A program made the translations under genes and the position numbers. Source: a bacterium (GTDB lineage Bacteria > Myxococcota > UBA727 > JAUIJE01). Taken from it: 64,000 bases of DNA. Shown here in pieces: positions 1 through 64,000 of this stretch. The notes under the pieces were generated by a model, which saw only the letters and a program-made list of their open reading frames with translations, did not search any database and was not told the origin of the DNA. Numbering within the stretch: the first letter of the stretch is position 1; every line of letters starts with the position of its first letter. The stretch covers positions 12,115 to 76,114 of the forward strand of contig JAUIJE010000018.1 of NCBI GenBank assembly GCA_030431455.1, read 5' to 3'.

Positions 1-17
1 TGGTTAAGCTGGGTGGT

Positions 18-383
18 ATGGATTACTTCGACGCCGGCATAGGTCCGGCCGAGCCCGAGGAGGATTACGGGTCTGTCGACGAAGAGATCGAGGGCCCGAA
101 CCCTGTGGGAGGGGTGAAGCGACGACGACTGGTAATCGCAGTGGTCAGCGGCGAGCACATGGCCGATGAAGAGGTGGACGTCTGGAGCAGCGCCCTGTAT
201 GCGCCTCATCTCGGCGAGTTCTCGGTGTTGCTTGACGTCGATGTCACGAACGGGCCGGCGCACATCGCCGAGGCTCTGAAGCAGCTTGGGCGGGGACTGT
301 TCGGGGGCGAGTTGATGGAGAGTGCGGACTCACCGAACGCTGACGACGAACTCCCCCTCGCTGGCGAGCCACCGAAGGCGTAG
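18..383 (+). CDS. hypothetical acidic protein (121 aa)
   Basis: ATG-started ORF with mostly G/C third positions. No recognisable motif. Confidence 0.4.
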   Translation: MDYFDAGIGPAEPEEDYGSVDEEIEGPNPVGGVKRRRLVIAVVSGEHMADEEVDVWSSALYAPHLGEFSVLLDVDVTNGPAHIAEALKQLGRGLFGGELMESADSPNADDELPLAGEPPKA

Positions 384-632
384 CGCAGCCTGCACCTCGT
401 CCTCGGCCCAGCCGCAGATCTCTACGCGGCCGAGGGCCTGCCCGAGGGCGAGAGCGTCGCGTGCCGTCACCAGCGCGCCGTCCACGTCGTAGGCGCCAAG
501 GGGCGACGCCCCGCCCGCACCGAGCGGTTGCCAGCCTGCGCGGCGTGCATGCCACCGCAGGGTGGCCCAGAGATCTGCATCGAGCTCAAGCGCAACGGTC
601 GGTGCCGCCGAACGTAGGGTGACTGTGGGCAT
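330..632 (-). CDS. hypothetical protein (100 aa, internal ATG of the 358-aa track ORF)
   Basis: The MPTVTLRS... segment has protein-like composition and G/C-rich third positions. It overlaps the 3' end of 18..383 by 54 nt, so one of the two may be wrong. Confidence 0.25.
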   Translation of the reverse strand: MPTVTLRSAAPTVALELDADLWATLRWHARRAGWQPLGAGGASPLGAYDVDGALVTARDALALGQALGRVEICGWAEDEVQAALRLRWLASEGEFVVSVR

Positions 633-712
633 TGAAAAGTATCCGGGCGAAGCGTGGGCGAGTTGCATCTTGCCTACATGTGCACACGTCGTGCCCGGGA
701 GCGAGGTGTGGG

Positions 713-1042
713 ATGTGCAACTGCAATGAGGCGCGCGAGCTGCGGCAGCGCGTGGAGGATGGTGAGTTCGAGCGCGGCGAGATGCAGGCGCGCCTTGGCG
801 CGCTCGAGGATGCCGTGTCGCAATGGCGGGACGTCGTTGCGCGAGCGGGACGAGCCGAGCGTTCAAAGCCAAAAAGAGATGAGACAGCGGCCCATACGGC
901 GCAGCCGGATGGGGGAGGCGGCGCCCCGCGTCGTGCGTTAGGCGCAGCAGCTTCAGCGCCGCAGGTAGCGCACAGGCGCGCGGGGGTGGGCGAAGCCGGC
1001 ACCCCGCGAGGGATGGCCAAGGGGCAAGATCGAAGCGGTTGA
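713..1042 (+). CDS. hypothetical small protein with coiled-coil-like N-terminus
   Basis: ATG at 713 (MCNCNEARELRQRVEDGEFERGEMQARLGALEDAV...). Codon bias is good only in the first half. Confidence 0.2.
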   Translation: MCNCNEARELRQRVEDGEFERGEMQARLGALEDAVSQWRDVVARAGRAERSKPKRDETAAHTAQPDGGGGAPRRALGAAASAPQVAHRRAGVGEAGTPRGMAKGQDRSG

Positions 1043-1392
1043 GGGCACACGATCCGGAACGGGAAGGCCGTGGTGTGTGAAGTAGGAATAGCCCGGTGAT
1101 CCCAATCTGAAAATGGGGGTCCGTTTGGGCGAAAGTTCTCTTTTGTCCTCTTTTCTCCAGATGAGTCGTTTTTGTTCCACACCTGACAACGCGGGCTTTG
1201 GACAAAGCGGCGTAAGCCCCCGGAATCAGTGCGGGGACATAGTTGCGTAACTTTTGGGCAGGGTTTCTCGCTGGGACCCCCTCCCCCTTGTCCCGCCCTC
1301 GAAGAGCACAAACCGCCGCCCTCAAGGGCGCGCACAATTTTGGTGCTGAACGCCGTTTCCGACGGTGGAATGCGGCCCGGCAAGGCCGCGTG

Positions 1393-1755
1393 ATGCGATG
1401 TGGCATGTGCTACATCCCGCCAAAGCCCGCGCCCCGAAGGCCCCGGCCTCCAATGCCACGGCTTCCCCCGAATCCGAGGATCAGCGAAAGCGGACGGGTC
1501 TCGTACCCCTGCGACCTTTGCCGCGCTGACGCCGTCACCGAGGCACACGCGCTTTGCCGCGACTGCACCTCGTTCCTCAGGCTGGCCGCGGTGAGCGGCG
1601 GTGCCTCTGTCGGGTTCCGGCCAGCGTGGGGCCAAGAACCTGTTGCAGACCCGGCGCCCGCGCCGCGCATCGACGGCGGCACCATCAGCTCGGCACCCGT
1701 CCCACCTCGCCGGCCAGTGCCCCCGCCCGACCCCCACATCACACTCACGCGGTGA
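1393..1755 (+). CDS. hypothetical Cys-rich/Pro-rich small protein
   Basis: ATG at 1393. Paired CxxC-like cysteines (CDLCRADAVTEAHALCRDC). Ends 37 nt before the portal gene. Confidence 0.25.
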   Translation: MRCGMCYIPPKPAPRRPRPPMPRLPPNPRISESGRVSYPCDLCRADAVTEAHALCRDCTSFLRLAAVSGGASVGFRPAWGQEPVADPAPAPRIDGGTISSAPVPPRRPVPPPDPHITLTR

Positions 1756-1791
1756 CCCCCGCCGCAGCTTGGCCCCGCGCGACCTTGGGGC

Positions 1792-3144
1792 ATGGGCCTG
1801 CTCTCCGACATCGGTGACAGCATCACCCGGGCCTTCGGCATCGGGGGCGTCCCCGCCGACCTCGCGGCGGTGCTCGGCTATGAGCTGCAGGTCATCACCG
1901 GCGGCCGCCCCCCGCGTCGTGGCACCGGCGAACTCATCGAGGCCTACCGCAAGATGCCCTGGCTGCACGCGACCGTGCGCCGGCGCGCGGAGGCCGTCGG
2001 GGGCGTCGAGTGGGAGCTGTACCGCCGCGTGAAGGCCAAGCCGCCCCGCGGCCTGCGCTCCGGCGAACACGCCACCCGCTCCAAAGCCATCGGGCTCGGC
2101 CTACAGGCGGGCACGCTCGAGCGCGTTCACGAGCACCCGCTGCTCGACCTGCTCGCGCGCCCGAACCCCGCGATGACCGGTCGCAGCTTTTGGGAGCTCA
2201 CGAACAAACACCAGGACCTCGTCGGCGAGTCGTTCTGGGCGATGGACTCCGACGACCGCGGCCGCCGTGTGCTCTGGGCGGTGCCCCCGTCGCAGGTGCT
2301 CAACACCCCGACGATGCGCGACCCCGTCTACCAAGTACGCACCGCCGAGGGCACGCTGCGCATCCCCGCCGGCGACATGATCTGGATTCGCCAGCACGAC
2401 CCGAACGACCCGTACCGTGGTCGGGGCACCGGCGTCGCCCAGGCCCTCACCGACGAGCTGCAGACGGACGAGTACTTCGCCGAGCTCGGCATGGCCTACG
2501 GCTATAACGGGTCGATGCCCGCCGCCCTCGTCGAGCTGCAGGGCGCCAAACAGGATCAGATCGACAAGTTCAAGGCGCTCTGGGACGCGAAGAATCGTGG
2601 GCCCCAGAAGGCCGGCCGCACCCACTTCACCAGCACCGCGTCGAAGGTGCACATGCTCGGCCGGAATATGGTGGAGAGCGACTACATCGCCGCCCGCCAG
2701 ATGTTCCGCGACTTCTGCCTGCAGGTGTTCGGGACGCCCCCCGAGATGCTCGGTGTCCTCGAGAACGCCAACCGGAGCACCATCGACGCGGCCGAGGTGC
2801 TGTTCGCCCGCTACTCCACGCTCCCCGCGCTCGAGCGCTACTGCTCTGAGCTCGAGTGCTGGGTGGTGCCCCACTTCGGGCGCGACCTTGTGCTCGGCTT
2901 CCCCAGCCCCGTCCCCGACGACGTCGAGGCTCAGCGCAAAATGATGGTCGCGCTCCCCGGCGCGTTCAAGGTCGACGAGATTCGCGCCCGCGCCGGCGAG
3001 GACCCGCTGCCTGATGGCCAGGGCCAGCAGCTCATGACCGCGCCCGGCGCACCCCGCATCCCCGTCGAGGAGACCCCACAGGGCGCCAAGCCTGGCCTCG
3101 TGCCGGTGTCCGATGACGACGACCCGAAGGAGATTGCCGCATGA
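1792..3144 (+). CDS. phage portal protein, HK97 family
   Basis: 450 aa. Position and sequence style fit HK97-type portals (PWLHATVRRRAEAVGGVEWELY, NPAMTGRSFWELTNKHQDLVGESFW, GTPPEMLGVLENANRSTIDAAEVLF). Confidence 0.85.
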   Translation: MGLLSDIGDSITRAFGIGGVPADLAAVLGYELQVITGGRPPRRGTGELIEAYRKMPWLHATVRRRAEAVGGVEWELYRRVKAKPPRGLRSGEHATRSKAIGLGLQAGTLERVHEHPLLDLLARPNPAMTGRSFWELTNKHQDLVGESFWAMDSDDRGRRVLWAVPPSQVLNTPTMRDPVYQVRTAEGTLRIPAGDMIWIRQHDPNDPYRGRGTGVAQALTDELQTDEYFAELGMAYGYNGSMPAALVELQGAKQDQIDKFKALWDAKNRGPQKAGRTHFTSTASKVHMLGRNMVESDYIAARQMFRDFCLQVFGTPPEMLGVLENANRSTIDAAEVLFARYSTLPALERYCSELECWVVPHFGRDLVLGFPSPVPDDVEAQRKMMVALPGAFKVDEIRARAGEDPLPDGQGQQLMTAPGAPRIPVEETPQGAKPGLVPVSDDDDPKEIAA

Positions 3145-3689
3145 GCCCCGAAGACAAACCGAAGTGGATCGGCCTCGCCGCCGTCCTCGTCGCCATCGCC
3201 GTCGTGCTCTCGCCGTTCAGTGCGTGCGCCGCGACCGCCGCCTGGCTCCGTGCGGACAGCGCCGCCGAGGCGCTGGCCATCGAGAACACCGCGCGCACCG
3301 AACAGGTCCGGCAGCTCGCCGCCATCGTCGAGAAGCAGACCGAGATCCTCGAGAAGCAGACTCAGGCGCTGGAGTCCATGGCCGACGGGATGTGCCCGCT
3401 GCTCTCGAATCCGGTGCGCATGATCTCGTGGCGGCAAACGGTCAGCGCCACCACGAGCACCCTCATCAGCCCCGACGCCGGCGTGACGAAGTTGCTCACG
3501 TGGGCGTGCAAGGACACGGCAACCGGCGGGGCCACGGCGTACGTTGGCAGCGCCGGCGTGACCAACAGCGACGGCGCCTCCGAGGATGCGGACAGCTATT
3601 TCGGCGGCGACGCATCGCAGGCCTACATCTACTTCACCTCGGGCCCGGTGACCCTGGAGTGCAAGGGCGGCGTTCGGGATGGGGCATAG
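3141..3689 (+). CDS. membrane-anchored coiled-coil protein (182 aa)
   Basis: ATGA start/stop overlap with portal. N-terminal TM helix (WIGLAAVLVAIAVVLSPF), then a heptad-like region (EQVRQLAAIVEKQTEILEKQTQALE). Confidence 0.6.
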   Translation: MSPEDKPKWIGLAAVLVAIAVVLSPFSACAATAAWLRADSAAEALAIENTARTEQVRQLAAIVEKQTEILEKQTQALESMADGMCPLLSNPVRMISWRQTVSATTSTLISPDAGVTKLLTWACKDTATGGATAYVGSAGVTNSDGASEDADSYFGGDASQAYIYFTSGPVTLECKGGVRDGA

Positions 3690-5862
3690 CATGCGGCTGC
3701 TCAGCAACATTGCTGGCGCGCTGTTCGCTGCCGGCGCTGCTTGCTTGACCGTGGGGCCCGCGGCGGCCGGCTCGCTTGAACCGGCGGTGAGCTCGCTCGA
3801 GCACGGGGCGCTCATGGGCGGGGTGCTTCAGCCTCGGAGCGGCGGCAGTGCTGCCCCGTTCTTCACCTACTACGACCGCAACTTCCGCGCCCAGGCAGCA
3901 AATGTCGGCACGTTGCCGACCTGTACCGCGGCAACCAGCTGCGTGATGCAGTGCTACGCAGAGACAGGCGACGCCTGGACCTGCGTGGATGAGACCGGCG
4001 GCGCCATGACCGTCACCGACGGCACCGGACAGGCGACCTACCTGTCGCCCTTTGGCTACGCGCTCGACGACACCACCGATGCCAGCGCCCCAACCCTCGA
4101 GCCACCACCCAGCGCCGTCAACAGCGCGCTCGCGCCGGGCAGCGCGTGGACCGTCGTGCTCACCGGCAACTCGGGCGAGGCCGGCGCGACGTCGTGGATG
4201 GGTTGGACGTTCGACGGCAGCACCGGGGACTACATCTGGATGCGCAACGTTGGAGCCGGCTTTCAATGCCGAGCCGGAGGCGTCATCCCGTCGGTCTCGC
4301 CCTCCGGCGCGTACCGCGGCCTCAAGGGTGGATGGGGTATGCACAGTTGCCGGTGGGATGGGGTCAATACTCTCACGGTGCGCGCCCACGGGACGCAAAC
4401 GTCGGCGACCGGGAGCTACACCGCCCCCGGGGGGACGCTCGTGCAGTACTTCGGATCGTCCTGGCTGACCCCCTACCCGGCCCGCGGAGGCATCCAGAGC
4501 GTGACCATTTTCGCCGAGGAGAAGACCGACACCGAGATGGCGCGGTACGAAACCGAGTGGTGGGGTGGGGTCTACGAAGCCGACGACGACCCGCTCGACA
4601 ACCCGCGGGCCGGTGAACAGTACGTCATCGCCAACGGGCGCGCCGAGCACTATCACCACAGCGTCGGCATCATGGACGCCACCAACGGCCTAAGCCTCGA
4701 CGGCGGCGGCAACGACGCCAATCCGGCGGGTTCCGGGTTCGCGGCAGACGCGCTCGACGTCACGACGTGGACCGATATCGGGTCACCCGTCGAGACAGCC
4801 AATGCCGCCGCGGGCCTGTTCGCCGACTGGAAAAAGGGAAGCGGCGGGACGGAAATGGCGCTTGTCGAGGACGACGACGGCGCGGTCGGCGAGGGGCACA
4901 GCGGAACACTGAACTGTGGCGACGCGGGCACCGAGACGGGTTGGTTTACGATGAGCTGCTACGCCGCGGCCGGCTCCATCGACCAAATGCGCGTGGGCAT
5001 CACCACCAACGGGACAATCACGTCGGGAGCGGCGGAGTGTTCGCACACCGGGCTCACCACCTACACGGGGCCCGGAGACGTCGAGCGCTACTCGTGCACG
5101 ATGGAAATCGGCGGCTCGCCAACGTCGACCAAAGGCTACTACCTCGTGGGCGATGACGACACAGATACTGGTACGCTCTACATCAATCAATGCCAATGCG
5201 AGCCCCGAGGGCACGCCAGTAACCCCAAGCCGATCCAAGTCAGCACCCGCGCGATTGCCGAAGACGCTTGGACCATCCACGCCGACGAAACGGCCACCTG
5301 GCCCGACGGTGTGACCGACGGCGGCGACGTCGAGGTGGTGTTCAAACTGCCCTACGCCTACCCGACCTATGCACAGTTCACCGAGTTGTTTCTTGACGTG
5401 CACAACAACGGGGCCGGGGCGGCGTCTTCTGACCATTCAATGTTTCTCACCCTGGCGTACACCACCAACGTTGACCCGCCGTCGCTCAAGCTCGCCACCC
5501 ACGACCCGGTTGTGGCCGGCGCTGATTGCCACGACGCGGGTGCCTCCGCCACCGACACGGAATGGACCATGGCCGGCGCCCTGTCGGCTGACACTTGGTA
5601 TGTGGCCCGCGGCGTCTACACGCCGGCCGGGACGTCGGGTGGCTACCCGGTAGTCACGCATCAGCTGTACTTCGACACCTGTAGCGACCCAGACACTTGC
5701 CACGCAACCACATTGCGGGCCACGGGGTCGGACAAGTGCGCCCCCAACGGGTCTTTTGACACGGCCTATTTTGGTCGTCGAATCGGGACCAACAACCGCC
5801 GCACCACCGGGCACATTGCGCGCTTCGGGGTGAGCGGCACCACGGCGGGGTACACCCCGTGA
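3679..5862 (+). CDS. exported 727-aa protein with LamG/jelly-roll-like features
   Basis: Signal-peptide-like N-terminus (LLSNIAGALFAAGAACLTVGPAAAG). The C-terminal end ...TGHIARFGVSG resembles LamG-type lectin folds. An alternative ATG lies at 3691. Confidence 0.65.
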   Translation: MGHSMRLLSNIAGALFAAGAACLTVGPAAAGSLEPAVSSLEHGALMGGVLQPRSGGSAAPFFTYYDRNFRAQAANVGTLPTCTAATSCVMQCYAETGDAWTCVDETGGAMTVTDGTGQATYLSPFGYALDDTTDASAPTLEPPPSAVNSALAPGSAWTVVLTGNSGEAGATSWMGWTFDGSTGDYIWMRNVGAGFQCRAGGVIPSVSPSGAYRGLKGGWGMHSCRWDGVNTLTVRAHGTQTSATGSYTAPGGTLVQYFGSSWLTPYPARGGIQSVTIFAEEKTDTEMARYETEWWGGVYEADDDPLDNPRAGEQYVIANGRAEHYHHSVGIMDATNGLSLDGGGNDANPAGSGFAADALDVTTWTDIGSPVETANAAAGLFADWKKGSGGTEMALVEDDDGAVGEGHSGTLNCGDAGTETGWFTMSCYAAAGSIDQMRVGITTNGTITSGAAECSHTGLTTYTGPGDVERYSCTMEIGGSPTSTKGYYLVGDDDTDTGTLYINQCQCEPRGHASNPKPIQVSTRAIAEDAWTIHADETATWPDGVTDGGDVEVVFKLPYAYPTYAQFTELFLDVHNNGAGAASSDHSMFLTLAYTTNVDPPSLKLATHDPVVAGADCHDAGASATDTEWTMAGALSADTWYVARGVYTPAGTSGGYPVVTHQLYFDTCSDPDTCHATTLRATGSDKCAPNGSFDTAYFGRRIGTNNRRTTGHIARFGVSGTTAGYTP

Positions 5863-6287
5863 GGCTGCTCGCGTTCGCCCTGCTACTCCTCGCCGGCTGC
5901 ACCGACCCCGTGCCTGGGTGGGATACCCGCATCGCCGGCGGCCTGCCAGGCGCCGACTCTCCCGCCGAGGTCGGCGCGATGCTCGACTGCATCTATGCCC
6001 CCTTCGCCTCGCCCCAGGTGCGCCATCTCCTCGACGAACAGGTCGTGACGTTCACGCCCTCGGTGTGGGACGGGTTCCGCGGCAAGAACATGGCCGGCCT
6101 GTGGAACGAGCTGCGCGACATCCGCGTGGCCACCAGCGGGGCGCAGTCCATCGGAGACACCGCGCTCGCCCACGAACTCACCCGCGTTGTGCACTACGCC
6201 ATCACCGGCCGCTCGCTCTCGTCGACCGACCACGCGCGCACGTACGTGGAGATCATCGATCACTGCAACCGGGAGGCGCGGCAATGA
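5859..6287 (+). CDS. phage-encoded lipoprotein (142 aa)
   Basis: GTGA overlap with the upstream gene. Lipobox LLLLAGC near the N-terminus. Confidence 0.6.
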   Translation: MRLLAFALLLLAGCTDPVPGWDTRIAGGLPGADSPAEVGAMLDCIYAPFASPQVRHLLDEQVVTFTPSVWDGFRGKNMAGLWNELRDIRVATSGAQSIGDTALAHELTRVVHYAITGRSLSSTDHARTYVEIIDHCNREARQ

Positions 6288-6598
6288 GCGAACCGAAGAA
6301 AGCGATCGTGCCCGACTGGTTGGCCAAGGTGATTCTCCCAACCATCCTCGGTGCCATGTCCACGGGCGTCGCCGGCTACTTCACGTTCCAGGCGGTGATC
6401 ACCGAACAAGTCGGGGCGCTGAAGGAGGACATCGTCGAGGTCCGCAGCGAGGTCCGCGCCAACACCCGCGCCATCGTCGACAACGCCAAGGACATCGCTC
6501 GCAGCGAAGAACGGCTCAACAGCAACTTGACCCGGGTGCTCGCTGACCTCGACTACATCCGCAAACGCGTTGACCGCATCGGCGGGGGGCGGCGATGA
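6284..6598 (+). CDS. single-pass membrane protein with coiled-coil ectodomain (104 aa, i-spanin-like topology)
   Basis: ATGA overlap at 6284. TM helix VILPTILGAMSTGVAGYFTF, then heptad-like VGALKEDIVEVRSEVRANTRAIVDNAKDIARSEERL. Confidence 0.55.
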   Translation: MSEPKKAIVPDWLAKVILPTILGAMSTGVAGYFTFQAVITEQVGALKEDIVEVRSEVRANTRAIVDNAKDIARSEERLNSNLTRVLADLDYIRKRVDRIGGGRR

Positions 6599-6822
6599 AC
6601 GTCACGAACGGCGTTTGGTACGTCGCCGGTCTCACCGCAGCCGGCATCACGTGGTGGGCCGCGGTTGCCTACTGTGAAAAGCGCGCGGCCCAGGCGGCGA
6701 CGGACGGCGTCGAGAACTGGGAAGACATCTACTGGGCGCGCATGTTGCGACGCCTTTCACGCAGCCGCTTCGCCGACTTGAAGCGGCGGATGGAGAACGA
6801 CAATGGCGACCCTGAAGATTGA
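6595..6822 (+). CDS. small single-TM protein (75 aa, holin-like architecture)
   Basis: ATGA overlap. TM helix VWYVAGLTAAGITWWAAVAY followed by a charged C-terminus. Confidence 0.5.
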   Translation: MNVTNGVWYVAGLTAAGITWWAAVAYCEKRAAQAATDGVENWEDIYWARMLRRLSRSRFADLKRRMENDNGDPED

Positions 6823-7081
6823 AGTCCCCCCCAACACCAAAGCCGCGCTCGTCGTCTTCGCTGGCGACGGCGACGGCGACGGCGTCCCCGGCATCACGTC
6901 GAAGGTGCTCGTCGATCTGCCGTTCGACGGAGACGACGACCTCGAAGAGGTGCTTTCGATCGAGGAGTTTGAGCCGGTGCAGCCGGCCACTCTCGGCGCC
7001 CTGGCGGCCGAAATCACCAAGCGCGCCGCGCCGCTGGTCGATGCGGCCGCGAAGCTCTGGGCCTCGCTTCCCCTCGGCTGA
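6803..7081 (+). CDS. small acidic protein (92 aa)
   Basis: ATG overlaps the upstream gene by 20 nt. Acidic composition (GDGDGDGVPG..., DGDDDLEEVLSIEEFE). Lies immediately upstream of the protease gene. Confidence 0.45.
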   Translation: MATLKIEVPPNTKAALVVFAGDGDGDGVPGITSKVLVDLPFDGDDDLEEVLSIEEFEPVQPATLGALAAEITKRAAPLVDAAAKLWASLPLG

Positions 7082-7114
7082 CGCCCCAGCTTGAGCGGCC
7101 CCTAGCGTCCGGGC

Positions 7115-7921
7115 ATGTACTTGACGCGACGGGCCGCCCAGGCCGCCATTCAGCAGCGCGAGGCCGACGGGGACATCCTCGACATCAGCCTCGTCCGGGT
7201 CACCGAGGCCCCCAGCCTGCGGCGCGACCCCTCCGACGACGAGCTCGCCAAAGCCCGTGAGGCGCTCGGCGACAAGGCCCTCGAGGGCGCCCGCGTCGTC
7301 CCCTTCGTCATCAGCACCGAGAAGCGCGCGAGCGATGGACACACCATCGCGGCCGAAGGTTGGGACCTCGAGCAGTACCGGAAGAACCCGGTGGTGCTCT
7401 GGGGCCATGAGACCTGGGCGCCGCGCATCGGTGACTCGGCCGTGTGGGTGGACACCGGCGACCCGGGCAAGCGCGTGCTGCGGGCCGCCGCCGTGTTCTT
7501 CCCCCGCGAGGTGTCGGAGCTCTCGCACACCCTCGGCGAAATCTCCGCTCTGCGCGGGCACGCCGCGTCCGTCGGCTTCCGCATCCTCGCGGCCAACCCC
7601 GCCGAGGAGGCGGTGCGCGACAAGCTGCCGTGGGCCCTCGACATCGTCTCCGCGCGCTTGCTCGAGTGGTCGCTCGTCAATGTCCCTGCGGACCCCGACG
7701 CCATCGCCGAGGCTCGCGAGCGTGGCATCGATACCCAGCCGCTGGCCCGGGCCCTCGACCGCCTGTGCGACCTCCTGAGCGCGCAGGACCGTCCCCCCGA
7801 CCTCGAGGCCGCCCGCGCGGCCGCCGCGCCCCAACAGGGCACCACGTTCGACCTCGGCGCATTCCGGGCGGGCCTCTCGGCTCAGCTTGGCGAGGTCGCA
7901 CAAAAGCTCACGGGCCGCTGA
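7115..7921 (+). CDS. HK97-family prohead protease
   Basis: GWDLEQYRKNPVVLWGHE and WSLVNVPADP are typical of peptidase U35/S78 prohead proteases. Lies directly upstream of the capsid gene. Confidence 0.85.
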   Translation: MYLTRRAAQAAIQQREADGDILDISLVRVTEAPSLRRDPSDDELAKAREALGDKALEGARVVPFVISTEKRASDGHTIAAEGWDLEQYRKNPVVLWGHETWAPRIGDSAVWVDTGDPGKRVLRAAAVFFPREVSELSHTLGEISALRGHAASVGFRILAANPAEEAVRDKLPWALDIVSARLLEWSLVNVPADPDAIAEARERGIDTQPLARALDRLCDLLSAQDRPPDLEAARAAAAPQQGTTFDLGAFRAGLSAQLGEVAQKLTGR

Positions 7922-7948
7922 CGGCCGGAACCCCTTGGAGGCCAGCAG

Positions 7949-9493
7949 ATGGATCCCAAAGAACTCGAAGAAATCCTCAAAGCCCTCCGGGGCGAACTCG
8001 GTGAATTCGGCAAGACCCTCCTCGAGGACCGCGAGAAGATGGTCGCGCGTCTTGACGAGATCGACGGGCGAATCAACGACCTGCCGTCTTCCGGTTCGGA
8101 TGGCCAACTCAAACACCGCTGGGGCAACCCGGTCGCCGCCATTGCCGCCGGCAACCCCCTGGCCGCCAACCCCGAGGGCACCGCCGAGGAAGCGGTCGAG
8201 GAGCTGCGCGAGCGCGTGTCGAAGGAGCGCTCCGGCCACTTCGTGATGATGCCCAACGGCACCTTCGTCCCGGTGCTGAAGCGGTTCAGCGCCATCCGTG
8301 GCTCGCAGGTTCCCGCCCAGCAGCGCAACGCGCTCATGGCCGTCCGTCAGATGCGCGCCCTCGCTCTCGCCGTCTCGCAGGGCCGCGAACCCAGCGCCGA
8401 GAGCGCCCTCGCCGCCGCCCGCGGATGGGGTGACCCCGAGCTCCTCGGCGCGCTCGAGCACGCCCGCGACATGGTTCGCGGTCTGCGCTCGGGAGACCGG
8501 GAGCAGCGCGAAGCCTCCGAGCGCGCGCTTGGCACCGCCACCCTCGGTTCGGGCGCCAGCTTCGTGCCCGGCGAGTACTTCGGCGAGGTCATCGACTACC
8601 TCCACGACATGTCCGTCGTCCGGAGCTCCGGGCCCAGCATCCTGCCGATGTCCCGAGGGTCGCTGACCATCCCGTTCGTCGACAGCGCGGCGCAGGCCAC
8701 CTACGTCGGTGAGAACGCCGGCAGCAACGCCACCACGCTCGGCGACGCCGTGTTGAAGCTCGTGCGCAAGAAGCTGCAAATCATCTTCCCGCTGAGCAAC
8801 GAACTGCTCGCCGAAGCCAGCTATGCGGTCGATGCCTTCGTGCTCCGGCACATGGGCTACGTCGCTGCGGCGCGCGAGGACCTCGCGTTCATCCGCGGCG
8901 ACAAGACCGAGCACACGCCCGGCGGAATGAAGTACTGGGCCGAGCAGTCCAGCGCGGGCGGCGATGCTCACAACTTCAACCGCACCCTCGACACCGGCGC
9001 GCCCACCGTCCAGACCATCACCAACGACCTCATCAAGGCGCTGCGCATCCTCGAGGACTCGAAGGTCCCACTGATGATGGTGACCTGGTTCATGAGCCCG
9101 CGGGACTTCTGGGGCCTGGTGGCCAAGCGCGGGACCTCCACCGACACCGAGGTGTTCGCCGAGATGCGCGGCGGGACCCTCTACGGCCAACCGGTCAAGC
9201 GCTCGACCCAAATCCCGAAGACCCTCGCCGGCGACGCGTCGGGCACCGGGACCGGGAACAAGTCCGAGGTCTACTGTGCGGCGATGGGCAACAATGTCAT
9301 TGCCGAGAGCGACGGCGCCGAAATCACCGCGCAGAACGGTGTGGCGTACAAGAACGCGAGCGGCGTCGTCACCGCAGGCTTCACCGAAGACCAGACCGTG
9401 ATGAAGATGAACCGCTACCACGACTTCGGCGACCTCTACCGGGGCGCGTCGAACGTGCTCATCGAGTCCGTCGACTGGGGCGCCACCGCGTAA
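7949..9493 (+). CDS. major capsid protein, HK97 family
   Basis: 514 aa. N-terminal coiled-coil delta-like domain (MDPKELEEILKALRGELGEFGKTLLEDREKMVARLDEIDGRINDL). Position after the protease. Confidence 0.85.
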   Translation: MDPKELEEILKALRGELGEFGKTLLEDREKMVARLDEIDGRINDLPSSGSDGQLKHRWGNPVAAIAAGNPLAANPEGTAEEAVEELRERVSKERSGHFVMMPNGTFVPVLKRFSAIRGSQVPAQQRNALMAVRQMRALALAVSQGREPSAESALAAARGWGDPELLGALEHARDMVRGLRSGDREQREASERALGTATLGSGASFVPGEYFGEVIDYLHDMSVVRSSGPSILPMSRGSLTIPFVDSAAQATYVGENAGSNATTLGDAVLKLVRKKLQIIFPLSNELLAEASYAVDAFVLRHMGYVAAAREDLAFIRGDKTEHTPGGMKYWAEQSSAGGDAHNFNRTLDTGAPTVQTITNDLIKALRILEDSKVPLMMVTWFMSPRDFWGLVAKRGTSTDTEVFAEMRGGTLYGQPVKRSTQIPKTLAGDASGTGTGNKSEVYCAAMGNNVIAESDGAEITAQNGVAYKNASGVVTAGFTEDQTVMKMNRYHDFGDLYRGASNVLIESVDWGATA

Positions 9494-9568
9494 CCAATCC
9501 CCCGGCCCGCCCGAAAGAGCGGGCCAGCTTTCCCCCTTTGAGAGGCGCCGGGCGCCGAGGAGATCACC

Positions 9569-10039
9569 ATGGAACGAAACATCGCCGGCCTGCTCTCGCT
9601 GAAGTTCGGCGCGACCGCCTCGCAGGTGGCCGCCGGCGCGGGCGACAACACCGAGGTCGACGGCACCGGCATCGACCGCCAGGGCGCCATGTCCGCCGCC
9701 ATCTGCGTCGTGGCCCGCTCCGTCCTGCAGGCGACGGAGACCAACACCATCAAGATGACCATCCAGGAGTCCTCGGACAACAGCAACTGGACGGACATCG
9801 CCGCAGCGCTGCAGCCGGAGGGTGCGGCCAACTCGACCATCCTCACCCAGCTGGGCGGGTCGGGCGGCACCACCGAGGAGGACGTGTACAAGCTCGCCTT
9901 GGACCTCTCCTCGCTCAAGCGCTACATCCGCGTGCAAATCCTCCCCGACCTGTCCGCGTCCGGCACCGACACCGCCGTCGTCGCGGCCGCGGTCGTCCTC
10001 GGTGGCCTCGACGTCGCCCCCGACACCGTCTCGCAGTAA
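9569..10039 (+). CDS. hypothetical head-module protein (156 aa; decoration-type position)
   Basis: Good RBS (GGAGGAG) 6 nt upstream of the ATG. Followed by a strong intrinsic terminator. Confidence 0.6.
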   Translation: MERNIAGLLSLKFGATASQVAAGAGDNTEVDGTGIDRQGAMSAAICVVARSVLQATETNTIKMTIQESSDNSNWTDIAAALQPEGAANSTILTQLGGSGGTTEEDVYKLALDLSSLKRYIRVQILPDLSASGTDTAVVAAAVVLGGLDVAPDTVSQ

Positions 10040-10065
10040 GCGCTGCCCACACATTGCTTACGCGG

Positions 10066-10104
10066 GGGCGCGGGCTGGTTTCGACATAGCCCGCGCCCTT
10101 TTTT
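10066..10104 (+). terminator. intrinsic terminator/attenuator inside the late operon
   Basis: An 11-bp perfect stem, GGGCGCGGGCT (10066-10076) / AGCCCGCGCCC (10088-10098), followed by TTTTTT. Confidence 0.6.
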
Positions 10105-10126
10105 CTGACCAACAGGAGGGCCCGTC

Positions 10127-10429
10127 ATGGCCAAAAAGGAAGCAACCAAGAAGGTCCCCGCGCTGCGCGCCCTGCGGCAGTTCGAGTGCTACAACGCCGG
10201 CGACGTGCTCTCGCTGCCGGAGAACGAGGCCAAGCGGGCGCGCGACCGCGGCCTCGTCGAAGACGTCCTCGTCGAGGTGCCCGGCGGCGCGGTGCACTCG
10301 GTGCCCAAACCCGAGCCGAAGCCGGAAGCAGAGGGCGGTGGCGACGGTGGCGACGGCGACCCGCCCAAGACCCCGACGGGCTCGGCCAACCGCGAGGACA
10401 CCAGCACGGCGAGCACCGCACGGCGGTAG
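10127..10429 (+). CDS. hypothetical phage protein (100 aa)
   Basis: RBS AGGAGG upstream. Lys-rich N-terminus and Gly/Asp/Pro-rich C-terminus. Confidence 0.5.
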   Translation: MAKKEATKKVPALRALRQFECYNAGDVLSLPENEAKRARDRGLVEDVLVEVPGGAVHSVPKPEPKPEAEGGGDGGDGDPPKTPTGSANREDTSTASTARR

Positions 10430-10432
10430 TCC

Positions 10433-11101
10433 ATGACCCTCTCTGATCGCGCCCTGGTGACGCTGGCGGATGTCCTCGACGAGCTGAACAAAAGCTCCGA
10501 CAGCGGCACCGTCGACGCGCGCCTCGAGCGCTACATCGAGGAGGCAAGTTCGCTCTGCGCCCGGTATTGCGATCGGGCGTTTGAGCGAGACCCCGCCATC
10601 AGCGAAGCCGTCGCCCCCCTCGGCGGCACCAAGCTGTATCTCAAACGCGGGCCCATCAACGCGGTGACCTCCGTGACCGTCGACGGCGCCGTGCTCGACT
10701 CCGGCGACTACGACCGGCGCCTCAACCGCTTCGGCGAGGGCGAATGCCTCTACCGCGCTTCGGGCTGGCCATGGCCCGCGGGCGTCGAGCCGAGCCCAGG
10801 CTATCCGCAGATTCCCGACACCGAGGACGAGACCATCACCGTCGTCTATGACGGCGGCTACATCACGGGCGGGCAGAGCACGAACGGGCACGCCACCTAC
10901 AACGGTCAGACCCCGACGGTCCCCGCCGACCTCGCCGGCTCGGTGCTGCAGATGGTGTGCACCCGGTGGCATGGCCGCGGGAAGGACCGCCGCATCACGC
11001 AGGAGACCCACGAGGGCGCGACGTACACCTACGGCGGCGTCCCGCTCCCCGTCGAGGTCACCGCGGTCTGGGACTTCTACCGGCACTGGGGCCAGGCGTG
11101 A
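10433..11101 (+). CDS. head-tail connector (gp6-like) protein
   Basis: The N-terminus TLADVLDELNKSSDSGTVDARLERYIEEASSLCARYCDRAF matches the style of gp6-like head-tail connector proteins. Position fits. Confidence 0.6.
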   Translation: MTLSDRALVTLADVLDELNKSSDSGTVDARLERYIEEASSLCARYCDRAFERDPAISEAVAPLGGTKLYLKRGPINAVTSVTVDGAVLDSGDYDRRLNRFGEGECLYRASGWPWPAGVEPSPGYPQIPDTEDETITVVYDGGYITGGQSTNGHATYNGQTPTVPADLAGSVLQMVCTRWHGRGKDRRITQETHEGATYTYGGVPLPVEVTAVWDFYRHWGQA

Positions 11102-11517
11102 GCCTGCACCTCGGCGTCGACCTGCGCGGCACCGACGTCCGCGCCCGCCGCGACATCGAAGAGGCTGGCGACGCTGTGCGCGAGGCGTGGAAGGTCGCCC
11201 ACTTCCGGCTGGCCGAGGACATCATCGATGCCGCGCTGCGCGACGTCCCCGTGCGCACCGGCCGGCTCAAGCGCTCCCGCTTCGTCGAGCGGCGCCATCC
11301 CGTGCCCTTCGGCTTCAGCGCCGAGTACGCGTACACCGTGCACGAGCTCCACCGCGGCCGCGGCAAGAAGTACCTGCAGCATGCGATCAGCACCGCCCAC
11401 GGCACTGCGCAACGGACCCTGGCAGCTCACTTCCGACGCGCGCTTGCCACCGGTGAGACGCTTGCCAGCATTTCCGGCCGTCATCCGTCACGGCCCGTCG
11501 AGGGTGGTGCCCGATGA
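11098..11517 (+). CDS. HK97 gp10-family head-tail joining protein
   Basis: GTGA-coupled GTG start. The motif DVPVRTGRLKRS resembles the PVDTGxLRxS signature of the gp10 family. Confidence 0.65.
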   Translation: MSLHLGVDLRGTDVRARRDIEEAGDAVREAWKVAHFRLAEDIIDAALRDVPVRTGRLKRSRFVERRHPVPFGFSAEYAYTVHELHRGRGKKYLQHAISTAHGTAQRTLAAHFRRALATGETLASISGRHPSRPVEGGAR

Positions 11518-11963
11518 CCGTCTCCACCCCCGCCTTCGCCGGCGACCTCATCGCCCGCATCGCCACGCTCAACCCGGGCCCGGGGGACTGGTTGCTCTCG
11601 GGCATCGGGCGGAACCTCTGGGCGCACCCCGAGCGGCCGGCCGGCGGCGACATCGGGCACGAGGCGCTGTTCGTGGACCCGTCGGGGGGCGCGCGGTTCA
11701 ACCTTCACGGTGACGGCCAGTGGCGCGAGCACGACGCCCAGCTGCTCTACCGCTACCCCCTGGCCGACTACGGCACCGAGGAGGAGGCGGCCACCGCGGC
11801 GTGGGCGAGGATGTCGCGCCTGTTCGACGTCCTGCATCTCTCCGGCGACTTCGTCGGCGCCGTGTCGTCTGCGGCCTACCAAGACATCCGAGCCATCGAC
11901 GCCGCGCGGCTGCTCCCGAACCACTACTGCGTTCTCAACGTCACCGCCTGGTACGACTCATGA
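11514..11963 (+). CDS. tail completion/terminator-position protein (149 aa)
   Basis: ATGA coupling. Assignment is by position between gp10-like and tail tube genes only. Confidence 0.5.
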   Translation: MTVSTPAFAGDLIARIATLNPGPGDWLLSGIGRNLWAHPERPAGGDIGHEALFVDPSGGARFNLHGDGQWREHDAQLLYRYPLADYGTEEEAATAAWARMSRLFDVLHLSGDFVGAVSSAAYQDIRAIDAARLLPNHYCVLNVTAWYDS

Positions 11964-12253
11964 AAACCCCCAACAACACCGCGGCCCTGGCCGTGCTCGT
12001 GCCCCTCGTCGACGCCATCGCCAACGGCCGCGCCGACGTGGTCTCGCTGGCCACTGCGGACGGCGAGGACGACAAGGCCGAGGTCGGCATCGTGTGGCGG
12101 CAGTGCGTGCCCCCGGCGCCGAGCCCCTACGTGCCCCCCGTCCATGCCGATGACCCGCGGTTCTGCCGCGACTGCGGTGGAGAGGCCCAGCACCTCGCCG
12201 AGGGCTACTTCTGCACCGCGTGCGGCACCAACTGGCCTGATGCCCCAGCTTGA
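11960..12253 (+). CDS. hypothetical phage protein with C-terminal zinc-ribbon-like CxxC pairs (97 aa)
   Basis: ATGA-coupled ATG at 11960. FCRDCGG...FCTACG. Confidence 0.45.
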   Translation: MKTPNNTAALAVLVPLVDAIANGRADVVSLATADGEDDKAEVGIVWRQCVPPAPSPYVPPVHADDPRFCRDCGGEAQHLAEGYFCTACGTNWPDAPA

Positions 12254-12290
12254 GCCCGGGCGACGTTGAGGGTTGTAGGAGGTCGCGAAA

Positions 12291-12704
12291 ATGGCAACTG
12301 GACTCGGACGCCTTTCAGAGGTCTACATCGGCACCAGCAGCCCGGCGACGACCAAGCTGACGCAGATCACCGACCCGTCGGAAAGCCTCGACCACAAGCG
12401 CGCTGACACCACGACCAACGACAGCGGTGGGGACGAGGAACACGTCGTCACCCACAAGAGCGGCTCGATGAGCCTGAAGATCCTCTGGGACCCCGCGTCC
12501 CCGACGTGCCAGTCCCTGATCACCCATCACCAAAGCGGCGACCCCATCTACATCCGGCATCGCCCCCACGGGACGAGCAGCGGCTACATCCAGCACGACT
12601 TCCAGGCCACCGTCGTTCTCAAAGACAGCGCCCCCGTCGGCGGCGTGTCGACCATGGACGTGACCTTCACGCGCACCGGCGCGATGACCCCCTCCAACCA
12701 ATAG
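12291..12704 (+). CDS. major tail (tube) protein
   Basis: 137 aa. Position directly upstream of the chaperone pair and tape measure. Sequence style of TP901-1/phi13-type tail tube proteins. Confidence 0.65.
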   Translation: MATGLGRLSEVYIGTSSPATTKLTQITDPSESLDHKRADTTTNDSGGDEEHVVTHKSGSMSLKILWDPASPTCQSLITHHQSGDPIYIRHRPHGTSSGYIQHDFQATVVLKDSAPVGGVSTMDVTFTRTGAMTPSNQ

Positions 12705-12741
12705 GGCATAGCCCACAACCCGCACCACGGGAGGCCACAGC

Positions 12742-13110
12742 ATGGCTCGCGCACAACTGGAGCTCGACGGCAAGACGCTCGAACTCCTTCTCAACTGGAA
12801 CTCGGTCGACGCCATCGAGGGGGAACTCAAAACCTCGCTCGAGGACGGCCTGCGTTCGCCCGGCTTTCGCTACATCGCCACCGTCGCCAGCGCCTGCATC
12901 CGCGAGGCGAAGCCCAACGAGAAGATGCACCGGCGCCGCTTCGGCACGCTGCTCAAGCGCAGCCCCGACGTGAGGTTCGAGGACGTCCGCAAGGTCGTGA
13001 TCAAACTCATCGAGGACCACATGCGCGAGGCGGGGACGCTCGACGCTGATGACCTCGGCGAGGAGGACGACACGCCGGACCCTCGACGAGGGGACGCATC
13101 GCCCGAATAG
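12742..13110 (+). CDS. tail assembly chaperone (G-like)
   Basis: 122-aa acidic-tailed protein between the tube and tape measure genes. Confidence 0.55.
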   Translation: MARAQLELDGKTLELLLNWNSVDAIEGELKTSLEDGLRSPGFRYIATVASACIREAKPNEKMHRRRFGTLLKRSPDVRFEDVRKVVIKLIEDHMREAGTLDADDLGEEDDTPDPRRGDASPE

Positions 13111-13142
13111 CGGGCCGCTACGGCGTCCCCGTCGCCGACCTC

Positions 13143-13415
13143 ATGCCGCTCGACGCCGCCGAGACCGCCGAGTTTTTGAAGGGCGCAAGGGCCCGCGAGG
13201 AGGCCAACGCCTACTGGTTTGCCCGCATCGAAAGCCTCCTACTTGCGGCGCTCGGCGGCGAGCACGTCGAACCAGCTGAGATTGTCACCGGTGAGCGCAG
13301 TCATCAGCGCGGAGACATCGACTTTGCGGCGAAGGCGGCCGAGGTGCGCCGCCTCGAGGACGAGAAGGACGAGCGTTGGTGGCGTGCTTGGCGTCGTCGT
13401 AGGGGTAAAGAATGA
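13143..13415 (+). CDS. tail assembly chaperone T-like segment (possibly expressed as a -1 frameshift extension of 12742..13110)
   Basis: Lies in the -1 frame relative to the G-like ORF. That frame is open from 13050 across the G stop at 13108-13110. No good RBS before the ATG at 13143. Confidence 0.4.
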   Translation: MPLDAAETAEFLKGARAREEANAYWFARIESLLLAALGGEHVEPAEIVTGERSHQRGDIDFAAKAAEVRRLEDEKDERWWRAWRRRRGKE

Positions 13416-15586
13416 GCACACGCGTCGGAGCTGTCACCGGTGTTCTCGAGGGCGAGGACCGCGGCTTTTCAGAAGCCGTCGAGATGGTCACGCGCATGCT
13501 CGACAAGATGAGCGAGTCCGCGAAGGCGAATGCGGCAAAGCTGAAGGAGCTCACGGCGGCAAGCGAAGGCACCGAGAAGGCCTCGCGAAAGATGAGCCAG
13601 AGCGCGAAAGCAAACGCCGAGAAGGTGAAGCAGCTCACCGACCACATGGACCACCTCGACGATCGGGCGACGCGTGTCCAGACGGCGATCAGTGGTGTGG
13701 CCTCAGCACTCGGGTTTTCCGGGACGCGCATTGCGGACCTCGCAGGCGGCGTCGCCGACCTCGCCATGAACTTCGCCTCGGGCGGCTTGCTGCTGACGGG
13801 CATTTCCCTTCTGGGCGTGGCCGTGGCTGCCGCCTATGCACATTTCAAAGACCTCAAGTCCGGGATCGAGGAGGCATCGTCCGCGCTCGACGAATACTTC
13901 GTGAAGATGCTGGACGACGCGAAGAGGAAAGCCGACGACGCCGCAGAGGCAGTCCGCAACTTTGGGAAGAGCGCAACGCAGGCTGCGATGGACGCGGTCA
14001 AGGCCGAACGCTCACAGGCGGAGGCAATTGAGAGCGGAGCTCTGCGCATGCGGCAGCTGGCTTCCCAATACCTCACGAAAGTCCGTGGGAAGAACCAGGC
14101 GCTTGCCGGTGCGACCGCCCAAGAGATCCTCGACATTGTCTCTGGGGTAACGGCGGCGCCCGGTCTCACCAAGGGGATCAACGTTGCCCAAACGAAGGTC
14201 TGGGCGGAGCAATACCTGCTTGCTGAGAAGCGGCTTGACGGCGTCCGCAATGCGCTGCCCGAGATTCTTCGTCGCGAAGCGGAGCTCGCCGAACTGCTCA
14301 AGAAACAGAACGAGGAACGGAAAACAGCCGCGGCCTTGGCGGCGAAATCGTTCAATCCAAACCTGAACTACACGTCGGACCCTGGCACGGCGGCAGGCCT
14401 TGCGATTCTCGGACAAACTCAGTTGCGGCTGGGGATGGACGAGACCCCTGCGGATAAGGTCCGAGAGAGCGCCAGCGACGAAGCGATTCGCAGGGTCATT
14501 GCCAACGACGAGCGCGTGACGGAAAAGCTCCGGCAGGACACCTTCAATCTGTCGGAGGCCAGCAAGGACACAGCCAGGAGCCTTGAGAATGTGCGCACGG
14601 CTTTCGACGCTGTCACTCCCAGCCTCCGCGTCTTCGACGCTGCGCTGGCCGGAAGAGGGTTTGAAGGGGCTGGCGCCGAAGTTGGTGCCATGGCCGGCGG
14701 CGTCGTGGGTTCTTTCTTTGGCGGAGCGGCAATTGGTGAGGCGATCGGCGGTGCTCTCGGTGCCGTGGCGGGCGGAGCAATCGACAGCCTCGTGGGGGTA
14801 CTTGGGACTCTGACCCCGCTATTCGATGCGTTCGGCGTCGTGGTCAAGGCGCTGTCGCCGATCTTCATCGTTCTGAAATCGATCTTCCAGGAGTTCGGCG
14901 ACCTCTTCATCATGGCCCTTGTCCCGGGCGTCCACGCTTTCGCAGAGTCAATTGCCATTGTGCTGATCGGCGCCCTCCGATTTCTGCAAGTGGTCGGTCC
15001 GTTCGCTGCACTCATCATTGGCGGAGTTCTTAATGCGCTCTACGGATTTACGGAGGGCCTCGCCCAGGTGTTGATCTTCGTCGACAATGTCGCCCTCAGG
15101 CCCCTCGCCAACGGCGCGCGCGACGTGGCGAACATGCTCATCACTTTTCAAAACGTGCTGATCGACTGGATCCGCGCGACGATTCCCGGGCTTCAAGAGT
15201 TCGGGATCAAGCTCGAGCAGCTCGACGTCGTCGGCCACTCTTCAGCGATCGCAGACTTTGCCACGTCGCTCGACGAGATCCGCGCCTACGGCGAGGACCA
15301 GGTCGACGCCACCGAGGACAACACCGAGGTGATGCGCGAGTTCACCCGCTCGCTCACCAACATCCCCAACGGCTACCGCATCCGCCTCACCGAGTTCCGC
15401 ACGCAGCCTCTCCAAGAGGGCCAACTCTCCGCGGGCGGCATGGGCACCACCATCAACGGCGGCATGCACCTCAACCTCGGCAACCCCGGCGTTGAGCAGC
15501 AGCTCGCGCGCTCCGCGGTGCGTCGGAACGGGTCCGTCACCGGTGGCGCCAATCGTCGACGGAACGGCGGGGCAGGGTCCAACTGA
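13412..15586 (+). CDS. tail tape measure protein
   Basis: 724 aa, helical and Ala/Lys/Glu-rich. Contains a Gly-zipper hydrophobic block (GAMAGGVVGSFFGGAAIGEAIGGALGAVAGGAI). Canonical position. Confidence 0.8.
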   Translation: MSTRVGAVTGVLEGEDRGFSEAVEMVTRMLDKMSESAKANAAKLKELTAASEGTEKASRKMSQSAKANAEKVKQLTDHMDHLDDRATRVQTAISGVASALGFSGTRIADLAGGVADLAMNFASGGLLLTGISLLGVAVAAAYAHFKDLKSGIEEASSALDEYFVKMLDDAKRKADDAAEAVRNFGKSATQAAMDAVKAERSQAEAIESGALRMRQLASQYLTKVRGKNQALAGATAQEILDIVSGVTAAPGLTKGINVAQTKVWAEQYLLAEKRLDGVRNALPEILRREAELAELLKKQNEERKTAAALAAKSFNPNLNYTSDPGTAAGLAILGQTQLRLGMDETPADKVRESASDEAIRRVIANDERVTEKLRQDTFNLSEASKDTARSLENVRTAFDAVTPSLRVFDAALAGRGFEGAGAEVGAMAGGVVGSFFGGAAIGEAIGGALGAVAGGAIDSLVGVLGTLTPLFDAFGVVVKALSPIFIVLKSIFQEFGDLFIMALVPGVHAFAESIAIVLIGALRFLQVVGPFAALIIGGVLNALYGFTEGLAQVLIFVDNVALRPLANGARDVANMLITFQNVLIDWIRATIPGLQEFGIKLEQLDVVGHSSAIADFATSLDEIRAYGEDQVDATEDNTEVMREFTRSLTNIPNGYRIRLTEFRTQPLQEGQLSAGGMGTTINGGMHLNLGNPGVEQQLARSAVRRNGSVTGGANRRRNGGAGSN

Positions 15587-16455
15587 TGCCGCACATGTCC
15601 ATCAACGGCATCACCTTCGCCACCGCGTCCGATGCGGTGTTCGACGAGCCCGAGTTCGTCGGCGAGATCGGAGAGCGGTCGGTGAACGGCACCTTCGTCG
15701 GGACCGAGATCGTCGAGAAGGACGTGTTCCGCGGCCGCACCGTCTATGCCCTCGCGGCGACCGCTGAGGCCTGGCGATCGTTGATCAACGGCGACGGGCA
15801 CGCGTTCCACTTCGAGAACAACGACGCATACAGTGACAAGGGCCTGGCTCCGAGCGCGGGAACCTACACGACACCCTCTGGGACGGCGAAGCATGGGACG
15901 CGGTCCCTTCTCGTCGCCTCTGGGCAGTCCATCTCGTACGCCCTCGCCGGGAAAATGGGGCGTCCCGGGTGGACCTACGCCGATGGGTGGACGTTCGTCG
16001 GCTGGAAGCACGAGGGCTCCTCGTTCGCCCACTACATCGCGACCGGCAAGGCCATCGCCGCAGCCGGCGTCGAAGACCCTGCGGGCATCACGCAATACGA
16101 GGACGGCGTCGCCGGCACCTACGGCCTCGGCTACTGGCTCGACGTCCTCGCGACGGACACGGTGACGCTCAAGGGCCGCGACGGTGCCAACGCGGGCACC
16201 AACTGCTACTTCGATGACTTTGCCTTCTGGCCTTTCGAGATGCCCGCGGCCTGGGCGCCGCAGCTCTACACCTGGCACAATGCAAATGCACTACCGACCC
16301 AGCCGCGCGTCATTGTCGCGGGTGACGTGACGGAGCGCAGCGCCGGTGTCGAGTGTCGCGGCCGCGTCACCAGCATCACCCAAGGCAACGCCCGGATCGA
16401 TGGCGCGCACCGCAACAACGCGCGCATCCTCGAGTTCGCGCTTTTTGAGCGGTGA
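15586..16455 (+). CDS. distal tail protein-position gene (289 aa)
   Basis: Start overlaps the tape measure stop. Assignment is by position only. Confidence 0.5.
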   Translation: MPHMSINGITFATASDAVFDEPEFVGEIGERSVNGTFVGTEIVEKDVFRGRTVYALAATAEAWRSLINGDGHAFHFENNDAYSDKGLAPSAGTYTTPSGTAKHGTRSLLVASGQSISYALAGKMGRPGWTYADGWTFVGWKHEGSSFAHYIATGKAIAAAGVEDPAGITQYEDGVAGTYGLGYWLDVLATDTVTLKGRDGANAGTNCYFDDFAFWPFEMPAAWAPQLYTWHNANALPTQPRVIVAGDVTERSAGVECRGRVTSITQGNARIDGAHRNNARILEFALFER

Positions 16456-16458
16456 GCC

Positions 16459-19221
16459 ATGGGCCGCGCCCTCCACACCCCGCACCAGGCCCTCACCCTC
16501 GCAGCCGGCGACAACGACACCATCGCGCTGTTCCTCTGCGATGAGAGCACGCTTGGCGATGGAATGCTCGAGGAGGTCAGCGGCAACAATGCCACCGACG
16601 CCTTTGGCGGTACCGAGGTCGCCGGTGGGTTGTTCGCGGTCCCGCAGGGGAGCACTGGTGCACGGGTCTTCACCGGCACGGAATACCAAACGCTCAACAG
16701 TGACAACCCCACCCGCGCCGCCCTCGTCGCCGACGACCTCACCTTTGAGGCGTGGGTGCGGCCGGACGCCCTCGGGGGCACGCAAGTCGTGCTCGAGCAC
16801 GGCGCCGCGGGGGAGACGGAAGCAGCCAACATCCTGATTCAGGTGGCCTTTTCGGGCTCAGAGCTTCGTTGGCTTTGGGAGACGGGCGCGGGGACGAACG
16901 TCTCTGGCACGACCAGTGGCGCCGCGTTCACCGACACCTTTGTCTACCACGTGGCCGTCGTGCGGCGCACCGCCGCGAGCGGAACCGCCGACAAGGTCGA
17001 CGTCGACGTGTTCGTCAACGGCGGGCTCTACCAGCAGTGGACCGACCAGGACGCGCCGAGCGGCGGCACGCTGACCAACTGGACCATCGCGGCGAATGTC
17101 TCCGGCGGAGACCTGTACGAGGGAGCGGTCGACGACATCCGGCTTTCGTCGTTCGCTGCCGAGCCCGAGGCCATCCGCGAAACCTACGCCGCGGGCATCC
17201 GCGACTTCGACGAGGCCGCCGTCCTCGACTGCGACACCTATGCGAGCTTCGACCGGGTGCGCGTGCTCACCGACAACGGATGGGTTGACCTCTCCAATCT
17301 GCGCGGCGTCGACTTCGTGCATAGCATCGAAGACGGCAGCGACACCGACGACACCGACGCCTATTGCACGGTGACGCTGTTCCGGCGCCGCGCGGATGTG
17401 AGCGTCGCCCCAATGATGGACGGTTCGGTGGTGAACGCCGTGGACGCGGGCGGCACGCTCCTCACGCTGCGCTCGCGCGTGCTCGTCGAGTCCGCGGTGG
17501 TGCCCGAGGGCTGGGCGTTCGGCCAGGTCGGCCCGCATTGGCGCGTGGTGTTCGACGGCGTGATCGGAGGCTACGAGCCGGCATCGAACTACATCGACGT
17601 GCGGGTGGTGACCGCCAAAACTGAGTTGCACGAGACGTTCATCGAGCCCGACCGCGGGTCCTCGCCGCCCATTGACCGCGAGTACGGTTCCTCCGGTGGG
17701 ACCGCAGTCGAGGGCGAACTGCAGGACATCATCGACGACAATGAGCCTGCAGCAGGCTACAACCGCCCGCAGCTTCTCTACACGCCCTCGTCGCCCGGGT
17801 GGAACGTCCTCGAGTTCGTGACCCCGCCGACCATGACCGTGGGGCAGGAACTCGACGAGGTCGCCCGGTCGATTGGCTGGCTCATCAAAACGATCTGGGA
17901 CGACCGGCGGAAGCTTCACCGGCTCACGTTCTACGAGCCCGACCGCGCAACGGGTTGGACCTCCGGCGACCTCGAGCTCACCCCTGACCGTGTGCTCGCG
18001 ACGAACCGGTTTGAAACTGACTTCGCCTACACCCGCAACGCGGTCGAGGTCGAATACGGGGACAGCGCCTCGACCGACAACACCGGAACCATCGAGCGCG
18101 CCACCGTGCTCGTCGAGGATGCTGCATCCATTGCGAAGTGGGGGCGGCGCTACTGCCGCATCGGCATCGCCACCACCGACCGGCTGAACAACGTCACCCA
18201 AGCCACCGAGCTCGCCAACAACGTCCTGTCCGACCTCAAGGACCCGCTCATCGAGGCCGAGGTCGACATCCGCTACAACCCCACCGTCGAGCTGCACGAC
18301 ATGGCCCGCTACTACGCGGACAACCTTCGGCTCGACTCGGACATCGATCTCGCGGTGGTGGGCTACCGGCACCGGCGCTCCGCGGACGAGCGGCGCACGA
18401 CCCTGACGCTGCGCGGCGCCAAGCCCGCGGGCCACGTGCGCCGCTGGTTCGACGACGGCATCGTCGCCGCCGGTCACATCGACGGGCTGCAGACCCGGCC
18501 CCCCGACCAGCCAACCAACCTCACGGTCGCGGGCATCGCCACCGGCCTGGCCGTGGCCTGGGACCACCCCGCAAACCGCGGGTTCCGTGACGTGCAGCGC
18601 ACCGAGGTCCACGTCTCGACGTCGAACGGCTTCACCCCTTCGTCGTCGACGCTGGTGGCCGTGGCCGACACGAACTCCATCGTCATCCAGGACCTCGACC
18701 CGGAGCAGGGGCCCTACTACGTAAAGGTGCTCCTGCGCGATTCGGCGAACAACGTGTCGGCGCCGAGCGCCCAGGCCGGTGCAGGGGTTTACTTCACCGC
18801 GGCCATCCCCCGCTTCCGAGCCCGCGTGACCACCGCGTCGTCGACGACCTACACCACGACGCCGGCGCACCTGGACCCCACCGCGGGCTCTGGCGCTGCA
18901 ACCGAGGACTACGACGTCGGCGCCAACCTGGCGGCGGACTGGACGTTCACCGCGCCCGTCGACGGGCAATACCGGTTTAGCGTGTACCTGCCGTTCGATG
19001 GGGCCGCCACCGGAACGAGCGCGCACCTCTACGCGGACAAGGGCTCGGGGTATGCCCTCGAGATCGCCGGCCCATCGTTCGCCGGCACGAATTGCATGGT
19101 CACCGGCACCATCGACCTGCGAGCCGGCGACACCGTGCGCGTCTACGCTGCAGCGTCGGCGGGTTCCCGCGTGCAACTCGGCGCACGCTTTGAGGGTGAA
19201 CTCATCGGAGACGCGACATGA
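16459..19221 (+). CDS. tail fibre / host-specificity protein (LamG-like N-domain, FN3, C1q-like C-terminal jelly roll)
   Basis: LTFEAWVRPD...YEGAVDDIRLS is LamG-like. PDQPTNLTVAGIATGLAVAWDHP...YYVKVLLRDSANNVS is FN3-like. The C-terminal DGQYRFSVYL...LRAGDTVRVYA is a C1q/TNF-like signature. Confidence 0.7.
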   Translation: MGRALHTPHQALTLAAGDNDTIALFLCDESTLGDGMLEEVSGNNATDAFGGTEVAGGLFAVPQGSTGARVFTGTEYQTLNSDNPTRAALVADDLTFEAWVRPDALGGTQVVLEHGAAGETEAANILIQVAFSGSELRWLWETGAGTNVSGTTSGAAFTDTFVYHVAVVRRTAASGTADKVDVDVFVNGGLYQQWTDQDAPSGGTLTNWTIAANVSGGDLYEGAVDDIRLSSFAAEPEAIRETYAAGIRDFDEAAVLDCDTYASFDRVRVLTDNGWVDLSNLRGVDFVHSIEDGSDTDDTDAYCTVTLFRRRADVSVAPMMDGSVVNAVDAGGTLLTLRSRVLVESAVVPEGWAFGQVGPHWRVVFDGVIGGYEPASNYIDVRVVTAKTELHETFIEPDRGSSPPIDREYGSSGGTAVEGELQDIIDDNEPAAGYNRPQLLYTPSSPGWNVLEFVTPPTMTVGQELDEVARSIGWLIKTIWDDRRKLHRLTFYEPDRATGWTSGDLELTPDRVLATNRFETDFAYTRNAVEVEYGDSASTDNTGTIERATVLVEDAASIAKWGRRYCRIGIATTDRLNNVTQATELANNVLSDLKDPLIEAEVDIRYNPTVELHDMARYYADNLRLDSDIDLAVVGYRHRRSADERRTTLTLRGAKPAGHVRRWFDDGIVAAGHIDGLQTRPPDQPTNLTVAGIATGLAVAWDHPANRGFRDVQRTEVHVSTSNGFTPSSSTLVAVADTNSIVIQDLDPEQGPYYVKVLLRDSANNVSAPSAQAGAGVYFTAAIPRFRARVTTASSTTYTTTPAHLDPTAGSGAATEDYDVGANLAADWTFTAPVDGQYRFSVYLPFDGAATGTSAHLYADKGSGYALEIAGPSFAGTNCMVTGTIDLRAGDTVRVYAAASAGSRVQLGARFEGELIGDAT

Positions 19222-19733
19222 CCATGGTTTGCAGTGACATCGAGGCGCTCATCGAGCCTTTCCGCGCACAGGCCCGCGCCCTCCTCGAGGAGCTCCACCG
19301 CAAGCGCATCCCGGTCAAACCGTTCGAGACGCACCGCGCGCTGCAGCGCTCTGCGTTCCTGTGGACGTTCGGCCGCGAGGGGAGGCGGCGGCACCTGCTC
19401 AAACGGACCAACGCAAAGCCGGGCGAGAGCGCCCACAACTGGGGCCTCGCACTCGACTGCGTGCTCGACGTGAAGGTGGTGCCCGTGCGACTCCGGGCGT
19501 GGCGCGGGCGCCGGGTCCCGGACGCGTGGGACAATGAGACCCCCGCGGCCAAAGAGGTGTGGGAGGCGTACGGGGGCGTGGTCCAAGCCCGCGGACTGGT
19601 GTGGGGCGGGACGTTCAACATCGGCGGCCGCCCCGACTTGCCGCACTGCGAGATGCCCAACTGGCGCAAGCACCGGCCGGAGAACTGGCGCCTCGAGGTT
19701 CAACGCGTGTTGAAGGCCGCGGGCGCAGCTTGA
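19218..19733 (+). CDS. endolysin, peptidase M15 (VanY/L-Ala-D-Glu peptidase-like)
   Basis: SAHNWGLALD (SxHxxGxAxD zinc-ligand motif) and a distal LPHCEM histidine. ATGA coupling to the fibre gene. Confidence 0.75.
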   Translation: MTMVCSDIEALIEPFRAQARALLEELHRKRIPVKPFETHRALQRSAFLWTFGREGRRRHLLKRTNAKPGESAHNWGLALDCVLDVKVVPVRLRAWRGRRVPDAWDNETPAAKEVWEAYGGVVQARGLVWGGTFNIGGRPDLPHCEMPNWRKHRPENWRLEVQRVLKAAGAA

Positions 19734-19747
19734 ACCGGTCGTAGCGT

Positions 19748-20110
19748 GTGGCCATGAGCACCCAACCCACCGCCGAGGTCGTCTGCGCCCAGGGCTGCCG
19801 CCATGGGACCCACGTTGTCCCCGCGTGGCGGGTTGCGTTGCCCGTCACCGTCGCGGCCGCGCTGGTGGAGCAGGGCAAAGCGTCCGCGCTCGAGCTCAAG
19901 ATCTACGGCGGCGGCGATGCGAAGGCGTTCGCGGCACCAGTGAAGGCGCTGAAGGCCGCGCAAAAGAAGGCTCTGGAGGACGCCGCTGCAGCCGCTCAGG
20001 CCGCGGAGCAGGCGGAGGCCGAGGCGAAGGCTGCCGAGGAAGCTGCAGCGGCTGAGGCGGCCCAGGAAACGCCCGAGGAGCCGGCAGCGGAGCCGGACGA
20101 GAAGGAGTAG
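19748..20110 (+). CDS. hypothetical protein with Ala/Glu-rich tail (120 aa)
   Basis: ORF with good codon bias. No TM helix and no recognised motif. Confidence 0.45.
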   Translation: MAMSTQPTAEVVCAQGCRHGTHVVPAWRVALPVTVAAALVEQGKASALELKIYGGGDAKAFAAPVKALKAAQKKALEDAAAAAQAAEQAEAEAKAAEEAAAAEAAQETPEEPAAEPDEKE

Positions 20111-20113
20111 CCC

Positions 20114-20473
20114 ATGCCCGCGTCCACCGTCGCTCTCGCCATCCAGACGTTCGACCATCCCCTCGACGGCGCCCTCGTCACGTCAGCGGCGGCCGCGGCC
20201 GGGAACAACTGCGGCCCCATCAGCAGCAAAATGCGGCTGTTCCTCTGGAATACCGGCGGCGTCTCGCGGACGGTGACCTTTTACGTCGACAAGTTCGGGG
20301 CCGAGGTGACGCTCAAGGTCATCACCCTCACCGCCGGCCAAAAGCTGGTGCTTGGCCCGTTCGACACCAAGGACTTCGCGAACCATGACACCACGGACGA
20401 CGCGGTCACCGGCAACCTGATGTTCCAGTCGAACTCGACCGACGTCCACATGGCGCCGTTCGAGCGGCCCTAG
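20114..20473 (+). CDS. hypothetical protein (119 aa)
   Basis: Starts 4 nt after the upstream stop. Beta-rich composition. Confidence 0.5.
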   Translation: MPASTVALAIQTFDHPLDGALVTSAAAAAGNNCGPISSKMRLFLWNTGGVSRTVTFYVDKFGAEVTLKVITLTAGQKLVLGPFDTKDFANHDTTDDAVTGNLMFQSNSTDVHMAPFERP

Positions 20474-20623
20474 ACAGCCGTTCAGTTTCGAACCGGCGAT
20501 TAGCACTCTGTGGGGTCGAGTGCCAATTTTAGAGAGCTATTCTGGAGCATTGCAGCAACGTTTTGCGTGCGATCCCAAACGTGACTATCTTGCCCCTAAG
20601 ACAAAAAGAACAGTGGGCACAAC

Positions 20624-20848
20624 ATGAGCAAAGACTTTCGGTCTCGGTTTCGGCGCGGGCGTCCCTTCTCGGAGGGAATCGCGTCAATCCTCGACGTGCT
20701 CGGCGCCGACGACCGCGACTTTGAAGACCTGCGCAAACTGAAGGACGACAGCGACGAAGAGCGGCTGGCGGCCGATTGGCGCCGAGTCGGCGCCGATGGA
20801 CACCGTGCGTTTGGCCGCTTCGCAAGCGAGCAGCCCGCGCATCGATGA
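20624..20848 (+). CDS. hypothetical small charged protein (74 aa)
   Basis: First gene after a GC-poorer spacer (20474-20623). ATGA-coupled to the next gene. Confidence 0.4.
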   Translation: MSKDFRSRFRRGRPFSEGIASILDVLGADDRDFEDLRKLKDDSDEERLAADWRRVGADGHRAFGRFASEQPAHR

Positions 20849-21324
20849 GCAACAAGAAGATCCGCGCGGACAAGGCCAAGAGTGGCCTCACCAAGCAGGC
20901 GCCGACCAAAACCAGAGACGCCGACTCGTCACCTCCGCAGCCAAGCGGGGAGTATTCGGCGCGCATGCGTCTCGAGCAGCAGAGCACAAACGGGTTTCTC
21001 CCGCCCCCAATGATGCTGCGTCAGTACGAAGAGGTCCTTGAGGGCTCCGCCGACCGCATGATGAAGATGTGGGAGAGCGAGGTGAGCAGTCGCCAGGAGT
21101 ATGATGACAAGCTCGCCACCGGCTACATGGCCAAGGTGAGGCGAGGGCAGTGGTTCGGGTTCATTGTCTGCCTGACGGCGATTGGCGCCGGAACGGTGCT
21201 CTCGCTGATGGGCTATCCCTGGGTTGGCGGAGGTTCACTGCTCACGGGCGGCGCCATCATGGCCACGGCCTTCCTTCGCGACATGCGCCATCGCGACGAC
21301 GACGACACCGACGAGTCGGCCTAG
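20845..21324 (+). CDS. DUF2335-like membrane protein (159 aa)
   Basis: LPPPMMLRQYEEVLEGSADRMMKMWESEV followed by two TM helices matches my recollection of the DUF2335 pattern (PPPxxLxxYExxxPGxAxRI). Confidence 0.55.
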   Translation: MSNKKIRADKAKSGLTKQAPTKTRDADSSPPQPSGEYSARMRLEQQSTNGFLPPPMMLRQYEEVLEGSADRMMKMWESEVSSRQEYDDKLATGYMAKVRRGQWFGFIVCLTAIGAGTVLSLMGYPWVGGGSLLTGGAIMATAFLRDMRHRDDDDTDESA

Positions 21325-21377
21325 AAGCACTTCTGAGCCTGGATTCGCAGCCGTTCCAGTTCGAGTCGCCAGGCTGG

Positions 21378-21719
21378 CTATCCGCCGTACCGCTTCTTGA
21401 AGTCGCCCTGCTCGACGGCCGCTATCGGCTTCTGGGACGGCACGGCCGCCAAATACATCCAGACCACCACCGGTGAAACAACGAGACCCAGCAAGACCGA
21501 CGCAATGGGACTGTACCCCTTCTTGTCTGCGACGAGGAAGTTGAGCGCCGACAGCACGATCGCACCGAGCACGACGGGGGTCGACATCCACGCCGGTGCA
21601 CTGAGCCAGGCGAAGGCGATCGCAATCGACTCTCGCTGAATGATCAACATCACGGCCAAGAGCCCAAGTAAGGAGATCAGAATCAGCGGGTTCGTCCCGC
21701 GCTTGTCATTCTCAGCCAA
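21378..21719 (-). CDS. small polytopic membrane protein (113 aa, 3-4 TM)
   Basis: TTG start preceded by GGGGGGGG. Hydrophobic helices PLILISLLGLLAVMLII, PVVLGAIVLSALNFLV and IASVLLGLVVSPVVVWMYLAAV. Last gene of the repressor operon. Confidence 0.55.
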   Translation of the reverse strand: MAENDKRGTNPLILISLLGLLAVMLIIQRESIAIAFAWLSAPAWMSTPVVLGAIVLSALNFLVADKKGYSPIASVLLGLVVSPVVVWMYLAAVPSQKPIAAVEQGDFKKRYGG

Positions 21720-21730
21720 GGTCCCCCCCC

Positions 21731-22060
21731 CTAGAAACAGTTCGCTTCCTGGACGCGAAGGCGCTCCAGGGCGCTCTCGTACTCCTGTTTTTTTCGTAGC
21801 GCGCTCGTGCCAGACGCCACATCCCTTGAGAGTTCGGCAGCGCGCAGGGTGAGCTCTGCCGTCTCCAGCGCCAACTCAGCCATGCGGATTCTGTGTTGTT
21901 GTGCGCCAACCGTCTCTGCGGCGTCTCGGCACGGGCCCAGTCCTACCGTTGCCCCGACCCTGGCGGGCCCCGCAAATGCCAACACGGCGATCGCAGCGCC
22001 GGCGATGGCCGCAACAATGAGGACGCCGGTGTTGCCACGCCCCGTGCTCTCGTCAGCCAA
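21731..22060 (-). CDS. single-TM coiled-coil protein (109 aa from TTG at 22060)
   Basis: The track ORF extends to 22126 but overlaps the repressor gene. An in-frame TTG at 22060 carries the same GGGGGGAC(C/T)TTGGCTGA initiation context as the downstream gene. TM helix VLIVAAIAGAAIAVLAFAG. Confidence 0.45.
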   Translation of the reverse strand: MADESTGRGNTGVLIVAAIAGAAIAVLAFAGPARVGATVGLGPCRDAAETVGAQQHRIRMAELALETAELTLRAAELSRDVASGTSALRKKQEYESALERLRVQEANCF

Positions 22061-22295
22061 AGTCCCCCCTTTCAGCCTCTTCCATGACCTCGCGATAGTC
22101 CTCGCCCGCGACGGCCGCGAGCGCAATCAGCACCATTGGATGGATCGGTGACTTGCCAGTTTCCCACAGGGATACCGTTGTAGGTGTCGTGCGAAGCTCG
22201 CGGGCCAGCCGGGCCTGCGACCACTCAAGCTTCGCCCGTAAGGCCTTGAATGCCTGAGGTGGCGCAGCACTGTACCCGTCGGCAATTCTCACCAT
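22053..22295 (-). CDS. XRE/cI-type HTH repressor
   Basis: LRAKLEWSQARLARELRTTPTTVSLWETGKSP is a typical HTH_3 motif. Divergent from the early/excision operon. Confidence 0.75.
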   Translation of the reverse strand: MVRIADGYSAAPPQAFKALRAKLEWSQARLARELRTTPTTVSLWETGKSPIHPMVLIALAAVAGEDYREVMEEAERGDFG

Positions 22296-22358
22296 CAGAA
22301 CGTAAGCCCGCTTGGTGTCTAGGGAAAATATTCCCCCACGTTGATTTTGCGGGTTGTC

Positions 22359-22387
22359 TTGACTTTCTTAAATGGTTTTATCACTAT
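22359..22387 (+). promoter_or_regulatory. candidate sigma70-type rightward promoter
   Basis: TTGACT (22359-22364), a 17-nt spacer, then CACTAT (22382-22387). The TTCGAG array begins about 4 nt downstream. Confidence 0.25.
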
Positions 22388-22390
22388 CGA

Positions 22391-22450
22391 TTCGAACCTA
22401 TTCGAGTTTTGACGAGTTTGTTCGAGTTCATTCGAGTTTGTTCGAGACTG
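22391..22450. promoter_or_regulatory. six tandem 10-bp units with a TTCGAG core (candidate operator/iteron array)
   Basis: TTCGAAccta TTCGAGtttt GACGAGtttg TTCGAGttca TTCGAGtttg TTCGAGactg, exactly phased at 10 bp, in the repressor/early divergent region. Confidence 0.6.
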
Positions 22451-22504
22451 TACAACCTTGTAAGTCCTCGAAATAACTGTTGAAATCCAAGGAGGCCTCG
22501 CGCT

Positions 22505-22612
22505 ATGAAAAGGTGGTGGGCACATCTCGAAGTCAAATTTTGGGGACACTGGACGATCGTTTTCGGGATCGCCCGGCTCCCACAAAAACAGGGAGATCTC
22601 GTTTTGAGTTGA
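22505..22612 (+). CDS. candidate 35-aa Trp-rich micro-ORF (MKRWWAHLEVKFWGHWTIVFGIARLPQKQGDLVLS)
   Basis: AAGGAGG at 22489-22495, 9 nt before the ATG at 22505. Below the length cutoff of the ORF track. Confidence 0.3.
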   Translation: MKRWWAHLEVKFWGHWTIVFGIARLPQKQGDLVLS

Positions 22613-22730
22613 CGAGTTAGGACCGCCCGCCGCACGCGCCCCGGCGGCTGAACGGATCCACAAAAGAACCGGCCGTCTCCCGCCTGGCAGCAATCGACGA
22701 CCGGTCACTGAGCCCAAGAAAGGGGCTGGG

Positions 22731-23021
22731 ATGCAGGGTAAGCAGGAAGAAGCGGATGCACAAGAGCGAAAGCAGAGGAAGCGATCGCGGCCTACCATTG
22801 GGCGCGACGGCCGGCGCTTCGGCGACCCTGACTTCATGGGGGACGCCGAGGTCGCAGAGATGTTCGGCGTTCATGTCGAGACGGTGCGCAAATGGGCGAA
22901 TGACGGCGTCATCCCTCATACCCGGCTGGGGATCGTCTACATCTTCTCACGTAGGCAAATGGTCGAGGCGTTCGACGCCCGGGCCCTTGCGGAGCAGGAG
23001 AAGCGGCGAGGTGAGCCATGA
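22731..23021 (+). CDS. excisionase-family/MerR-like HTH protein (cro-position early regulator)
   Basis: AEVAEMFGVHVETVRKWANDGVIPHTRLG is an HTH_17-like motif. Confidence 0.6.
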   Translation: MQGKQEEADAQERKQRKRSRPTIGRDGRRFGDPDFMGDAEVAEMFGVHVETVRKWANDGVIPHTRLGIVYIFSRRQMVEAFDARALAEQEKRRGEP

Positions 23022-23251
23022 CCCTCGCCTGGACTCACGACGAGCACGGCAACGCCGTGGCCACCACCGACGATGGCGTCACCTTCCGGGCTGAGCCGCT
23101 ATCCCCAGTTTGGCGCCTGATCGCCGTGCACCCGCAACACGGGCGGCTGATGCTGGGCCGACACACGTTCCTGCCCGACGCCAAACAGCACGCCGAGGAG
23201 CCGCGCAATTGGTCGTTGCTCTCGCGCCTCGGCGCAGCGGGGGGTTGGTGA
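23018..23251 (+). CDS. hypothetical early protein (77 aa)
   Basis: ATGA-coupled ORF. Confidence 0.4.
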   Translation: MTLAWTHDEHGNAVATTDDGVTFRAEPLSPVWRLIAVHPQHGRLMLGRHTFLPDAKQHAEEPRNWSLLSRLGAAGGW

Positions 23252-23445
23252 TGGAACCGATGAGCCCCGAGGACCTCGCCGAGGTGACCAAGGCGTTTGA
23301 GCCGACCAGTGCCGAGCCCGGCGCTGCGCGTGCTCAACGAGCCCGCCGACCCGTCCAGGCACGTCATCAACGACCTCAAGGCGAGCAACGCCTTCTTGCG
23401 ACAGCTGTGCCTGCGCCTCATCGGGATGCTGGAGGGCCGCGATGA
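23251..23445 (+). CDS. hypothetical early protein (64 aa)
   Basis: The ATG at 23251 overlaps the upstream TGA by 1 nt. Composition is weak. Confidence 0.3.
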   Translation: MEPMSPEDLAEVTKAFEPTSAEPGAARAQRARRPVQARHQRPQGEQRLLATAVPAPHRDAGGPR

Positions 23446-23660
23446 CTGACCTCCAACTCATCGAATCCGACGACGCTGCAGGCGCCAGCCTGATGACCTT
23501 CAAGCAGGTCGCCAAGCGCTTCGGCGTGTCCGAGGGGACCGTGCGCAACCTGGTGAAGCGCGGCGCACTCGAGATCGTGTGGCTCGACGGCATCCCGCGC
23601 TTCGACCCCGTCGACGTCGAGGCGTACATCCAGCGCAACAAGAAGAAACGGAAGAAGTGA
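23442..23660 (+). CDS. xis: excisionase (HTH_17 family)
   Basis: FKQVAKRFGVSEGTVRNLVKRGALEIVWLDGIPRFDPVDVEAYI. Immediately upstream of, and overlapping, the integrase start. Confidence 0.7.
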   Translation: MTDLQLIESDDAAGASLMTFKQVAKRFGVSEGTVRNLVKRGALEIVWLDGIPRFDPVDVEAYIQRNKKKRKK

Positions 23661-24754
23661 TGGGACGCGTCTACTCTCGCAAGAACTCGCCGTTTTGGTG
23701 GATAGCGTACGTCGACGCCCAAGGCGTTGAGCAGCGGCAGTCCTCCAAGTGCCGGGCGAAAGCCCAGGCCAAGGCGCTCCTCGTCGAAATCGAAGCGCGG
23801 GAGCAACGTCGCATGCGCGGGCTCGAGCCCGCCTCGCGCAACCCCGAGGGGCTGGTGCTCCGGGAGGTCGTTGAGAAGTGGATGGCCGAGCTGCCCGACG
23901 ACAGCCGGGAACAAACCACCTCCACGCTGCGCAAGCATGTGCTCTCTCACCGCGTCGCCGACGAGGACCTCGAGCACCTCACCACCGGCGCGCTCGAGGA
24001 CATGCGCCGCGAGCTCCTCGGCCGCGGCCTCTCCGCGGAGACCACCAACAAGGTCCGCACCTACCTCACCGCCGCCATCAACGGCGCCATCCGCCGGCAG
24101 CAGTTCTTCGGCGAGAACCCCGCGGCTCGGATGAAGCGGCTGAAACACGAGTCGCCCACGTTCGACTTCCTCACCACCGGCGAGATCCTCGCCGTCCTCG
24201 AGAGCCTCGACAGCTTTTGGGCTGCGTTCTTCGCCCTCGGCTCGTTCGGGTGCATGCGCCGCGACGAAATCCGTACGGCGCGGTGGGGCTCGAGCGTGTC
24301 GCCCGACCTGCGCACCGTCACCATCACCAAGACGAAGAGCAAGCGCCCGCGCCGCATTCCCCTCGTCGACCTGGCGCAACCGTTCCTCCGGGCCCAGCTC
24401 GAGGCCACGGAGGGCAGGGGGCTCATCTTCCCGTCGCCGGCCACGGGTAAGCTCCTGCACAAGACCGTTCCCGTGGCCAAGCGGCTGCGCGATGCCCTCG
24501 AGACTTTGGGCATCGAAAAGAACTGCCGCTTTCACGACCTCCGTCACAGCGGGGCGAGCATCCTGCTCATGGGTGGCGTGAGCCTTCCGACGGTGCAGGA
24601 CATCCTTGGGCACTCGAGCCCGAAGATCACATCGAACACCTACGCGCACACGACCCTCGAGGCGCAGCGCGCGGCGATGAACGCGGCCTTTGAGAGGGAC
24701 TTGGAAACCGCACAAAATCCGCACACCCCCAAAAAGAAAGGGCTCGCGAAATGA
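23660..24754 (+). CDS. int: tyrosine recombinase / phage integrase
   Basis: C-terminal catalytic signature HDLRHSGASILLMGGVSLPTVQDILGHSSPKITSNTYAH. Upstream Arg in FGCMRRDEI. Confidence 0.9.
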   Translation: MGRVYSRKNSPFWWIAYVDAQGVEQRQSSKCRAKAQAKALLVEIEAREQRRMRGLEPASRNPEGLVLREVVEKWMAELPDDSREQTTSTLRKHVLSHRVADEDLEHLTTGALEDMRRELLGRGLSAETTNKVRTYLTAAINGAIRRQQFFGENPAARMKRLKHESPTFDFLTTGEILAVLESLDSFWAAFFALGSFGCMRRDEIRTARWGSSVSPDLRTVTITKTKSKRPRRIPLVDLAQPFLRAQLEATEGRGLIFPSPATGKLLHKTVPVAKRLRDALETLGIEKNCRFHDLRHSGASILLMGGVSLPTVQDILGHSSPKITSNTYAHTTLEAQRAAMNAAFERDLETAQNPHTPKKKGLAK

Positions 24755-24775
24755 ACGCAAGCCCTTGGAATCTTT

Positions 24776-24852
24776 TGGCGGGGCGGACGGGACTCGAACC
24801 CGCGACCTTCGGCGTGACAGGCCGATGTTGTAACCAACTCAACTACCGCCCC
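24776..24852 (-). tRNA. tRNA-Asp (anticodon GTC)
   Basis: The reverse complement is GGGGCGGTAGTTGAGTTGGTTACAACATCGGCCTGTCACGCCGAAGGTCGCGGGTTCGAGTCCCGTCCGCCCCGCCA. Acceptor stem GGGGCGG/CCGCCCC, D stem GTTG/CAAC, anticodon stem TCGGC/GCCGA with loop CTGTCAC, T loop TTCGAGT, discriminator G, encoded CCA. Length 77 nt. Confidence 0.9.
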
Positions 24853-24891
24853 AAGCGGTGGACTGACATGTATGGAACGCGGGGGCACGCG

Positions 24892-25845
24892 TCAAGAGCG
24901 AAAGCGTTTGGAGCGTTTCTTTGCTTTTTTCGCCACCTGGGCGCGCCGCTTCTGCTTCTTCTTGTCCGACGGGGCGCGGCCCTTGCCGGGCGGTTGCTCG
25001 TCGTGGTGCTCGTCGATCGAGCCCGGGGCCAGGCCCAGGTCGAACACCGCGACCTCCCGTTTGCCCCGGTCGCCGAGCCGAAACGGGAACACGCTCGCGC
25101 CGACCCCCGCGCCGACGTAGACCGCGCCCGCCCCGCGGTCGCCGTACAGGCCGTGCACGTACCGGTGGCCGGCCAAGCGCCCGACCGCGAGTTCGTGCAG
25201 GCGGGCGACCGTGAGCTGGCCCGCGTGGGTGTGGCCGGACAGCACGAGGTCGACCCCGCCGGGCCACAGCCGGTCCGCTTCCTCTGCGATGTGCGACAGC
25301 CCGAGCGTGGGGATGCGCTGGTCGAGCCCCTTCAGGGCTTTGTCGACGTCGGCGTGCCCCGTGTAGGCGTCGTCGAGCCCGAGCACCTGCAAGCGCTCCC
25401 CGCGCACGGTGATGGTGGTGTGCGCGTTGTCGAGCAGCTCGACGCCGGCCTGCTGCAGGGCCCAGCGGACCTCGTCGGCCCCCGCCCAGTGGTCGTGGTT
25501 GCCGAGCACCGCGAAGGCGGGCGCGTCGAGGCCGGACAAGACCTCGATCAGCTGGTCGAGATAGAGCTGGCTGTGGGCGACAAAGTCGCCGGTGAGCGCG
25601 ACCACGTCCGCCTCGGTGAGGTTGGCGAGGGTGACGGCGTCGAGCTGGGCGGTGTGGGGCGTGACCCGGCCGACGTGTTGGTCGGTGATGTGCGCGACGC
25701 GGATGGGGCTGTCCCAACGTTGGCAGAACCGGTGCGGGCCGGCGAACCGGCGCAGGGCAAAGGACCGCGGAATGTCGCGGATGTGCTCAACCAAGACCGG
25801 GTCCTTCTTTGGCAGCCATGTCACCCACCTTAACAAACCGTGCAT
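24892..25845 (-). CDS. calcineurin-like metallophosphoesterase with Lys-rich C-terminal tail
   Basis: HITDQHVG, LTGDFVAH, GNHDHW and SGHTHAG motifs. Start chosen at MHGLLRWV; the track ORF extends to 25914. Confidence 0.75.
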   Translation of the reverse strand: MHGLLRWVTWLPKKDPVLVEHIRDIPRSFALRRFAGPHRFCQRWDSPIRVAHITDQHVGRVTPHTAQLDAVTLANLTEADVVALTGDFVAHSQLYLDQLIEVLSGLDAPAFAVLGNHDHWAGADEVRWALQQAGVELLDNAHTTITVRGERLQVLGLDDAYTGHADVDKALKGLDQRIPTLGLSHIAEEADRLWPGGVDLVLSGHTHAGQLTVARLHELAVGRLAGHRYVHGLYGDRGAGAVYVGAGVGASVFPFRLGDRGKREVAVFDLGLAPGSIDEHHDEQPPGKGRAPSDKKKQKRRAQVAKKAKKRSKRFRS

Positions 25846-25926
25846 CCGCCTTCGCTGCCACCGAGGGCTTGCCCTGAAGCTAACCAGCGGTGGCCGGTGG
25901 ACAACCGTTCGCAATGATAATGGATT

Positions 25927-27870
25927 CTACCCGTCGAGGCCGAGCTCGAACACCGATCGGTAGTGGCCCCGGGCGATCACGTCCTCGAACAGCGCCCCCC
26001 AGGTGGCGTGGCCGCCCAGCGTGGCCGAATCGCCGATGCCCACGAAGCACCGCTGGGCCCGGGTCAGGGCCACGTTGAGCCGGCGGTCGTCGTCGAGGAA
26101 CCCGATGTCACCCTCCGGGTTCGACCGGGTGGCGGAAAAGACGATCGCGGCCTTTTCCCGCCCCTGAAAACCGTCCACCGAGTCGACCTCGAGCCCGGCA
26201 TCGAGCGCGTCGGTCAGGCGCCGGGACAACAACGCGACCTGGCCCGCGTAGGGGGTGATCACCCCGATGTCGGCCGCGGGCAGGCCCGCGTTGATCAAGT
26301 CCCGGACCACCCGCGTAACGAGCCGCGCCTCCATGTCGTTGTGCCGCGACACGCTCCCCTCGGCCTGGGCCTCGTCATAACCCGCCCCCGCGGTGTCGAT
26401 CCACTCCAGGGGCTGCGCGGGCCGCACGATCGTCGTCGGGGACAAGGAGAGGTCCGCGAGCGTCCAGTCGCGGACGGTGTCGTGCGCGACGAGCGCGCCG
26501 TCGTAGAACCTCGACGAGGGGAACGCCATGATCGCTTCGTTCATGCGGTGCTGGACGCGCAGCATGTGCCCGTAGCCGGCGGCGTCTTCGCGCTCCGCGA
26601 GCGCGTCGAACGCGGTCCGCGCCAACCCCGCCGCCTCCGCCGCACGGCTCAGCACCGTCGGGGGCAGCTGCTTGTGGTCCCCGGCCAGCACCACCCGGCC
26701 CACCCGGGGCAGGGCCATCAACAGGGCCGGGGTCAAAGCTTGGCTGGCTTCGTCGACGACCAACGTGTCGAACCCTTGGTCCCTGGGCAGCTCCCGCCCA
26801 AACCCGGTCAGGGTGCCGCACACCACCTGGGTCTTGCGCAAGACCTCCTCGGCGGCCTGACGCTCCAGCTGCCGGGCGTCGGCGAACAGCTTGCCCGCCT
26901 CCACCCGCGCCTCGCGCTCGCGGCGCCAGGCCTCGCGGCCCCGGTCCGATCGTCGACGAGCGTTGGCCAAAAGTTGGAACGCCTCGTCGAAGAGCTTCTT
27001 GGCCAACTTCCGCCGCTCGTGGTTTTCGGTCAGCGCGCTGAGGGTCTTTTTCTCCAGTCGCTCGTCGATGCGGGCCACGTTGCCCACCCGGGCGAGGGCG
27101 AGCTTTTCGTCCGCGGACGCCAACGAGAGCGCCACGTGATCTGCAGCGGCATTGGACGCGCACAGGGCGAGGACCTTTTCGCCTCGGCCGACGCACTGCC
27201 GGATGACCTCGACCACCACCCGGGTCTTGCCCGTGCCCGGGGGGCCGTGAATCAGCGCCACGTCGGGCGCGCGCACGCCATGCCAGGCCGCTCGCACCTG
27301 GTCCTCGTGCAGCGCGGGGTCCAACATCACCAACGGCGCGCCCGCGGTGGGCTCGGGATCACGCACCCCCAAAACCGTGGCGAGCAGTGTCCGGGCCCGC
27401 CCCTCGGCGTGTCGGGCTTCGGCCACCGCCTTTTGCAACCGCTGCAATGTCACTTCATCATCGAGCAACAAGAGGTCGATGCGCCCGTCTCGCGCCACCG
27501 GCTGCTCATCGAACACGACCTTGAGCGTACGCCCCCGTCGCTGGGCGACCACCCCGCGCACGCCCTCCACCACCCGGCCGCTCTCGTCGTGGCCCCGCAC
27601 GACCACCACCGCCCCCGGGCGGGCGGCAAACCCGGCCAGCCGTTCACTCTTGTCGTCGTCTTCACCGAGGGTGAGCGCCACCCGACCCATCAGCGCCGGC
27701 CGCTCGTCCACGACCAACGCCCGCGACAAGAACACGCCCTCCTCGATGAGGTCCGCGTCGCTCTTGCCCGCCTTGTGTTCTTCTCGTCGGCGACGCTGCT
27801 CGTCACCCTCGGCCGCGAGCCCCCGCTCGAGAGCATCCAGCGCCGTGGCGAGGTCTGTGTCGGAGGCCAC
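25927..27870 (-). CDS. superfamily 1 helicase, Upf1/DNA2/IGHMBP2-like
   Basis: Walker A GPPGTGKT, motif II VVDEASQ, VDGFQGREK, RRLNVALTRA. An N-terminal region of about 190 aa has no recognised motif. Confidence 0.85.
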   Translation of the reverse strand: MASDTDLATALDALERGLAAEGDEQRRRREEHKAGKSDADLIEEGVFLSRALVVDERPALMGRVALTLGEDDDKSERLAGFAARPGAVVVVRGHDESGRVVEGVRGVVAQRRGRTLKVVFDEQPVARDGRIDLLLLDDEVTLQRLQKAVAEARHAEGRARTLLATVLGVRDPEPTAGAPLVMLDPALHEDQVRAAWHGVRAPDVALIHGPPGTGKTRVVVEVIRQCVGRGEKVLALCASNAAADHVALSLASADEKLALARVGNVARIDERLEKKTLSALTENHERRKLAKKLFDEAFQLLANARRRSDRGREAWRREREARVEAGKLFADARQLERQAAEEVLRKTQVVCGTLTGFGRELPRDQGFDTLVVDEASQALTPALLMALPRVGRVVLAGDHKQLPPTVLSRAAEAAGLARTAFDALAEREDAAGYGHMLRVQHRMNEAIMAFPSSRFYDGALVAHDTVRDWTLADLSLSPTTIVRPAQPLEWIDTAGAGYDEAQAEGSVSRHNDMEARLVTRVVRDLINAGLPAADIGVITPYAGQVALLSRRLTDALDAGLEVDSVDGFQGREKAAIVFSATRSNPEGDIGFLDDDRRLNVALTRAQRCFVGIGDSATLGGHATWGALFEDVIARGHYRSVFELGLDG

Positions 27871-27876
27871 CGCGCC

Positions 27877-30800
27877 CTACTTCTTGCCCTTGGCCTCTTT
27901 GGCCGCCTTGATGCGGTCCATGACCTTCTGCAGTTTTTCGCGGGTCTTTTTGTAATCGTCCTGCAGCGCGTCGTAGCGCTCCTTGAACTTCTTCTGGTCC
28001 GCGGCGCGTTTTTGCACCGCCTCCTCGTACTTCGACTTGTACTCGTCGCCCGCGCCTTGCTGGGCCTGTGCCTTTTGCAGCAGCTCCTGGCCTTTTTGTT
28101 TGAGCGCTTTGTTTTTTTCGCGGAGGTCCATGACGTCCTGCGAGAGCTTGGCCACGCGCTCCTCTTTTTCCTGCACCGCGGCCTTGAGCTGGATGAGCTC
28201 CTCGTCGTTGGCCGCCTTGGCCTGGTCTTTGGCCGCCCGCAACGCGGCCTTGAGCTTGTCGACTTCGGCCTTGGCCTTGGCCCGCTCCCGTGCGCGTTGC
28301 TCCTTCTCCTCGCCGAGCTCCCCGGCGACCTTTTTGACCCGCTCCTCGAGCTTGCCCTTGAGATCCTTGGCCTGGCCCACGAGGTCGTTGTACTTGCGCT
28401 TGACCATGACGAGGTTCTTCTTTTGCTCGTCAGCGGATTTCTGCGCTTCGTCCCGGGCCCGCTTCAGCGTCGACAACTCGTCGCCAAGCCGTGACTTGTC
28501 GTCCTCGGCGACCTTCTTGATCTGCTCGAGGTCGCGCACCAACGTGCTCTCGCGTTGGCTGCCCTGGTCCTCGAGCTGCGCGGCCTTGCGCCGGAACAGG
28601 TCGCGCTCTTTTTGCGCCTTTTCCGCCAGCCCTTTGACCCGCACGTTCTCGTCTTGGAGCTCCTCGGACCGGGTCTTGGCCGAATCGAGCTCGGTGTCGA
28701 GCACCGCGACCTTGTCCTCGAGCGCGGCCGCGCGGCGTTGCTCGGCGTCGAGATTGGCCCGGGTCTCGCCGAGGTCGTGCTCGGTGCGGGACAGCCGCTC
28801 CTCGGCCGCGGCCAGGCTGCCCTCGGTGGCGGACAGCTTTTTGGCCACCTCCTCGAGCCGGCTCTGGAGCGAGTCGACCTGGGCGGACGCCTTTTGGCTG
28901 GTCTGGGCCAACGCGCTGTCGCGGTTGAGCACGTCGCGCTGGTGTTCTTCGCGTTCGTGGTTCAGCTCGGCGGACAGACGCGCCACCTGGTCCTGTTCGC
29001 GTCCCAGGGCGTCTTCGAGATCGCCGATGCGCGCTTTTGTCTCGGCCAGCTCCGCCCGCAGGGTCTCGCCCTCGGCTTCTTTGCGGCGCAGGCGGCCGGT
29101 GAGGTCCGCGATCTTCTCGCGGCTCTCGGTGACCTGCGATTCGGACTCGGCGAGTTTGGCCCGGGTCCGGGCGAGGGCACCGTCGAGCTCTTGGCCTTCT
29201 GCAGTGGCATTGTCAAGCGCCTGTTGGAGGCGGGCCTGCTCCTGGTGGGCGGCCCGCTCCAGTTCGTGCATGCGCGCCTTCTGGGCCTCGAAGCTCTGTT
29301 CCCACTCGCCGATGCGCCCGTCGCGGTCGGCGACCTCGCGTTGGCGGGCATCGATCTCGGCTTCGAGGCGCGCGGTCAGCTCGGTGAGCTCGAGCCCCCG
29401 GGCTTCGAGCTCCTGGGTGCGGCGGTTGGCCCGTTCGCGTTCGGACTCGAGCGACGCGTGGGTCTCGGCGAGGCTGGCCTCGAGCTGCGCGACCTTCTCT
29501 TGAAACGCGGCGGTGGTCTGGGCGAGGTGATCGCGGGTCTTTTGCAGCTCGCCTTCGAGGGAGCGAATGCGGTTTTCGGCTTTCTCGAGCGTCGCCCGGG
29601 TGCCGGTGAGCTGGGAGTCGAGGCGGGTGCGTTCCTCGCGCACCTCCGCGAGCATTTGCTGCGACTCGTCGAGCTCGAGGGTGAGGTTCGCGCCCCGGGC
29701 TTCGGATTGGTCAAGGCGCATCGAGAGGTCGGTGCTGTGGCTTTGGGCCTCGGCGAGCTCGGACGAGAGATCCGTGACCTGCAACCGCGCGTCGGCGAGT
29801 TGTTTGGACCTCTCCTCGAGGGCGGTGCGGGTGGAGCCGAGTTGGTCCTCGAGCAGCGAACGCTCCGACGCGAGTTCCTTGAGCTGCCCGTGCAACTCCT
29901 CGAGCTGGGTGGCGGATTTCTGCTCGCCCAGCGCCTTTTCTTCGCGGAGTTTTTGCAGCGAGGCCGCGATCCGGTCGGCGTGGGCGGTGGTCTCGTTGAG
30001 GCTGGCGACGGTGTTCTCGAGCTGGACGTCGAGCTCGGCGATCTTGGCCTTGAGCCCGGCCGAGATCTCGGCGGCGAGGGCCTTGTCCGCCTCCGCTTGT
30101 TGCATGCGGTTGGCGAGGTCGTCGCGGGTGGAGCGGAGCTCGACCTGGAGGTCTTCGACCTCGGCGTTTTTGGTGGATAGCGTCGACGCGTGCGCGGTCT
30201 GCTCGGCTTCGAGCGCGGCCTGGACCTCGGCCCGGCGCTGCTCGAGAGCGGACAGTTGGTGCTCGTGATGGTCCTGGGCGTCCTCGAGCTCCTGGGCCAG
30301 CGCGCCCTTTTCGCGCTCCAGCCGTTCGGCCCGTTCGCGGCCGATCTCGACGTCGGCCTTGAGGCTGCCGATGTTGTCCTCGGCGGTGGTCAGTTGGGCG
30401 ACGAGGTCCTCGCGCGCCTTCTTGGCCCGGTCGAGTTCGCGCCCCTGGAGCTCGGCTTGGTTTTGCAGCTGGGCAAACTCACGCTCGCGCTCGGTCCACA
30501 GCTCCTTGGCGTGCTTGAGGTCGGTCTCTTTGATCGTGAGGTTGTGGCGGAGCGATTCGAGCCGCCCCTCGAGGCCCTTGGCTTTGGGCGGCGGCGGGAG
30601 GTTGGCCCCCGCGCGCGCTTTCGCCAAAAGCTCGTCGAGGGATGCGCCACCGCGGGGGGTGGAGGGCATCTTGGGGGGGCCGCCACGTTTTTTGAGCGCG
30701 GGCGGTTTGCCCGGTGCGCCTTCCCCGCTTTTGAGAGGAGGCGGTCCGCCGTCAGCGGGGGGCGCGTCGGCCACGGCGGCGGCGGCGCCGGGGACGAGGG

Positions 30801-31179
30801 CGCCGTTGAGAAGTTTTTCGATGGTGCCGGCCAGCACCTCCATGCCGAACGGCTTCGAGAGGTAGGCGTCGGCCGGGGTCTTGGACGCGCCGTGCCGCGA
30901 GAGGGCCTCGGGGGCGGCCGCGCCGCTGGTGAGGATGATCGGGATGTCTTTGAGCTCGGCGTGCTTTTTGAGTTTGTTGCACTCGGAAAAGCCACTCGAT
31001 GGTCCGCGCGGCAGCTCGAGGTTCAGCACCACCAGCTGGGCGGACACACCGCGCACAAAGTCGACCACGCTTTTGCTGCCGTCGTCGATCTGGGCGGTGA
31101 GGCCGAGGGAGCTGATCGCCTGCTCGACGTTGCTGGCGAAGTTGGCGTCGGGATCGATGATCGCCACGACATGAGACAC
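27877..31179 (-). CDS. FrzS/AglZ-type protein: N-terminal pseudo-receiver plus about 900-aa coiled coil
   Basis: The receiver fold retains T (PIILTSG) and K (YLSKPF), but the phospho-acceptor position reads LVVLNLELP (Asn instead of Asp). A Pro/Gly linker follows, then continuous E/L/A/Q/R heptad sequence to the C-terminus. Confidence 0.8.
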   Translation of the reverse strand: MSHVVAIIDPDANFASNVEQAISSLGLTAQIDDGSKSVVDFVRGVSAQLVVLNLELPRGPSSGFSECNKLKKHAELKDIPIILTSGAAAPEALSRHGASKTPADAYLSKPFGMEVLAGTIEKLLNGALVPGAAAAVADAPPADGGPPPLKSGEGAPGKPPALKKRGGPPKMPSTPRGGASLDELLAKARAGANLPPPPKAKGLEGRLESLRHNLTIKETDLKHAKELWTEREREFAQLQNQAELQGRELDRAKKAREDLVAQLTTAEDNIGSLKADVEIGRERAERLEREKGALAQELEDAQDHHEHQLSALEQRRAEVQAALEAEQTAHASTLSTKNAEVEDLQVELRSTRDDLANRMQQAEADKALAAEISAGLKAKIAELDVQLENTVASLNETTAHADRIAASLQKLREEKALGEQKSATQLEELHGQLKELASERSLLEDQLGSTRTALEERSKQLADARLQVTDLSSELAEAQSHSTDLSMRLDQSEARGANLTLELDESQQMLAEVREERTRLDSQLTGTRATLEKAENRIRSLEGELQKTRDHLAQTTAAFQEKVAQLEASLAETHASLESERERANRRTQELEARGLELTELTARLEAEIDARQREVADRDGRIGEWEQSFEAQKARMHELERAAHQEQARLQQALDNATAEGQELDGALARTRAKLAESESQVTESREKIADLTGRLRRKEAEGETLRAELAETKARIGDLEDALGREQDQVARLSAELNHEREEHQRDVLNRDSALAQTSQKASAQVDSLQSRLEEVAKKLSATEGSLAAAEERLSRTEHDLGETRANLDAEQRRAAALEDKVAVLDTELDSAKTRSEELQDENVRVKGLAEKAQKERDLFRRKAAQLEDQGSQRESTLVRDLEQIKKVAEDDKSRLGDELSTLKRARDEAQKSADEQKKNLVMVKRKYNDLVGQAKDLKGKLEERVKKVAGELGEEKEQRARERAKAKAEVDKLKAALRAAKDQAKAANDEELIQLKAAVQEKEERVAKLSQDVMDLREKNKALKQKGQELLQKAQAQQGAGDEYKSKYEEAVQKRAADQKKFKERYDALQDDYKKTREKLQKVMDRIKAAKEAKGKK

Positions 31180-31369
31180 GCGCTCCTCCTTGGCGCCGGC
31201 TGCCGCCGCCGCCTGGACCCTCTTTGCGGAGAGATCACCCCGGGATTTAAGCAGCTTTTGGGGGCCGAAACGAGTTCTCAGCGGACTGCCCCGTCCCGGT
31301 TATGTGCCCGGTTGTCCGACATGTTTTCGTATGGCAAGTCGGTAACAGCACCCACGCCCCCTGGAGGCA

Positions 31370-33154
31370 ATGATGCGATCTGCTGCGCGCCTGTTGACCA
31401 CTTTTATCCCCGTTGTGCCCTTGGCCCTGAGCCTTGGTTGCCCGGACGGCGACGTGACATCCATCGCCCCGACCATCAACGTGGACGTGTGTGCAACGCC
31501 AGCAGACGTCCGCAACTCCGCCGGCGACATCATCGGCGGCACCGACGACTGCGTGTTGGACTTCGGGGTGCAAGACATCTCGGTGCGGGTGCAACGAGAA
31601 ATCACGGTGTCGAACATCTCGACCATCGACCTGCGCGGCGCCGGCACCACCGCGTCCTCGTTCGAAGACCTCGACATCCAGCTCACCACCGACAGCGACC
31701 CGGCGTTCCAGATTGAGCTGAAGCCAGTGGTCGTCGAGTCCGGCCTGTCCAAAAAGATTTTGATCTCGTTCCGGCCCACGCTGGAGTCGGAGGTCACCGG
31801 GCGCTTGATCATCAGCTCCGATGCGGAGAACGTGCCCGCGGGCCAAGACGTGGTCATCGAGCTGACCGGCACCGGCGTCGACAACGGCGTGCCCGACATC
31901 CTGGTCTCTCCGCTCGAGTGCGACTTCGGCCGGGTGGCCGAAGGCAACGTCAAAGAGTGCAAGGTCGACATCACCAACAACGGGGGCCGCGACCTCGTGT
32001 TTGACGACGTGTTCTTGAAGACCTCGCGCCCCGACCCCAACGACCCCACCGAGACCGAGATCCTGCCCAAGGTGCCCCAGGGCTCCACCGGCGAGATCTT
32101 TGGCTTTTTCGGTCGGCCGCCGGCCCGCGACGACGTCGTGCCCGCGCCCCCCGAGGACAACACGGTGACGTTGACGTTGCGCTTTTCGCCCGACGCCCTG
32201 GGCAACTACTACAGCGAGGTGTCGATCCTCTCCAACGACCCCGACACCCCCGAGATCACCGTGCCGCTCATCGGCATCGGCGTCGACCCGCCGAGCTGCG
32301 CGGTCCGGATCAAATCCATCAACGGCATCGAAGGGGCGGGCACCATCGAGCCCCTCGACGACGTGATCCTCACCGCCGAAGACTCCGCGGCCCCGACCGC
32401 GTCCGGCACCATCGAGGAGTACCGCTGGGAGATCCTCGAAAAGCCGCCCTCCTCGACGGTGGTGCTCAGCGATCCCGCCGGCACCACGACCGGGTTTACG
32501 TTCGACAACGGCGACGACCTCGGGGTCGATTTCTCCGGCACCTACAAAGTGCGGCTGACCGTGGTCGATGACCTGGGCACCGAGAGCATCAACGAGTGTG
32601 AAGTGGAGTTCGAAGCGATTCCCAAGGACTCGTTCCTGATCGAACTCTCCTGGGACACCTCCGTCAACGACATGGACCTCCACCTCACCAAGCGCGACAG
32701 CGGTGGCCAGTACTGCCCGTCGAGCGTGGACCCCGGCCCCTTGGCCGACTCGTGCAGCTCGGAATACGAGGACTGCTACTTCGGGTCGTGCAAGGCGACC
32801 AAGTTCGACGGCACCCCCAACGAAGACCGCCCGGACTGGGATGGCATCGGCGGCGGGTCCTCCGAAGGCGACCCCAGCCTCGACATCGATGACCTCTCCG
32901 GCTACGGCCCGGAGAACATCAACATCGACCAAGCGGTCGAGGGCGAGTACCTCGTCGGGGTCGACTACTGGGGGGGCAGCGGCACCGTCGGGGCCACCAT
33001 CCGCATCTACATCTACGGCCAGCTCGCGGCGGAGTTCTACAAAGAACTCCAGCCCTCCGACTGGTGGGAAGTCGGCGTGCTTCACTGGCCGGCTCCCGGC
33101 AACGGTGCGCCCTGCCTGCAAGACCTGAGCAATCCCGCTTCGCAGTGCAACTGA
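31370..33154 (+). CDS. lipoprotein with ASH/PapD-like and PKD-like Ig domains and a C-terminal jelly-roll domain (594 aa)
   Basis: Lipobox LSLGC. Repeated ...CDFGRVAEGNVKECKVDITNNG... style domains. C-terminal ELSWDTSVNDMDLHL...GEYLVGVDYWGG. Confidence 0.7.
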   Translation: MMRSAARLLTTFIPVVPLALSLGCPDGDVTSIAPTINVDVCATPADVRNSAGDIIGGTDDCVLDFGVQDISVRVQREITVSNISTIDLRGAGTTASSFEDLDIQLTTDSDPAFQIELKPVVVESGLSKKILISFRPTLESEVTGRLIISSDAENVPAGQDVVIELTGTGVDNGVPDILVSPLECDFGRVAEGNVKECKVDITNNGGRDLVFDDVFLKTSRPDPNDPTETEILPKVPQGSTGEIFGFFGRPPARDDVVPAPPEDNTVTLTLRFSPDALGNYYSEVSILSNDPDTPEITVPLIGIGVDPPSCAVRIKSINGIEGAGTIEPLDDVILTAEDSAAPTASGTIEEYRWEILEKPPSSTVVLSDPAGTTTGFTFDNGDDLGVDFSGTYKVRLTVVDDLGTESINECEVEFEAIPKDSFLIELSWDTSVNDMDLHLTKRDSGGQYCPSSVDPGPLADSCSSEYEDCYFGSCKATKFDGTPNEDRPDWDGIGGGSSEGDPSLDIDDLSGYGPENINIDQAVEGEYLVGVDYWGGSGTVGATIRIYIYGQLAAEFYKELQPSDWWEVGVLHWPAPGNGAPCLQDLSNPASQCN

Positions 33155-33223
33155 TCTCCTGATCGTTTGTGGCGCCGCCCCCGCGCGGCGCGTGCGCGAC
33201 CGCGCCATGAAAGGCACTTCATC

Positions 33224-36217
33224 ATGACCGTGCGACTTCCTCTCCTCGTGGCCATCCTGGGCCTCACCGCCGCTGCCTGCGACGGCAGCGATGGCGTTCG
33301 CATCCCCCCCGACCCCACGCCCGGGTGCGAGACGCAAGAGGAGTGCGGCGACGGCTATGTCTGCGACGCGACCCAATGCGAAATCGGCGAGTGCGTGGCC
33401 GCGACCTATGTCGTGTGTGGGATGCCCATTCTCGACGAGAACAACGAGCCCATGGTCGACGAAGACGGCAACCCCCTGACCGTGACCACCAACTGCTGCC
33501 GCGAGTGGGAGTTCTGCAACTTCGACCGCACCTGCCAGCCCGACCCCAACAGCCCCATCGGCATCGACTGTGAAGTGAATGAGGACTGCACCGGCATCGG
33601 CGAGTTCTGTTCGGGCGGGACCTGCTACGACAGCAACGAGCAGACGCCGTGCACCGCGACCTACCAATGCCCCACCGGGGAGCGCTGTGACCAGACCGCG
33701 TCGTTGTGTGTGCCCGACGTCGGCGGCTGCAGCTTCTGCGGCTCGGCCTTCCCCGAGCTGTGCTGCGAAGAGGACTTCTACTGCGACGAAGAAGTCGATC
33801 GCTGCATCGAGATCGACGCGGAGCTTGAGTGCACCCCCGCCACCGTGCAGGAGGATTGCCTCCCGCTCGAGCTGTGCAACGAAGCCGGCCAATGCGTTCA
33901 GTGCATCACCACCGCCGACTGTGGGCCGGGTCTGACCTGCCGCGAGGACGACGGGGTGTGCATCTCGGAGGCCAACCAATGCCAAAGCGACGCGGACTGC
34001 ACCGGGGACAAGCGCTGCGCCCCGGTGAGCGGCGAGTGTGTGATCCCCCTGTGCGAGACCGACAGCGACTGCGCGGTGGATTTTGACCCGCGTTGGCAGT
34101 GCAACCTCGGCAGCTTCGCCTGCTTCTTGCCCCCGCCCAACTGCGGCGCGCTCGACATGCCCGAGCCCAACAACTCGCTCAACGAGGCCATCGACCTCGG
34201 CGGCCTGACCGGCGACGGGGTGTTGTGCCGCCAAGACAGCGACTACCTGAAGTTCCCCATTCTCGCCGACAAGCGGTACGCGGTGCAGATCATGTTCGCG
34301 GACTACAACGTCAAGGACAACAAGGTCTCCCTCCTGCGCCAAGACGGCATGCTCATCGACGAGATCACGCTGCCCAACACCGCCAACTCCGCCACCCTCG
34401 TGGGCATCACCGCCGAGGACGAGGCGGACACCGAATGGTACGTGCGCATCACCGGCTCGGGCGTCGACGCTGACATCTGGCCGTACACGGTGTTGATCGA
34501 AGAAGACGACGCGCCCGACATCACCACCTGTGAGGACGAGATGGCGATGGGCATCGAGCCCAACAACACCATCGCCACCGCCACCGAGACCATGCCGGGG
34601 ACCCACGTGTTCGCCCGCTGCGACAGCTCCGACGTCGACTACTACCGGGTCGAGGTCCCGGTGCAGCACGGCATCGACGTCACCCTCACCCACTTTGTGG
34701 CCGACGGCGACCTCACCTTGAGTCTGTACGACAGCAACGGCGACCTCATCGACGACAACGACACCCTCAACTCCACCAAGTCGGTGGACGCGCCTGAGGG
34801 CGAGACCGTGTTCTACGTCGGGGTCGAGCTCTACTCGCAGAACGTGCCCAACATCGATGGCCAACAGTACACCCTCGACATCGACGCCACCCCCCGGCCC
34901 GCGGTGTGCGACGACGACCCCGGCGAGCCGGCCAATGACCTGTTCGCCACCGCGATGGTGTTCCCGGTCAACACCCCCACCGACGCCCTGCGCTGCGTGA
35001 ACGAAGACGTCGACTACAACCAGTTCACCGTGCCGGCCGACGAGGGGGCCAAGCTGGACGTGACCTTCACCCACAGCCAAGGCAACATCCGCGTCGACCT
35101 GTACGACGACAACGAGACATTGGTGGGTTCGTCTGACTCCTCGACCGGGGCCAACGGGGTCGAGAGCATCGAGATCCCGTTCAGCGGCCAAGACGAGACC
35201 TACGTCGCCAAAGTGAGCCTCTCGACCACCTCTGGCCAGGTCGGCCAAGCGTACTCCATGGTGGTCAACACCTACGACGCGTCGACCTGCGTGGCCTCCG
35301 AGCCGGTGCCCAACAACACCTTCGTGACCGGCCGGTGCATCGGCACCCCGATCACCGACCTGACCTGCGAGGGGGCGCCTTTGCCCAACCCCGTGATCGC
35401 CCCCGCGTTGGCCACCTGCAGCACCACCCCCGACACCGTCGGCTGTGGCTCGACCTGCGGCGCCCTCGACGAGGACTGGTACCGGGTGGGCAAGCTCAAC
35501 GACGGCCAGCTTTTGGCCGCGACCTTGACCTACGATCACGCGGCGATGAACGGCCGCCTCGGCCTCGCCTTGGTCCGTGCGTCCGGCGACTACGAGACCA
35601 TCAACTTCATCAACTACGACCCCAACACCGAGGGCAACAACACCATCACGTTGGCGCTCAACGCCTCCACCGTGAACCCCGCGTTCGCGCGGGAGTACGG
35701 CGTGGTCGTCATGCCCGAAGGGAGCGAAGGCTTCGCCGCGCTGCCCTACACCCTCGACGTCGAGGTCGGTCCGCCCTGCCAGCCCGACGCCTGGGAGCCC
35801 AACAGCAACCCGTCGCAGTCGCACCTCATCCGCACCACGGGCATGCCCGGGGTCGCGTACAACCAGACCTTCGACCAGACCCTGTGCGGCTTCGACACCG
35901 ACGTGTACGAGCTCATCCTCTTCGTGGGCGAGACCCTGACCGTCCGCTACGCGGGGCCGGAGACGACCACGGTCAACATCGGGGAGCGGCCGGACGACAT
36001 CGAGGACGAAGCCGTCACCTTGCTGCCCAGCGGCGAGGGCATGGACCTTTCGCCTTGCACCATCACCCCGCCGGGGGCGTCCCCCAACGAAGTGTGCGTG
36101 CAAGCGACCTGGACCACGGCCGAGATCAAACAGACCTACCTCACCATCAAACGTGAGTCCGGCACGTCGGGGGCGACGATCGGTCCCTACCGCCTGGTGG
36201 TGGACGTCACCCCGTGA
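33224..36217 (+). CDS. large lipoprotein: Cys-knot repeats followed by about five PPC (pre-peptidase C-terminal)-like domains
   Basis: Start chosen at MTVRLPLLVAILGLTAAAC (lipobox). About six Cx3(D/E)Cx2Gx2C... repeats. PPC openers EPNNSLNEAIDLG, EPNNTIATATE, EPANDLFATAM, EPVPNNTF, WEPNSNPSQS. Confidence 0.7.
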   Translation: MTVRLPLLVAILGLTAAACDGSDGVRIPPDPTPGCETQEECGDGYVCDATQCEIGECVAATYVVCGMPILDENNEPMVDEDGNPLTVTTNCCREWEFCNFDRTCQPDPNSPIGIDCEVNEDCTGIGEFCSGGTCYDSNEQTPCTATYQCPTGERCDQTASLCVPDVGGCSFCGSAFPELCCEEDFYCDEEVDRCIEIDAELECTPATVQEDCLPLELCNEAGQCVQCITTADCGPGLTCREDDGVCISEANQCQSDADCTGDKRCAPVSGECVIPLCETDSDCAVDFDPRWQCNLGSFACFLPPPNCGALDMPEPNNSLNEAIDLGGLTGDGVLCRQDSDYLKFPILADKRYAVQIMFADYNVKDNKVSLLRQDGMLIDEITLPNTANSATLVGITAEDEADTEWYVRITGSGVDADIWPYTVLIEEDDAPDITTCEDEMAMGIEPNNTIATATETMPGTHVFARCDSSDVDYYRVEVPVQHGIDVTLTHFVADGDLTLSLYDSNGDLIDDNDTLNSTKSVDAPEGETVFYVGVELYSQNVPNIDGQQYTLDIDATPRPAVCDDDPGEPANDLFATAMVFPVNTPTDALRCVNEDVDYNQFTVPADEGAKLDVTFTHSQGNIRVDLYDDNETLVGSSDSSTGANGVESIEIPFSGQDETYVAKVSLSTTSGQVGQAYSMVVNTYDASTCVASEPVPNNTFVTGRCIGTPITDLTCEGAPLPNPVIAPALATCSTTPDTVGCGSTCGALDEDWYRVGKLNDGQLLAATLTYDHAAMNGRLGLALVRASGDYETINFINYDPNTEGNNTITLALNASTVNPAFAREYGVVVMPEGSEGFAALPYTLDVEVGPPCQPDAWEPNSNPSQSHLIRTTGMPGVAYNQTFDQTLCGFDTDVYELILFVGETLTVRYAGPETTTVNIGERPDDIEDEAVTLLPSGEGMDLSPCTITPPGASPNEVCVQATWTTAEIKQTYLTIKRESGTSGATIGPYRLVVDVTP

Positions 36218-37035
36218 TCGGCGGGGTCCGCACCCTCCCGGCGGCGCTGGTTGTCGCCGGGATGTGCCTGTCCGTCGGGTGTGTCCACAACACGCTGGGG
36301 CAGCCGCCGACGCAGTTTGAGCTGCGCAACGACGGCACCCCTGAATCCAAAAACCACCTCTACAACCGCTACAAGGTCACCTACGCCGACGGCTACTTCA
36401 GCCGGCCATACTCATTGGAGTACTCGTCGGAGGCCACCTCCGACGCGGCGCTCAACTACCTCACCGACTCGGCGGAGGCCGAAGAAGAGCTCGCCACCTT
36501 GCCGGTGGCGCTCGACCGTTTCCACCAGTCGGCGTCGTTTTACGCCTCCATCGTGGGGGTGTTCATGGCCATGGGCACGGCGGTGGGCATGTACTCAAGC
36601 CTGTCCCAGGGGGCGTTCGCGGACATCATCGCCGGGGGCAACCAGAGCGTTCAGGGTGCACAATCATTGGCGCTGTTTATGGTGTCGGGGATGGCCGCGG
36701 GGTTGATCGCGTCGCTCCCCATCCTGCTCATCGCCGAAATCACGATCAAACCCATCGTGCGGTCGGTCGCGGGACCGAGCTACCGGGCCAGCGCCCGGGC
36801 CTACAACGAGGACCTGTCGCGGCGCATCGACGCCGCCGTCGACGACACCCTGCGGCGCCAGCGCGCCCATCCCCCGGTGTCCGCGCCCGCGGCGCCAGGG
36901 GGAAAAGTGCCTCTCGACCCCGCGCCCCCCGACCCCGCGCCCCCCGACCCCCCGCCGGGGCCCAGCAGCCAGCCCACCCCCGACGCCGAGGGCCCACCGG
37001 AACTGCCCCCCGCGGCGGGCGGCGATCCTGTTTGA
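36214..37035 (+). CDS. lipoprotein/membrane protein with Pro-rich C-terminus (273 aa)
   Basis: GTGA-coupled. Lipobox LSVGC. Two later hydrophobic helices. The tail is APPDPAPPDPPPGPSSQP. Confidence 0.6.
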   Translation: MIGGVRTLPAALVVAGMCLSVGCVHNTLGQPPTQFELRNDGTPESKNHLYNRYKVTYADGYFSRPYSLEYSSEATSDAALNYLTDSAEAEEELATLPVALDRFHQSASFYASIVGVFMAMGTAVGMYSSLSQGAFADIIAGGNQSVQGAQSLALFMVSGMAAGLIASLPILLIAEITIKPIVRSVAGPSYRASARAYNEDLSRRIDAAVDDTLRRQRAHPPVSAPAAPGGKVPLDPAPPDPAPPDPPPGPSSQPTPDAEGPPELPPAAGGDPV

Positions 37036-37050
37036 TTGGGTGAGGGCGGC

Positions 37051-37575
37051 TCAGCCTTGGCCGAGCCGCTGCGCCACCGCGTGGAGCCGGGACGCGCTGA
37101 ACAAGTAGAAGATGCGATCGCCGAAGCCCAGGGCGTCGCCGTCGGCCACCGGAGACTCGCCGCCGGTGGGGACCGCGGCCCCGTTGACCTTGGTGCCGTT
37201 GCGGGACCCGGCGTCGGCGATGAACAGCCCCTCCGGCCGGATGAACACCCGCGCGTGGAGTTTGCTCACGTTGGGGTCACGAATCTGGACGTCGTTGGAC
37301 GAGGCGCGGCCGACGAGCACGGTATCCATAAAAGCGCCCTTTTTGGCTTTTCGGAGCGCCCAGCATTGGTCGTGGCCGTCGATCAGAATCGGGTCTTCGC
37401 CGGGCCGGGTCTGCAACGACTTCAAGCTCCCGGTGCGGAACGACCAGTCGTTCTCGTCGAGGGCCGGGCTGCCGACGAGAAACCAGTCGCCGTGCCGCTC
37501 GGCAAACTGCGCCGCCGTGGTGGCCAGCGCCTCGGGGATGAGGCTGGCAAGCTGCAGCGGATCAGTCTCGACCAT
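37051..37575 (-). CDS. FHA-domain protein (174 aa)
   Basis: VLVGRASSNDVQIRDPNVSKLHARVFIRPEGLFIADAGSRNGTKVNG is a canonical FHA signature. ATG at 37575; the track ORF extends further upstream. Confidence 0.75.
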   Translation of the reverse strand: MVETDPLQLASLIPEALATTAAQFAERHGDWFLVGSPALDENDWSFRTGSLKSLQTRPGEDPILIDGHDQCWALRKAKKGAFMDTVLVGRASSNDVQIRDPNVSKLHARVFIRPEGLFIADAGSRNGTKVNGAAVPTGGESPVADGDALGFGDRIFYLFSASRLHAVAQRLGQG

Positions 37576-39277
37576 GGGGGTGCTGTCCCGGTTCGTCTGG
37601 GGTTTCGCTGAGAGCTTGCACCAACGAACGCAGCGAATCCACCTGCTGGCGTTGTGAGGCAAGTTCCTCCTCGGCCCGGCGGCGGTCGGTGAGGGCGGCG
37701 GCGAGCTTCTTGCGCGTGTGTTCCGCCTCGGCGCGGTGCAGCTCCGCGCGCCGCCAGGTGTCGGCCAGGGAGGGCAGGTCATCGTCGTCGCCCGCGTGGG
37801 AGGCGAGCACCTCCTCCAGCCGCGCGGCCGTGACCCGGTGGGCGGCGGCCTCCTCGTCCAGGGCGCGCTGCGCTTGTTCGGCTTGGTGGCCATCGGTGGC
37901 GAGGGCCGCGAGCCGCGTCTCGAGGGCGGCGACCGCCGCGCGCAACCCGTCCCGGTCGCGCGTGATGTCGTCGAGGGCGAGCTTCAGCGCGTCGCGGTCG
38001 CGGCGGGCCAGCTCGAGCTGGTGCATGGTCTCGGCGTGGTGTTTGCGCTCGGTACGCAGGGCTTCGTCGTCGGGGCTGGGCGGGGGGCGGGACAAGAGCG
38101 CAGCGAGTTCGTCCTCGAGCTCGCCGATGCGGCGCTCGGCTTCGTCGCGCTCGAGCAGCGCGTTTTCGAGTTCGGACACGAGGTCGTGTTTGACCTGGGC
38201 GTTGGCCGGCCGGTCCCACAGGCCGGGGATGTCGTCGGCGTCCACGCCCGCCTCGGCCTTGAGCACCGCGCGCATCTTCTCGACCTGGATCAAGCTGGCG
38301 CGGTACCGCTTGTACAGGTCGTCGAGCTCGTTGAGTTTTTCGGCGTCCGCCTCGCGCTGGGCCAGGGCCTCCTCGGGGTCGACCACGCCGATCTCCAGCG
38401 TCGAGCCGAACGACGCGTCGAGGTCCTCGCTGACAAGCGCGTAGGGGGCCCGTTCGTGCTCTACGTCGGCCACCCGGATGAGGCGGGTCTCGAGCTCGCG
38501 CCGCTGGGTGCGCGCGTTTTTGAGTTTGCGCTGGAGCTCTTCGCAGGCCTTTTCGGTCAACCGCAGCTGGGCATCGCGGTCGCGCAGCTGGCGCCGCAGG
38601 TGTTGGTTCTTTTTCTTGAGCGCTTCTTTGCCCTCGAGCAGGCGGTCGCGTTCGGTGATCGCGTCCAGGGCTTGTTGGCGAAACACCGCCGTGCCTTGGT
38701 CGGTCTGGGCCCGCAGGGCTTTGACCTTCTGCTCGGACGCGGCCAAGGCGGTGCCGAGCGCGATGATGCGTTGCGCGTCGCTGGAGTCCCGCACCCCGTG
38801 CGCGGACTCGACGTCGAAGCTCCGCGCGCGCATCTCCTCGAGGGCGTCGGCCAGGCCCCGCGGCTCGAGCACCATGTCGATGGCCGCGACCAGATCCTCG
38901 CTCCGGGCGGGCAGGGGGAGCACGTCCCGGGCCCCGGCGTTGAACGCGCGGCGGTAGGCCTCGTCGAGCTCCGCCGGCACCAGCGCGATCACCGGCGCGC
39001 CGGCCGACGTACGCCGGGCGAACAGCAAGATCGCCTCGGGGGGGCGGCCGGTCGCGGAGAAGTCCAGCACCAACGCGTCCACCGTGGCCCCGGCCGAGAA
39101 CAGCTCGCTGGCCTCGTCCCCGTCTTGGGCGCACAGCAGGGTGTACCCGGTGCGCTCGACAAGCTCCCGGTGGAGCAGGGCTTGCCCGCCGACCAAGGCC
39201 ACGGTGTACCCCGCGCGCTCCCACAGGTCGCTGTCGGGCGGGCCGTCGTCGAACCGGTCGTCGGCGGAGGCGCTCAT
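37562..39277 (-). CDS. degenerate receiver domain plus coiled-coil protein (571 aa)
   Basis: The receiver-like N-domain lacks the acidic pair (ALVGGQ), the conserved T/S (IALVPAE) and the K (DVLPLP). A long heptad-rich region follows. The stop overlaps the FHA gene start by 14 nt. Confidence 0.7.
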   Translation of the reverse strand: MSASADDRFDDGPPDSDLWERAGYTVALVGGQALLHRELVERTGYTLLCAQDGDEASELFSAGATVDALVLDFSATGRPPEAILLFARRTSAGAPVIALVPAELDEAYRRAFNAGARDVLPLPARSEDLVAAIDMVLEPRGLADALEEMRARSFDVESAHGVRDSSDAQRIIALGTALAASEQKVKALRAQTDQGTAVFRQQALDAITERDRLLEGKEALKKKNQHLRRQLRDRDAQLRLTEKACEELQRKLKNARTQRRELETRLIRVADVEHERAPYALVSEDLDASFGSTLEIGVVDPEEALAQREADAEKLNELDDLYKRYRASLIQVEKMRAVLKAEAGVDADDIPGLWDRPANAQVKHDLVSELENALLERDEAERRIGELEDELAALLSRPPPSPDDEALRTERKHHAETMHQLELARRDRDALKLALDDITRDRDGLRAAVAALETRLAALATDGHQAEQAQRALDEEAAAHRVTAARLEEVLASHAGDDDDLPSLADTWRRAELHRAEAEHTRKKLAAALTDRRRAEEELASQRQQVDSLRSLVQALSETPDEPGQHPHGRD

Positions 39278-39348
39278 CGGCCCCCACCATAGCCAAACCG
39301 GCGGCCCAGCGGTTGCACAACCTCCGGTGGCTGGTTCAGACTGAGGGC

Positions 39349-40005
39349 ATGCGCGTACACATCGTGAGTTGGCTCCTGCTGTGCGGGGCACCGGCCTTGG
39401 CCCAGGATGCGGGGCTGGACGCCGGCCTGGATGCGGGGTTGGACGCCGGCCTCGACGCCGGCATCGACGCGGGCTTGGACGCCGGCATCGACGCGGGGCT
39501 GCCCGATGTCGACCCGGGCCTGCCCGACGCGGCCATCAACCTGCCCGACGCCGCCCTCGATCTGCCCGACGCGGCCCTCGATCCCCCCGACGCGGCCCTC
39601 GATCTGCCCGACGCGGCGGTCGATCTGCCCGACGCCGCGATCAACCTGCCCGATGCCGCCGTCGACCTGCCCGACGCCGCGATCAACTTCCCCGACGCCG
39701 GCGATGGCCTGGTCGACGGGGGCGATGGACCGCCGCCCCCGCCGCCCCCGCCGCCGCCCGATCCCTGCACCCCTGGGTGCATCGACGGCACCACCGCCTC
39801 GCTGTGCAGCGAGAGCGGCCAGACCATCGCCCTGGTCTGTGACCTCGACCAGGTCTGCCAAGACGGCGACTGTGTGGCCGGGCTCGCCGGTGGGCCCGGC
39901 GGGTGCCTGTGCGCGGGCTCTTCCGCCGATGTCGCCAGCGCGGGCGGGCTGCTCGCGATGTTGTTCTGGCTGCGCCGTCGCCGACGTGGGAGAAGGCGGG
40001 GGTGA
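39349..40005 (+). CDS. secreted repeat protein with MYXO-CTERM-like sorting tail
   Basis: Signal peptide VSWLLLCGAPALAQ, 8 x DAGx, 10 x 7-aa PDAAxxL-type repeats, a P10 run, a Cys-rich module, then GGCLCAGSS...GGLLAMLFWLRRRRRG. Confidence 0.7.
   Translation: MRVHIVSWLLLCGAPALAQDAGLDAGLDAGLDAGLDAGIDAGLDAGIDAGLPDVDPGLPDAAINLPDAALDLPDAALDPPDAALDLPDAAVDLPDAAINLPDAAVDLPDAAINFPDAGDGLVDGGDGPPPPPPPPPPDPCTPGCIDGTTASLCSESGQTIALVCDLDQVCQDGDCVAGLAGGPGGCLCAGSSADVASAGGLLAMLFWLRRRRRGRRRG
39406..39711 (+). repeat. coding tandem repeats: 12-bp x8 (DAGL/I) then 21-bp x10 (PDAA[ILV][ND][LPF]-type)
   Basis: Read directly from the DNA and its translation. Confidence 0.85.
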
Positions 40006-41168
40006 CCGACCGCCGCATCCTCCTGCTCGATGACGAGCCCGCGGTGCTCGGGGTGTTGTCGGACTACCTCGCCGCCCCGGGCATCGAAATCTTCACCTGC
40101 CAAGAGATCGAGGCGGCGGAAGCCATCCTCGGCGCCCAGCGCTTCGACGTGGTGGTCACCGACCTGCGCGTGTCGGAGCTCGGTGGCCTCGAGGGCATGC
40201 GCCTCATCCGGTACGTGGCCACGCACTTCCCCGAGACCACGGTCCTGGCCATGAGCGGCTACGTCAACGACGACGTGCACGCCCTCGGCCGCGCGGTGGG
40301 GGCGACGGCGATCCTTGAAAAGCCGATCGATCTGCGCCGCCTCCGCCGCTACATCCACGGCGACGAAGGCCCCAGCACCGAGGGCGAGGACGGCGCGGTC
40401 TGGCAGATCGAGCTGCTCGACGACTTCCTCGAAAAGCGCGTGATCCGGGCGTTGCTCCAGCCCATCGTGAACATGACCACCGAAGGCCCGCCCTTCGTCG
40501 CGCACGGTTACGAGTCGTTGGCCCGGGCCCCCGCGGGGACACCCTTGCGCAACCCCGAGATCTTGTTCGCCTACGCGTCGCTCAAGGAGCGGCTGTTCGA
40601 GACCGATCTGCTGTGCATCGAGGCCGCGCTCAAGGAGGGCGCCACGCTCACCCCGGGGAGCAAGCTATTCATTAATACCCAGCCCCGCTCGATGACCAAC
40701 CGGATGTTCGTCACCCGGGTGGAAGAACTCATCGACGCGTCGGGCCTGGGCCGCGATCGCATCGTGTTCGAGCTCACCGAGCAACAGACCATCGTCAATC
40801 CCCAGGCCTTCGCCAAGACGCTGAGCAAGCTCCGCGAGGTCGGTTTCGGCATCGCGCTCGACGATTACGGGGTCGGGTTCGCCAACCTGCAGTTGGTCCA
40901 AGACCTGCGGCCGGACTACATCAAGATCTCCGGCTATTTTTGCAATAACATTGAGAACGACGAGTTCAAGCAGACCGTGCTCCGGAGCACCGCGGAGATG
41001 GCCGGGCGGCTGGGCATCCCCACCATCCTGGAGAACGTCGAGACCAAGTCCGAGCTCGAGGTCGTGGCCTCGCTGGGCGTGACCTACGGGCAGGGCTACT
41101 ACTACGCGCGGCCGGCGCCCTGGGATGAGCTGTGCGCGACAGATCGGTTCGTGGGGCCGCCGACCTGA
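40002..41168 (+). CDS. response regulator (canonical REC) with EAL phosphodiesterase domain
   Basis: REC motifs: LLLDDE, VVVTDL, LAMSG, LEKP. EAL motifs: YESLAR, FINT, ELTE, DDYGVG, ENVE, GQGYYY. GTG start in a GTGA overlap with the upstream stop. Confidence 0.85.
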   Translation: MTDRRILLLDDEPAVLGVLSDYLAAPGIEIFTCQEIEAAEAILGAQRFDVVVTDLRVSELGGLEGMRLIRYVATHFPETTVLAMSGYVNDDVHALGRAVGATAILEKPIDLRRLRRYIHGDEGPSTEGEDGAVWQIELLDDFLEKRVIRALLQPIVNMTTEGPPFVAHGYESLARAPAGTPLRNPEILFAYASLKERLFETDLLCIEAALKEGATLTPGSKLFINTQPRSMTNRMFVTRVEELIDASGLGRDRIVFELTEQQTIVNPQAFAKTLSKLREVGFGIALDDYGVGFANLQLVQDLRPDYIKISGYFCNNIENDEFKQTVLRSTAEMAGRLGIPTILENVETKSELEVVASLGVTYGQGYYYARPAPWDELCATDRFVGPPT

Positions 41169-41404
41169 GACCGGCATGGCGTCGCGCGTCCCCGTCGTGG
41201 GGGCGCCCGGTGGTGCCCGACGACAGGCGATCGCAGGTATACAAAAAACGCGCCGGTTCGCTCGTTTTTGATTGATTTCCATCTGGGGATGACTAACCTC
41301 CGCCACGTGAGAGTTGGCCCGGATCGGGCAAGCCCCCCCAGCGGACCGCCAGGCCTGGCACCTTCTGGAGAAGGGGGCCAGGCCCAGTGTTGGGGGAGCG
41401 AAAA

Positions 41405-41923
41405 ATGCGTTTGTACCGTCGAATCATCCCGAAAATCGCCCGCGAAATCGTGCGTTCGTTGCACTCGAAGCAACAGATCGAGGTCGAAGACGGCCGCATG
41501 GACGAGGCCGAGCTCGACTTGGCCGCGGTCATGGTCGAGTACATGAACGAAGAAGAGCGCATCGTGAACGAGGCGAAGGACACCATCGCCCGGCGCGGGT
41601 TCTCGCAGGACCGGTTCGCGCAGGTGAAGAAAAGCCTGGCCGAAGCGCGCGGCTTCAAGATCGGCGACGACGGTCTCGAGCACGTGCTCGCCCAGATGCT
41701 CGAGGCGCTGTTCGTCTCGCGCAACATCGCCGAGGTGTACGCCGACGACGCCGAGCTGCGGAAGTTCATGCGCGAAGTGGTGGACAAGTACACCTCGGTC
41801 AACGACGAGCTCGACCGGGAGGCGCGCAACCGCCTGAAGAACTTGCGCGAGGGCACCCCCGAGTGGGAGATCGAGTACCCGCGCATGATCGCGCACCTCA
41901 AGCGGCAAAAAGGGCTGATCTGA
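41405..41923 (+). CDS. DUF507-family protein
   Basis: MRLYRRIIPKIAREIVRSLHSKQQIEVEDGRMDEAELDLAAVMVEYM matches the DUF507 N-terminal pattern as I recall it. Confidence 0.6.
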   Translation: MRLYRRIIPKIAREIVRSLHSKQQIEVEDGRMDEAELDLAAVMVEYMNEEERIVNEAKDTIARRGFSQDRFAQVKKSLAEARGFKIGDDGLEHVLAQMLEALFVSRNIAEVYADDAELRKFMREVVDKYTSVNDELDREARNRLKNLREGTPEWEIEYPRMIAHLKRQKGLI

Positions 41924-41962
41924 GCGGTCCCGCTGGCGGTCCCCGCGGGCCGCAGACAAAAC

Positions 41963-41990
41963 AAAAACCCCGCTTCGGCGGGGTTTTATT
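41963..41990. terminator. bidirectional intrinsic terminator
   Basis: AAAAA-CCCCGC-TTCG-GCGGGG-TTTT, between convergent genes. Confidence 0.65.
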
Positions 41991-42040
41991 GTTTGGCCCG
42001 TCACCGACCCCAGGGGGGTACGGCCGGTGCACGGGCCGCC

Positions 42041-44005
42041 TCAGCGGTCGTCGGCGTTGACGAACTCGAGCACGGTCTCGGTCTCGTTCAGCTCGATCAG
42101 CCGGCCGGTCGCCCCCGACACCCCGATGAACACCCGCCGGACCGGGCGCGGGGGGTCGTTGTCGTTGACCCCGGGCAGGAACACCTCGGCCCCGGCGGCG
42201 GCGGTGAGCACCAGCCCTTCGCGATCGAAACCGTCGAGGTTGGTGAGGGTTTGTTCTTGCGCGAAGAACACGTCGATGGGCTGCACGTTGGACGCGAGCT
42301 CGGCCACGACCTGGCTGCCGAGGTCGGGGGGGCCGCCGGCGGCCCGTTGGAGGGAGAAGTCCATGTGGGGCTGGACCAACACCCGCGGTTCGCGGTCGTC
42401 GTCGTCAAAGTGGAGCCGGCCGAGGTAACCCGCCTCGCTCGAGGTGACGGTGAAGGCGTCGTCGACGAACACGCTGGCGGTGAAGGGGCCGTACAGCTGG
42501 AGGCAGGCTTGCTCGTCGGGGGTGAGCCCCACCAATGTCACGTCATCGCCGACCACGTCCGCGATCGGCTTTTGCAAAAACCCGTCTGCGGGGCAGCGGT
42601 CGTCGTCGCTGGCGACGGGAATGAACAACAGGTCGCCGGGCAGCACGTCACGCTGCTCGAAGGGGCGGCCGTCGTTGTCGATGACGATGGCGCCCATCGA
42701 ATAGGACGCGGTGCGGCCGCGGGTCCGCGGCGGGCTGCCGCCGTAGGTGAACGTCAGGGTCAGGCCGGGCTCGACAAAATCGAACCGCGGCGGTTCGCCC
42801 AGAGTGTCGCGCTCGCGCTGGATGAGCGTGGGCGCCCGCGCGGTGTCGTCGCTGCTGGTGAGGAAGGCCGGGTTGGCGCCGCCGTCGCGCTGGGCGTAAC
42901 CAGGGCCGGGGGGAAAGGTGTCGATGAGCCGGAACACCCCGCGGCGCCCGTCGGGGCGTTCGCCGTCGAAGCGCAGGTATTGCCCGTGGCCGTTTTCGGA
43001 CAAGACCAGGGCCCAGGCCTTGGTCGCCTCTTCGTCGGGGAAGCCGACGGAGGGCGGGCAGCACACCGTGGGGTCGGTCTCGGCGGTGTCGGCGGCGTCG
43101 GGGATGTAGACCGCGGCCCCGTACTCAAACAGCTGGGCCGAGCCGAGCACGGCGTACGCGTCCTCGCGGTAGGTCGGGCGCAGCAGGCGCAACGCCACCG
43201 CCCGCGGCTCGTCGCGGCGCAGGACGATGGCGACCGGGCCCAGCCCGTCGCCCGGGTCGACCAGGCCGGTCGCGACCTCGACGGTGGGGCCGCCCACGTC
43301 GAGGGAGCGGTCGTAGGTGCTGTCCTGGGCCCGAATCACGTGCACGGTGTCGAGCAAGGCATCGGTGACCACCACCGCGTCGCCGGTGGGATCGACCGCG
43401 AGGCGCGCGGGGTGCGCGCCGGTGGGCAGCTCGACGACCGCGTCCGCGAGCAGGGCGCCGTCGCGCGGGTCGAGGTCGAACACTTCGACGTGGCCCGGGT
43501 CGGGCACGGCCACGAACACCCGCAGGGTCTCGTCCACCAGCACCGCGGTGACGTCGGACGGGGCGCGGCCGGTGCGCACCCCCGCGCCCACGTAGGTAAA
43601 CGCGTCGCCCCGGCTGTCGCCGGTGGTGCGCAACAGGTGGACGGTGTCGTCGTGGCTGTCGAGGGTGACGACCCGGGTCTGGTCCCCGGGGGCGACCGCC
43701 AGCTGGGTGGTCATGGGGCCGGTCTGGACCGCGAGCGGAAAAAACCCGTTGGGGCTTTTGACGAAGGTGCGGTTGTACGCATCGTAGATGCGCAGCTGCC
43801 GGATCTCGGGGTTGGCGGTGACGACGTAGACCGGCGGGGGCACGCCGATGTCCACCGGGCGCACCACCACGACGTCCCCGACGCGATCGATGTCGCCGCG
43901 GAAGGAGTCGTTTTGGTTTTGTTGGCAGAAGGGGACCTGGCCCATGCCCCCGAACAGCAGGGGACAGAGCGCGAAGAACAAGCGGGTGCGCGTGCGGCGG
44001 GTCAT
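42041..44005 (-). CDS. exported protein, beta-propeller-like (654 aa)
   Basis: Signal-like N-terminus RLFFALCPLLFGGMG. Repetitive beta-strand-rich sequence with recurring D-x-V-x-V/L-D motifs. ATGA-coupled to the upstream gene. Confidence 0.6.
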   Translation of the reverse strand: MTRRTRTRLFFALCPLLFGGMGQVPFCQQNQNDSFRGDIDRVGDVVVVRPVDIGVPPPVYVVTANPEIRQLRIYDAYNRTFVKSPNGFFPLAVQTGPMTTQLAVAPGDQTRVVTLDSHDDTVHLLRTTGDSRGDAFTYVGAGVRTGRAPSDVTAVLVDETLRVFVAVPDPGHVEVFDLDPRDGALLADAVVELPTGAHPARLAVDPTGDAVVVTDALLDTVHVIRAQDSTYDRSLDVGGPTVEVATGLVDPGDGLGPVAIVLRRDEPRAVALRLLRPTYREDAYAVLGSAQLFEYGAAVYIPDAADTAETDPTVCCPPSVGFPDEEATKAWALVLSENGHGQYLRFDGERPDGRRGVFRLIDTFPPGPGYAQRDGGANPAFLTSSDDTARAPTLIQRERDTLGEPPRFDFVEPGLTLTFTYGGSPPRTRGRTASYSMGAIVIDNDGRPFEQRDVLPGDLLFIPVASDDDRCPADGFLQKPIADVVGDDVTLVGLTPDEQACLQLYGPFTASVFVDDAFTVTSSEAGYLGRLHFDDDDREPRVLVQPHMDFSLQRAAGGPPDLGSQVVAELASNVQPIDVFFAQEQTLTNLDGFDREGLVLTAAAGAEVFLPGVNDNDPPRPVRRVFIGVSGATGRLIELNETETVLEFVNADDR

Positions 44006-45339
44006 CGTCCGTCCTCCGGGGGGGGCGCGGGCAACCCGATGCGGCCCTTGGGGGCCAAGCGGACCTCACCCTCGTCGTCGACGAGATCGAGCACGCTCAC
44101 GGAGTTGTCGAGGAAGTTGCTCACGTAGACGACCGGGGTGGGGCCGGCGTCGTCGACCACAATGTCGTAGGGCCCGCGGCCGAAGTCGGCGACTTGGTCG
44201 GTGACCGACAATGTATAGGGATCGAGGGCCATCACGGTGTCGGAGGAAAAACAGGTGACCAGGAGGCGGTCGACGACCTCGCCCCGGGCGTTGGTCTGCC
44301 GGATGGTCCGCGCCGCGATGGGCTCGCGGCAGCTCGGGCCCACCCCCCCGAGGGAGATGTCGAGGTCGTTGCCGTCGCGCACAAGATCGAGGCGCACCAC
44401 CGCGTCGGGGGCCCGGGTGAGCACAAACAGCGCGTCCCCGTCGGGGCTGGCGGCCAAGGCCCGGGCGGACTCGGCCCCGGTCTCCGCGTACAGGTCGAAG
44501 CGGCGGATGACGGTGTCGTCGCCGGCCGCGGGGTCGAACCAGTAGATGAGCGCGGCGGTGCGGGTCGAGCTCAGGCGGATGCGGTCGGCGCTGGCCAGCA
44601 CCAGGGGGCGGTCGCCGGGCAGGCCCACCGCGGCGCGGGTCCCGATGATGTCGTCGCCCACGGTCTTGCGGAACAGCCGAATGCGGTCGTCGCCGGTGCG
44701 CTCCGGTCGCAGGAAAAAGAACACCAAGTCGGGTGAGCGCAACAGCGCGGCCACGCCGGAGATGAGCGTCGGGGTCTGCTCGTACAGCACCAGGTCGAAG
44801 GGGTCGTTGCCGGGCAGGGCGGCCGCGTACGGCGTCTGGCCACAAAGCGGGGCGGCTTGCCCGGGCTCGGCGTCGACCCCGCAGGACAGGTCGAGCGATC
44901 CGCCGGCGGCGTCGATGAGCACCTCGGCGAGGAGGTTGTCCTCGCGGATGGCGGTGAGCATGTGGCCGCCGTCGTCGGTGATCACCGGGCGGTTGCCAAA
45001 GGAGGGGAACAGCACCGCGCTGTCGTAGGCGTCGTCGACGACCGCGATGTCCGGGTCGGGGGCGTCGGCCAACATCGCGGCCACTTTGTCGAGGTCGGCG
45101 ACGAGCAGCGCGCCGGTGTTGTAGCGCAGGTCGTAGTTGCTCGAGACCACCACCAGGGCGCGCTCGGTGGTGTGCAGGGCCATGCCGGTGGGGAACGAAG
45201 GCTGGTCGAGGGGGACGTCGGACCCGGTGTTGGCGGGATCGATGCCGCTCCCGGCACAGCCGACGAGGGCGAGGGTACAGACGAGGGGGGACAGCAGGCA
45301 GCGCACCAAACCGCTATACAGATTTTTGGCGGGATGCAA
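44002..45339 (-). CDS. lipoprotein, YncE/beta-propeller-like (445 aa)
   Basis: Lipobox LALVGC. GRGPYDIVVDDAGPTPVVYVSNFLDNSVSVLDL resembles YVTN/LVIVD-type propeller blades. Confidence 0.6.
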   Translation of the reverse strand: MHPAKNLYSGLVRCLLSPLVCTLALVGCAGSGIDPANTGSDVPLDQPSFPTGMALHTTERALVVVSSNYDLRYNTGALLVADLDKVAAMLADAPDPDIAVVDDAYDSAVLFPSFGNRPVITDDGGHMLTAIREDNLLAEVLIDAAGGSLDLSCGVDAEPGQAAPLCGQTPYAAALPGNDPFDLVLYEQTPTLISGVAALLRSPDLVFFFLRPERTGDDRIRLFRKTVGDDIIGTRAAVGLPGDRPLVLASADRIRLSSTRTAALIYWFDPAAGDDTVIRRFDLYAETGAESARALAASPDGDALFVLTRAPDAVVRLDLVRDGNDLDISLGGVGPSCREPIAARTIRQTNARGEVVDRLLVTCFSSDTVMALDPYTLSVTDQVADFGRGPYDIVVDDAGPTPVVYVSNFLDNSVSVLDLVDDEGEVRLAPKGRIGLPAPPPEDGR

Positions 45340-45446
45340 AACGCTCCCGTCGCGATTGTCGGGGAGCCTTTGTTGCTTTTGCCCGAGGGCTGGTAACGTC
45401 CCGGGCCACGATCGCCCGCGACGTGCAGGGAGGAGGACCGACCGCC

Positions 45447-48400
45447 ATGGCGGTGCGCTTCGGCGACTTCATGCTCCAGCAAGAGCTCGGCACGTCCGAC
45501 GTGGCGGAGCGTTTTCGGGCCATGCACGACAAGCTTGGCGGTCCATATTTCGTCAAGCGGTACCACGGTCTCGACGGCGCGTTCCTGCACGACCTCGCGT
45601 TTCGGTGTGAACGCTTGATGTCGGTCAAGCACCACGCGCTCGCGCCCCACCTCGGCCACGGCGAGGTGGACGGCGTCGTGTTCGTCGTGTCCCCGATGCT
45701 CGACGGCATCGACCTCGCAAGCTTCGTCGACAGCCTGCGCGAACGGCGCGTGATTCTGCCCGTCACCGCGATCTTGTACATCCTGCGCGAGGTCGCGCTC
45801 GCGGTCGACGCGCTCCACCGCGCCGACCGCGCGCTCGCCCACGGCGACGTCACCGCCCGTCACATCCGGCTCGGCCCCGCGGGCGAGGTCTGGCTCACCG
45901 GGCTGACCACCCCCCGCGGCGACGGTCCCGGCGTCGCGTGCGACCCCGTGTGGGACGGGGCCGGCATCGGCGCCACCGTCTACGACCTGATCGGCCTGAC
46001 CCGGCCCCAACGCGAGCGCCCTCCGCTGCCGCACGCCCTCGACCGGCTGGTCCGGCGCGCGCTCGGCATCGGCGCCCCCTCCGACCGCGTCTCCGCCCGG
46101 GAGCTGGCGGAGGGCCTGGAGGAGGTCGCCGCGGGCATGAACGCGAAGCTGCACCCGGGCATCCTCGCAGAGGTCGCGCACCGCACCATCGAGGCCGTGC
46201 GCCGGGCCCGCGCGCACACCGCCGCGGACCAACTGCCCACCCTGGAGCCGATCCCCGCCGCCGCCGATGCCCCGGCCGCGCCGCCCCCCGACGAGGCCCC
46301 GGCGGCCCCGCCCGCGCCCCCCGCCCCGGCCGAGGTGGCGCCCCCGCCGGCCGCGGCCGCGCCCCCGCCCGCGCCCCCCGTCGACGAGGCCCCGCCGTCG
46401 GCGGACGCGCCGGTGACGTCCCCGGCCTTCCCGGTGCCCGGCCTGCGGGCGAAGGGCTCGCCCCCGCTGCCCAAAAAGCGGCGCAAGCCAGACCCCGCCC
46501 CCGAGGCGCCGCCGCCCGCCCCCGCCGCCTCCGTCGAGGGCCCGGCCGAAGACCTCGTGCCCCCGCCCACGCCGGACTTCGCCGACGCGGCCGACTTTTT
46601 CGAGAGCAACGCGACCTCGCAGACCTCGCCCGAGCTGTTGGCGCTCGTCGAGGACAAGACCCTCCCGCTGGGCATGCCCGACGCGACGAGCAAAGGGTCG
46701 GGGGACAACACCGTCGAGGTGCCGCTGCCACCCAAGATTCCGTCGGAGTCTCCCCCCCCGCGGCGCCGGCCGAAAAAGACCCCTTCGCTGGCCGACCTGC
46801 CGCCCGACATCGATCCCATCTTCCGGCCCCAGCCGCTCGCGGATGTGTCCGACGAAGCCGACCACGGGTTCGACGCGATGTTCGGCGGGTTGTCGGAGGT
46901 CGCGGCCGAGCGTCCCAAACGCCGCGGCGGCGGCCTGCTCGTCGACCCCCTGACCACCGATGGCGCCGCGCTCCTCGACGGTGGACCGCCCACCGTGCCG
47001 GTCAAGCCCCTCGGCGCCGCCGACAAGACCGACGAGGTCGGCGCCGAGCCCGACGCCTCCCCCGTCGAGGCCCGCACCGCGTTGGCCGACGGCGCGGGCT
47101 CCACCGACGAGACCTCGTCACCCTCCCAGGCCGAGCCCGACGTCGACCCGTCGTCCAGCGACGAGCCGCCCCCCGCCCCCGCCGACGCGCTCCCCCCGCC
47201 GCCGGTGGGCGGGCTTGTCGATCCCCCCGGCCCCGCCGACAACGACCTCGGCGCAGGGCCCAAAACCGGCACCTACGATCTCAACCCCACCGACGACCGA
47301 GCGGTGGCCGCCCTGCTGCGGCGGGGGCGCATCACCCACGCCCAGCTGGAGTCGGCCAAAGGGTCCCAGTCCCAGCGGGGGGGGCGCCTGGTCGACGTGC
47401 TCGTGTCCGAGGGGGTGGTGACCGAGACCGCGATCGCGGACATCCTCGCCGACGAAGCGGTCAAGCAGCGCATCTCTGCAGAAGCATTGGACAAGCGGGT
47501 GCCGTCGCCGGACATGACCCGCCGGCTCCCCGAGACCTTCGCGTCCTCCCGTCGCATTTTGCCCCTGACCGCGCCCGCAGATGGGCCGCTGGTGGTCGCG
47601 GTGGCGGACCCGTTCGACGACGCGTCCATCGACGAGGTCCGCCGCATTTACAAAAAGAAGCTGGTGCAGGTGCACGTGGCCGAGCGCAGCGCCCTCAGCC
47701 GCGCCATCGCCCGGGCGTACGGAGCGTCGGCGAGCGGGCCGCTTCCCGGGGTGTCCCAGGGCCAGCAGGTGGTGCTCCTGTGTCTCGACGACGACGCGCT
47801 GCTGCGGCGGGTGGGGGCCCGGTTCGTCGACGAGGGCTTCGCGGTCGAACACGCCGCCAGCGGTCACCTCGCCCAACGCATCCTCGAGAAGGGCTCGCCC
47901 GACGCCGTGCTCTGTGCCTACACATTGCCGGGCGAAGTCGGCGGCGAGGACGTGTTGCTGACCACCCGGCAAAGCCCCCAGCACGACGACACCCCGTTCT
48001 TCATGTTCGGTGAGGACGCGGAGGGCGAACTCGAAGCCAAGGTCCTCGACCTCGGCGCGGACGATTTTTTCACCGCCCCCTACAACCTCGACGTGATGGT
48101 GCGGAAGCTCCGCCGGGCCATGGGCAAACACTCGCGCAAGATGCGGCCCGCGCCGGGGCCGGGGGCCGAGGTGCCGTACCCCGAGCTGTCCGTCGATGAG
48201 ATGGCCGGGCTCGCGAGCGCGCCGGTGGGCAATCCCCTCGACGACCCGTTCGGGGCGGTGGTCACCGATGTCCCCGCCGAGCCCACCGGGGTGATGGGCA
48301 CCCTGCGCCAGATGGCGGTGTCCGAGATCGTGCAGTCCCTCGAGCTGGGGCGGAAGACGGCGCGGGTCGAGCTGGTGCCCAACAACGGCGACGGGGGACG

Positions 48401-48611
48401 GTTTTGGTTTCGGCTCGGGCAGATCGTGTACGCGGAGTGCGGCGACCTGCTCGGCGAGGAAGCGTTCTTCGCCCTCGCGCGCAACACCCAAGGGTTCTTC
48501 CGCATCTCGTACGGTGACGACGCGGAGGAGACCAACATCGAAAAACCCACCACGTTCTTGTTGCTCGAGGCCATGCGCCGCATCGACGAGGACATCGCGC
48601 CGGACGCGTAG
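45447..48611 (+). CDS. multidomain scaffold: pseudokinase (STK-like) - Pro-rich linker - T2SSE_N/MshEN - pseudo-receiver - DUF4388 (PATAN)
   Basis: The ATG at 45447 is preceded by GGGAGGAGG. The kinase-like fold reads AHGDVTARH for HRDxKxxN and LTGL for DFG. The MshEN-like stretch is RLVDVLVSEGVVTETAIADILADE. The REC-like region has LDDD but AVLCAYTLPG (no Asp) and FFTAPY (no Lys). DUF4388-like: GTLRQMAVSEIVQSLELGRKTARVEL. Confidence 0.8.
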   Translation: MAVRFGDFMLQQELGTSDVAERFRAMHDKLGGPYFVKRYHGLDGAFLHDLAFRCERLMSVKHHALAPHLGHGEVDGVVFVVSPMLDGIDLASFVDSLRERRVILPVTAILYILREVALAVDALHRADRALAHGDVTARHIRLGPAGEVWLTGLTTPRGDGPGVACDPVWDGAGIGATVYDLIGLTRPQRERPPLPHALDRLVRRALGIGAPSDRVSARELAEGLEEVAAGMNAKLHPGILAEVAHRTIEAVRRARAHTAADQLPTLEPIPAAADAPAAPPPDEAPAAPPAPPAPAEVAPPPAAAAPPPAPPVDEAPPSADAPVTSPAFPVPGLRAKGSPPLPKKRRKPDPAPEAPPPAPAASVEGPAEDLVPPPTPDFADAADFFESNATSQTSPELLALVEDKTLPLGMPDATSKGSGDNTVEVPLPPKIPSESPPPRRRPKKTPSLADLPPDIDPIFRPQPLADVSDEADHGFDAMFGGLSEVAAERPKRRGGGLLVDPLTTDGAALLDGGPPTVPVKPLGAADKTDEVGAEPDASPVEARTALADGAGSTDETSSPSQAEPDVDPSSSDEPPPAPADALPPPPVGGLVDPPGPADNDLGAGPKTGTYDLNPTDDRAVAALLRRGRITHAQLESAKGSQSQRGGRLVDVLVSEGVVTETAIADILADEAVKQRISAEALDKRVPSPDMTRRLPETFASSRRILPLTAPADGPLVVAVADPFDDASIDEVRRIYKKKLVQVHVAERSALSRAIARAYGASASGPLPGVSQGQQVVLLCLDDDALLRRVGARFVDEGFAVEHAASGHLAQRILEKGSPDAVLCAYTLPGEVGGEDVLLTTRQSPQHDDTPFFMFGEDAEGELEAKVLDLGADDFFTAPYNLDVMVRKLRRAMGKHSRKMRPAPGPGAEVPYPELSVDEMAGLASAPVGNPLDDPFGAVVTDVPAEPTGVMGTLRQMAVSEIVQSLELGRKTARVELVPNNGDGGRFWFRLGQIVYAECGDLLGEEAFFALARNTQGFFRISYGDDAEETNIEKPTTFLLLEAMRRIDEDIAPDA

Positions 48612-48631
48612 GGCGGGCTTTGGCCAGGCAC

Positions 48632-48662
48632 AAAAAAGCGCGGGACCGGCCCGCGCGTTTTT
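48632..48662. terminator. bidirectional intrinsic terminator
   Basis: AAAAAA-GCGCGGG-ACCGG-CCCGCGC-GTTTTT, between convergent genes. Confidence 0.6.
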
Positions 48663-48679
48663 GTGTTTGTCGTCGTCGA

Positions 48680-50326
48680 TCAGCGGATGGAGCGGATCGA
48701 GTTCATCGCGTTTTGGTGCAGCATGTTCATGATGTTGGACAGCGCTTGGAGCACCTGTTGGATGTCCTGGGTCATGGACTTGATCTCTTCGGCGATCAAC
48801 GTGCGGCTGCGGTGCACCTGGTTGGTCGACTGGTCGCCGTAGTCGGCGTTGGGCGCGTCCGGGGTCGGGGCGGCGTCGGTGGCGGCGGCGGCGTCGGTCT
48901 TGGGGCCCGCCGACCGCGCGGCTTTGTCGCCCTCGGCGTGCTGCATCACGATGTCGGAGGCGGTCTTGAGCCCCTTCATCTTGGTGCCCAGGTCTTCGTC
49001 CTTGTTGGTGAACACATCCACAATGTAACTGGCCAACTTGCCGGGGATGCCCTCCGCCCCGCGCAGGGCGCCGGCCAAGGGGCTGTTGGCGGACTGGGCC
49101 TCGCCCGGATCGATCTTCTTCTCGATGTCGACCTCGACGTCGTACTGCTTGAGCACTTTTTGGCCCCACTCGAGGATGGGCCCGAGGTCGCTGTTTTTGC
49201 CCGCGGGCAGGTCGGGGGACGACAGCAGCGCGTGGGTGATCGACGCGGCCATCAAGTGGTCGGCGGGGGGCCCCACCACGGTGAGCTCTTCGAGCTTGCT
49301 CGCGATGCGCATCGCTTCGTTGCGGTTGATGATGCCCTCGCCGTGTTTGCCGATGTACTCCATCTGCGGCCGGCCGTCGGGGCCGCGCAGCACGTTGCCC
49401 TGGTCGTCCTTTTTGACCCGCGCGGTTTCGTAGTCGCGCTTGAGCGCGGTGTCGGCGGCGTTGACCACCTTCTGGACCACCTGCGCGGTCTGGCCCGCGA
49501 CGTGTTCGTCAAAGTCGGCCACCCCGAGGGTGGTGTCGAGTTGGTCTTGTTGCTCTTGTTTGACCTGGGTCTTGTTGAGTTCGCGCTTGTTGAGCTCCTC
49601 GTCGACGCGCTGGAGCTCTTTCATCTTCTCGGCCATGTCCATTTCCATGTTGGCGACCATCATCAACATGAACGCGGCGAGGATGTCCTCGAAGGTGCCG
49701 CCCTCGGCGAGCAGCTTGGACAGGCGGGCGGCGTAGGGATTCTGCGGGCGCGCGGTCTGGATTTCTTCGAACTCGCCCATGGTCTCGCGAATCTCGGGCT
49801 CGGCCATCTTTTTGCGCATCGGTGCGCGGGCGTTGGTGTCGAGCTTGATGTCGCCGTCTTTGCTCGCGCCGAACACCGCGTCGGTCAGCAGCGCCTGCAA
49901 AAACGGGGGCGCCGCGTCCATGGCGGTGAACAGCTCCTGCAGCAGCTTTTTGGTCACCCGCGGGGCCTTGGTGAGGACCTTGAGCGAGTGCTCGAATTGG
50001 GTCCGGCGTGACTCGACCCCGGCTTGGTCGAGGACCTCGCCCGGGCTGAGATCCCGGACGGGCACATTGAGCGACTCGGCGAACAGCGCGCGGGTGTCGT
50101 CGTCGACAACGAACAGGTCCTGTTGCAGCGCGAGCTTCAGCCCGTCGACGACCAACGCCTTGTCGGCCGCGGGCAGGGCGTCGAGGCCCTGGAGCATGGT
50201 CTGCGCTTCCGCCTTGGTGACCTGCTTGCCGCCGGCCGACCCCTCGTCGACCGCGATGCCCAACTTCTCCAACGTGGTGGTGAGGTTGGCCAGGTTCTTC
50301 ATCATGTTTTGTGGGGGGATGCGCAT
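48680..50326 (-). CDS. hypothetical all-alpha protein (548 aa) with Met-rich hydrophobic segment and Q/N-rich amphipathic C-terminus
   Basis: ATG at 50326 (MRIPPQNMMKNLANL...). Internal ILAAFMLMMVANMEMDMAEKM. The C-terminus is QQVLQALSNIMNMLHQNAMNSIRSIR. No family recognised. Confidence 0.6.
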   Translation of the reverse strand: MRIPPQNMMKNLANLTTTLEKLGIAVDEGSAGGKQVTKAEAQTMLQGLDALPAADKALVVDGLKLALQQDLFVVDDDTRALFAESLNVPVRDLSPGEVLDQAGVESRRTQFEHSLKVLTKAPRVTKKLLQELFTAMDAAPPFLQALLTDAVFGASKDGDIKLDTNARAPMRKKMAEPEIRETMGEFEEIQTARPQNPYAARLSKLLAEGGTFEDILAAFMLMMVANMEMDMAEKMKELQRVDEELNKRELNKTQVKQEQQDQLDTTLGVADFDEHVAGQTAQVVQKVVNAADTALKRDYETARVKKDDQGNVLRGPDGRPQMEYIGKHGEGIINRNEAMRIASKLEELTVVGPPADHLMAASITHALLSSPDLPAGKNSDLGPILEWGQKVLKQYDVEVDIEKKIDPGEAQSANSPLAGALRGAEGIPGKLASYIVDVFTNKDEDLGTKMKGLKTASDIVMQHAEGDKAARSAGPKTDAAAATDAAPTPDAPNADYGDQSTNQVHRSRTLIAEEIKSMTQDIQQVLQALSNIMNMLHQNAMNSIRSIR

Positions 50327-50490
50327 GTGATCCTCGTGCAGAAGGGGACGCGGTGTATTGCGCCCAGGGGCCGATTTTGGCCGACGGGACGCGCCCACAT
50401 CAGCCTACAATAGAGTGTCGGCGGCCCGGGGGCGGGGTTGTGTGCTTATACTCCCTTGAAAAAAAGGGAAAATCGGCGGACACCGCGGCC

Positions 50491-51456
50491 ATGGCCAAGC
50501 CCGACCTCTCCGAGGTGCTCGATCTCGCGTACGCCGCCCTGGCCCACGGGGAGGTCAAAGAGGCGCGCCGCCAGCACGCCGAGGCCTGCCGGCTGGGGGC
50601 CGGGGATCGCGACGTCGCCATCCTCGAGGTGGATCTGCTCGAGGCGGAGGGCGCGCTCGAGGAGGCGGTGGCGGCCTGCGAGGACCTCCATGAGCGGCTC
50701 GTCGACGACCCCACGGTGGCGTTTCGGTTGGCCACCCTGCTGCTGGACGCGTTTGATGACGTCGAGGCCAGCGAGGACCTGTTGCGCAGCGCCGACGACC
50801 TGCTCGCCGACGAGGACGAAGAGGACGCCCAGAGCTTGCGCGTCGAGGTGTTGGTGACCCTGGCCGACTGTTGCGCCGCCGCGGGGAAGGTCAAAGCCGC
50901 CCAAGACGCGGCCGCCCGGGCCCGGGAGATCGCGCCCGAGGACCCGTCGGTGCGCTTGTGTTGGGCATCGACCCTGCTCGACAGCGGCTCGCTCGACGCG
51001 GCCCTGACCGAGGTCGAGGCCTTGCTCGCCGGCGCCCCCCCGTCGCCGGACGCGCTGTGGCTCAAGGGCCGGGTGTTGACCGCGCAAGGCGACGACGCCG
51101 CCGCCGACGTCGCGTTCGAGCGCGCGGTGGAGCTCGACCCCGAGCGCTTCGCGGCGCCGTTGGTCCTGTCCGACGACGACTGGGACCAGGTGCTCGAGGA
51201 GGTGCAGGACGCGGCCGAGGGCTCGTTGTCCGGCCTGCTCGACAGCGCGCGGTGGGAGATCTTGCCCGCGCCCCGGCCCGAACACCTGGGCAAAGGCCGC
51301 TCCCCCTCGATCCTGTGCCTGGTCAGCGGCCCCGCCGAGGACCCCACGGTCACGATCTTTGCCCGCAACCTCGCCATCGCCGCCCAGGACGAGGACGACC
51401 TCCGCGCCCTGCTCCTCGACGCCCTCGCCGACGAAGCGGCCGCCTTCAGGGACTGA
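50491..51456 (+). CDS. TPR-like repeat protein (321 aa)
   Basis: ATG at 50491. Ala/Leu/Asp/Glu-rich helical repeats (ALAHGEVKEARRQHAEACRLG...). Confidence 0.55.
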   Translation: MAKPDLSEVLDLAYAALAHGEVKEARRQHAEACRLGAGDRDVAILEVDLLEAEGALEEAVAACEDLHERLVDDPTVAFRLATLLLDAFDDVEASEDLLRSADDLLADEDEEDAQSLRVEVLVTLADCCAAAGKVKAAQDAAARAREIAPEDPSVRLCWASTLLDSGSLDAALTEVEALLAGAPPSPDALWLKGRVLTAQGDDAAADVAFERAVELDPERFAAPLVLSDDDWDQVLEEVQDAAEGSLSGLLDSARWEILPAPRPEHLGKGRSPSILCLVSGPAEDPTVTIFARNLAIAAQDEDDLRALLLDALADEAAAFRD

Positions 51457-51457
51457 C

Positions 51458-51880
51458 TCAGTTGCTTTCGATGTCGGGGATCGGGAGCTTGGCGAAGGGC
51501 ACGCCCTCGTCGGCCAAGGCCTGCTCGTCGTCGGCGGTGGTCGAGCCGTAGATCGCCCGCAGCGGGGCTTGGCCGCGGTGCATGGCCCGGGCGGCGTCGG
51601 CGAAGCCATCGCCGACGTCCTCGTGGGTCGCGCGCACGTGCTGCACCACCTTGGCCAACGCCTTTTGCACCTCGAGGGGCATGGCCGCGGGGGCGCTCTG
51701 GCGGGCCGCGGTCTTCGCGGTCTTGATCGTGCCCGTCGACAGATGCTGGATGACGTGGACCGACTCACACAGCGGACAGGTCAACTCGCCCTTGTTGCGA
51801 ATCGACGTGTACTCGGCGTGGCTGTCGTACCACCCCTCGAAGCGGTGTTGGTTGTCGCATTCCAGGTCGACGATGAACAT
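51458..51880 (-). CDS. DUF1178-family zinc-ribbon protein
   Basis: MFIVDLECDNQHRFEGWYDSHAEY...LTCPLCES matches the DUF1178 N-terminal pattern. Confidence 0.6.
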   Translation of the reverse strand: MFIVDLECDNQHRFEGWYDSHAEYTSIRNKGELTCPLCESVHVIQHLSTGTIKTAKTAARQSAPAAMPLEVQKALAKVVQHVRATHEDVGDGFADAARAMHRGQAPLRAIYGSTTADDEQALADEGVPFAKLPIPDIESN

Positions 51881-51993
51881 GACCCCAATGTCCCGTCGTG
51901 GATCGCGCCGCGCAAGCGGCGTGTGCGCGGGGGCGGTTTTTTTGGAGCCGGCGGGGGCCACCGGTAGCCTGGCGGGGCAGCAAGGAGGCGTCG

Positions 51994-52428
51994 ATGGTCG
52001 CTGTGCAATGCCGGGATGTGGTCGCTCAAGGGGCGAGACAAGATGCTGAAATTATTGGTTTTTTGGACCGGCTGGACGAAGGCCGGGCCGCGGTCCGGGC
52101 CGCGCTGCGGCTGCCCTGTTGGCTGATGGAGCCCGATCAGAGCCGGCGCGGCTTCGTGTCCGACCTGTCGTCCACCGGGGCCCGGGTCTCGGGCATGCGG
52201 CCGGTGGCGATCGGGACCCGCCTGCTCTGCAAGGTCGATTTTGGGCGCCACGGTGGGCCGCTGACCACCTTCGCCCAGGTCGTGCGGCACCACGGCGAGG
52301 GGCCGGGCGCGGAGGCGGGGCTTTTGTTTTTGGACCCCCCGTTTGGGTTTTGGAACCTCGTCAACCAGCTCTCGATCCGCGCCCACCAACGCCACGCGCG
52401 GCGCCGTCGCGCCACGCCCCCGCGCTGA
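51994..52428 (+). CDS. PilZ-domain c-di-GMP receptor
   Basis: RAALR (RxxxR) and DLSSTG (DxSxxG) at canonical spacing. AAGGAGG RBS upstream of the ATG at 51994. Confidence 0.75.
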   Translation: MVAVQCRDVVAQGARQDAEIIGFLDRLDEGRAAVRAALRLPCWLMEPDQSRRGFVSDLSSTGARVSGMRPVAIGTRLLCKVDFGRHGGPLTTFAQVVRHHGEGPGAEAGLLFLDPPFGFWNLVNQLSIRAHQRHARRRRATPPR

Positions 52429-52475
52429 GCACCCACGGGCCGCCAGCCTGCTAACGTCGCGCGCGGAGGTGCACG

Positions 52476-53630
52476 ATGAGTCTGGCCCCATTTGATTTTG
52501 CCGGCGCTGGCCGGGTGATGTTTGCCCCCGGCAAGGCCAAAGACCTCGGCAAGGTCGGGCCGCTGCGCAAAGCCCAGCGGGTGGTGTTCGTCTCGGACCA
52601 AGGGCTGTCGAAGGCCGGTCTCGTCGACGAGGTCAAGGCCGGGCTTGGCACCAAAGTGGTGCACACCGACCTCGACGCGGTGCCGGACGCGTCCGTGCCC
52701 CACGTCGACGCGCTCGCTCAGGCCATCGTCCAGCACGACGCGGACGCGGTGGTCGCGCTGGGGGGCGGGTCGGTGCTCGACACCGCCAAGGCCGCGGCCG
52801 CGGTGGCGAAAAAGGGCGGGTCGGTGCGCGACCTCGTGGGGTTCGCCACCGTGCGGGCGCAGCTGTTGCCCATCGTGGCGGTGCCGACCACCGCGGGCAC
52901 CGGGGCCGAGGCCACGCAGTTTGTCGTGGTCAAAGACCACGACAAAGGCATCAAGCTCATCTTGATGGACACCTCGATGGTGCCGGCCCAGGCGGTGCTC
53001 GACCCCGAGCTGTGCACGTCGTTGCCCGAGACGGTCACCGCCCACAGCGGGGTCGACGCGCTCACCCACGCGGTGGAGGCGCTCGCCTCCCGGCAGGCCA
53101 ACCCCTTGGGCGATGCCTATGCATTGCGCGCGGTGCAAATGATTGTGCAAGAGGACGCGCTGGCCCAGAGCCTGAGCGAGCCCGGCGACGTCGATGCCCG
53201 GGGCCGCATGATGGTGGCCGCGCACCTCGCGGGCCAGGCCATCACCACCAACATGCTCGGGGCCTGTCACGCCTTCGCCCACGCCTTGGGCGCGGCCCAC
53301 GGCACCCCGCACGGGTTGGCCAATGGGCTGTTCTTGGCCCCGACCATGCGGCTCAACCTCGAGAAGGCCACCCGCAAATACGCGCTGCTCGGTCGGGTGC
53401 TCGGCGGCTCGGGCTCCGACCGCGCCCTGGCCGAGCACGCCATCGCCGAGGTGGAGCGCGCCGTGCACCAGGTGGCGAAAATTCCAGAGACATTGTCGGC
53501 GCTGGGCATCACCGCCGACGACGTGCCCCGCCTGGTCAAGCTCACGATGAAGGACCCGGACCTGATGACCAACCCCGTCCAGCTCCAGGACCCTGACCGC
53601 GCCGCCGAGATCATCGGCAGCCGGCTCTAG
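52476..53630 (+). CDS. iron-containing (group III) alcohol dehydrogenase
   Basis: GGGSVLDTAKA and the His-rich metal-site region CHAFAHALGAAHGTPHG. Confidence 0.85.
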   Translation: MSLAPFDFAGAGRVMFAPGKAKDLGKVGPLRKAQRVVFVSDQGLSKAGLVDEVKAGLGTKVVHTDLDAVPDASVPHVDALAQAIVQHDADAVVALGGGSVLDTAKAAAAVAKKGGSVRDLVGFATVRAQLLPIVAVPTTAGTGAEATQFVVVKDHDKGIKLILMDTSMVPAQAVLDPELCTSLPETVTAHSGVDALTHAVEALASRQANPLGDAYALRAVQMIVQEDALAQSLSEPGDVDARGRMMVAAHLAGQAITTNMLGACHAFAHALGAAHGTPHGLANGLFLAPTMRLNLEKATRKYALLGRVLGGSGSDRALAEHAIAEVERAVHQVAKIPETLSALGITADDVPRLVKLTMKDPDLMTNPVQLQDPDRAAEIIGSRL

Positions 53631-53636
53631 AACACG

Positions 53637-53898
53637 TCTCAAAATCGCCTTCGGCGCTTTCGAGCCGGGCCTGCTTCGCAGCGCATGGCGTCGATGGGAG
53701 TCTGCTCGCTCGGCGCGCATGTTGGCCATTCCACAGGAATGGCTTGAGCAACGCAAAGCGTTGCCACGCCTCGCCCACGTCGGAAACCTGTGTCGTTTTG
53801 TTTGGGGATCCGCCCGGTCGCTCGTGGCGCCCTCGCTCGCCCCCCGCCTATTCGCCTCCCTTGAACCCGCGAAATGCAGTGACCAGGCGATTTTGAGA
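53637..53898. repeat. inverted-repeat-flanked structured intergenic element (MITE-like or sRNA)
   Basis: TCTCAAAATCGCCT (53637-53650) has a perfect inverted copy, AGGCGATTTTGAGA (53885-53898). Internal perfect hairpins are GCCATTCC-ACA-GGAATGGC (53725-53743) and GCAACGC-AAA-GCGTTGC (53748-53764). Confidence 0.4.
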
Positions 53899-53917
53899 TG
53901 TGCATTAGCCGCGTGCT

Positions 53918-55297
53918 CTAATCGAACGCGGCTTCGAGGGCTTCGTCGAGGGTTTTGACCGGCAGGAGGACGAGGCCGTCGGGCACGTCCAGGCGGTCGG
54001 CGCCGGCGGCGGGAACCAGCGCGCGGGAAAAGCCCAGGTCGCGGATTTCGCGCAGGCGCTCCTCGGCGCGGAACACCCCGCGGATTTCTCCGGACAGGCC
54101 GACCTCGCCAAAACAGACGAGCCCGTCGTCGACGGGGCGGTTCTTCAGGGAACTGGCGATGCTGAGCGCCACCGGGAGGTCGGCCGCGGTCTCGTTGACC
54201 TGCACGCCCCCCGCGATGTTCACGAACAGGTCTTGGCCTTGCACCGACAGCCCGCAGGCGCGCTCGAGGACCGCGGCGAGCAGGGCGCACCTCGTCGAGT
54301 CAAAGCCGAGCGTGGTCCGGCGCGGCTGCCCGAACGGGGCCTCCACGCAAAGTCCCTGCACCTCGACCAGCACCGGGCGGGAGCCTTCGATCACCGAGCC
54401 CACCACCGAGCCGGGTTTGCCCGCGGGGCGTTCGGCCAGAAAAAAGGCCGAGGGGTTGTCGACCTCGCGGAGGCCGTCGCCGCGCATCTCGAACACCGCG
54501 AGCTCATTGGTCGAGCCGAACCGGTTCTTGTGGGACCGCAGCACCCGGTACGGCCCTTGTCGGGTGCTCTCGAACTGCAGCACGGTATCCACCATATGCT
54601 CGAGCGTTCGTGGCCCGGCGATGGCCCCGTCTTTGGTCACGTGCCCGACGACAAAGGTGCTCACCCCCCGCACCTTGGCCAGCTGCATCAGGCGCGAACA
54701 CACCTCGCGCACTTGGTTGACCGACCCCGGCGCGCTGGGCACGTCGGGCACGAACACCGTCTGCACGCTGTCCACGATCAGCGCCCGGGGGCGCTCCTTT
54801 TCCACCGCGGCCCAGATGACGTCCATGTCCGTCTCGGGCAGGAGCAACAGCTTCTCGTCGAGGGCGTCGAGCCGCTCGGCCCGCATCTTGGTCTGGACCG
54901 CGGACTCTTCGGCGCTGACGTAGAGTGTGCGCTGGCCGGCCTGGGCCAACCGGTACGCGGCGGTGAGCAACAGCGTGCTCTTGCCCACGCCGGGCTCGCC
55001 CCCGATCAGCACCAAGCCGCCGGGCACCACCCCGCCGCCGAGCACCCGGTCGAACTCGCCGATGCCGAGCGGCACCCGCGCCACGTCCTGCATCTCGACC
55101 TCGGTGATCGGCACCGCCTGGCGCAGCCCTTCGCCACGGCCGCGGCGCGAAACGCCGCTGTTGCCCTTGGGGCCCGCCGGCGCCTTGTATTCGACGAAGC
55201 TGTTCCACGCGTTGCAGCCCGGGCAGCGCCCGTGCCACTTGCTCGCGTCGTATCCGCACGCCTCACAGACGAAGGACACCTTGGCCTTTTTCGCCAT
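53918..55297 (-). CDS. radA: DNA repair protein RadA/Sms
   Basis: N-terminal zinc finger FVCEACGYDASKWHGRCPGC, Walker A GGEPGVGKST, KNRFG motif, and a Lon-like C-domain. Confidence 0.92.
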   Translation of the reverse strand: MAKKAKVSFVCEACGYDASKWHGRCPGCNAWNSFVEYKAPAGPKGNSGVSRRGRGEGLRQAVPITEVEMQDVARVPLGIGEFDRVLGGGVVPGGLVLIGGEPGVGKSTLLLTAAYRLAQAGQRTLYVSAEESAVQTKMRAERLDALDEKLLLLPETDMDVIWAAVEKERPRALIVDSVQTVFVPDVPSAPGSVNQVREVCSRLMQLAKVRGVSTFVVGHVTKDGAIAGPRTLEHMVDTVLQFESTRQGPYRVLRSHKNRFGSTNELAVFEMRGDGLREVDNPSAFFLAERPAGKPGSVVGSVIEGSRPVLVEVQGLCVEAPFGQPRRTTLGFDSTRCALLAAVLERACGLSVQGQDLFVNIAGGVQVNETAADLPVALSIASSLKNRPVDDGLVCFGEVGLSGEIRGVFRAEERLREIRDLGFSRALVPAAGADRLDVPDGLVLLPVKTLDEALEAAFD

Positions 55298-55410
55298 CTT
55301 CCCTCCTCCATGACATCCGAAGCCGCCCCCGCGCGGGTTGCGGTGGGCGGCTTGGAGTGCGCCAAAAGTGACGCAAAAACAGATGCTTATCCGGGCGGTG
55401 GCCCGCCGGA

Positions 55411-55896
55411 TCAGTGGTGGTGACCGCCCGGGCCGTGGATGTGGCCGTGGGCGACTTCCTCTTTGCTCGCTTTGCGAATCTCCGCGACCTTGATCTCGAA
55501 GGTCAGGACCTTGCCCGCGAGCTCGTGGTTGAAGTCGACGGTGACCTCTTTGGCTCCAATGAGACTGATTCGCGCTTCCATCTCGCGGCCGTCGGGGCTC
55601 TGCGCCACCACCCGGTCACCGACGTCAAACTGCGCGCCCGGCCCGAACTGGCTCTTGGGCACCAGGTGCACGAGGTTGTCGTCCCGCACGCCGTAGCCGT
55701 CCTCGGGCTGCACCGTCACGGTCTTCTCGGCGCCCACCTCGAGCCCTTCGAGTTCGCGCTCGAGGCCGGGGATGATGTTGCCGAACCCGTGCAGGTACCA
55801 CAGAGGGTGGCCCGGCTCGGACTGGTCGACCACGATGTCGCCTTCGATGGTCAGCTTGTAGTCGATGGCGACGGCTTTTTCTTTTCCGATTTGCAT
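55411..55896 (-). CDS. slyD: FKBP-type peptidyl-prolyl isomerase, SlyD-like
   Basis: AIDYKLT...GNIIPGLERELEGLEVGAEKTVTVQPEDGYG...VDFNHELAGKVLTFEIKV and a His-rich tail. Confidence 0.85.
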   Translation of the reverse strand: MQIGKEKAVAIDYKLTIEGDIVVDQSEPGHPLWYLHGFGNIIPGLERELEGLEVGAEKTVTVQPEDGYGVRDDNLVHLVPKSQFGPGAQFDVGDRVVAQSPDGREMEARISLIGAKEVTVDFNHELAGKVLTFEIKVAEIRKASKEEVAHGHIHGPGGHHH

Positions 55897-55955
55897 GCCC
55901 GAGCACTAGCCGGTGCACGGCAAAGCCAAAAGACCATTCCGCAAAATCGGGTCGC

Positions 55956-56501
55956 TCAGAAGAGCAGCAGGCGAGTCAGCCACGAGGCGGCGAGCAGCCC
56001 GGCGAGGTCGGCCAACAGGCCGGCGTAGAGCGCGTGGCGGATTTTGCGGATGCCGACGGAGCCGAAGTAGACCGCGAGCACGTAGAACGTCGTCTCGGTG
56101 CTGCCCCCCATCACCGCCGCGGTGGTGGCGGGCAGGGTGTCGACCCCGTGGGCCTCGATCGTCTCGACGAGCACCCCGTCGGCGCCGCCCCCCGACAGCG
56201 GGCGGATGAGCCCCATGGGCAACGTCTCCGCGGGCACGCCCACGAGGCTGAGCACGGGGCGCATCACGTCGGCGAGCAGGTCGAGCAGGCCCGCGGAGCG
56301 CACCATGCCCACCGCCACCAGCACCGCCACCAGGTAGGGGATGATGCGCACCGCGACGTCGAAGCCTTCCTTGGCCCCCTCGACGAACACCTCGTAGACC
56401 GGGACCTTCTTCACCGCGCCCACGAGCACGATGAACGCGATGACGAACGGGATCGCCCCCGCGCCCACCGCCCGCGCGACCAGCTGCAACCCCTCGGTCA
56501 T
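55956..56501 (-). CDS. spmB: nucleoside-recognition/spore maturation protein B-like membrane protein
   Basis: ATG at 56501. IRPLSGGGADGV and GGSTETTFYVLAVYFG motifs. Overlaps the spmA-like stop. Confidence 0.7.
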   Translation of the reverse strand: MTEGLQLVARAVGAGAIPFVIAFIVLVGAVKKVPVYEVFVEGAKEGFDVAVRIIPYLVAVLVAVGMVRSAGLLDLLADVMRPVLSLVGVPAETLPMGLIRPLSGGGADGVLVETIEAHGVDTLPATTAAVMGGSTETTFYVLAVYFGSVGIRKIRHALYAGLLADLAGLLAASWLTRLLLF

Positions 56502-57175
56502 GGGGTGGCCTCCGCCGGCGGGGTGCCGGTCTCGTCGTCGTCGAGGGAAAAACGCGGCCCGAGCAGCTTGGCCACCAACACCGCCACCACCGTCGAGCAC
56601 AGGGTGGCGAGCAGGGTGGGCAGCAGGATCGCCACCGGGTCGGCGCTGTCGTACTTGGCGCGCATGGCGATGACGCGGATGGGGATGAGGGTCAGGCCCG
56701 AGGTGTTGATGGCCAAAAACAGCACCATGGCGTTGCTGGCGAGGTGTTTTTTGGGGTTGAGCTCTTGGAGGTGGCGCATGGCCTCGAGCCCGAGGGGGGT
56801 GGCGGCGTTGCCGAGGCCGAGCATGTTGGCGGCCATGTTCATCACCATCGCGCCCATGGCGGGGTGGTCGGGGGGCACGTCGGGGAACAGCCGGGTCATC
56901 ACCGGGCGCAACAGGCGGGCGAGCATGGCCACCAGCCCGGCGCGTTCGGCCACGCGCAGAAGGCCCATCCACAGGGCGAGCACCCCGATGAGCCCGATGG
57001 CGAGGCTGACCGCCGACTCCGCGCTCTGGATCGCGCCATCGGTGAGCAGCTTGAGGTGCACGGCCACGTCGTCGGGCTGGCCCGGCGGCCGCAACGCGGG
57101 GAGCACGCCGACATCGCAGAGCAGGGCCACCGCGAAGGCGAGCAGAATCAGGCCGACAAACACGCGGTTCACCAC
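56498..57175 (-). CDS. spmA: nucleoside-recognition/spore maturation protein A-like membrane protein
   Basis: Polytopic membrane protein paired with the spmB-like gene. NMAANMLGLGNAATPLGL motif. Confidence 0.7.
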   Translation of the reverse strand: MVNRVFVGLILLAFAVALLCDVGVLPALRPPGQPDDVAVHLKLLTDGAIQSAESAVSLAIGLIGVLALWMGLLRVAERAGLVAMLARLLRPVMTRLFPDVPPDHPAMGAMVMNMAANMLGLGNAATPLGLEAMRHLQELNPKKHLASNAMVLFLAINTSGLTLIPIRVIAMRAKYDSADPVAILLPTLLATLCSTVVAVLVAKLLGPRFSLDDDETGTPPAEATP

Positions 57176-57244
57176 AAAAGGCTACCGCCCGCTCGAGAGG
57201 GTTCGAAATTTCCCGCCTGCCCGACCGTTGACCCCGGGGCGTAC

Positions 57245-58066
57245 ATGCGAAAAAACCGTTCGGTGACCCGCAGACTCGTCGTCGCGTTGGTGTTGTTGGT
57301 GGTGGGCATCGCCTTGCCCGTGGCCGCGGTGAAGACGTTCGGGGCCCCGTGGGGGTTCGGGGATCGGGCCGCGGTGGTGCTCGAGAAGGTGGGGGTGGCC
57401 GAGCTCTACCCGGGGCCCAAGCACCCCGACCGCCGCACCCAGCCGGTGACGGCCGAGACCGACCTGCTCGCGGGCGATGAGGTGCGGGTGTCGTCGTTGG
57501 TCTCGATGGTGCGGTTCAAGCACCGGCGGGGCGAAGCGCAGCTGTCCACCGGCGGGCGGATGGTGTTTTTCGACGACCGCTTCGAGCTCGAGCGGGGGCG
57601 CATGACCGGGACGGTGGGGGTGGGCCCCATGCTGGTCGACGTGGGCCAGGTGGGATCGGTCGAGTTCGACCAGGGGGCGTTTGTCGTCGTCGCCGACGGG
57701 CAGGGTCACGCGTTGGTCAAAGCCGAGACCGGCGGTTTTCGGGTCGCGAAGAAGGGCGGCTCGTGGCTCTCGGGGCGGGCGGGCGAGGTGGCGGTGCTGC
57801 GGCGGGGGGAGGAGCCCGAGGTGCCGGCCGCGGTGGCCAAGCTGACGCTCAACGCGTCGTGCAAAAAGATCGATCAGACCAATGTGATTGTGCGCGGGCG
57901 GGCCCCGTTGTTGAGCGAGGTGTTGGTGGCGGGGCGGTTGGTGTTCCCCGACGCGGGCAATGTGTTTGAGCTGACCCTGGCCCGGCCCGACAGCGGGCAG
58001 GTCAAGCTCTTCGCCCGGGACGCGGCCGGGGAGACCACCCGGGCGGTGGCGCGCTGCGGGACCTGA
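57245..58066 (+). CDS. membrane-anchored FecR-like domain protein (273 aa)
   Basis: ATG at 57245. N-terminal TM helix LVVALVLLVVGIALPVAAV. Beta-rich ectodomain. Confidence 0.5.
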   Translation: MRKNRSVTRRLVVALVLLVVGIALPVAAVKTFGAPWGFGDRAAVVLEKVGVAELYPGPKHPDRRTQPVTAETDLLAGDEVRVSSLVSMVRFKHRRGEAQLSTGGRMVFFDDRFELERGRMTGTVGVGPMLVDVGQVGSVEFDQGAFVVVADGQGHALVKAETGGFRVAKKGGSWLSGRAGEVAVLRRGEEPEVPAAVAKLTLNASCKKIDQTNVIVRGRAPLLSEVLVAGRLVFPDAGNVFELTLARPDSGQVKLFARDAAGETTRAVARCGT

Positions 58067-58791
58067 TGGCGGGCGCACGGCGAGGACCCAAAAAGACCGG
58101 GAAAAAGACCGGCAAGAAGACGGGCGAGAAGAAGTCCGGGACGGGCAAGTCCTCGTCGGGGTTCGTCAAGCGCGGCAACGCCCGCTACGACCGGCACGAC
58201 GCGTACTACAAAAAGGCCAAGCGCGAAGGGTTCGTGGCCCGCTCGGTGTACAAGCTCGAAGAGATCGACGCGCAGTATCATTTGCTGCACAAAGGCGACA
58301 AGGTCCTCGACCTCGGGTGCGCGCCGGGCAGTTGGCTGCAATACGTGCAGAAGAAGCTCGACCCCGCCCGGGGGGGGCAGGCGGTGGGCATCGATCTTCT
58401 GCCCACCCACACCGGGTTTCCGTCGTGGGTCGAGACCCGCATCGGCGACATCTACGACGAGGACGCGCAGGGCCTGCTCCCCGATGGGGTGGACGCGTTC
58501 ACGGTGGTGCTCAGCGACATGGCCCCCAACACCACCGGGGTGCGCACCGTCGACCAGGCCCGCTCCATGGCCCTGTGCGAGCATGCGCTCTATCTCGCGG
58601 AGGAGCTGCTCGCCCCCGGGGGACGGTTCTGCGTCAAGGTGCTCGAGGGCGGGGACATGCCACAGTTTTTGACCCGGTGCCGAGAGGTGTTCGACACCGT
58701 CAAGATCAAGCGGCCCAAGGGCACGCGGGACACCAGCAGCGAGACCTACGTGGTGGGCTTGGACCGGAAAAAGCGCTCTAGCGCGGGGTGA
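58066..58791 (+). CDS. rlmE: 23S rRNA 2'-O-ribose methyltransferase RlmE (FtsJ) with Lys-rich N-extension
   Basis: RSVYKLEEID, VLDLGCAPGSWLQY, VLSDMAPNTTG, KVLEG. Confidence 0.85.
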   Translation: MAGARRGPKKTGKKTGKKTGEKKSGTGKSSSGFVKRGNARYDRHDAYYKKAKREGFVARSVYKLEEIDAQYHLLHKGDKVLDLGCAPGSWLQYVQKKLDPARGGQAVGIDLLPTHTGFPSWVETRIGDIYDEDAQGLLPDGVDAFTVVLSDMAPNTTGVRTVDQARSMALCEHALYLAEELLAPGGRFCVKVLEGGDMPQFLTRCREVFDTVKIKRPKGTRDTSSETYVVGLDRKKRSSAG

Positions 58792-59932
58792 GCACGAGCT
58801 TGCCCCCGGGCTCGTCCAGTTCCATTTTGAACCGCGACAAGAAGGACAGGCCGAGCAGGCCATCGATGCTGTCGTCGAGGTTCTTCACCACCACGACCTC
58901 GACGCGCGCGGCCTTCGCCCCCACGAGCTGGATCTCGTCCGCGTGGGTGGTCTGGCCCGAGGTCACCCCGTTGGCGGTCTTGAGCAGAATGCGGCGCCCC
59001 CCGTCGGTGGACAGCCCCGCCTGCGCGGCGAACCCCGGGGTGACGCTGACCAAACTCGCGCCGGTGTCGACGAGGAAGCGGCCCTTGTGGCCGTTGATCT
59101 TGGCCGTCACCGGGATGGTGCGGCCGGGCACAAACTTGACCACGGTCTTGGCCCCGCTGGTCCGCTCTCCACATTTTCCCGCGGATTCCAGGCGGTTGAG
59201 CCGGGCCACGATCTTGGGGCGGCCGGCGTACTCCGGGTGCATGTGGATGAGGTGCTCGATGGGGAAGAGCCCGTCACACGGGCGGCCCAGCTTTTCGTAG
59301 GCCTTGGAGAGGTCGAACGGACAAGAGGTCGCGGTGGGCAACAGCAGCAGGCATTGCTCGTAGTCGGCGGCGGCCTTTTCGTGATCGCCCATCAAGGTAT
59401 AGGCCTGACCGCGCCACCAGTAGTAGTCCTGGTCTTCGGGAACCTCGTCGACGAGCACGGTGGCTTCGCGCACCGCCTGGTCAAACTCGCTGAGCTGTTT
59501 GTGGGCGTGGTAGGTCACCCACCGCATCCGGGGCAAGGCGCCGCACTGCTCCCAAAAGGCGTGCGCGGTGTTGATCGCGCCGCGGTAATCGCCAGCGCGG
59601 TTCTTGGCCTCCCCGAGTTGGATCGCGGCGCGCCGATCACACGGCTCGCGCTCGATGATGTCGCTGAGCTTGCGGACGTCGGCCGCGTGACGGCCGTAGT
59701 CGAACGGCCCTTCGATCTGGGTCAGGGCAAAACCCGCGCCCCCCAAAAGCCCCACCGCGGCCACCGCCGCGAGGGCGGTGCGGACCTTGGCCCGCTTGCG
59801 CCGGACGAGGAGGCATTCGGGGCACACCGTCTCGACGCCGCTGAGCATCTGGCAGGCGTCGCAGATCGGGCGCACACACTCGGCGCACAGCCCGCGGGCT
59901 TCGGTATCACGGTGGCGGTGGCAGCGTTCCAT
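58778..59932 (-). CDS. membrane protein: N-terminal zinc-ribbon, TM, TPR-like region, retropepsin-like (clan AA) aspartyl protease domain
   Basis: CHRH...CAEC...CDAC...CPEC cysteines. TM helix ALAAVAAVGLLGGAGFAL. FLVDTGASLVSVT is a D-T-G-A motif. Confidence 0.65.
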   Translation of the reverse strand: MERCHRHRDTEARGLCAECVRPICDACQMLSGVETVCPECLLVRRKRAKVRTALAAVAAVGLLGGAGFALTQIEGPFDYGRHAADVRKLSDIIEREPCDRRAAIQLGEAKNRAGDYRGAINTAHAFWEQCGALPRMRWVTYHAHKQLSEFDQAVREATVLVDEVPEDQDYYWWRGQAYTLMGDHEKAAADYEQCLLLLPTATSCPFDLSKAYEKLGRPCDGLFPIEHLIHMHPEYAGRPKIVARLNRLESAGKCGERTSGAKTVVKFVPGRTIPVTAKINGHKGRFLVDTGASLVSVTPGFAAQAGLSTDGGRRILLKTANGVTSGQTTHADEIQLVGAKAARVEVVVVKNLDDSIDGLLGLSFLSRFKMELDEPGGKLVLTPR

Positions 59933-60040
59933 GCCCCAAGATGGGATGAGGCGATGCCCCGGTCAACGGGGGGCGGCGAGGCGGGCCGACGTTCGATATC
60001 GTGCGGCCCGAGCGCGGCGGGTGCCGGGACGGAGGCTCTG

Positions 60041-60313
60041 ATGATTCTGGTGTACATCGCGATCCCGTTTTTGCTGGTCGGGGGCACAATGTTTGTGCGT
60101 GGGTGGGTCTACACGATCTGGCCCGATGGCAAGATGGCGGACAAGCGGAAGCGGCGGAACCTCAAGATCGGCTTCCCCACGGACATGAAATTCTTCGGGC
60201 GAAAGGTCCGGCGCCTCGGGCTCATCTTGTTGCTCGTCGGGGGCGGCTTGATCGGTTGGCACTATTCGAGCCCCGAAGCGTCCCCGGGCGAGGTCCCGGT
60301 CGAAGGGGCGTGA
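60041..60313 (+). CDS. small two-TM membrane protein (90 aa)
   Basis: Internal ATG at 60041 of a long spurious-looking track ORF. Helices ILVYIAIPFLLVGGTMFV and LGLILLLVGGGLIGW. Confidence 0.4.
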   Translation: MILVYIAIPFLLVGGTMFVRGWVYTIWPDGKMADKRKRRNLKIGFPTDMKFFGRKVRRLGLILLLVGGGLIGWHYSSPEASPGEVPVEGA

Positions 60314-60322
60314 GCGAGACAC

Positions 60323-60372
60323 AAAAAATCCCCTGAGGGCATGCGCGCGATGGCCAATCGCGCCCTCAGGGG
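60323..60372 (-). terminator. intrinsic terminator (functional orientation: minus strand)
   Basis: The minus strand reads CCCCTGAGGGC...GCCCTCAGGGG, an 11-bp outer stem with further inner pairs, followed by ATTTTTTGT. There is no T-tract on the plus-strand side. Confidence 0.6.
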
Positions 60373-60665
60373 GCGGTGGTAGAGGGGTTGCCTCGCACCA
60401 TTTTTTTGGGCGGTGTTGCCGTCGTGGCTATCCCGACGGGGACCGCCTACGCGGGAGGACCCGCGCATCTGGCTGGCGCTAGGACGCCACCACCTCACAG
60501 GCCATAGGGTTACTACCAGACACTGGATCACCTCCCTTCGCGGCGTAGGCGAGACGCCCTTTTTCGTCTCCCCGCCCTCGCGCCGCCGGTGCACGAACAC
60601 GGGACCGCCGGACTGATTTCCGACTTGGGGTGCGTGTCCCACCCCTCGAACCCCCAGCCTACCAA
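60373..60665 (-). ncRNA. candidate structured non-coding RNA of unknown class (5' end approximate)
   Basis: No credible ORF. Nested long-range helices: 60445-60458 with 60531-60550, 60569-60577 with 60672-60680, and 60378-60389 with 60649-60663. Local hairpins at 60551-60570 and 60627-60645. Own terminator downstream. Confidence 0.4.
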
Positions 60666-60729
60666 TCGACCGGGCGGGGAGCCAAAACCTGTCTCACACG
60701 CCACTGGCGCGACACGTCCCCGGGCGGGG

Positions 60730-62589
60730 CTACGGAAGCGGAAGCTGGGTGAGGTTGAGCACGTAGGCGCCCTCGTCCCCCGCGTCCCGGCCGTCGACGA
60801 CGATGTAGTAGGTGCCCGGCGCCAGGTCCTCGTCGAGGTGGTCGGGGTCCGACGATTTGAACAAGGCGTCCTCGCTCGAGCCACACACCGGGCTCAGGTA
60901 CACCTCCGGGTGTTCGTAGGTGGCGATGAGGTCGAGCACCACGCGGGTGGGCGCGGTCACCTCGATGGCGTACACCTCGTCGCCGGCCGCGCCGCGTTGT
61001 ACCCGGGGCGCGAACTTGGAGGGCAGGCCGCCGGTGTTGCCGCTGACGTTGGTGTTGCCGGTGAGCAAGGTGGCGCCGCTGCACAATGTGACAGGATCGG
61101 CAATGGCCGCGGTCGCGACCGGGCCCCCCGGGTCGGCGGTGTAGCCGAGCTCCTTGGCCACGATGTATTCGCCAGCATCGAGCAGGCCCTGGGGAAAGGG
61201 AAACGGAACCGCGCCCAGCGGGTCACACCCGTCGAGGAGCACGAGGTCGCCTTGGGTGGTGGGCACGTCGAACAGAACCACCGACGGCTCGGTCAGGCTG
61301 AGGGAAAACAGCGCCTCGTCTTTGCCGTAGCTGGGGCGACAGTCGCCCAGGGCGTTGGTGCGCCCGGGCTCGTCCGCGGCCAACGCGAACGTGCCGCCGG
61401 CGGAGACATCCACCGCGAGGTCGCAGGCGAGGGCCTCGGCGGGTTCGAGGGTGGGGGTGAGCTGAAACTCGTACGGCGCGTCGGGAATCCCGGGAAAGCC
61501 GCGCGCAGCGGTGACGGTCACGATGTGGGTACCGGCCTCGAGCCGTTCGCAGCTTCGTTCGGTGGTGGGGAGCAAGCAGAAGAAGGAGCCGCATGAAAAA
61601 CAAGTCTCGGCCGGGGCGGCCGCGTCGCAGCTGTCGGTGACCTCGACGTAGTACACCGCTTCGTCGAAGTTCCCGTCGCCGGGGATGGCCTCGAGGTCGA
61701 GGGCGAGGTTGAGCACGGACGGTTCGGTCACGTCGATGTCGAAGTAGACCGCCCACCCACAGCTGTCGGACGGCTCGCCCCCGGCGGTGGACTGGCCCAC
61801 GGTCTGGCCCGAGGTGAGCGGGCTGGCGCTCTCGCACTGTCCATTGTCCACCGCGCACGCGGGATCCGCGGCGTTGGCCACGCCGTTGCAGTCCTCGTCG
61901 CCGAGCAGGTCGCAGTCCTCCGCGGGCGCGGGCACGGTGGGGTCAAGGTCGTCGCAGTCGTTGCCCCCGCACACGGGTGCATCGACATTGTCGCCATCGA
62001 TGTCGCACGGGTCGTAAAAGTAACACGTGCCCTCGAAACAGTAGTCTTGGGTGCCCAGGTCGCCGTCGTCACAATCTTCATCGCCGGTGCACGCGTCGTC
62101 GCCGTCGCCGTCGCCGTCTCCATCTCCGTCTCCGTCTCCGTCTCCGTCACCGCCACATTCGGCCGCGTAGTCCGCGCAACAATCGCCGAGCTGCACACAC
62201 TCCAGGTCACATTGGCATGGGGCCCCGTCGACGAAGGTGCCGCACCGGCCGGCGCAGCTCAGGTCACCATCCCCGTCACCATCCCCATCCCCGTCGCCGT
62301 CGCCGTCGCCGTCGCCGTCTCCATCTCCGTCCCCGTCGCCATCACCATCTCCATCTCCGTCGCCGTCGCCGTCGCCGTCGCCGTCTCCATCTCCGTCACC
62401 ATCACCATCACCATCTCCATCCCCGTCGCCGTCGCCGTCACCGTCTCCATCACCATCTCCGTCACCGTCACCGTCACCATCTCCATCGCCCACGGCGTCC
62501 CCCGTGCACGCGGGGACGGCCCAGCACATCATCAGACCACACAGGAGCAGGACAAAAGCACGCACCAACGCCACGGCGCCTCCCAACAT
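60730..62589 (-). CDS. secreted protein: (GD)38 tract, somatomedin-B-like 8-Cys module, second (DG)n tract, MopE-type Cys/Asp motif, PPC-like jelly rolls
   Basis: Signal peptide with [80 protein letters not shown]-terminal [22 protein letters not shown]. Confidence 0.75.
62263..62490 (-). repeat. 228-nt uninterrupted Gly-Asp dipeptide-coding repeat (38 units) with scrambled synonymous codons
   Basis: On the plus strand every triplet alternates (GTC|ATC) with (ACC|CCC|GCC|TCC). A second, shorter tract lies at 62095-62154. Confidence 0.9.
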
Positions 62590-62717
62590 CGTTCTTGGGG
62601 TGAGACGTGCAGTTGGTGCTTCGTGGCCGAAAACCGTTCAAAGGATCGTCGCACAGTGTGCGAGATCTTCGGGCCGGGCCACAATGGTACTGTCTTCGTT
62701 CGGGGGGTGGGCCCGGC

Positions 62718-63140
62718 TCAGGCGCGCTCGAGCCACTGTTGCATCTGGGCCGCGGGCACGACCCCCGACTGCTCGAACACCGGCGCCCCGTCTTTGAACA
62801 CCATAAAATGCGGGATGCCGCGGATGCCGTAACGTTGGGACAAGCCCGGGTGGCGCTCGGTGTCGACCTTGAGCACCAGGGCGCGTCCGCCCATGGCCTG
62901 CGCGGTCTTTTTCACCTCGGGGGCGGCCATGCGGCAGGGGCCGCACCACGATGCCCAGAAGTCGACCAAGACCGGCACCTTGGCGTGCCCGGTGATGTCA
63001 GCGAACGCGGCCTCATCGACGTCGATGGGGCTGTCCATGGCCGGGAGCGGACGGCGACACGCGCCGCACTTTCCGTCGTCGGCCAGGTGGGCCGCGGGCA
63101 CGCGGTTCTTTTTGTGGCAGTGGGGGCAGCTTCTCAGCAT
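62718..63140 (-). CDS. trxC: thioredoxin 2-type (N-terminal zinc finger plus WCGPC thioredoxin fold)
   Basis: CPHC...CGAC, then [12 protein letters not shown] and [17 protein letters not shown] at 63140. Confidence 0.85.
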
Positions 63141-63190
63141 CACAGACCTCCCTGTCTCACACCGTGCGCACCCCCCGGGGGGCGACAAGC

Positions 63191-63883
63191 TCAGCGGCGG
63201 CGGTAGAGGTACGCGGTCTCGGGGCCCCAGCTGGTGACGATCGTTCGCTGCGCCAGGGGGTCGAGCGCGTGGCTCCGCGCGGGGTGGGTGAGGGTGGCCA
63301 CCACCGCGCCGGCGGGCAGGTCGGCGCACCGCGCGTCGAACTTCGCCCGGGCTTCGTCGGGCAGCCCCGTCCAACACACGTACACGTGGGTCGCGGTCAG
63401 CCACTCGTCGCCCTGGCTGCCATCGCCCGCGCGCAACGTGGCGCCCAGCCCCGCCACGATCGCCCGGCCGTGCGCGACGTGGGGCGGCCGCAGTTCGATC
63501 CCCGTCGACGTGGCCCCGGTGGCCCGCGCCCCGAGCACCACGCGCCCGCGCCCGGCGCACGGGTCCAAAAACCGCGCGCCGGGTCCGAGCCCGTGGGGGC
63601 GGAACAGGCCGAGCACGACGAACACGGGGGTCTCGCCGTACTCGACCGAGCCGCGCGATTGGCCCGCGGCGCGCACCGCGTGCAGCGATTCGTAGTCGGT
63701 GGCCGGCCGGTAGGGGGAGCTGCGGTACCGCGCGAGCCACAGCCGCAGGTAGGCCCAGAGCGCCCGCGGCCGGGTCGCGAGCACCGCGATGTCGACGGGC
63801 CGGGTCAGGGCGCCGAACAAAAAGACCCGCCCCCGGACGAGGGCCTCGTCGAGCCAGGTGCGGGGCTGTGGTGGCGCGCTCAC
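63191..63883 (-). CDS. class I SAM-dependent methyltransferase-like protein
   Basis: Motif I-like FLDPCAGRGRVVLGA, then TGIEL (motif II acidic residue). Confidence 0.55.
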   Translation of the reverse strand: MSAPPQPRTWLDEALVRGRVFLFGALTRPVDIAVLATRPRALWAYLRLWLARYRSSPYRPATDYESLHAVRAAGQSRGSVEYGETPVFVVLGLFRPHGLGPGARFLDPCAGRGRVVLGARATGATSTGIELRPPHVAHGRAIVAGLGATLRAGDGSQGDEWLTATHVYVCWTGLPDEARAKFDARCADLPAGAVVATLTHPARSHALDPLAQRTIVTSWGPETAYLYRRR

Positions 63884-64000
63884 CGTCGAGAGCCTACTGC
63901 ACCGCGCCGCGGGGGCCGCGTGACGCAGCGTCCCAAATGGCCACTGGCGCAGCGGAAGGCCATACCCACGAGGGGGGCGAGGCGCTAGGGTCCTGCGCTC

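Follow-up and report, generated by a model that had tools for sequence, protein, structure and literature searches.

The window, by which we mean the whole 64,000-nucleotide stretch of DNA analysed, carries on its minus strand a gene (P0001) whose product is very acidic, with 105 Asp and 31 Glu residues beside 4 Lys and 11 Arg, and a net charge of about -120. From the N-terminus, a signal peptide is followed by a long Gly-Asp tract, a somatomedin-B (SMB) module, a second Gly-Asp tract, a Cys-rich acidic segment and three beta-sandwich domains (Table 1). An earlier sequence-only reading had described an uninterrupted 76-residue Gly-Asp repeat with a second tract behind the Cys module, and both are present as described. 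No catalytic family was found in the protein by Pfam or NCBIfam searches. Between this gene and its counterpart in a 99.4%-identical strain from an independent study there are 5 synonymous and 2 nonsynonymous changes, and the gene is under purifying selection. Contigs from an RNA library that cover the gene were not taken as a sign of transcription, since the same contigs also span intergenic DNA.

Table 1. Features of the P0001 gene, in window positions, with the corresponding residues of the protein.
Feature	Residues	Position	Strand	Remarks
Whole CDS (P0001)	619 aa plus stop	60730..62589	(-)	from first possible start codon
Signal peptide	1-28	62506..62589	(-)	ends in lipobox-like A-V-P-A-C28; read from sequence
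(GD)38 tether	34-109	62263..62490	(-)	hexanucleotide GGN-GAY array with 66-bp higher-order period
SMB domain	111-147	62149..62259	(-)	Pfam PF01033, PDB phmmer, model
Second Gly-Asp tract, (GD)9	147-164	62098..62151	(-)	with an extra D, spans residues 147-165
Cys-rich acidic segment	166-252	61834..62094	(-)	D-x-D-G-D / CGG-DCDD motif; homologue alignment
Beta-sandwich domain 1	about 256-383	61441..61824	(-)	model strands; PPC, collagen-binding and CUB-type fold matches
Beta-sandwich domain 2	about 399-497	61099..61395	(-)	model strands and fold matches
Beta-sandwich domain 3	about 507-617	60739..61071	(-)	best-conserved domain; pLDDT 83-97

The A-V-P-A-C28 sequence comes after the hydrophobic core of the signal peptide, and its proline at -2 is atypical of the lipobox pattern [LVI][ASTVI][GAS]C. 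The orthologue P0005 has the canonical lipobox L-A-T-A-C, the SMB paralogues encoded in the same genome have [GA]-C lipoboxes, and MYXO-CTERM scores above its cut-off in two of these paralogues. Judged from its sequence, P0001 is probably exported and held by a lipid anchor on Cys28, with SPase I cleavage after VPA instead of lipidation as a conceivable alternative.

The Cys module of P0001 has the eight-cysteine spacing C-x3-C-x8-C-x-C-x3-C-x5-CC-x6-C exactly as previously proposed, between residues 112 and 145 (Cys112, 116, 125, 127, 131, 137, 138 and 145). Against a gathering cut-off of 23.1 bits, the Pfam profile PF01033 scores 38.9 bits over the whole protein and 46.0 bits over residues 105-150, in an alignment that spans profile positions 2-39 of 40. 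Phmmer matches in the PDB include ENDOU (4e-8), ENPP1 (2e-5) and vitronectin (1.4e-4), and all 42 PDB sequence matches of the module with E up to 1 are SMB-containing proteins. A template-free AF2 model of the module (pLDDT 87.2) superimposes on the vitronectin structure 1oc0_B with a TMt of 0.81, an rmsd of 1.3 Å and 50% identity, and on ENPP1 with an rmsd of 1.0-1.3 Å; SMB-containing proteins also make up all of the best 50 of the 118 fold matches with E <= 10. The profile, the PDB sequence matches and the predicted fold thus agree with the initial proposal of a true somatomedin-B domain, and on these grounds the module is a bona fide member of the SMB family. The vitronectin sequence given with that proposal also agrees with 1oc0_B as aligned. 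The eight cysteines are invariant across 103 prokaryotic modules and are predicted to form a four-disulfide knot in P0001; export to an oxidising compartment, which fits the signal peptide, is consistent with such disulfides.

Compared with the eukaryotic SMB domains of vitronectin, ENPP1/2/3 and ENDOU, the eight-cysteine spacing is the same except for loop 2, which is one residue shorter here. The G-R-C-G, C-Q-C-D and G-D-C-C-x-D-Y motifs are shared, the predicted superposition is within 1.0-1.3 Å, and, as in the animal proteins, SMB is a small accessory module placed N-terminal to the larger domains of an extracellular protein. The differences are the bacterial host, the probable lipid anchor and the PPC-like sandwiches that are its partner domains in P0001. 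The PAI-1/uPAR-binding hot spots of the vitronectin SMB are reportedly Phe13, Asp22, Leu24, Tyr27 and Tyr28. In the vitronectin alignment, the Phe and Asp are kept in P0001, while Leu24, Tyr27 and Tyr28 are replaced by Glu130, Gln133 and Leu134. No serpin (PF00079) was found in the 96.9%-complete genome. A vitronectin-type, PAI-1/uPAR-binding subtype was rejected on the basis of these replacements and the absence of a serpin from the genome.

The module is set within Gly-Asp sequence. The first tract has 38 Gly-Asp units, a count that comes solely from the deposited assembly; public Logan short-read contigs, including those of the source sample, are interrupted at each of the two GD arrays in all four runs. 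It is encoded by 22 GAC and 16 GAT codons for Asp, and by 12 GGC, 11 GGT, 10 GGA and 5 GGG codons for Gly, so that the use of every codon for Asp and for Gly, as earlier noted, is borne out by the count. The further statement that these codons follow no fixed order proved partly wrong on closer analysis. Tandem Repeats Finder detects a 66-bp higher-order period (11 GD units, 3.4 copies, 89% matches), and the self-match of the codon array at a lag of 11 units is 89.5%, above the maximum of 85.4% reached by 20 shuffles. The period indicates that part of the array arose by segmental duplication.

The most unusual feature is the use of Gly-Asp runs throughout this genome, where 367 of them lie in 281 ORFs. 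Of 300 further genomes sampled from the phylum, 295 lack such runs altogether. In about 200 of the GD ORFs, a hydrophobic segment plus [GAS]C lies no more than 80 aa ahead of the first run; the median distance is 15 aa. Genome-wide, the rare codons GAT, GGA and GGT are far commoner in GD runs than elsewhere in the same genes, and the longest stretch of perfect hexamers is, at the median, 3 units long, with at most 4 units in the (GD)38 array. This enrichment of rare codons and the shortness of the perfect runs favour the idea of selection on the peptide put forward in the sequence-only reading, and the tract looks, from its codons, to be selected at the peptide level. The sharing of 36-mers between arrays (374 pairs, compared with 247±23 after shuffling) was discarded as a measure of exchange between loci because shuffling destroys local GGCGAC runs.

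The array might instead be mainly a hypervariable contingency locus, in which slippage or recombination alters the length of the tether and no particular length is selected. The 66-bp higher-order unit of this hexanucleotide repeat does signal recent segmental duplication, and the short-read assemblies of all four runs break at the arrays; no variant in length was seen in these assemblies, whose contigs end where the arrays begin. However, the repeat unit is in frame, so slippage would change length only and could not switch the gene off, and the mixing of synonymous codons keeps runs of identical hexamers short (at most 4 units here, a median of 3 across the genome). We regard this explanation as unlikely, and it is compatible with, rather than exclusive of, a role of P0001 as a tethered binding protein.

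Two kinds of known sequence resemble the Gly-Asp tract. The Ser-Asp (SD) stalk of staphylococcal MSCRAMM proteins (ClfA, SdrC/D) is likewise a long X-Asp repeat encoded by a codon-mixed 6-nt unit, and it separates the cell anchor from the ligand-binding domains. It differs in that the Gly of the GD tract takes the place of Ser, leaving no Ser for glycosylation, and in that P0001, which has no LPXTG, is probably anchored through an N-terminal lipobox (some paralogues through MYXO-CTERM). Glycosylation has been reported on the Ser residues of SD repeats. Only the SD regions of the NCBIfam ClfA/Sdr models align with the GD tract, and P0001 scores 33 bits, on the repeat region only, where the cut-offs are 999-2500; by this sequence comparison the likeness is a low-complexity resemblance and not homology. 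Pfam TrAA12 and NCBIfam MSCRAMM matches among the SMB-bearing ORFs were likewise dismissed as low-complexity artefacts on GD runs. The disordered N-terminal linkers of Gram-negative lipoproteins share with P0001 a low-complexity stretch right after the (in P0001 probably) lipidated Cys, and at the place of the GD tract the orthologue P0005 carries a plain linker rich in D/G/A/P; P0001 stands apart in its strict 76-residue dipeptide repeat with an SMB knot inserted. The literature searched gave nothing relevant on GD/DG peptide repeats.

Behind the second tract lies the conserved part of the protein. Each of seven full-length homologues of this core (P0005, P0006, P0007, P0010, P0031, P0050 and P0067; E 1e-10 to 3e-51) combines a lipobox and an acidic linker with the MopE motif and the three domains, and none has SMB or a GD run. 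This comparison of sequences showed SMB and GD to be lineage-specific additions to a conserved lipoprotein family made up of a MopE motif plus three beta-sandwiches, in whose other members a linker of common type, rich in D/G/P, takes their place. The core has no paralogue in the genome, and no neighbours in common with the G025 orthologue were seen when the ORF lists were compared by eye. Within the Cys-rich segment, the motif columns are conserved in the homologue alignment, in line with a MopE-like putative metal-binding motif. PF11617 gives no match at E<=0.1 in residues 160-260 of P0001, and scores 30.4 bits in the homologue P0002 and 27.4 bits in P0004 against a cut-off of 27; the confidence of the model is low for residues 160-250.

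The pLDDT of the core model is 77 as a whole and 83-97 for the last domain, of which other proteins have up to 19 copies. Its fold matches are the tandem collagen-binding domains of ColG (5iku, E 3.2e-9), a single ColG collagen-binding domain (CBD; 1nqj, TMt 0.74) and a PPC domain (5sv5, TMt 0.72). Like PPC domains and the CBDs of clostridial collagenase (ColG s3a-s3b), the core consists of tandem beta-sandwiches of about 110 residues; unlike them, it comes without a peptidase domain, and the PPC profile (PF04151) stays below its cut-off of 25.9 bits, at 13.6 bits in P0001 and 17-23 bits in the homologues.

We propose, with a probability of about 0.6, that P0001 is a real gene, from an uncultured bacterium of Myxococcota type, whose product is an exported, probably lipid-anchored, tethered and non-catalytic binding protein. 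By analogy with the staphylococcal Ser-Asp stalk, the (GD)38 tract would be a disordered, polyanionic and flexible stalk that keeps the binding modules off the membrane. The three beta-sandwiches may, by analogy with their fold matches, bind a polymeric or cell-surface ligand, and the Cys-rich MopE-like segment is probably Ca-binding. Beside the tether, SMB could serve as a small, oxidation-locked accessory module for binding or stabilisation, with a ligand not of the serpin/uPAR type.

The same acidic features could be read as the active part of the molecule, making P0001 not a tethered adhesin but a periplasmic or released buffer or metallochaperone for divalent cations (Ca/Cu); the poly-Asp and the MopE-like motif would then be the working parts, and the sandwiches a scaffold. 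The net charge of about -120 with 105 Asp residues, the D-x-D-G-D motif, the occurrence in homologues of PF11617 (a "putative metal-binding motif") and the crystallisation with calcium of similar ColG-type collagen-binding domains (title of 5iku) all point in this direction. However, it is the three beta-sandwiches that the family conserves, while the acidic tract is swapped for unrelated linkers in homologues, and GD runs on about 280 unrelated proteins, including enzymes, are a better fit to a generic linker. A metal buffer is thus, in our estimation, improbable.

SMB is taught as a module of the animal extracellular matrix and of ectoenzymes, and the sequence-only reading had called it rare outside eukaryotes and implied that this gene acquired it horizontally. 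Neither view is upheld by its distribution. A PF01033 search of this genome found 21 modules in 14 ORFs, and SMB occurs in 38 of 301 sampled genomes and 21 of 137 genera of the same phylum. In a second phylum it is present in 32 of 151 genomes, a single one of which can have as many as 42 modules. SMB is thus frequent in predatory bacterial phyla. A scan with a degenerate DNA pattern, which provides a sample and not a census, extended the search beyond the two sampled phyla; among the matches listed, SMB passes the cut-off in metagenome-assembled genomes (MAGs) that carry the labels Gemmatimonadota, Neomarinimicrobiota and Methanosarcinales, and in one MAG labelled Isosphaeraceae its score equals the cut-off of 23.1 bits. 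No functional or experimental study of a bacterial SMB protein was found in the literature searched.

Recent transfer of SMB to this gene from an animal or another eukaryote draws on the definition of the domain in animal proteins, on the 50% identity to the SMB domains of human vitronectin and ENPP1 in structure-based alignment, and on the orthologues of the core that have no SMB. The identity to human SMB is matched by that to bacterial modules (43-60%), and a phylogeny of the 40-residue domain was judged uninformative for this reason. Divergence among the modules of this genome (mean identity 47%) is as great as their divergence from those of other prokaryotic genomes (43%), and together with their number here, their spread through both phyla and their presence in the Gemmatimonadota-, Neomarinimicrobiota- and Methanosarcinales-labelled MAGs, this makes recent eukaryotic transfer very improbable. 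The wide occurrence and the divergence of the modules indicate that the immediate source of SMB was a prokaryotic pool, and core homologues without SMB and GD indicate a shuffled accessory module and not a one-off acquisition. Forty residues are too few to tell whether, and in which direction, an ancient transfer between domains of life took place. That the cysteines are a chance pattern or another bacterial knot family is scarcely credible: short Cys-rich modules can cross-match and the genome contains further unnamed Cys modules, but the profile score is twice the curated cut-off, the PDB sequence matches and the best 50 of 118 fold matches are all SMB-containing proteins, and a PF01033 search of 14 control genomes found nothing.

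Elsewhere in the genome, SMB accompanies a trypsin-like protease, an alpha/beta hydrolase, an LPMO-like protein, a C-type lectin, a temptin-like protein and others, and PF01033 was confirmed in all 12 of the SMB paralogues tested. Of the 14 ORFs with SMB, 13 have GD runs beside it, and within this genome the module combines promiscuously with other domains. P0001 shares with the other SMB-bearing exported proteins a lipobox (probable in P0001), GD runs and one or more SMB modules ahead of a larger domain. It differs in its cargo of three PPC/CBD-like sandwiches with a MopE-like motif, and in having GD runs on both sides of SMB. One speculative reading, to which we assign a low probability, is that the GGN-GAY arrays act as recombination substrates that move SMB between genes for exported proteins, as a prokaryotic counterpart of exon shuffling, and, linked to this, that prokaryotic SMB, abundant in predatory phyla, was the source of the animal domain. 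Recombination between arrays would explain why SMB lies inside a GD tract here and the orthologues have a plain linker, why one genome has about 280 GD ORFs and 295 of 300 others have none, and why SMB stands beside GD in 13 of 14 ORFs with unrelated cargo.

No major paradigm is altered by these findings, and the gene is one member of a larger SMB/GD set. They do show SMB recurring as a building block of proteins that members of two bacterial phyla export, in up to about 40 copies per genome. A bacterial SMB protein would be a tractable system in which to study what the knot binds where there is no serpin or uPAR, and where the domain came from. The strict Gly-Asp linker in about 280 exported proteins may likewise be seen as a natural experiment, both with disordered tethers of polyanionic character and with the stability of repeat DNA through the mixing of synonymous codons.

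P0001, a 619-residue protein, holds a small cysteine-rich module between two Gly-Asp (GD) tracts (see table), and three lines of evidence agree that this module is a somatomedin-B (SMB) domain. The Pfam profile PF01033 (cut-off 23.1 bits) matches the whole protein at 38.9 bits and residues 105-150 at 46.0 bits, covering profile positions 2-39 of 40. A phmmer search of the PDB returned only SMB-containing proteins, namely ENDOU (4e-8), ENPP1, vitronectin (1.4e-4), ENPP3 and ENPP2. A template-free AlphaFold2 model with an input alignment of 103 prokaryotic modules (pLDDT 87) has fold matches in the PDB that are all SMB domains, including vitronectin (1oc0_B; target-normalised TM 0.81, rmsd 1.3 Å, 50% identity) and ENPP1 (rmsd 1.0-1.3 Å). 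The sequence-only reading had proposed an SMB-like module from a cysteine spacing that is exactly the one read from P0001, and from a vitronectin sequence that is the same as chain 1oc0_B as aligned; its proposal holds, as the PF01033 match is significant and the pattern does not belong to another knot family.

Features of P0001 and its neighbourhood (window coordinates unless marked as residues)
Feature	Position	Strand	Details
P0001 ORF	60730-62589	-	619 aa; start is the first possible one after an in-frame stop
(GD)38, uninterrupted	residues 34-109; 62263-62490	-	
SMB cysteines	residues 112, 116, 125, 127, 131, 137, 138, 145		
(GD)9 plus D	residues 147-165	-	
Zinc-ribbon thioredoxin 2	62718-63152	-	directly upstream of P0001, 128-bp gap; PF00085 88 bits, PF21352 36 bits
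230-aa ORF	upstream of P0001	-	unassigned
400-nt spacer	downstream (3') of P0001		sub-threshold sRNA-like Rfam matches
Rfam matches in spacer	60321-60547	-	Ms_IGR-5 26 bits (GA 45), CC2171 25 bits (GA 75); both sub-threshold
Terminator-like hairpin	60542-60558	+	
Small membrane-protein ORF	downstream, past the 400-nt spacer		convergent
384-aa protein	58778-59932	-	N-terminal B-box-like zinc finger, TM segment, TPR repeats, C-terminal retropepsin-like aspartyl protease (PF13975, 75 bits)

The vitronectin-specific binding residues, Leu24, Tyr27 and Tyr28, correspond in the PDB alignment to Glu130, Gln133 and Leu134 of P0001; most of this set is not conserved. No serpin was found in the window's own genome (7.7 Mb in 28 contigs, 96.9% complete), and the SMB domain of P0001 should not be expected to work like that of vitronectin.

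The sequence-only reading called the domain rare outside eukaryotes, a view that does not survive the survey of this part of the tree. Above the PF01033 cut-off there are 21 matches in 14 ORFs of the window's genome; even sampling of its phylum gave matches in 38 of 301 genomes and 21 of 137 genera, the phylum of an 'Oligoflexales' MAG has them in 32 of 151 genomes (up to 42 matches per genome), and 14 control genomes gave none. A wider scan with a degenerate DNA pattern for C-x-C-x3-C-x3-G-[DN]-C-C-x-D-[YF] found at least 146 sites, 115 of those 146 with the complete eight-cysteine signature. Myxococcota or 'Deltaproteobacteria' is the label of most of the 80 records listed; a few carry the labels Oligoflexales, Gemmatimonadota, Isosphaeraceae, Neomarinimicrobiota, DPANN or Methanosarcinales, with the reservation that MAGs can be mislabelled or misbinned. 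Against PF01033, four of five such records scored above the cut-off, with the Isosphaeraceae MAG at exactly 23.1 bits. Large independent expansions of 22-42 modules per genome are seen in four genomes of the 'Oligoflexales' MAG's phylum (G439, G404, G333 and G357) and in one genome of a different family in the window's own phylum (G039).

Mean pairwise identity of the modules is 47% within the window's genome and 43% to modules of other genomes, and the best paralogue of the P0001 module and a module in another MAG each share 60% identity with it; the modules within this genome are old. The distribution and divergence of prokaryotic modules rule out that an animal module was recently transferred into P0001. 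Forty residues are too few to resolve an ancient transfer between domains of life.

Pfam confirmed SMB in all 12 of the other SMB ORFs scanned in this genome. As cargo these ORFs carry, among others, a trypsin-like protease, a chlorophyllase-type alpha/beta hydrolase, an LPMO-like sce4755-family protein, a C-type lectin, temptin-C and DUF7107, and a three-SMB protein on contig C18 reaches 106.8 bits. Two of the 12 end in a MYXO-CTERM sorting signal above the cut-off, which supports affiliation with Myxococcota. Many paralogues (L134, L135, L139, L140, L141, L142) have a second small cysteine module next to SMB, sometimes in tandem, with the form W-x-C ... (D/G)G-x-C-D-C-G-C-G-x-x-D-x-D-C (for example at C24:109693-111453) and no Pfam family match. 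At C2:26369-27028 (+), an SMB of 41.7 bits sits at the extreme end of a 220-codon open frame whose upstream part resembles R/S/T/P-rich translation of non-coding DNA; a frameshift, a gene in decay or a mistake in the assembly could each account for this.

GD runs adjoin or lie near SMB in 13 of the 14 SMB ORFs, the exception being the C-type lectin protein on contig C3. Across the genome, 281 stop-to-stop ORFs hold 367 runs of at least five and up to 66 units. By a rough regex test rather than a predictor, the 80 aa ahead of the first run include a hydrophobic stretch plus [GAS]C in about 200 of these ORFs (median distance 15 aa). The pattern (GGNGAY)x10 has 4,160 matches here, against matches in just five of 300 further genomes from the phylum, each with a few loci that are mostly perfect single-codon-pair microsatellites; the reversed-pattern control gave zero. 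The linkers that flank modules in other genomes are poly-Gly, PT or PE, and no ORF among the 146 listed from the pattern scan has three or more GD units. Heavy GD usage is peculiar to this genome, the only member of its family and genus among those compared.

Within the GD ORFs, GAT makes up 39% of Asp codons inside runs and 16% outside, and GGA 20% of Gly codons inside and 5% outside; the longest stretch of identical hexamers has a median of three units, even in arrays of at least 20. These data support the earlier argument, which favoured peptide-level selection and spoke against long perfect repeats. The accompanying claim that codons follow no fixed order fails for (GD)38, in which Tandem Repeats Finder detects a 66-bp period (11 GD units, 3.4 copies, 89% matches) and lag analysis a self-match of 89.5% at 11 units, compared with at most 85.4% in 20 shuffles, indicating that part of the array grew by segmental duplication. 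All public short-read contigs stop at both arrays and so give no information on repeat length; the 38-unit count is that of the deposited assembly alone.

The window sequence, from a metagenome-assembled genome, is present in two DNA runs of one study. A 99.4%-identical strain occurs in two RNA-library runs (X3 and X4) of an independent 'biofloc' study, over window 60693-62086. The two strains differ at seven positions in the P0001 coding sequence, five synonymous and two nonsynonymous, the pattern expected of a coding gene under constraint. We see no operon logic in the neighbourhood. Thioredoxin 2 is cytoplasmic and so probably plays no part in forming the disulfides of exported P0001, and ORF lists compared by eye show no likeness to the neighbours of the orthologue P0005. 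The window's order, as delimited in the genome set used, also has a family (f2) of 21 genomes that span just 0.3-3.4 Mb at high completeness, against 5-8 Mb in relatives, an unusually wide range of sizes.

A phmmer search with the core of P0001 (residues 240-619) against 1.84 billion representatives gave 203 matches, seven of them full-length, including P0005 (37% identity), from another order of the phylum. The common plan of the seven is a signal peptide (with none at the N-terminus of P0006 and P0007), a linker that is either ordinary and D/G/P/A-rich or made of extra cysteine repeats, a MopE-like motif and three domains; none has SMB or a GD run. Of the five signal peptides, four end in a lipobox-like [AG]-C, and P0031 has an atypical Ile at -2. 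The homologues P0002 and P0004 pass PF11617, P0002 additionally passes a galactose-binding-like family, and PPC is sub-threshold throughout. Residues 160-619 are modelled as three beta-sandwiches (pLDDT 77; 83-97 in the last domain), with the best PDB match to the tandem collagen-binding domains of ColG (5iku, E 3e-9), TMt of 0.74 to the ColG domain 1nqj and 0.72 to the collagenase PPC domain 5sv5, followed by CUB and neuropilin-type sandwiches. Pfam and NCBIfam profiles detected no catalytic family in P0001, so the part conserved across the family is a non-enzymatic array of domains, binding-type by predicted fold. SMB and GD were added at the N-terminus in a lineage-specific way.

P0001 contains 105 Asp, 102 Gly and just 15 basic residues. 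Cys28 is probably lipidated, and (GD)38 would form an extended, highly charged, flexible stalk, much like the Ser-Asp stalk of staphylococcal MSCRAMM proteins, whose NCBIfam models match over the repeat regions only. The three beta-sandwiches would bind a polymeric or cell-surface ligand, and SMB would add, at the end next to the tether, a knob locked by oxidation that serves in accessory binding or stabilisation. The poly-Asp tract and the D-x-D-G-D motif could plausibly bind Ca2+.

In the literature searched we found no studies of bacterial SMB proteins, though such proteins exist in databases. SMB and GD are accessory and shuffled in nature, and P0001 combines a known domain family with a new variant of architecture and GD tether. 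The gene itself is not unique; it presents a mildly surprising domain-distribution result and an unusual lineage-specific linker.
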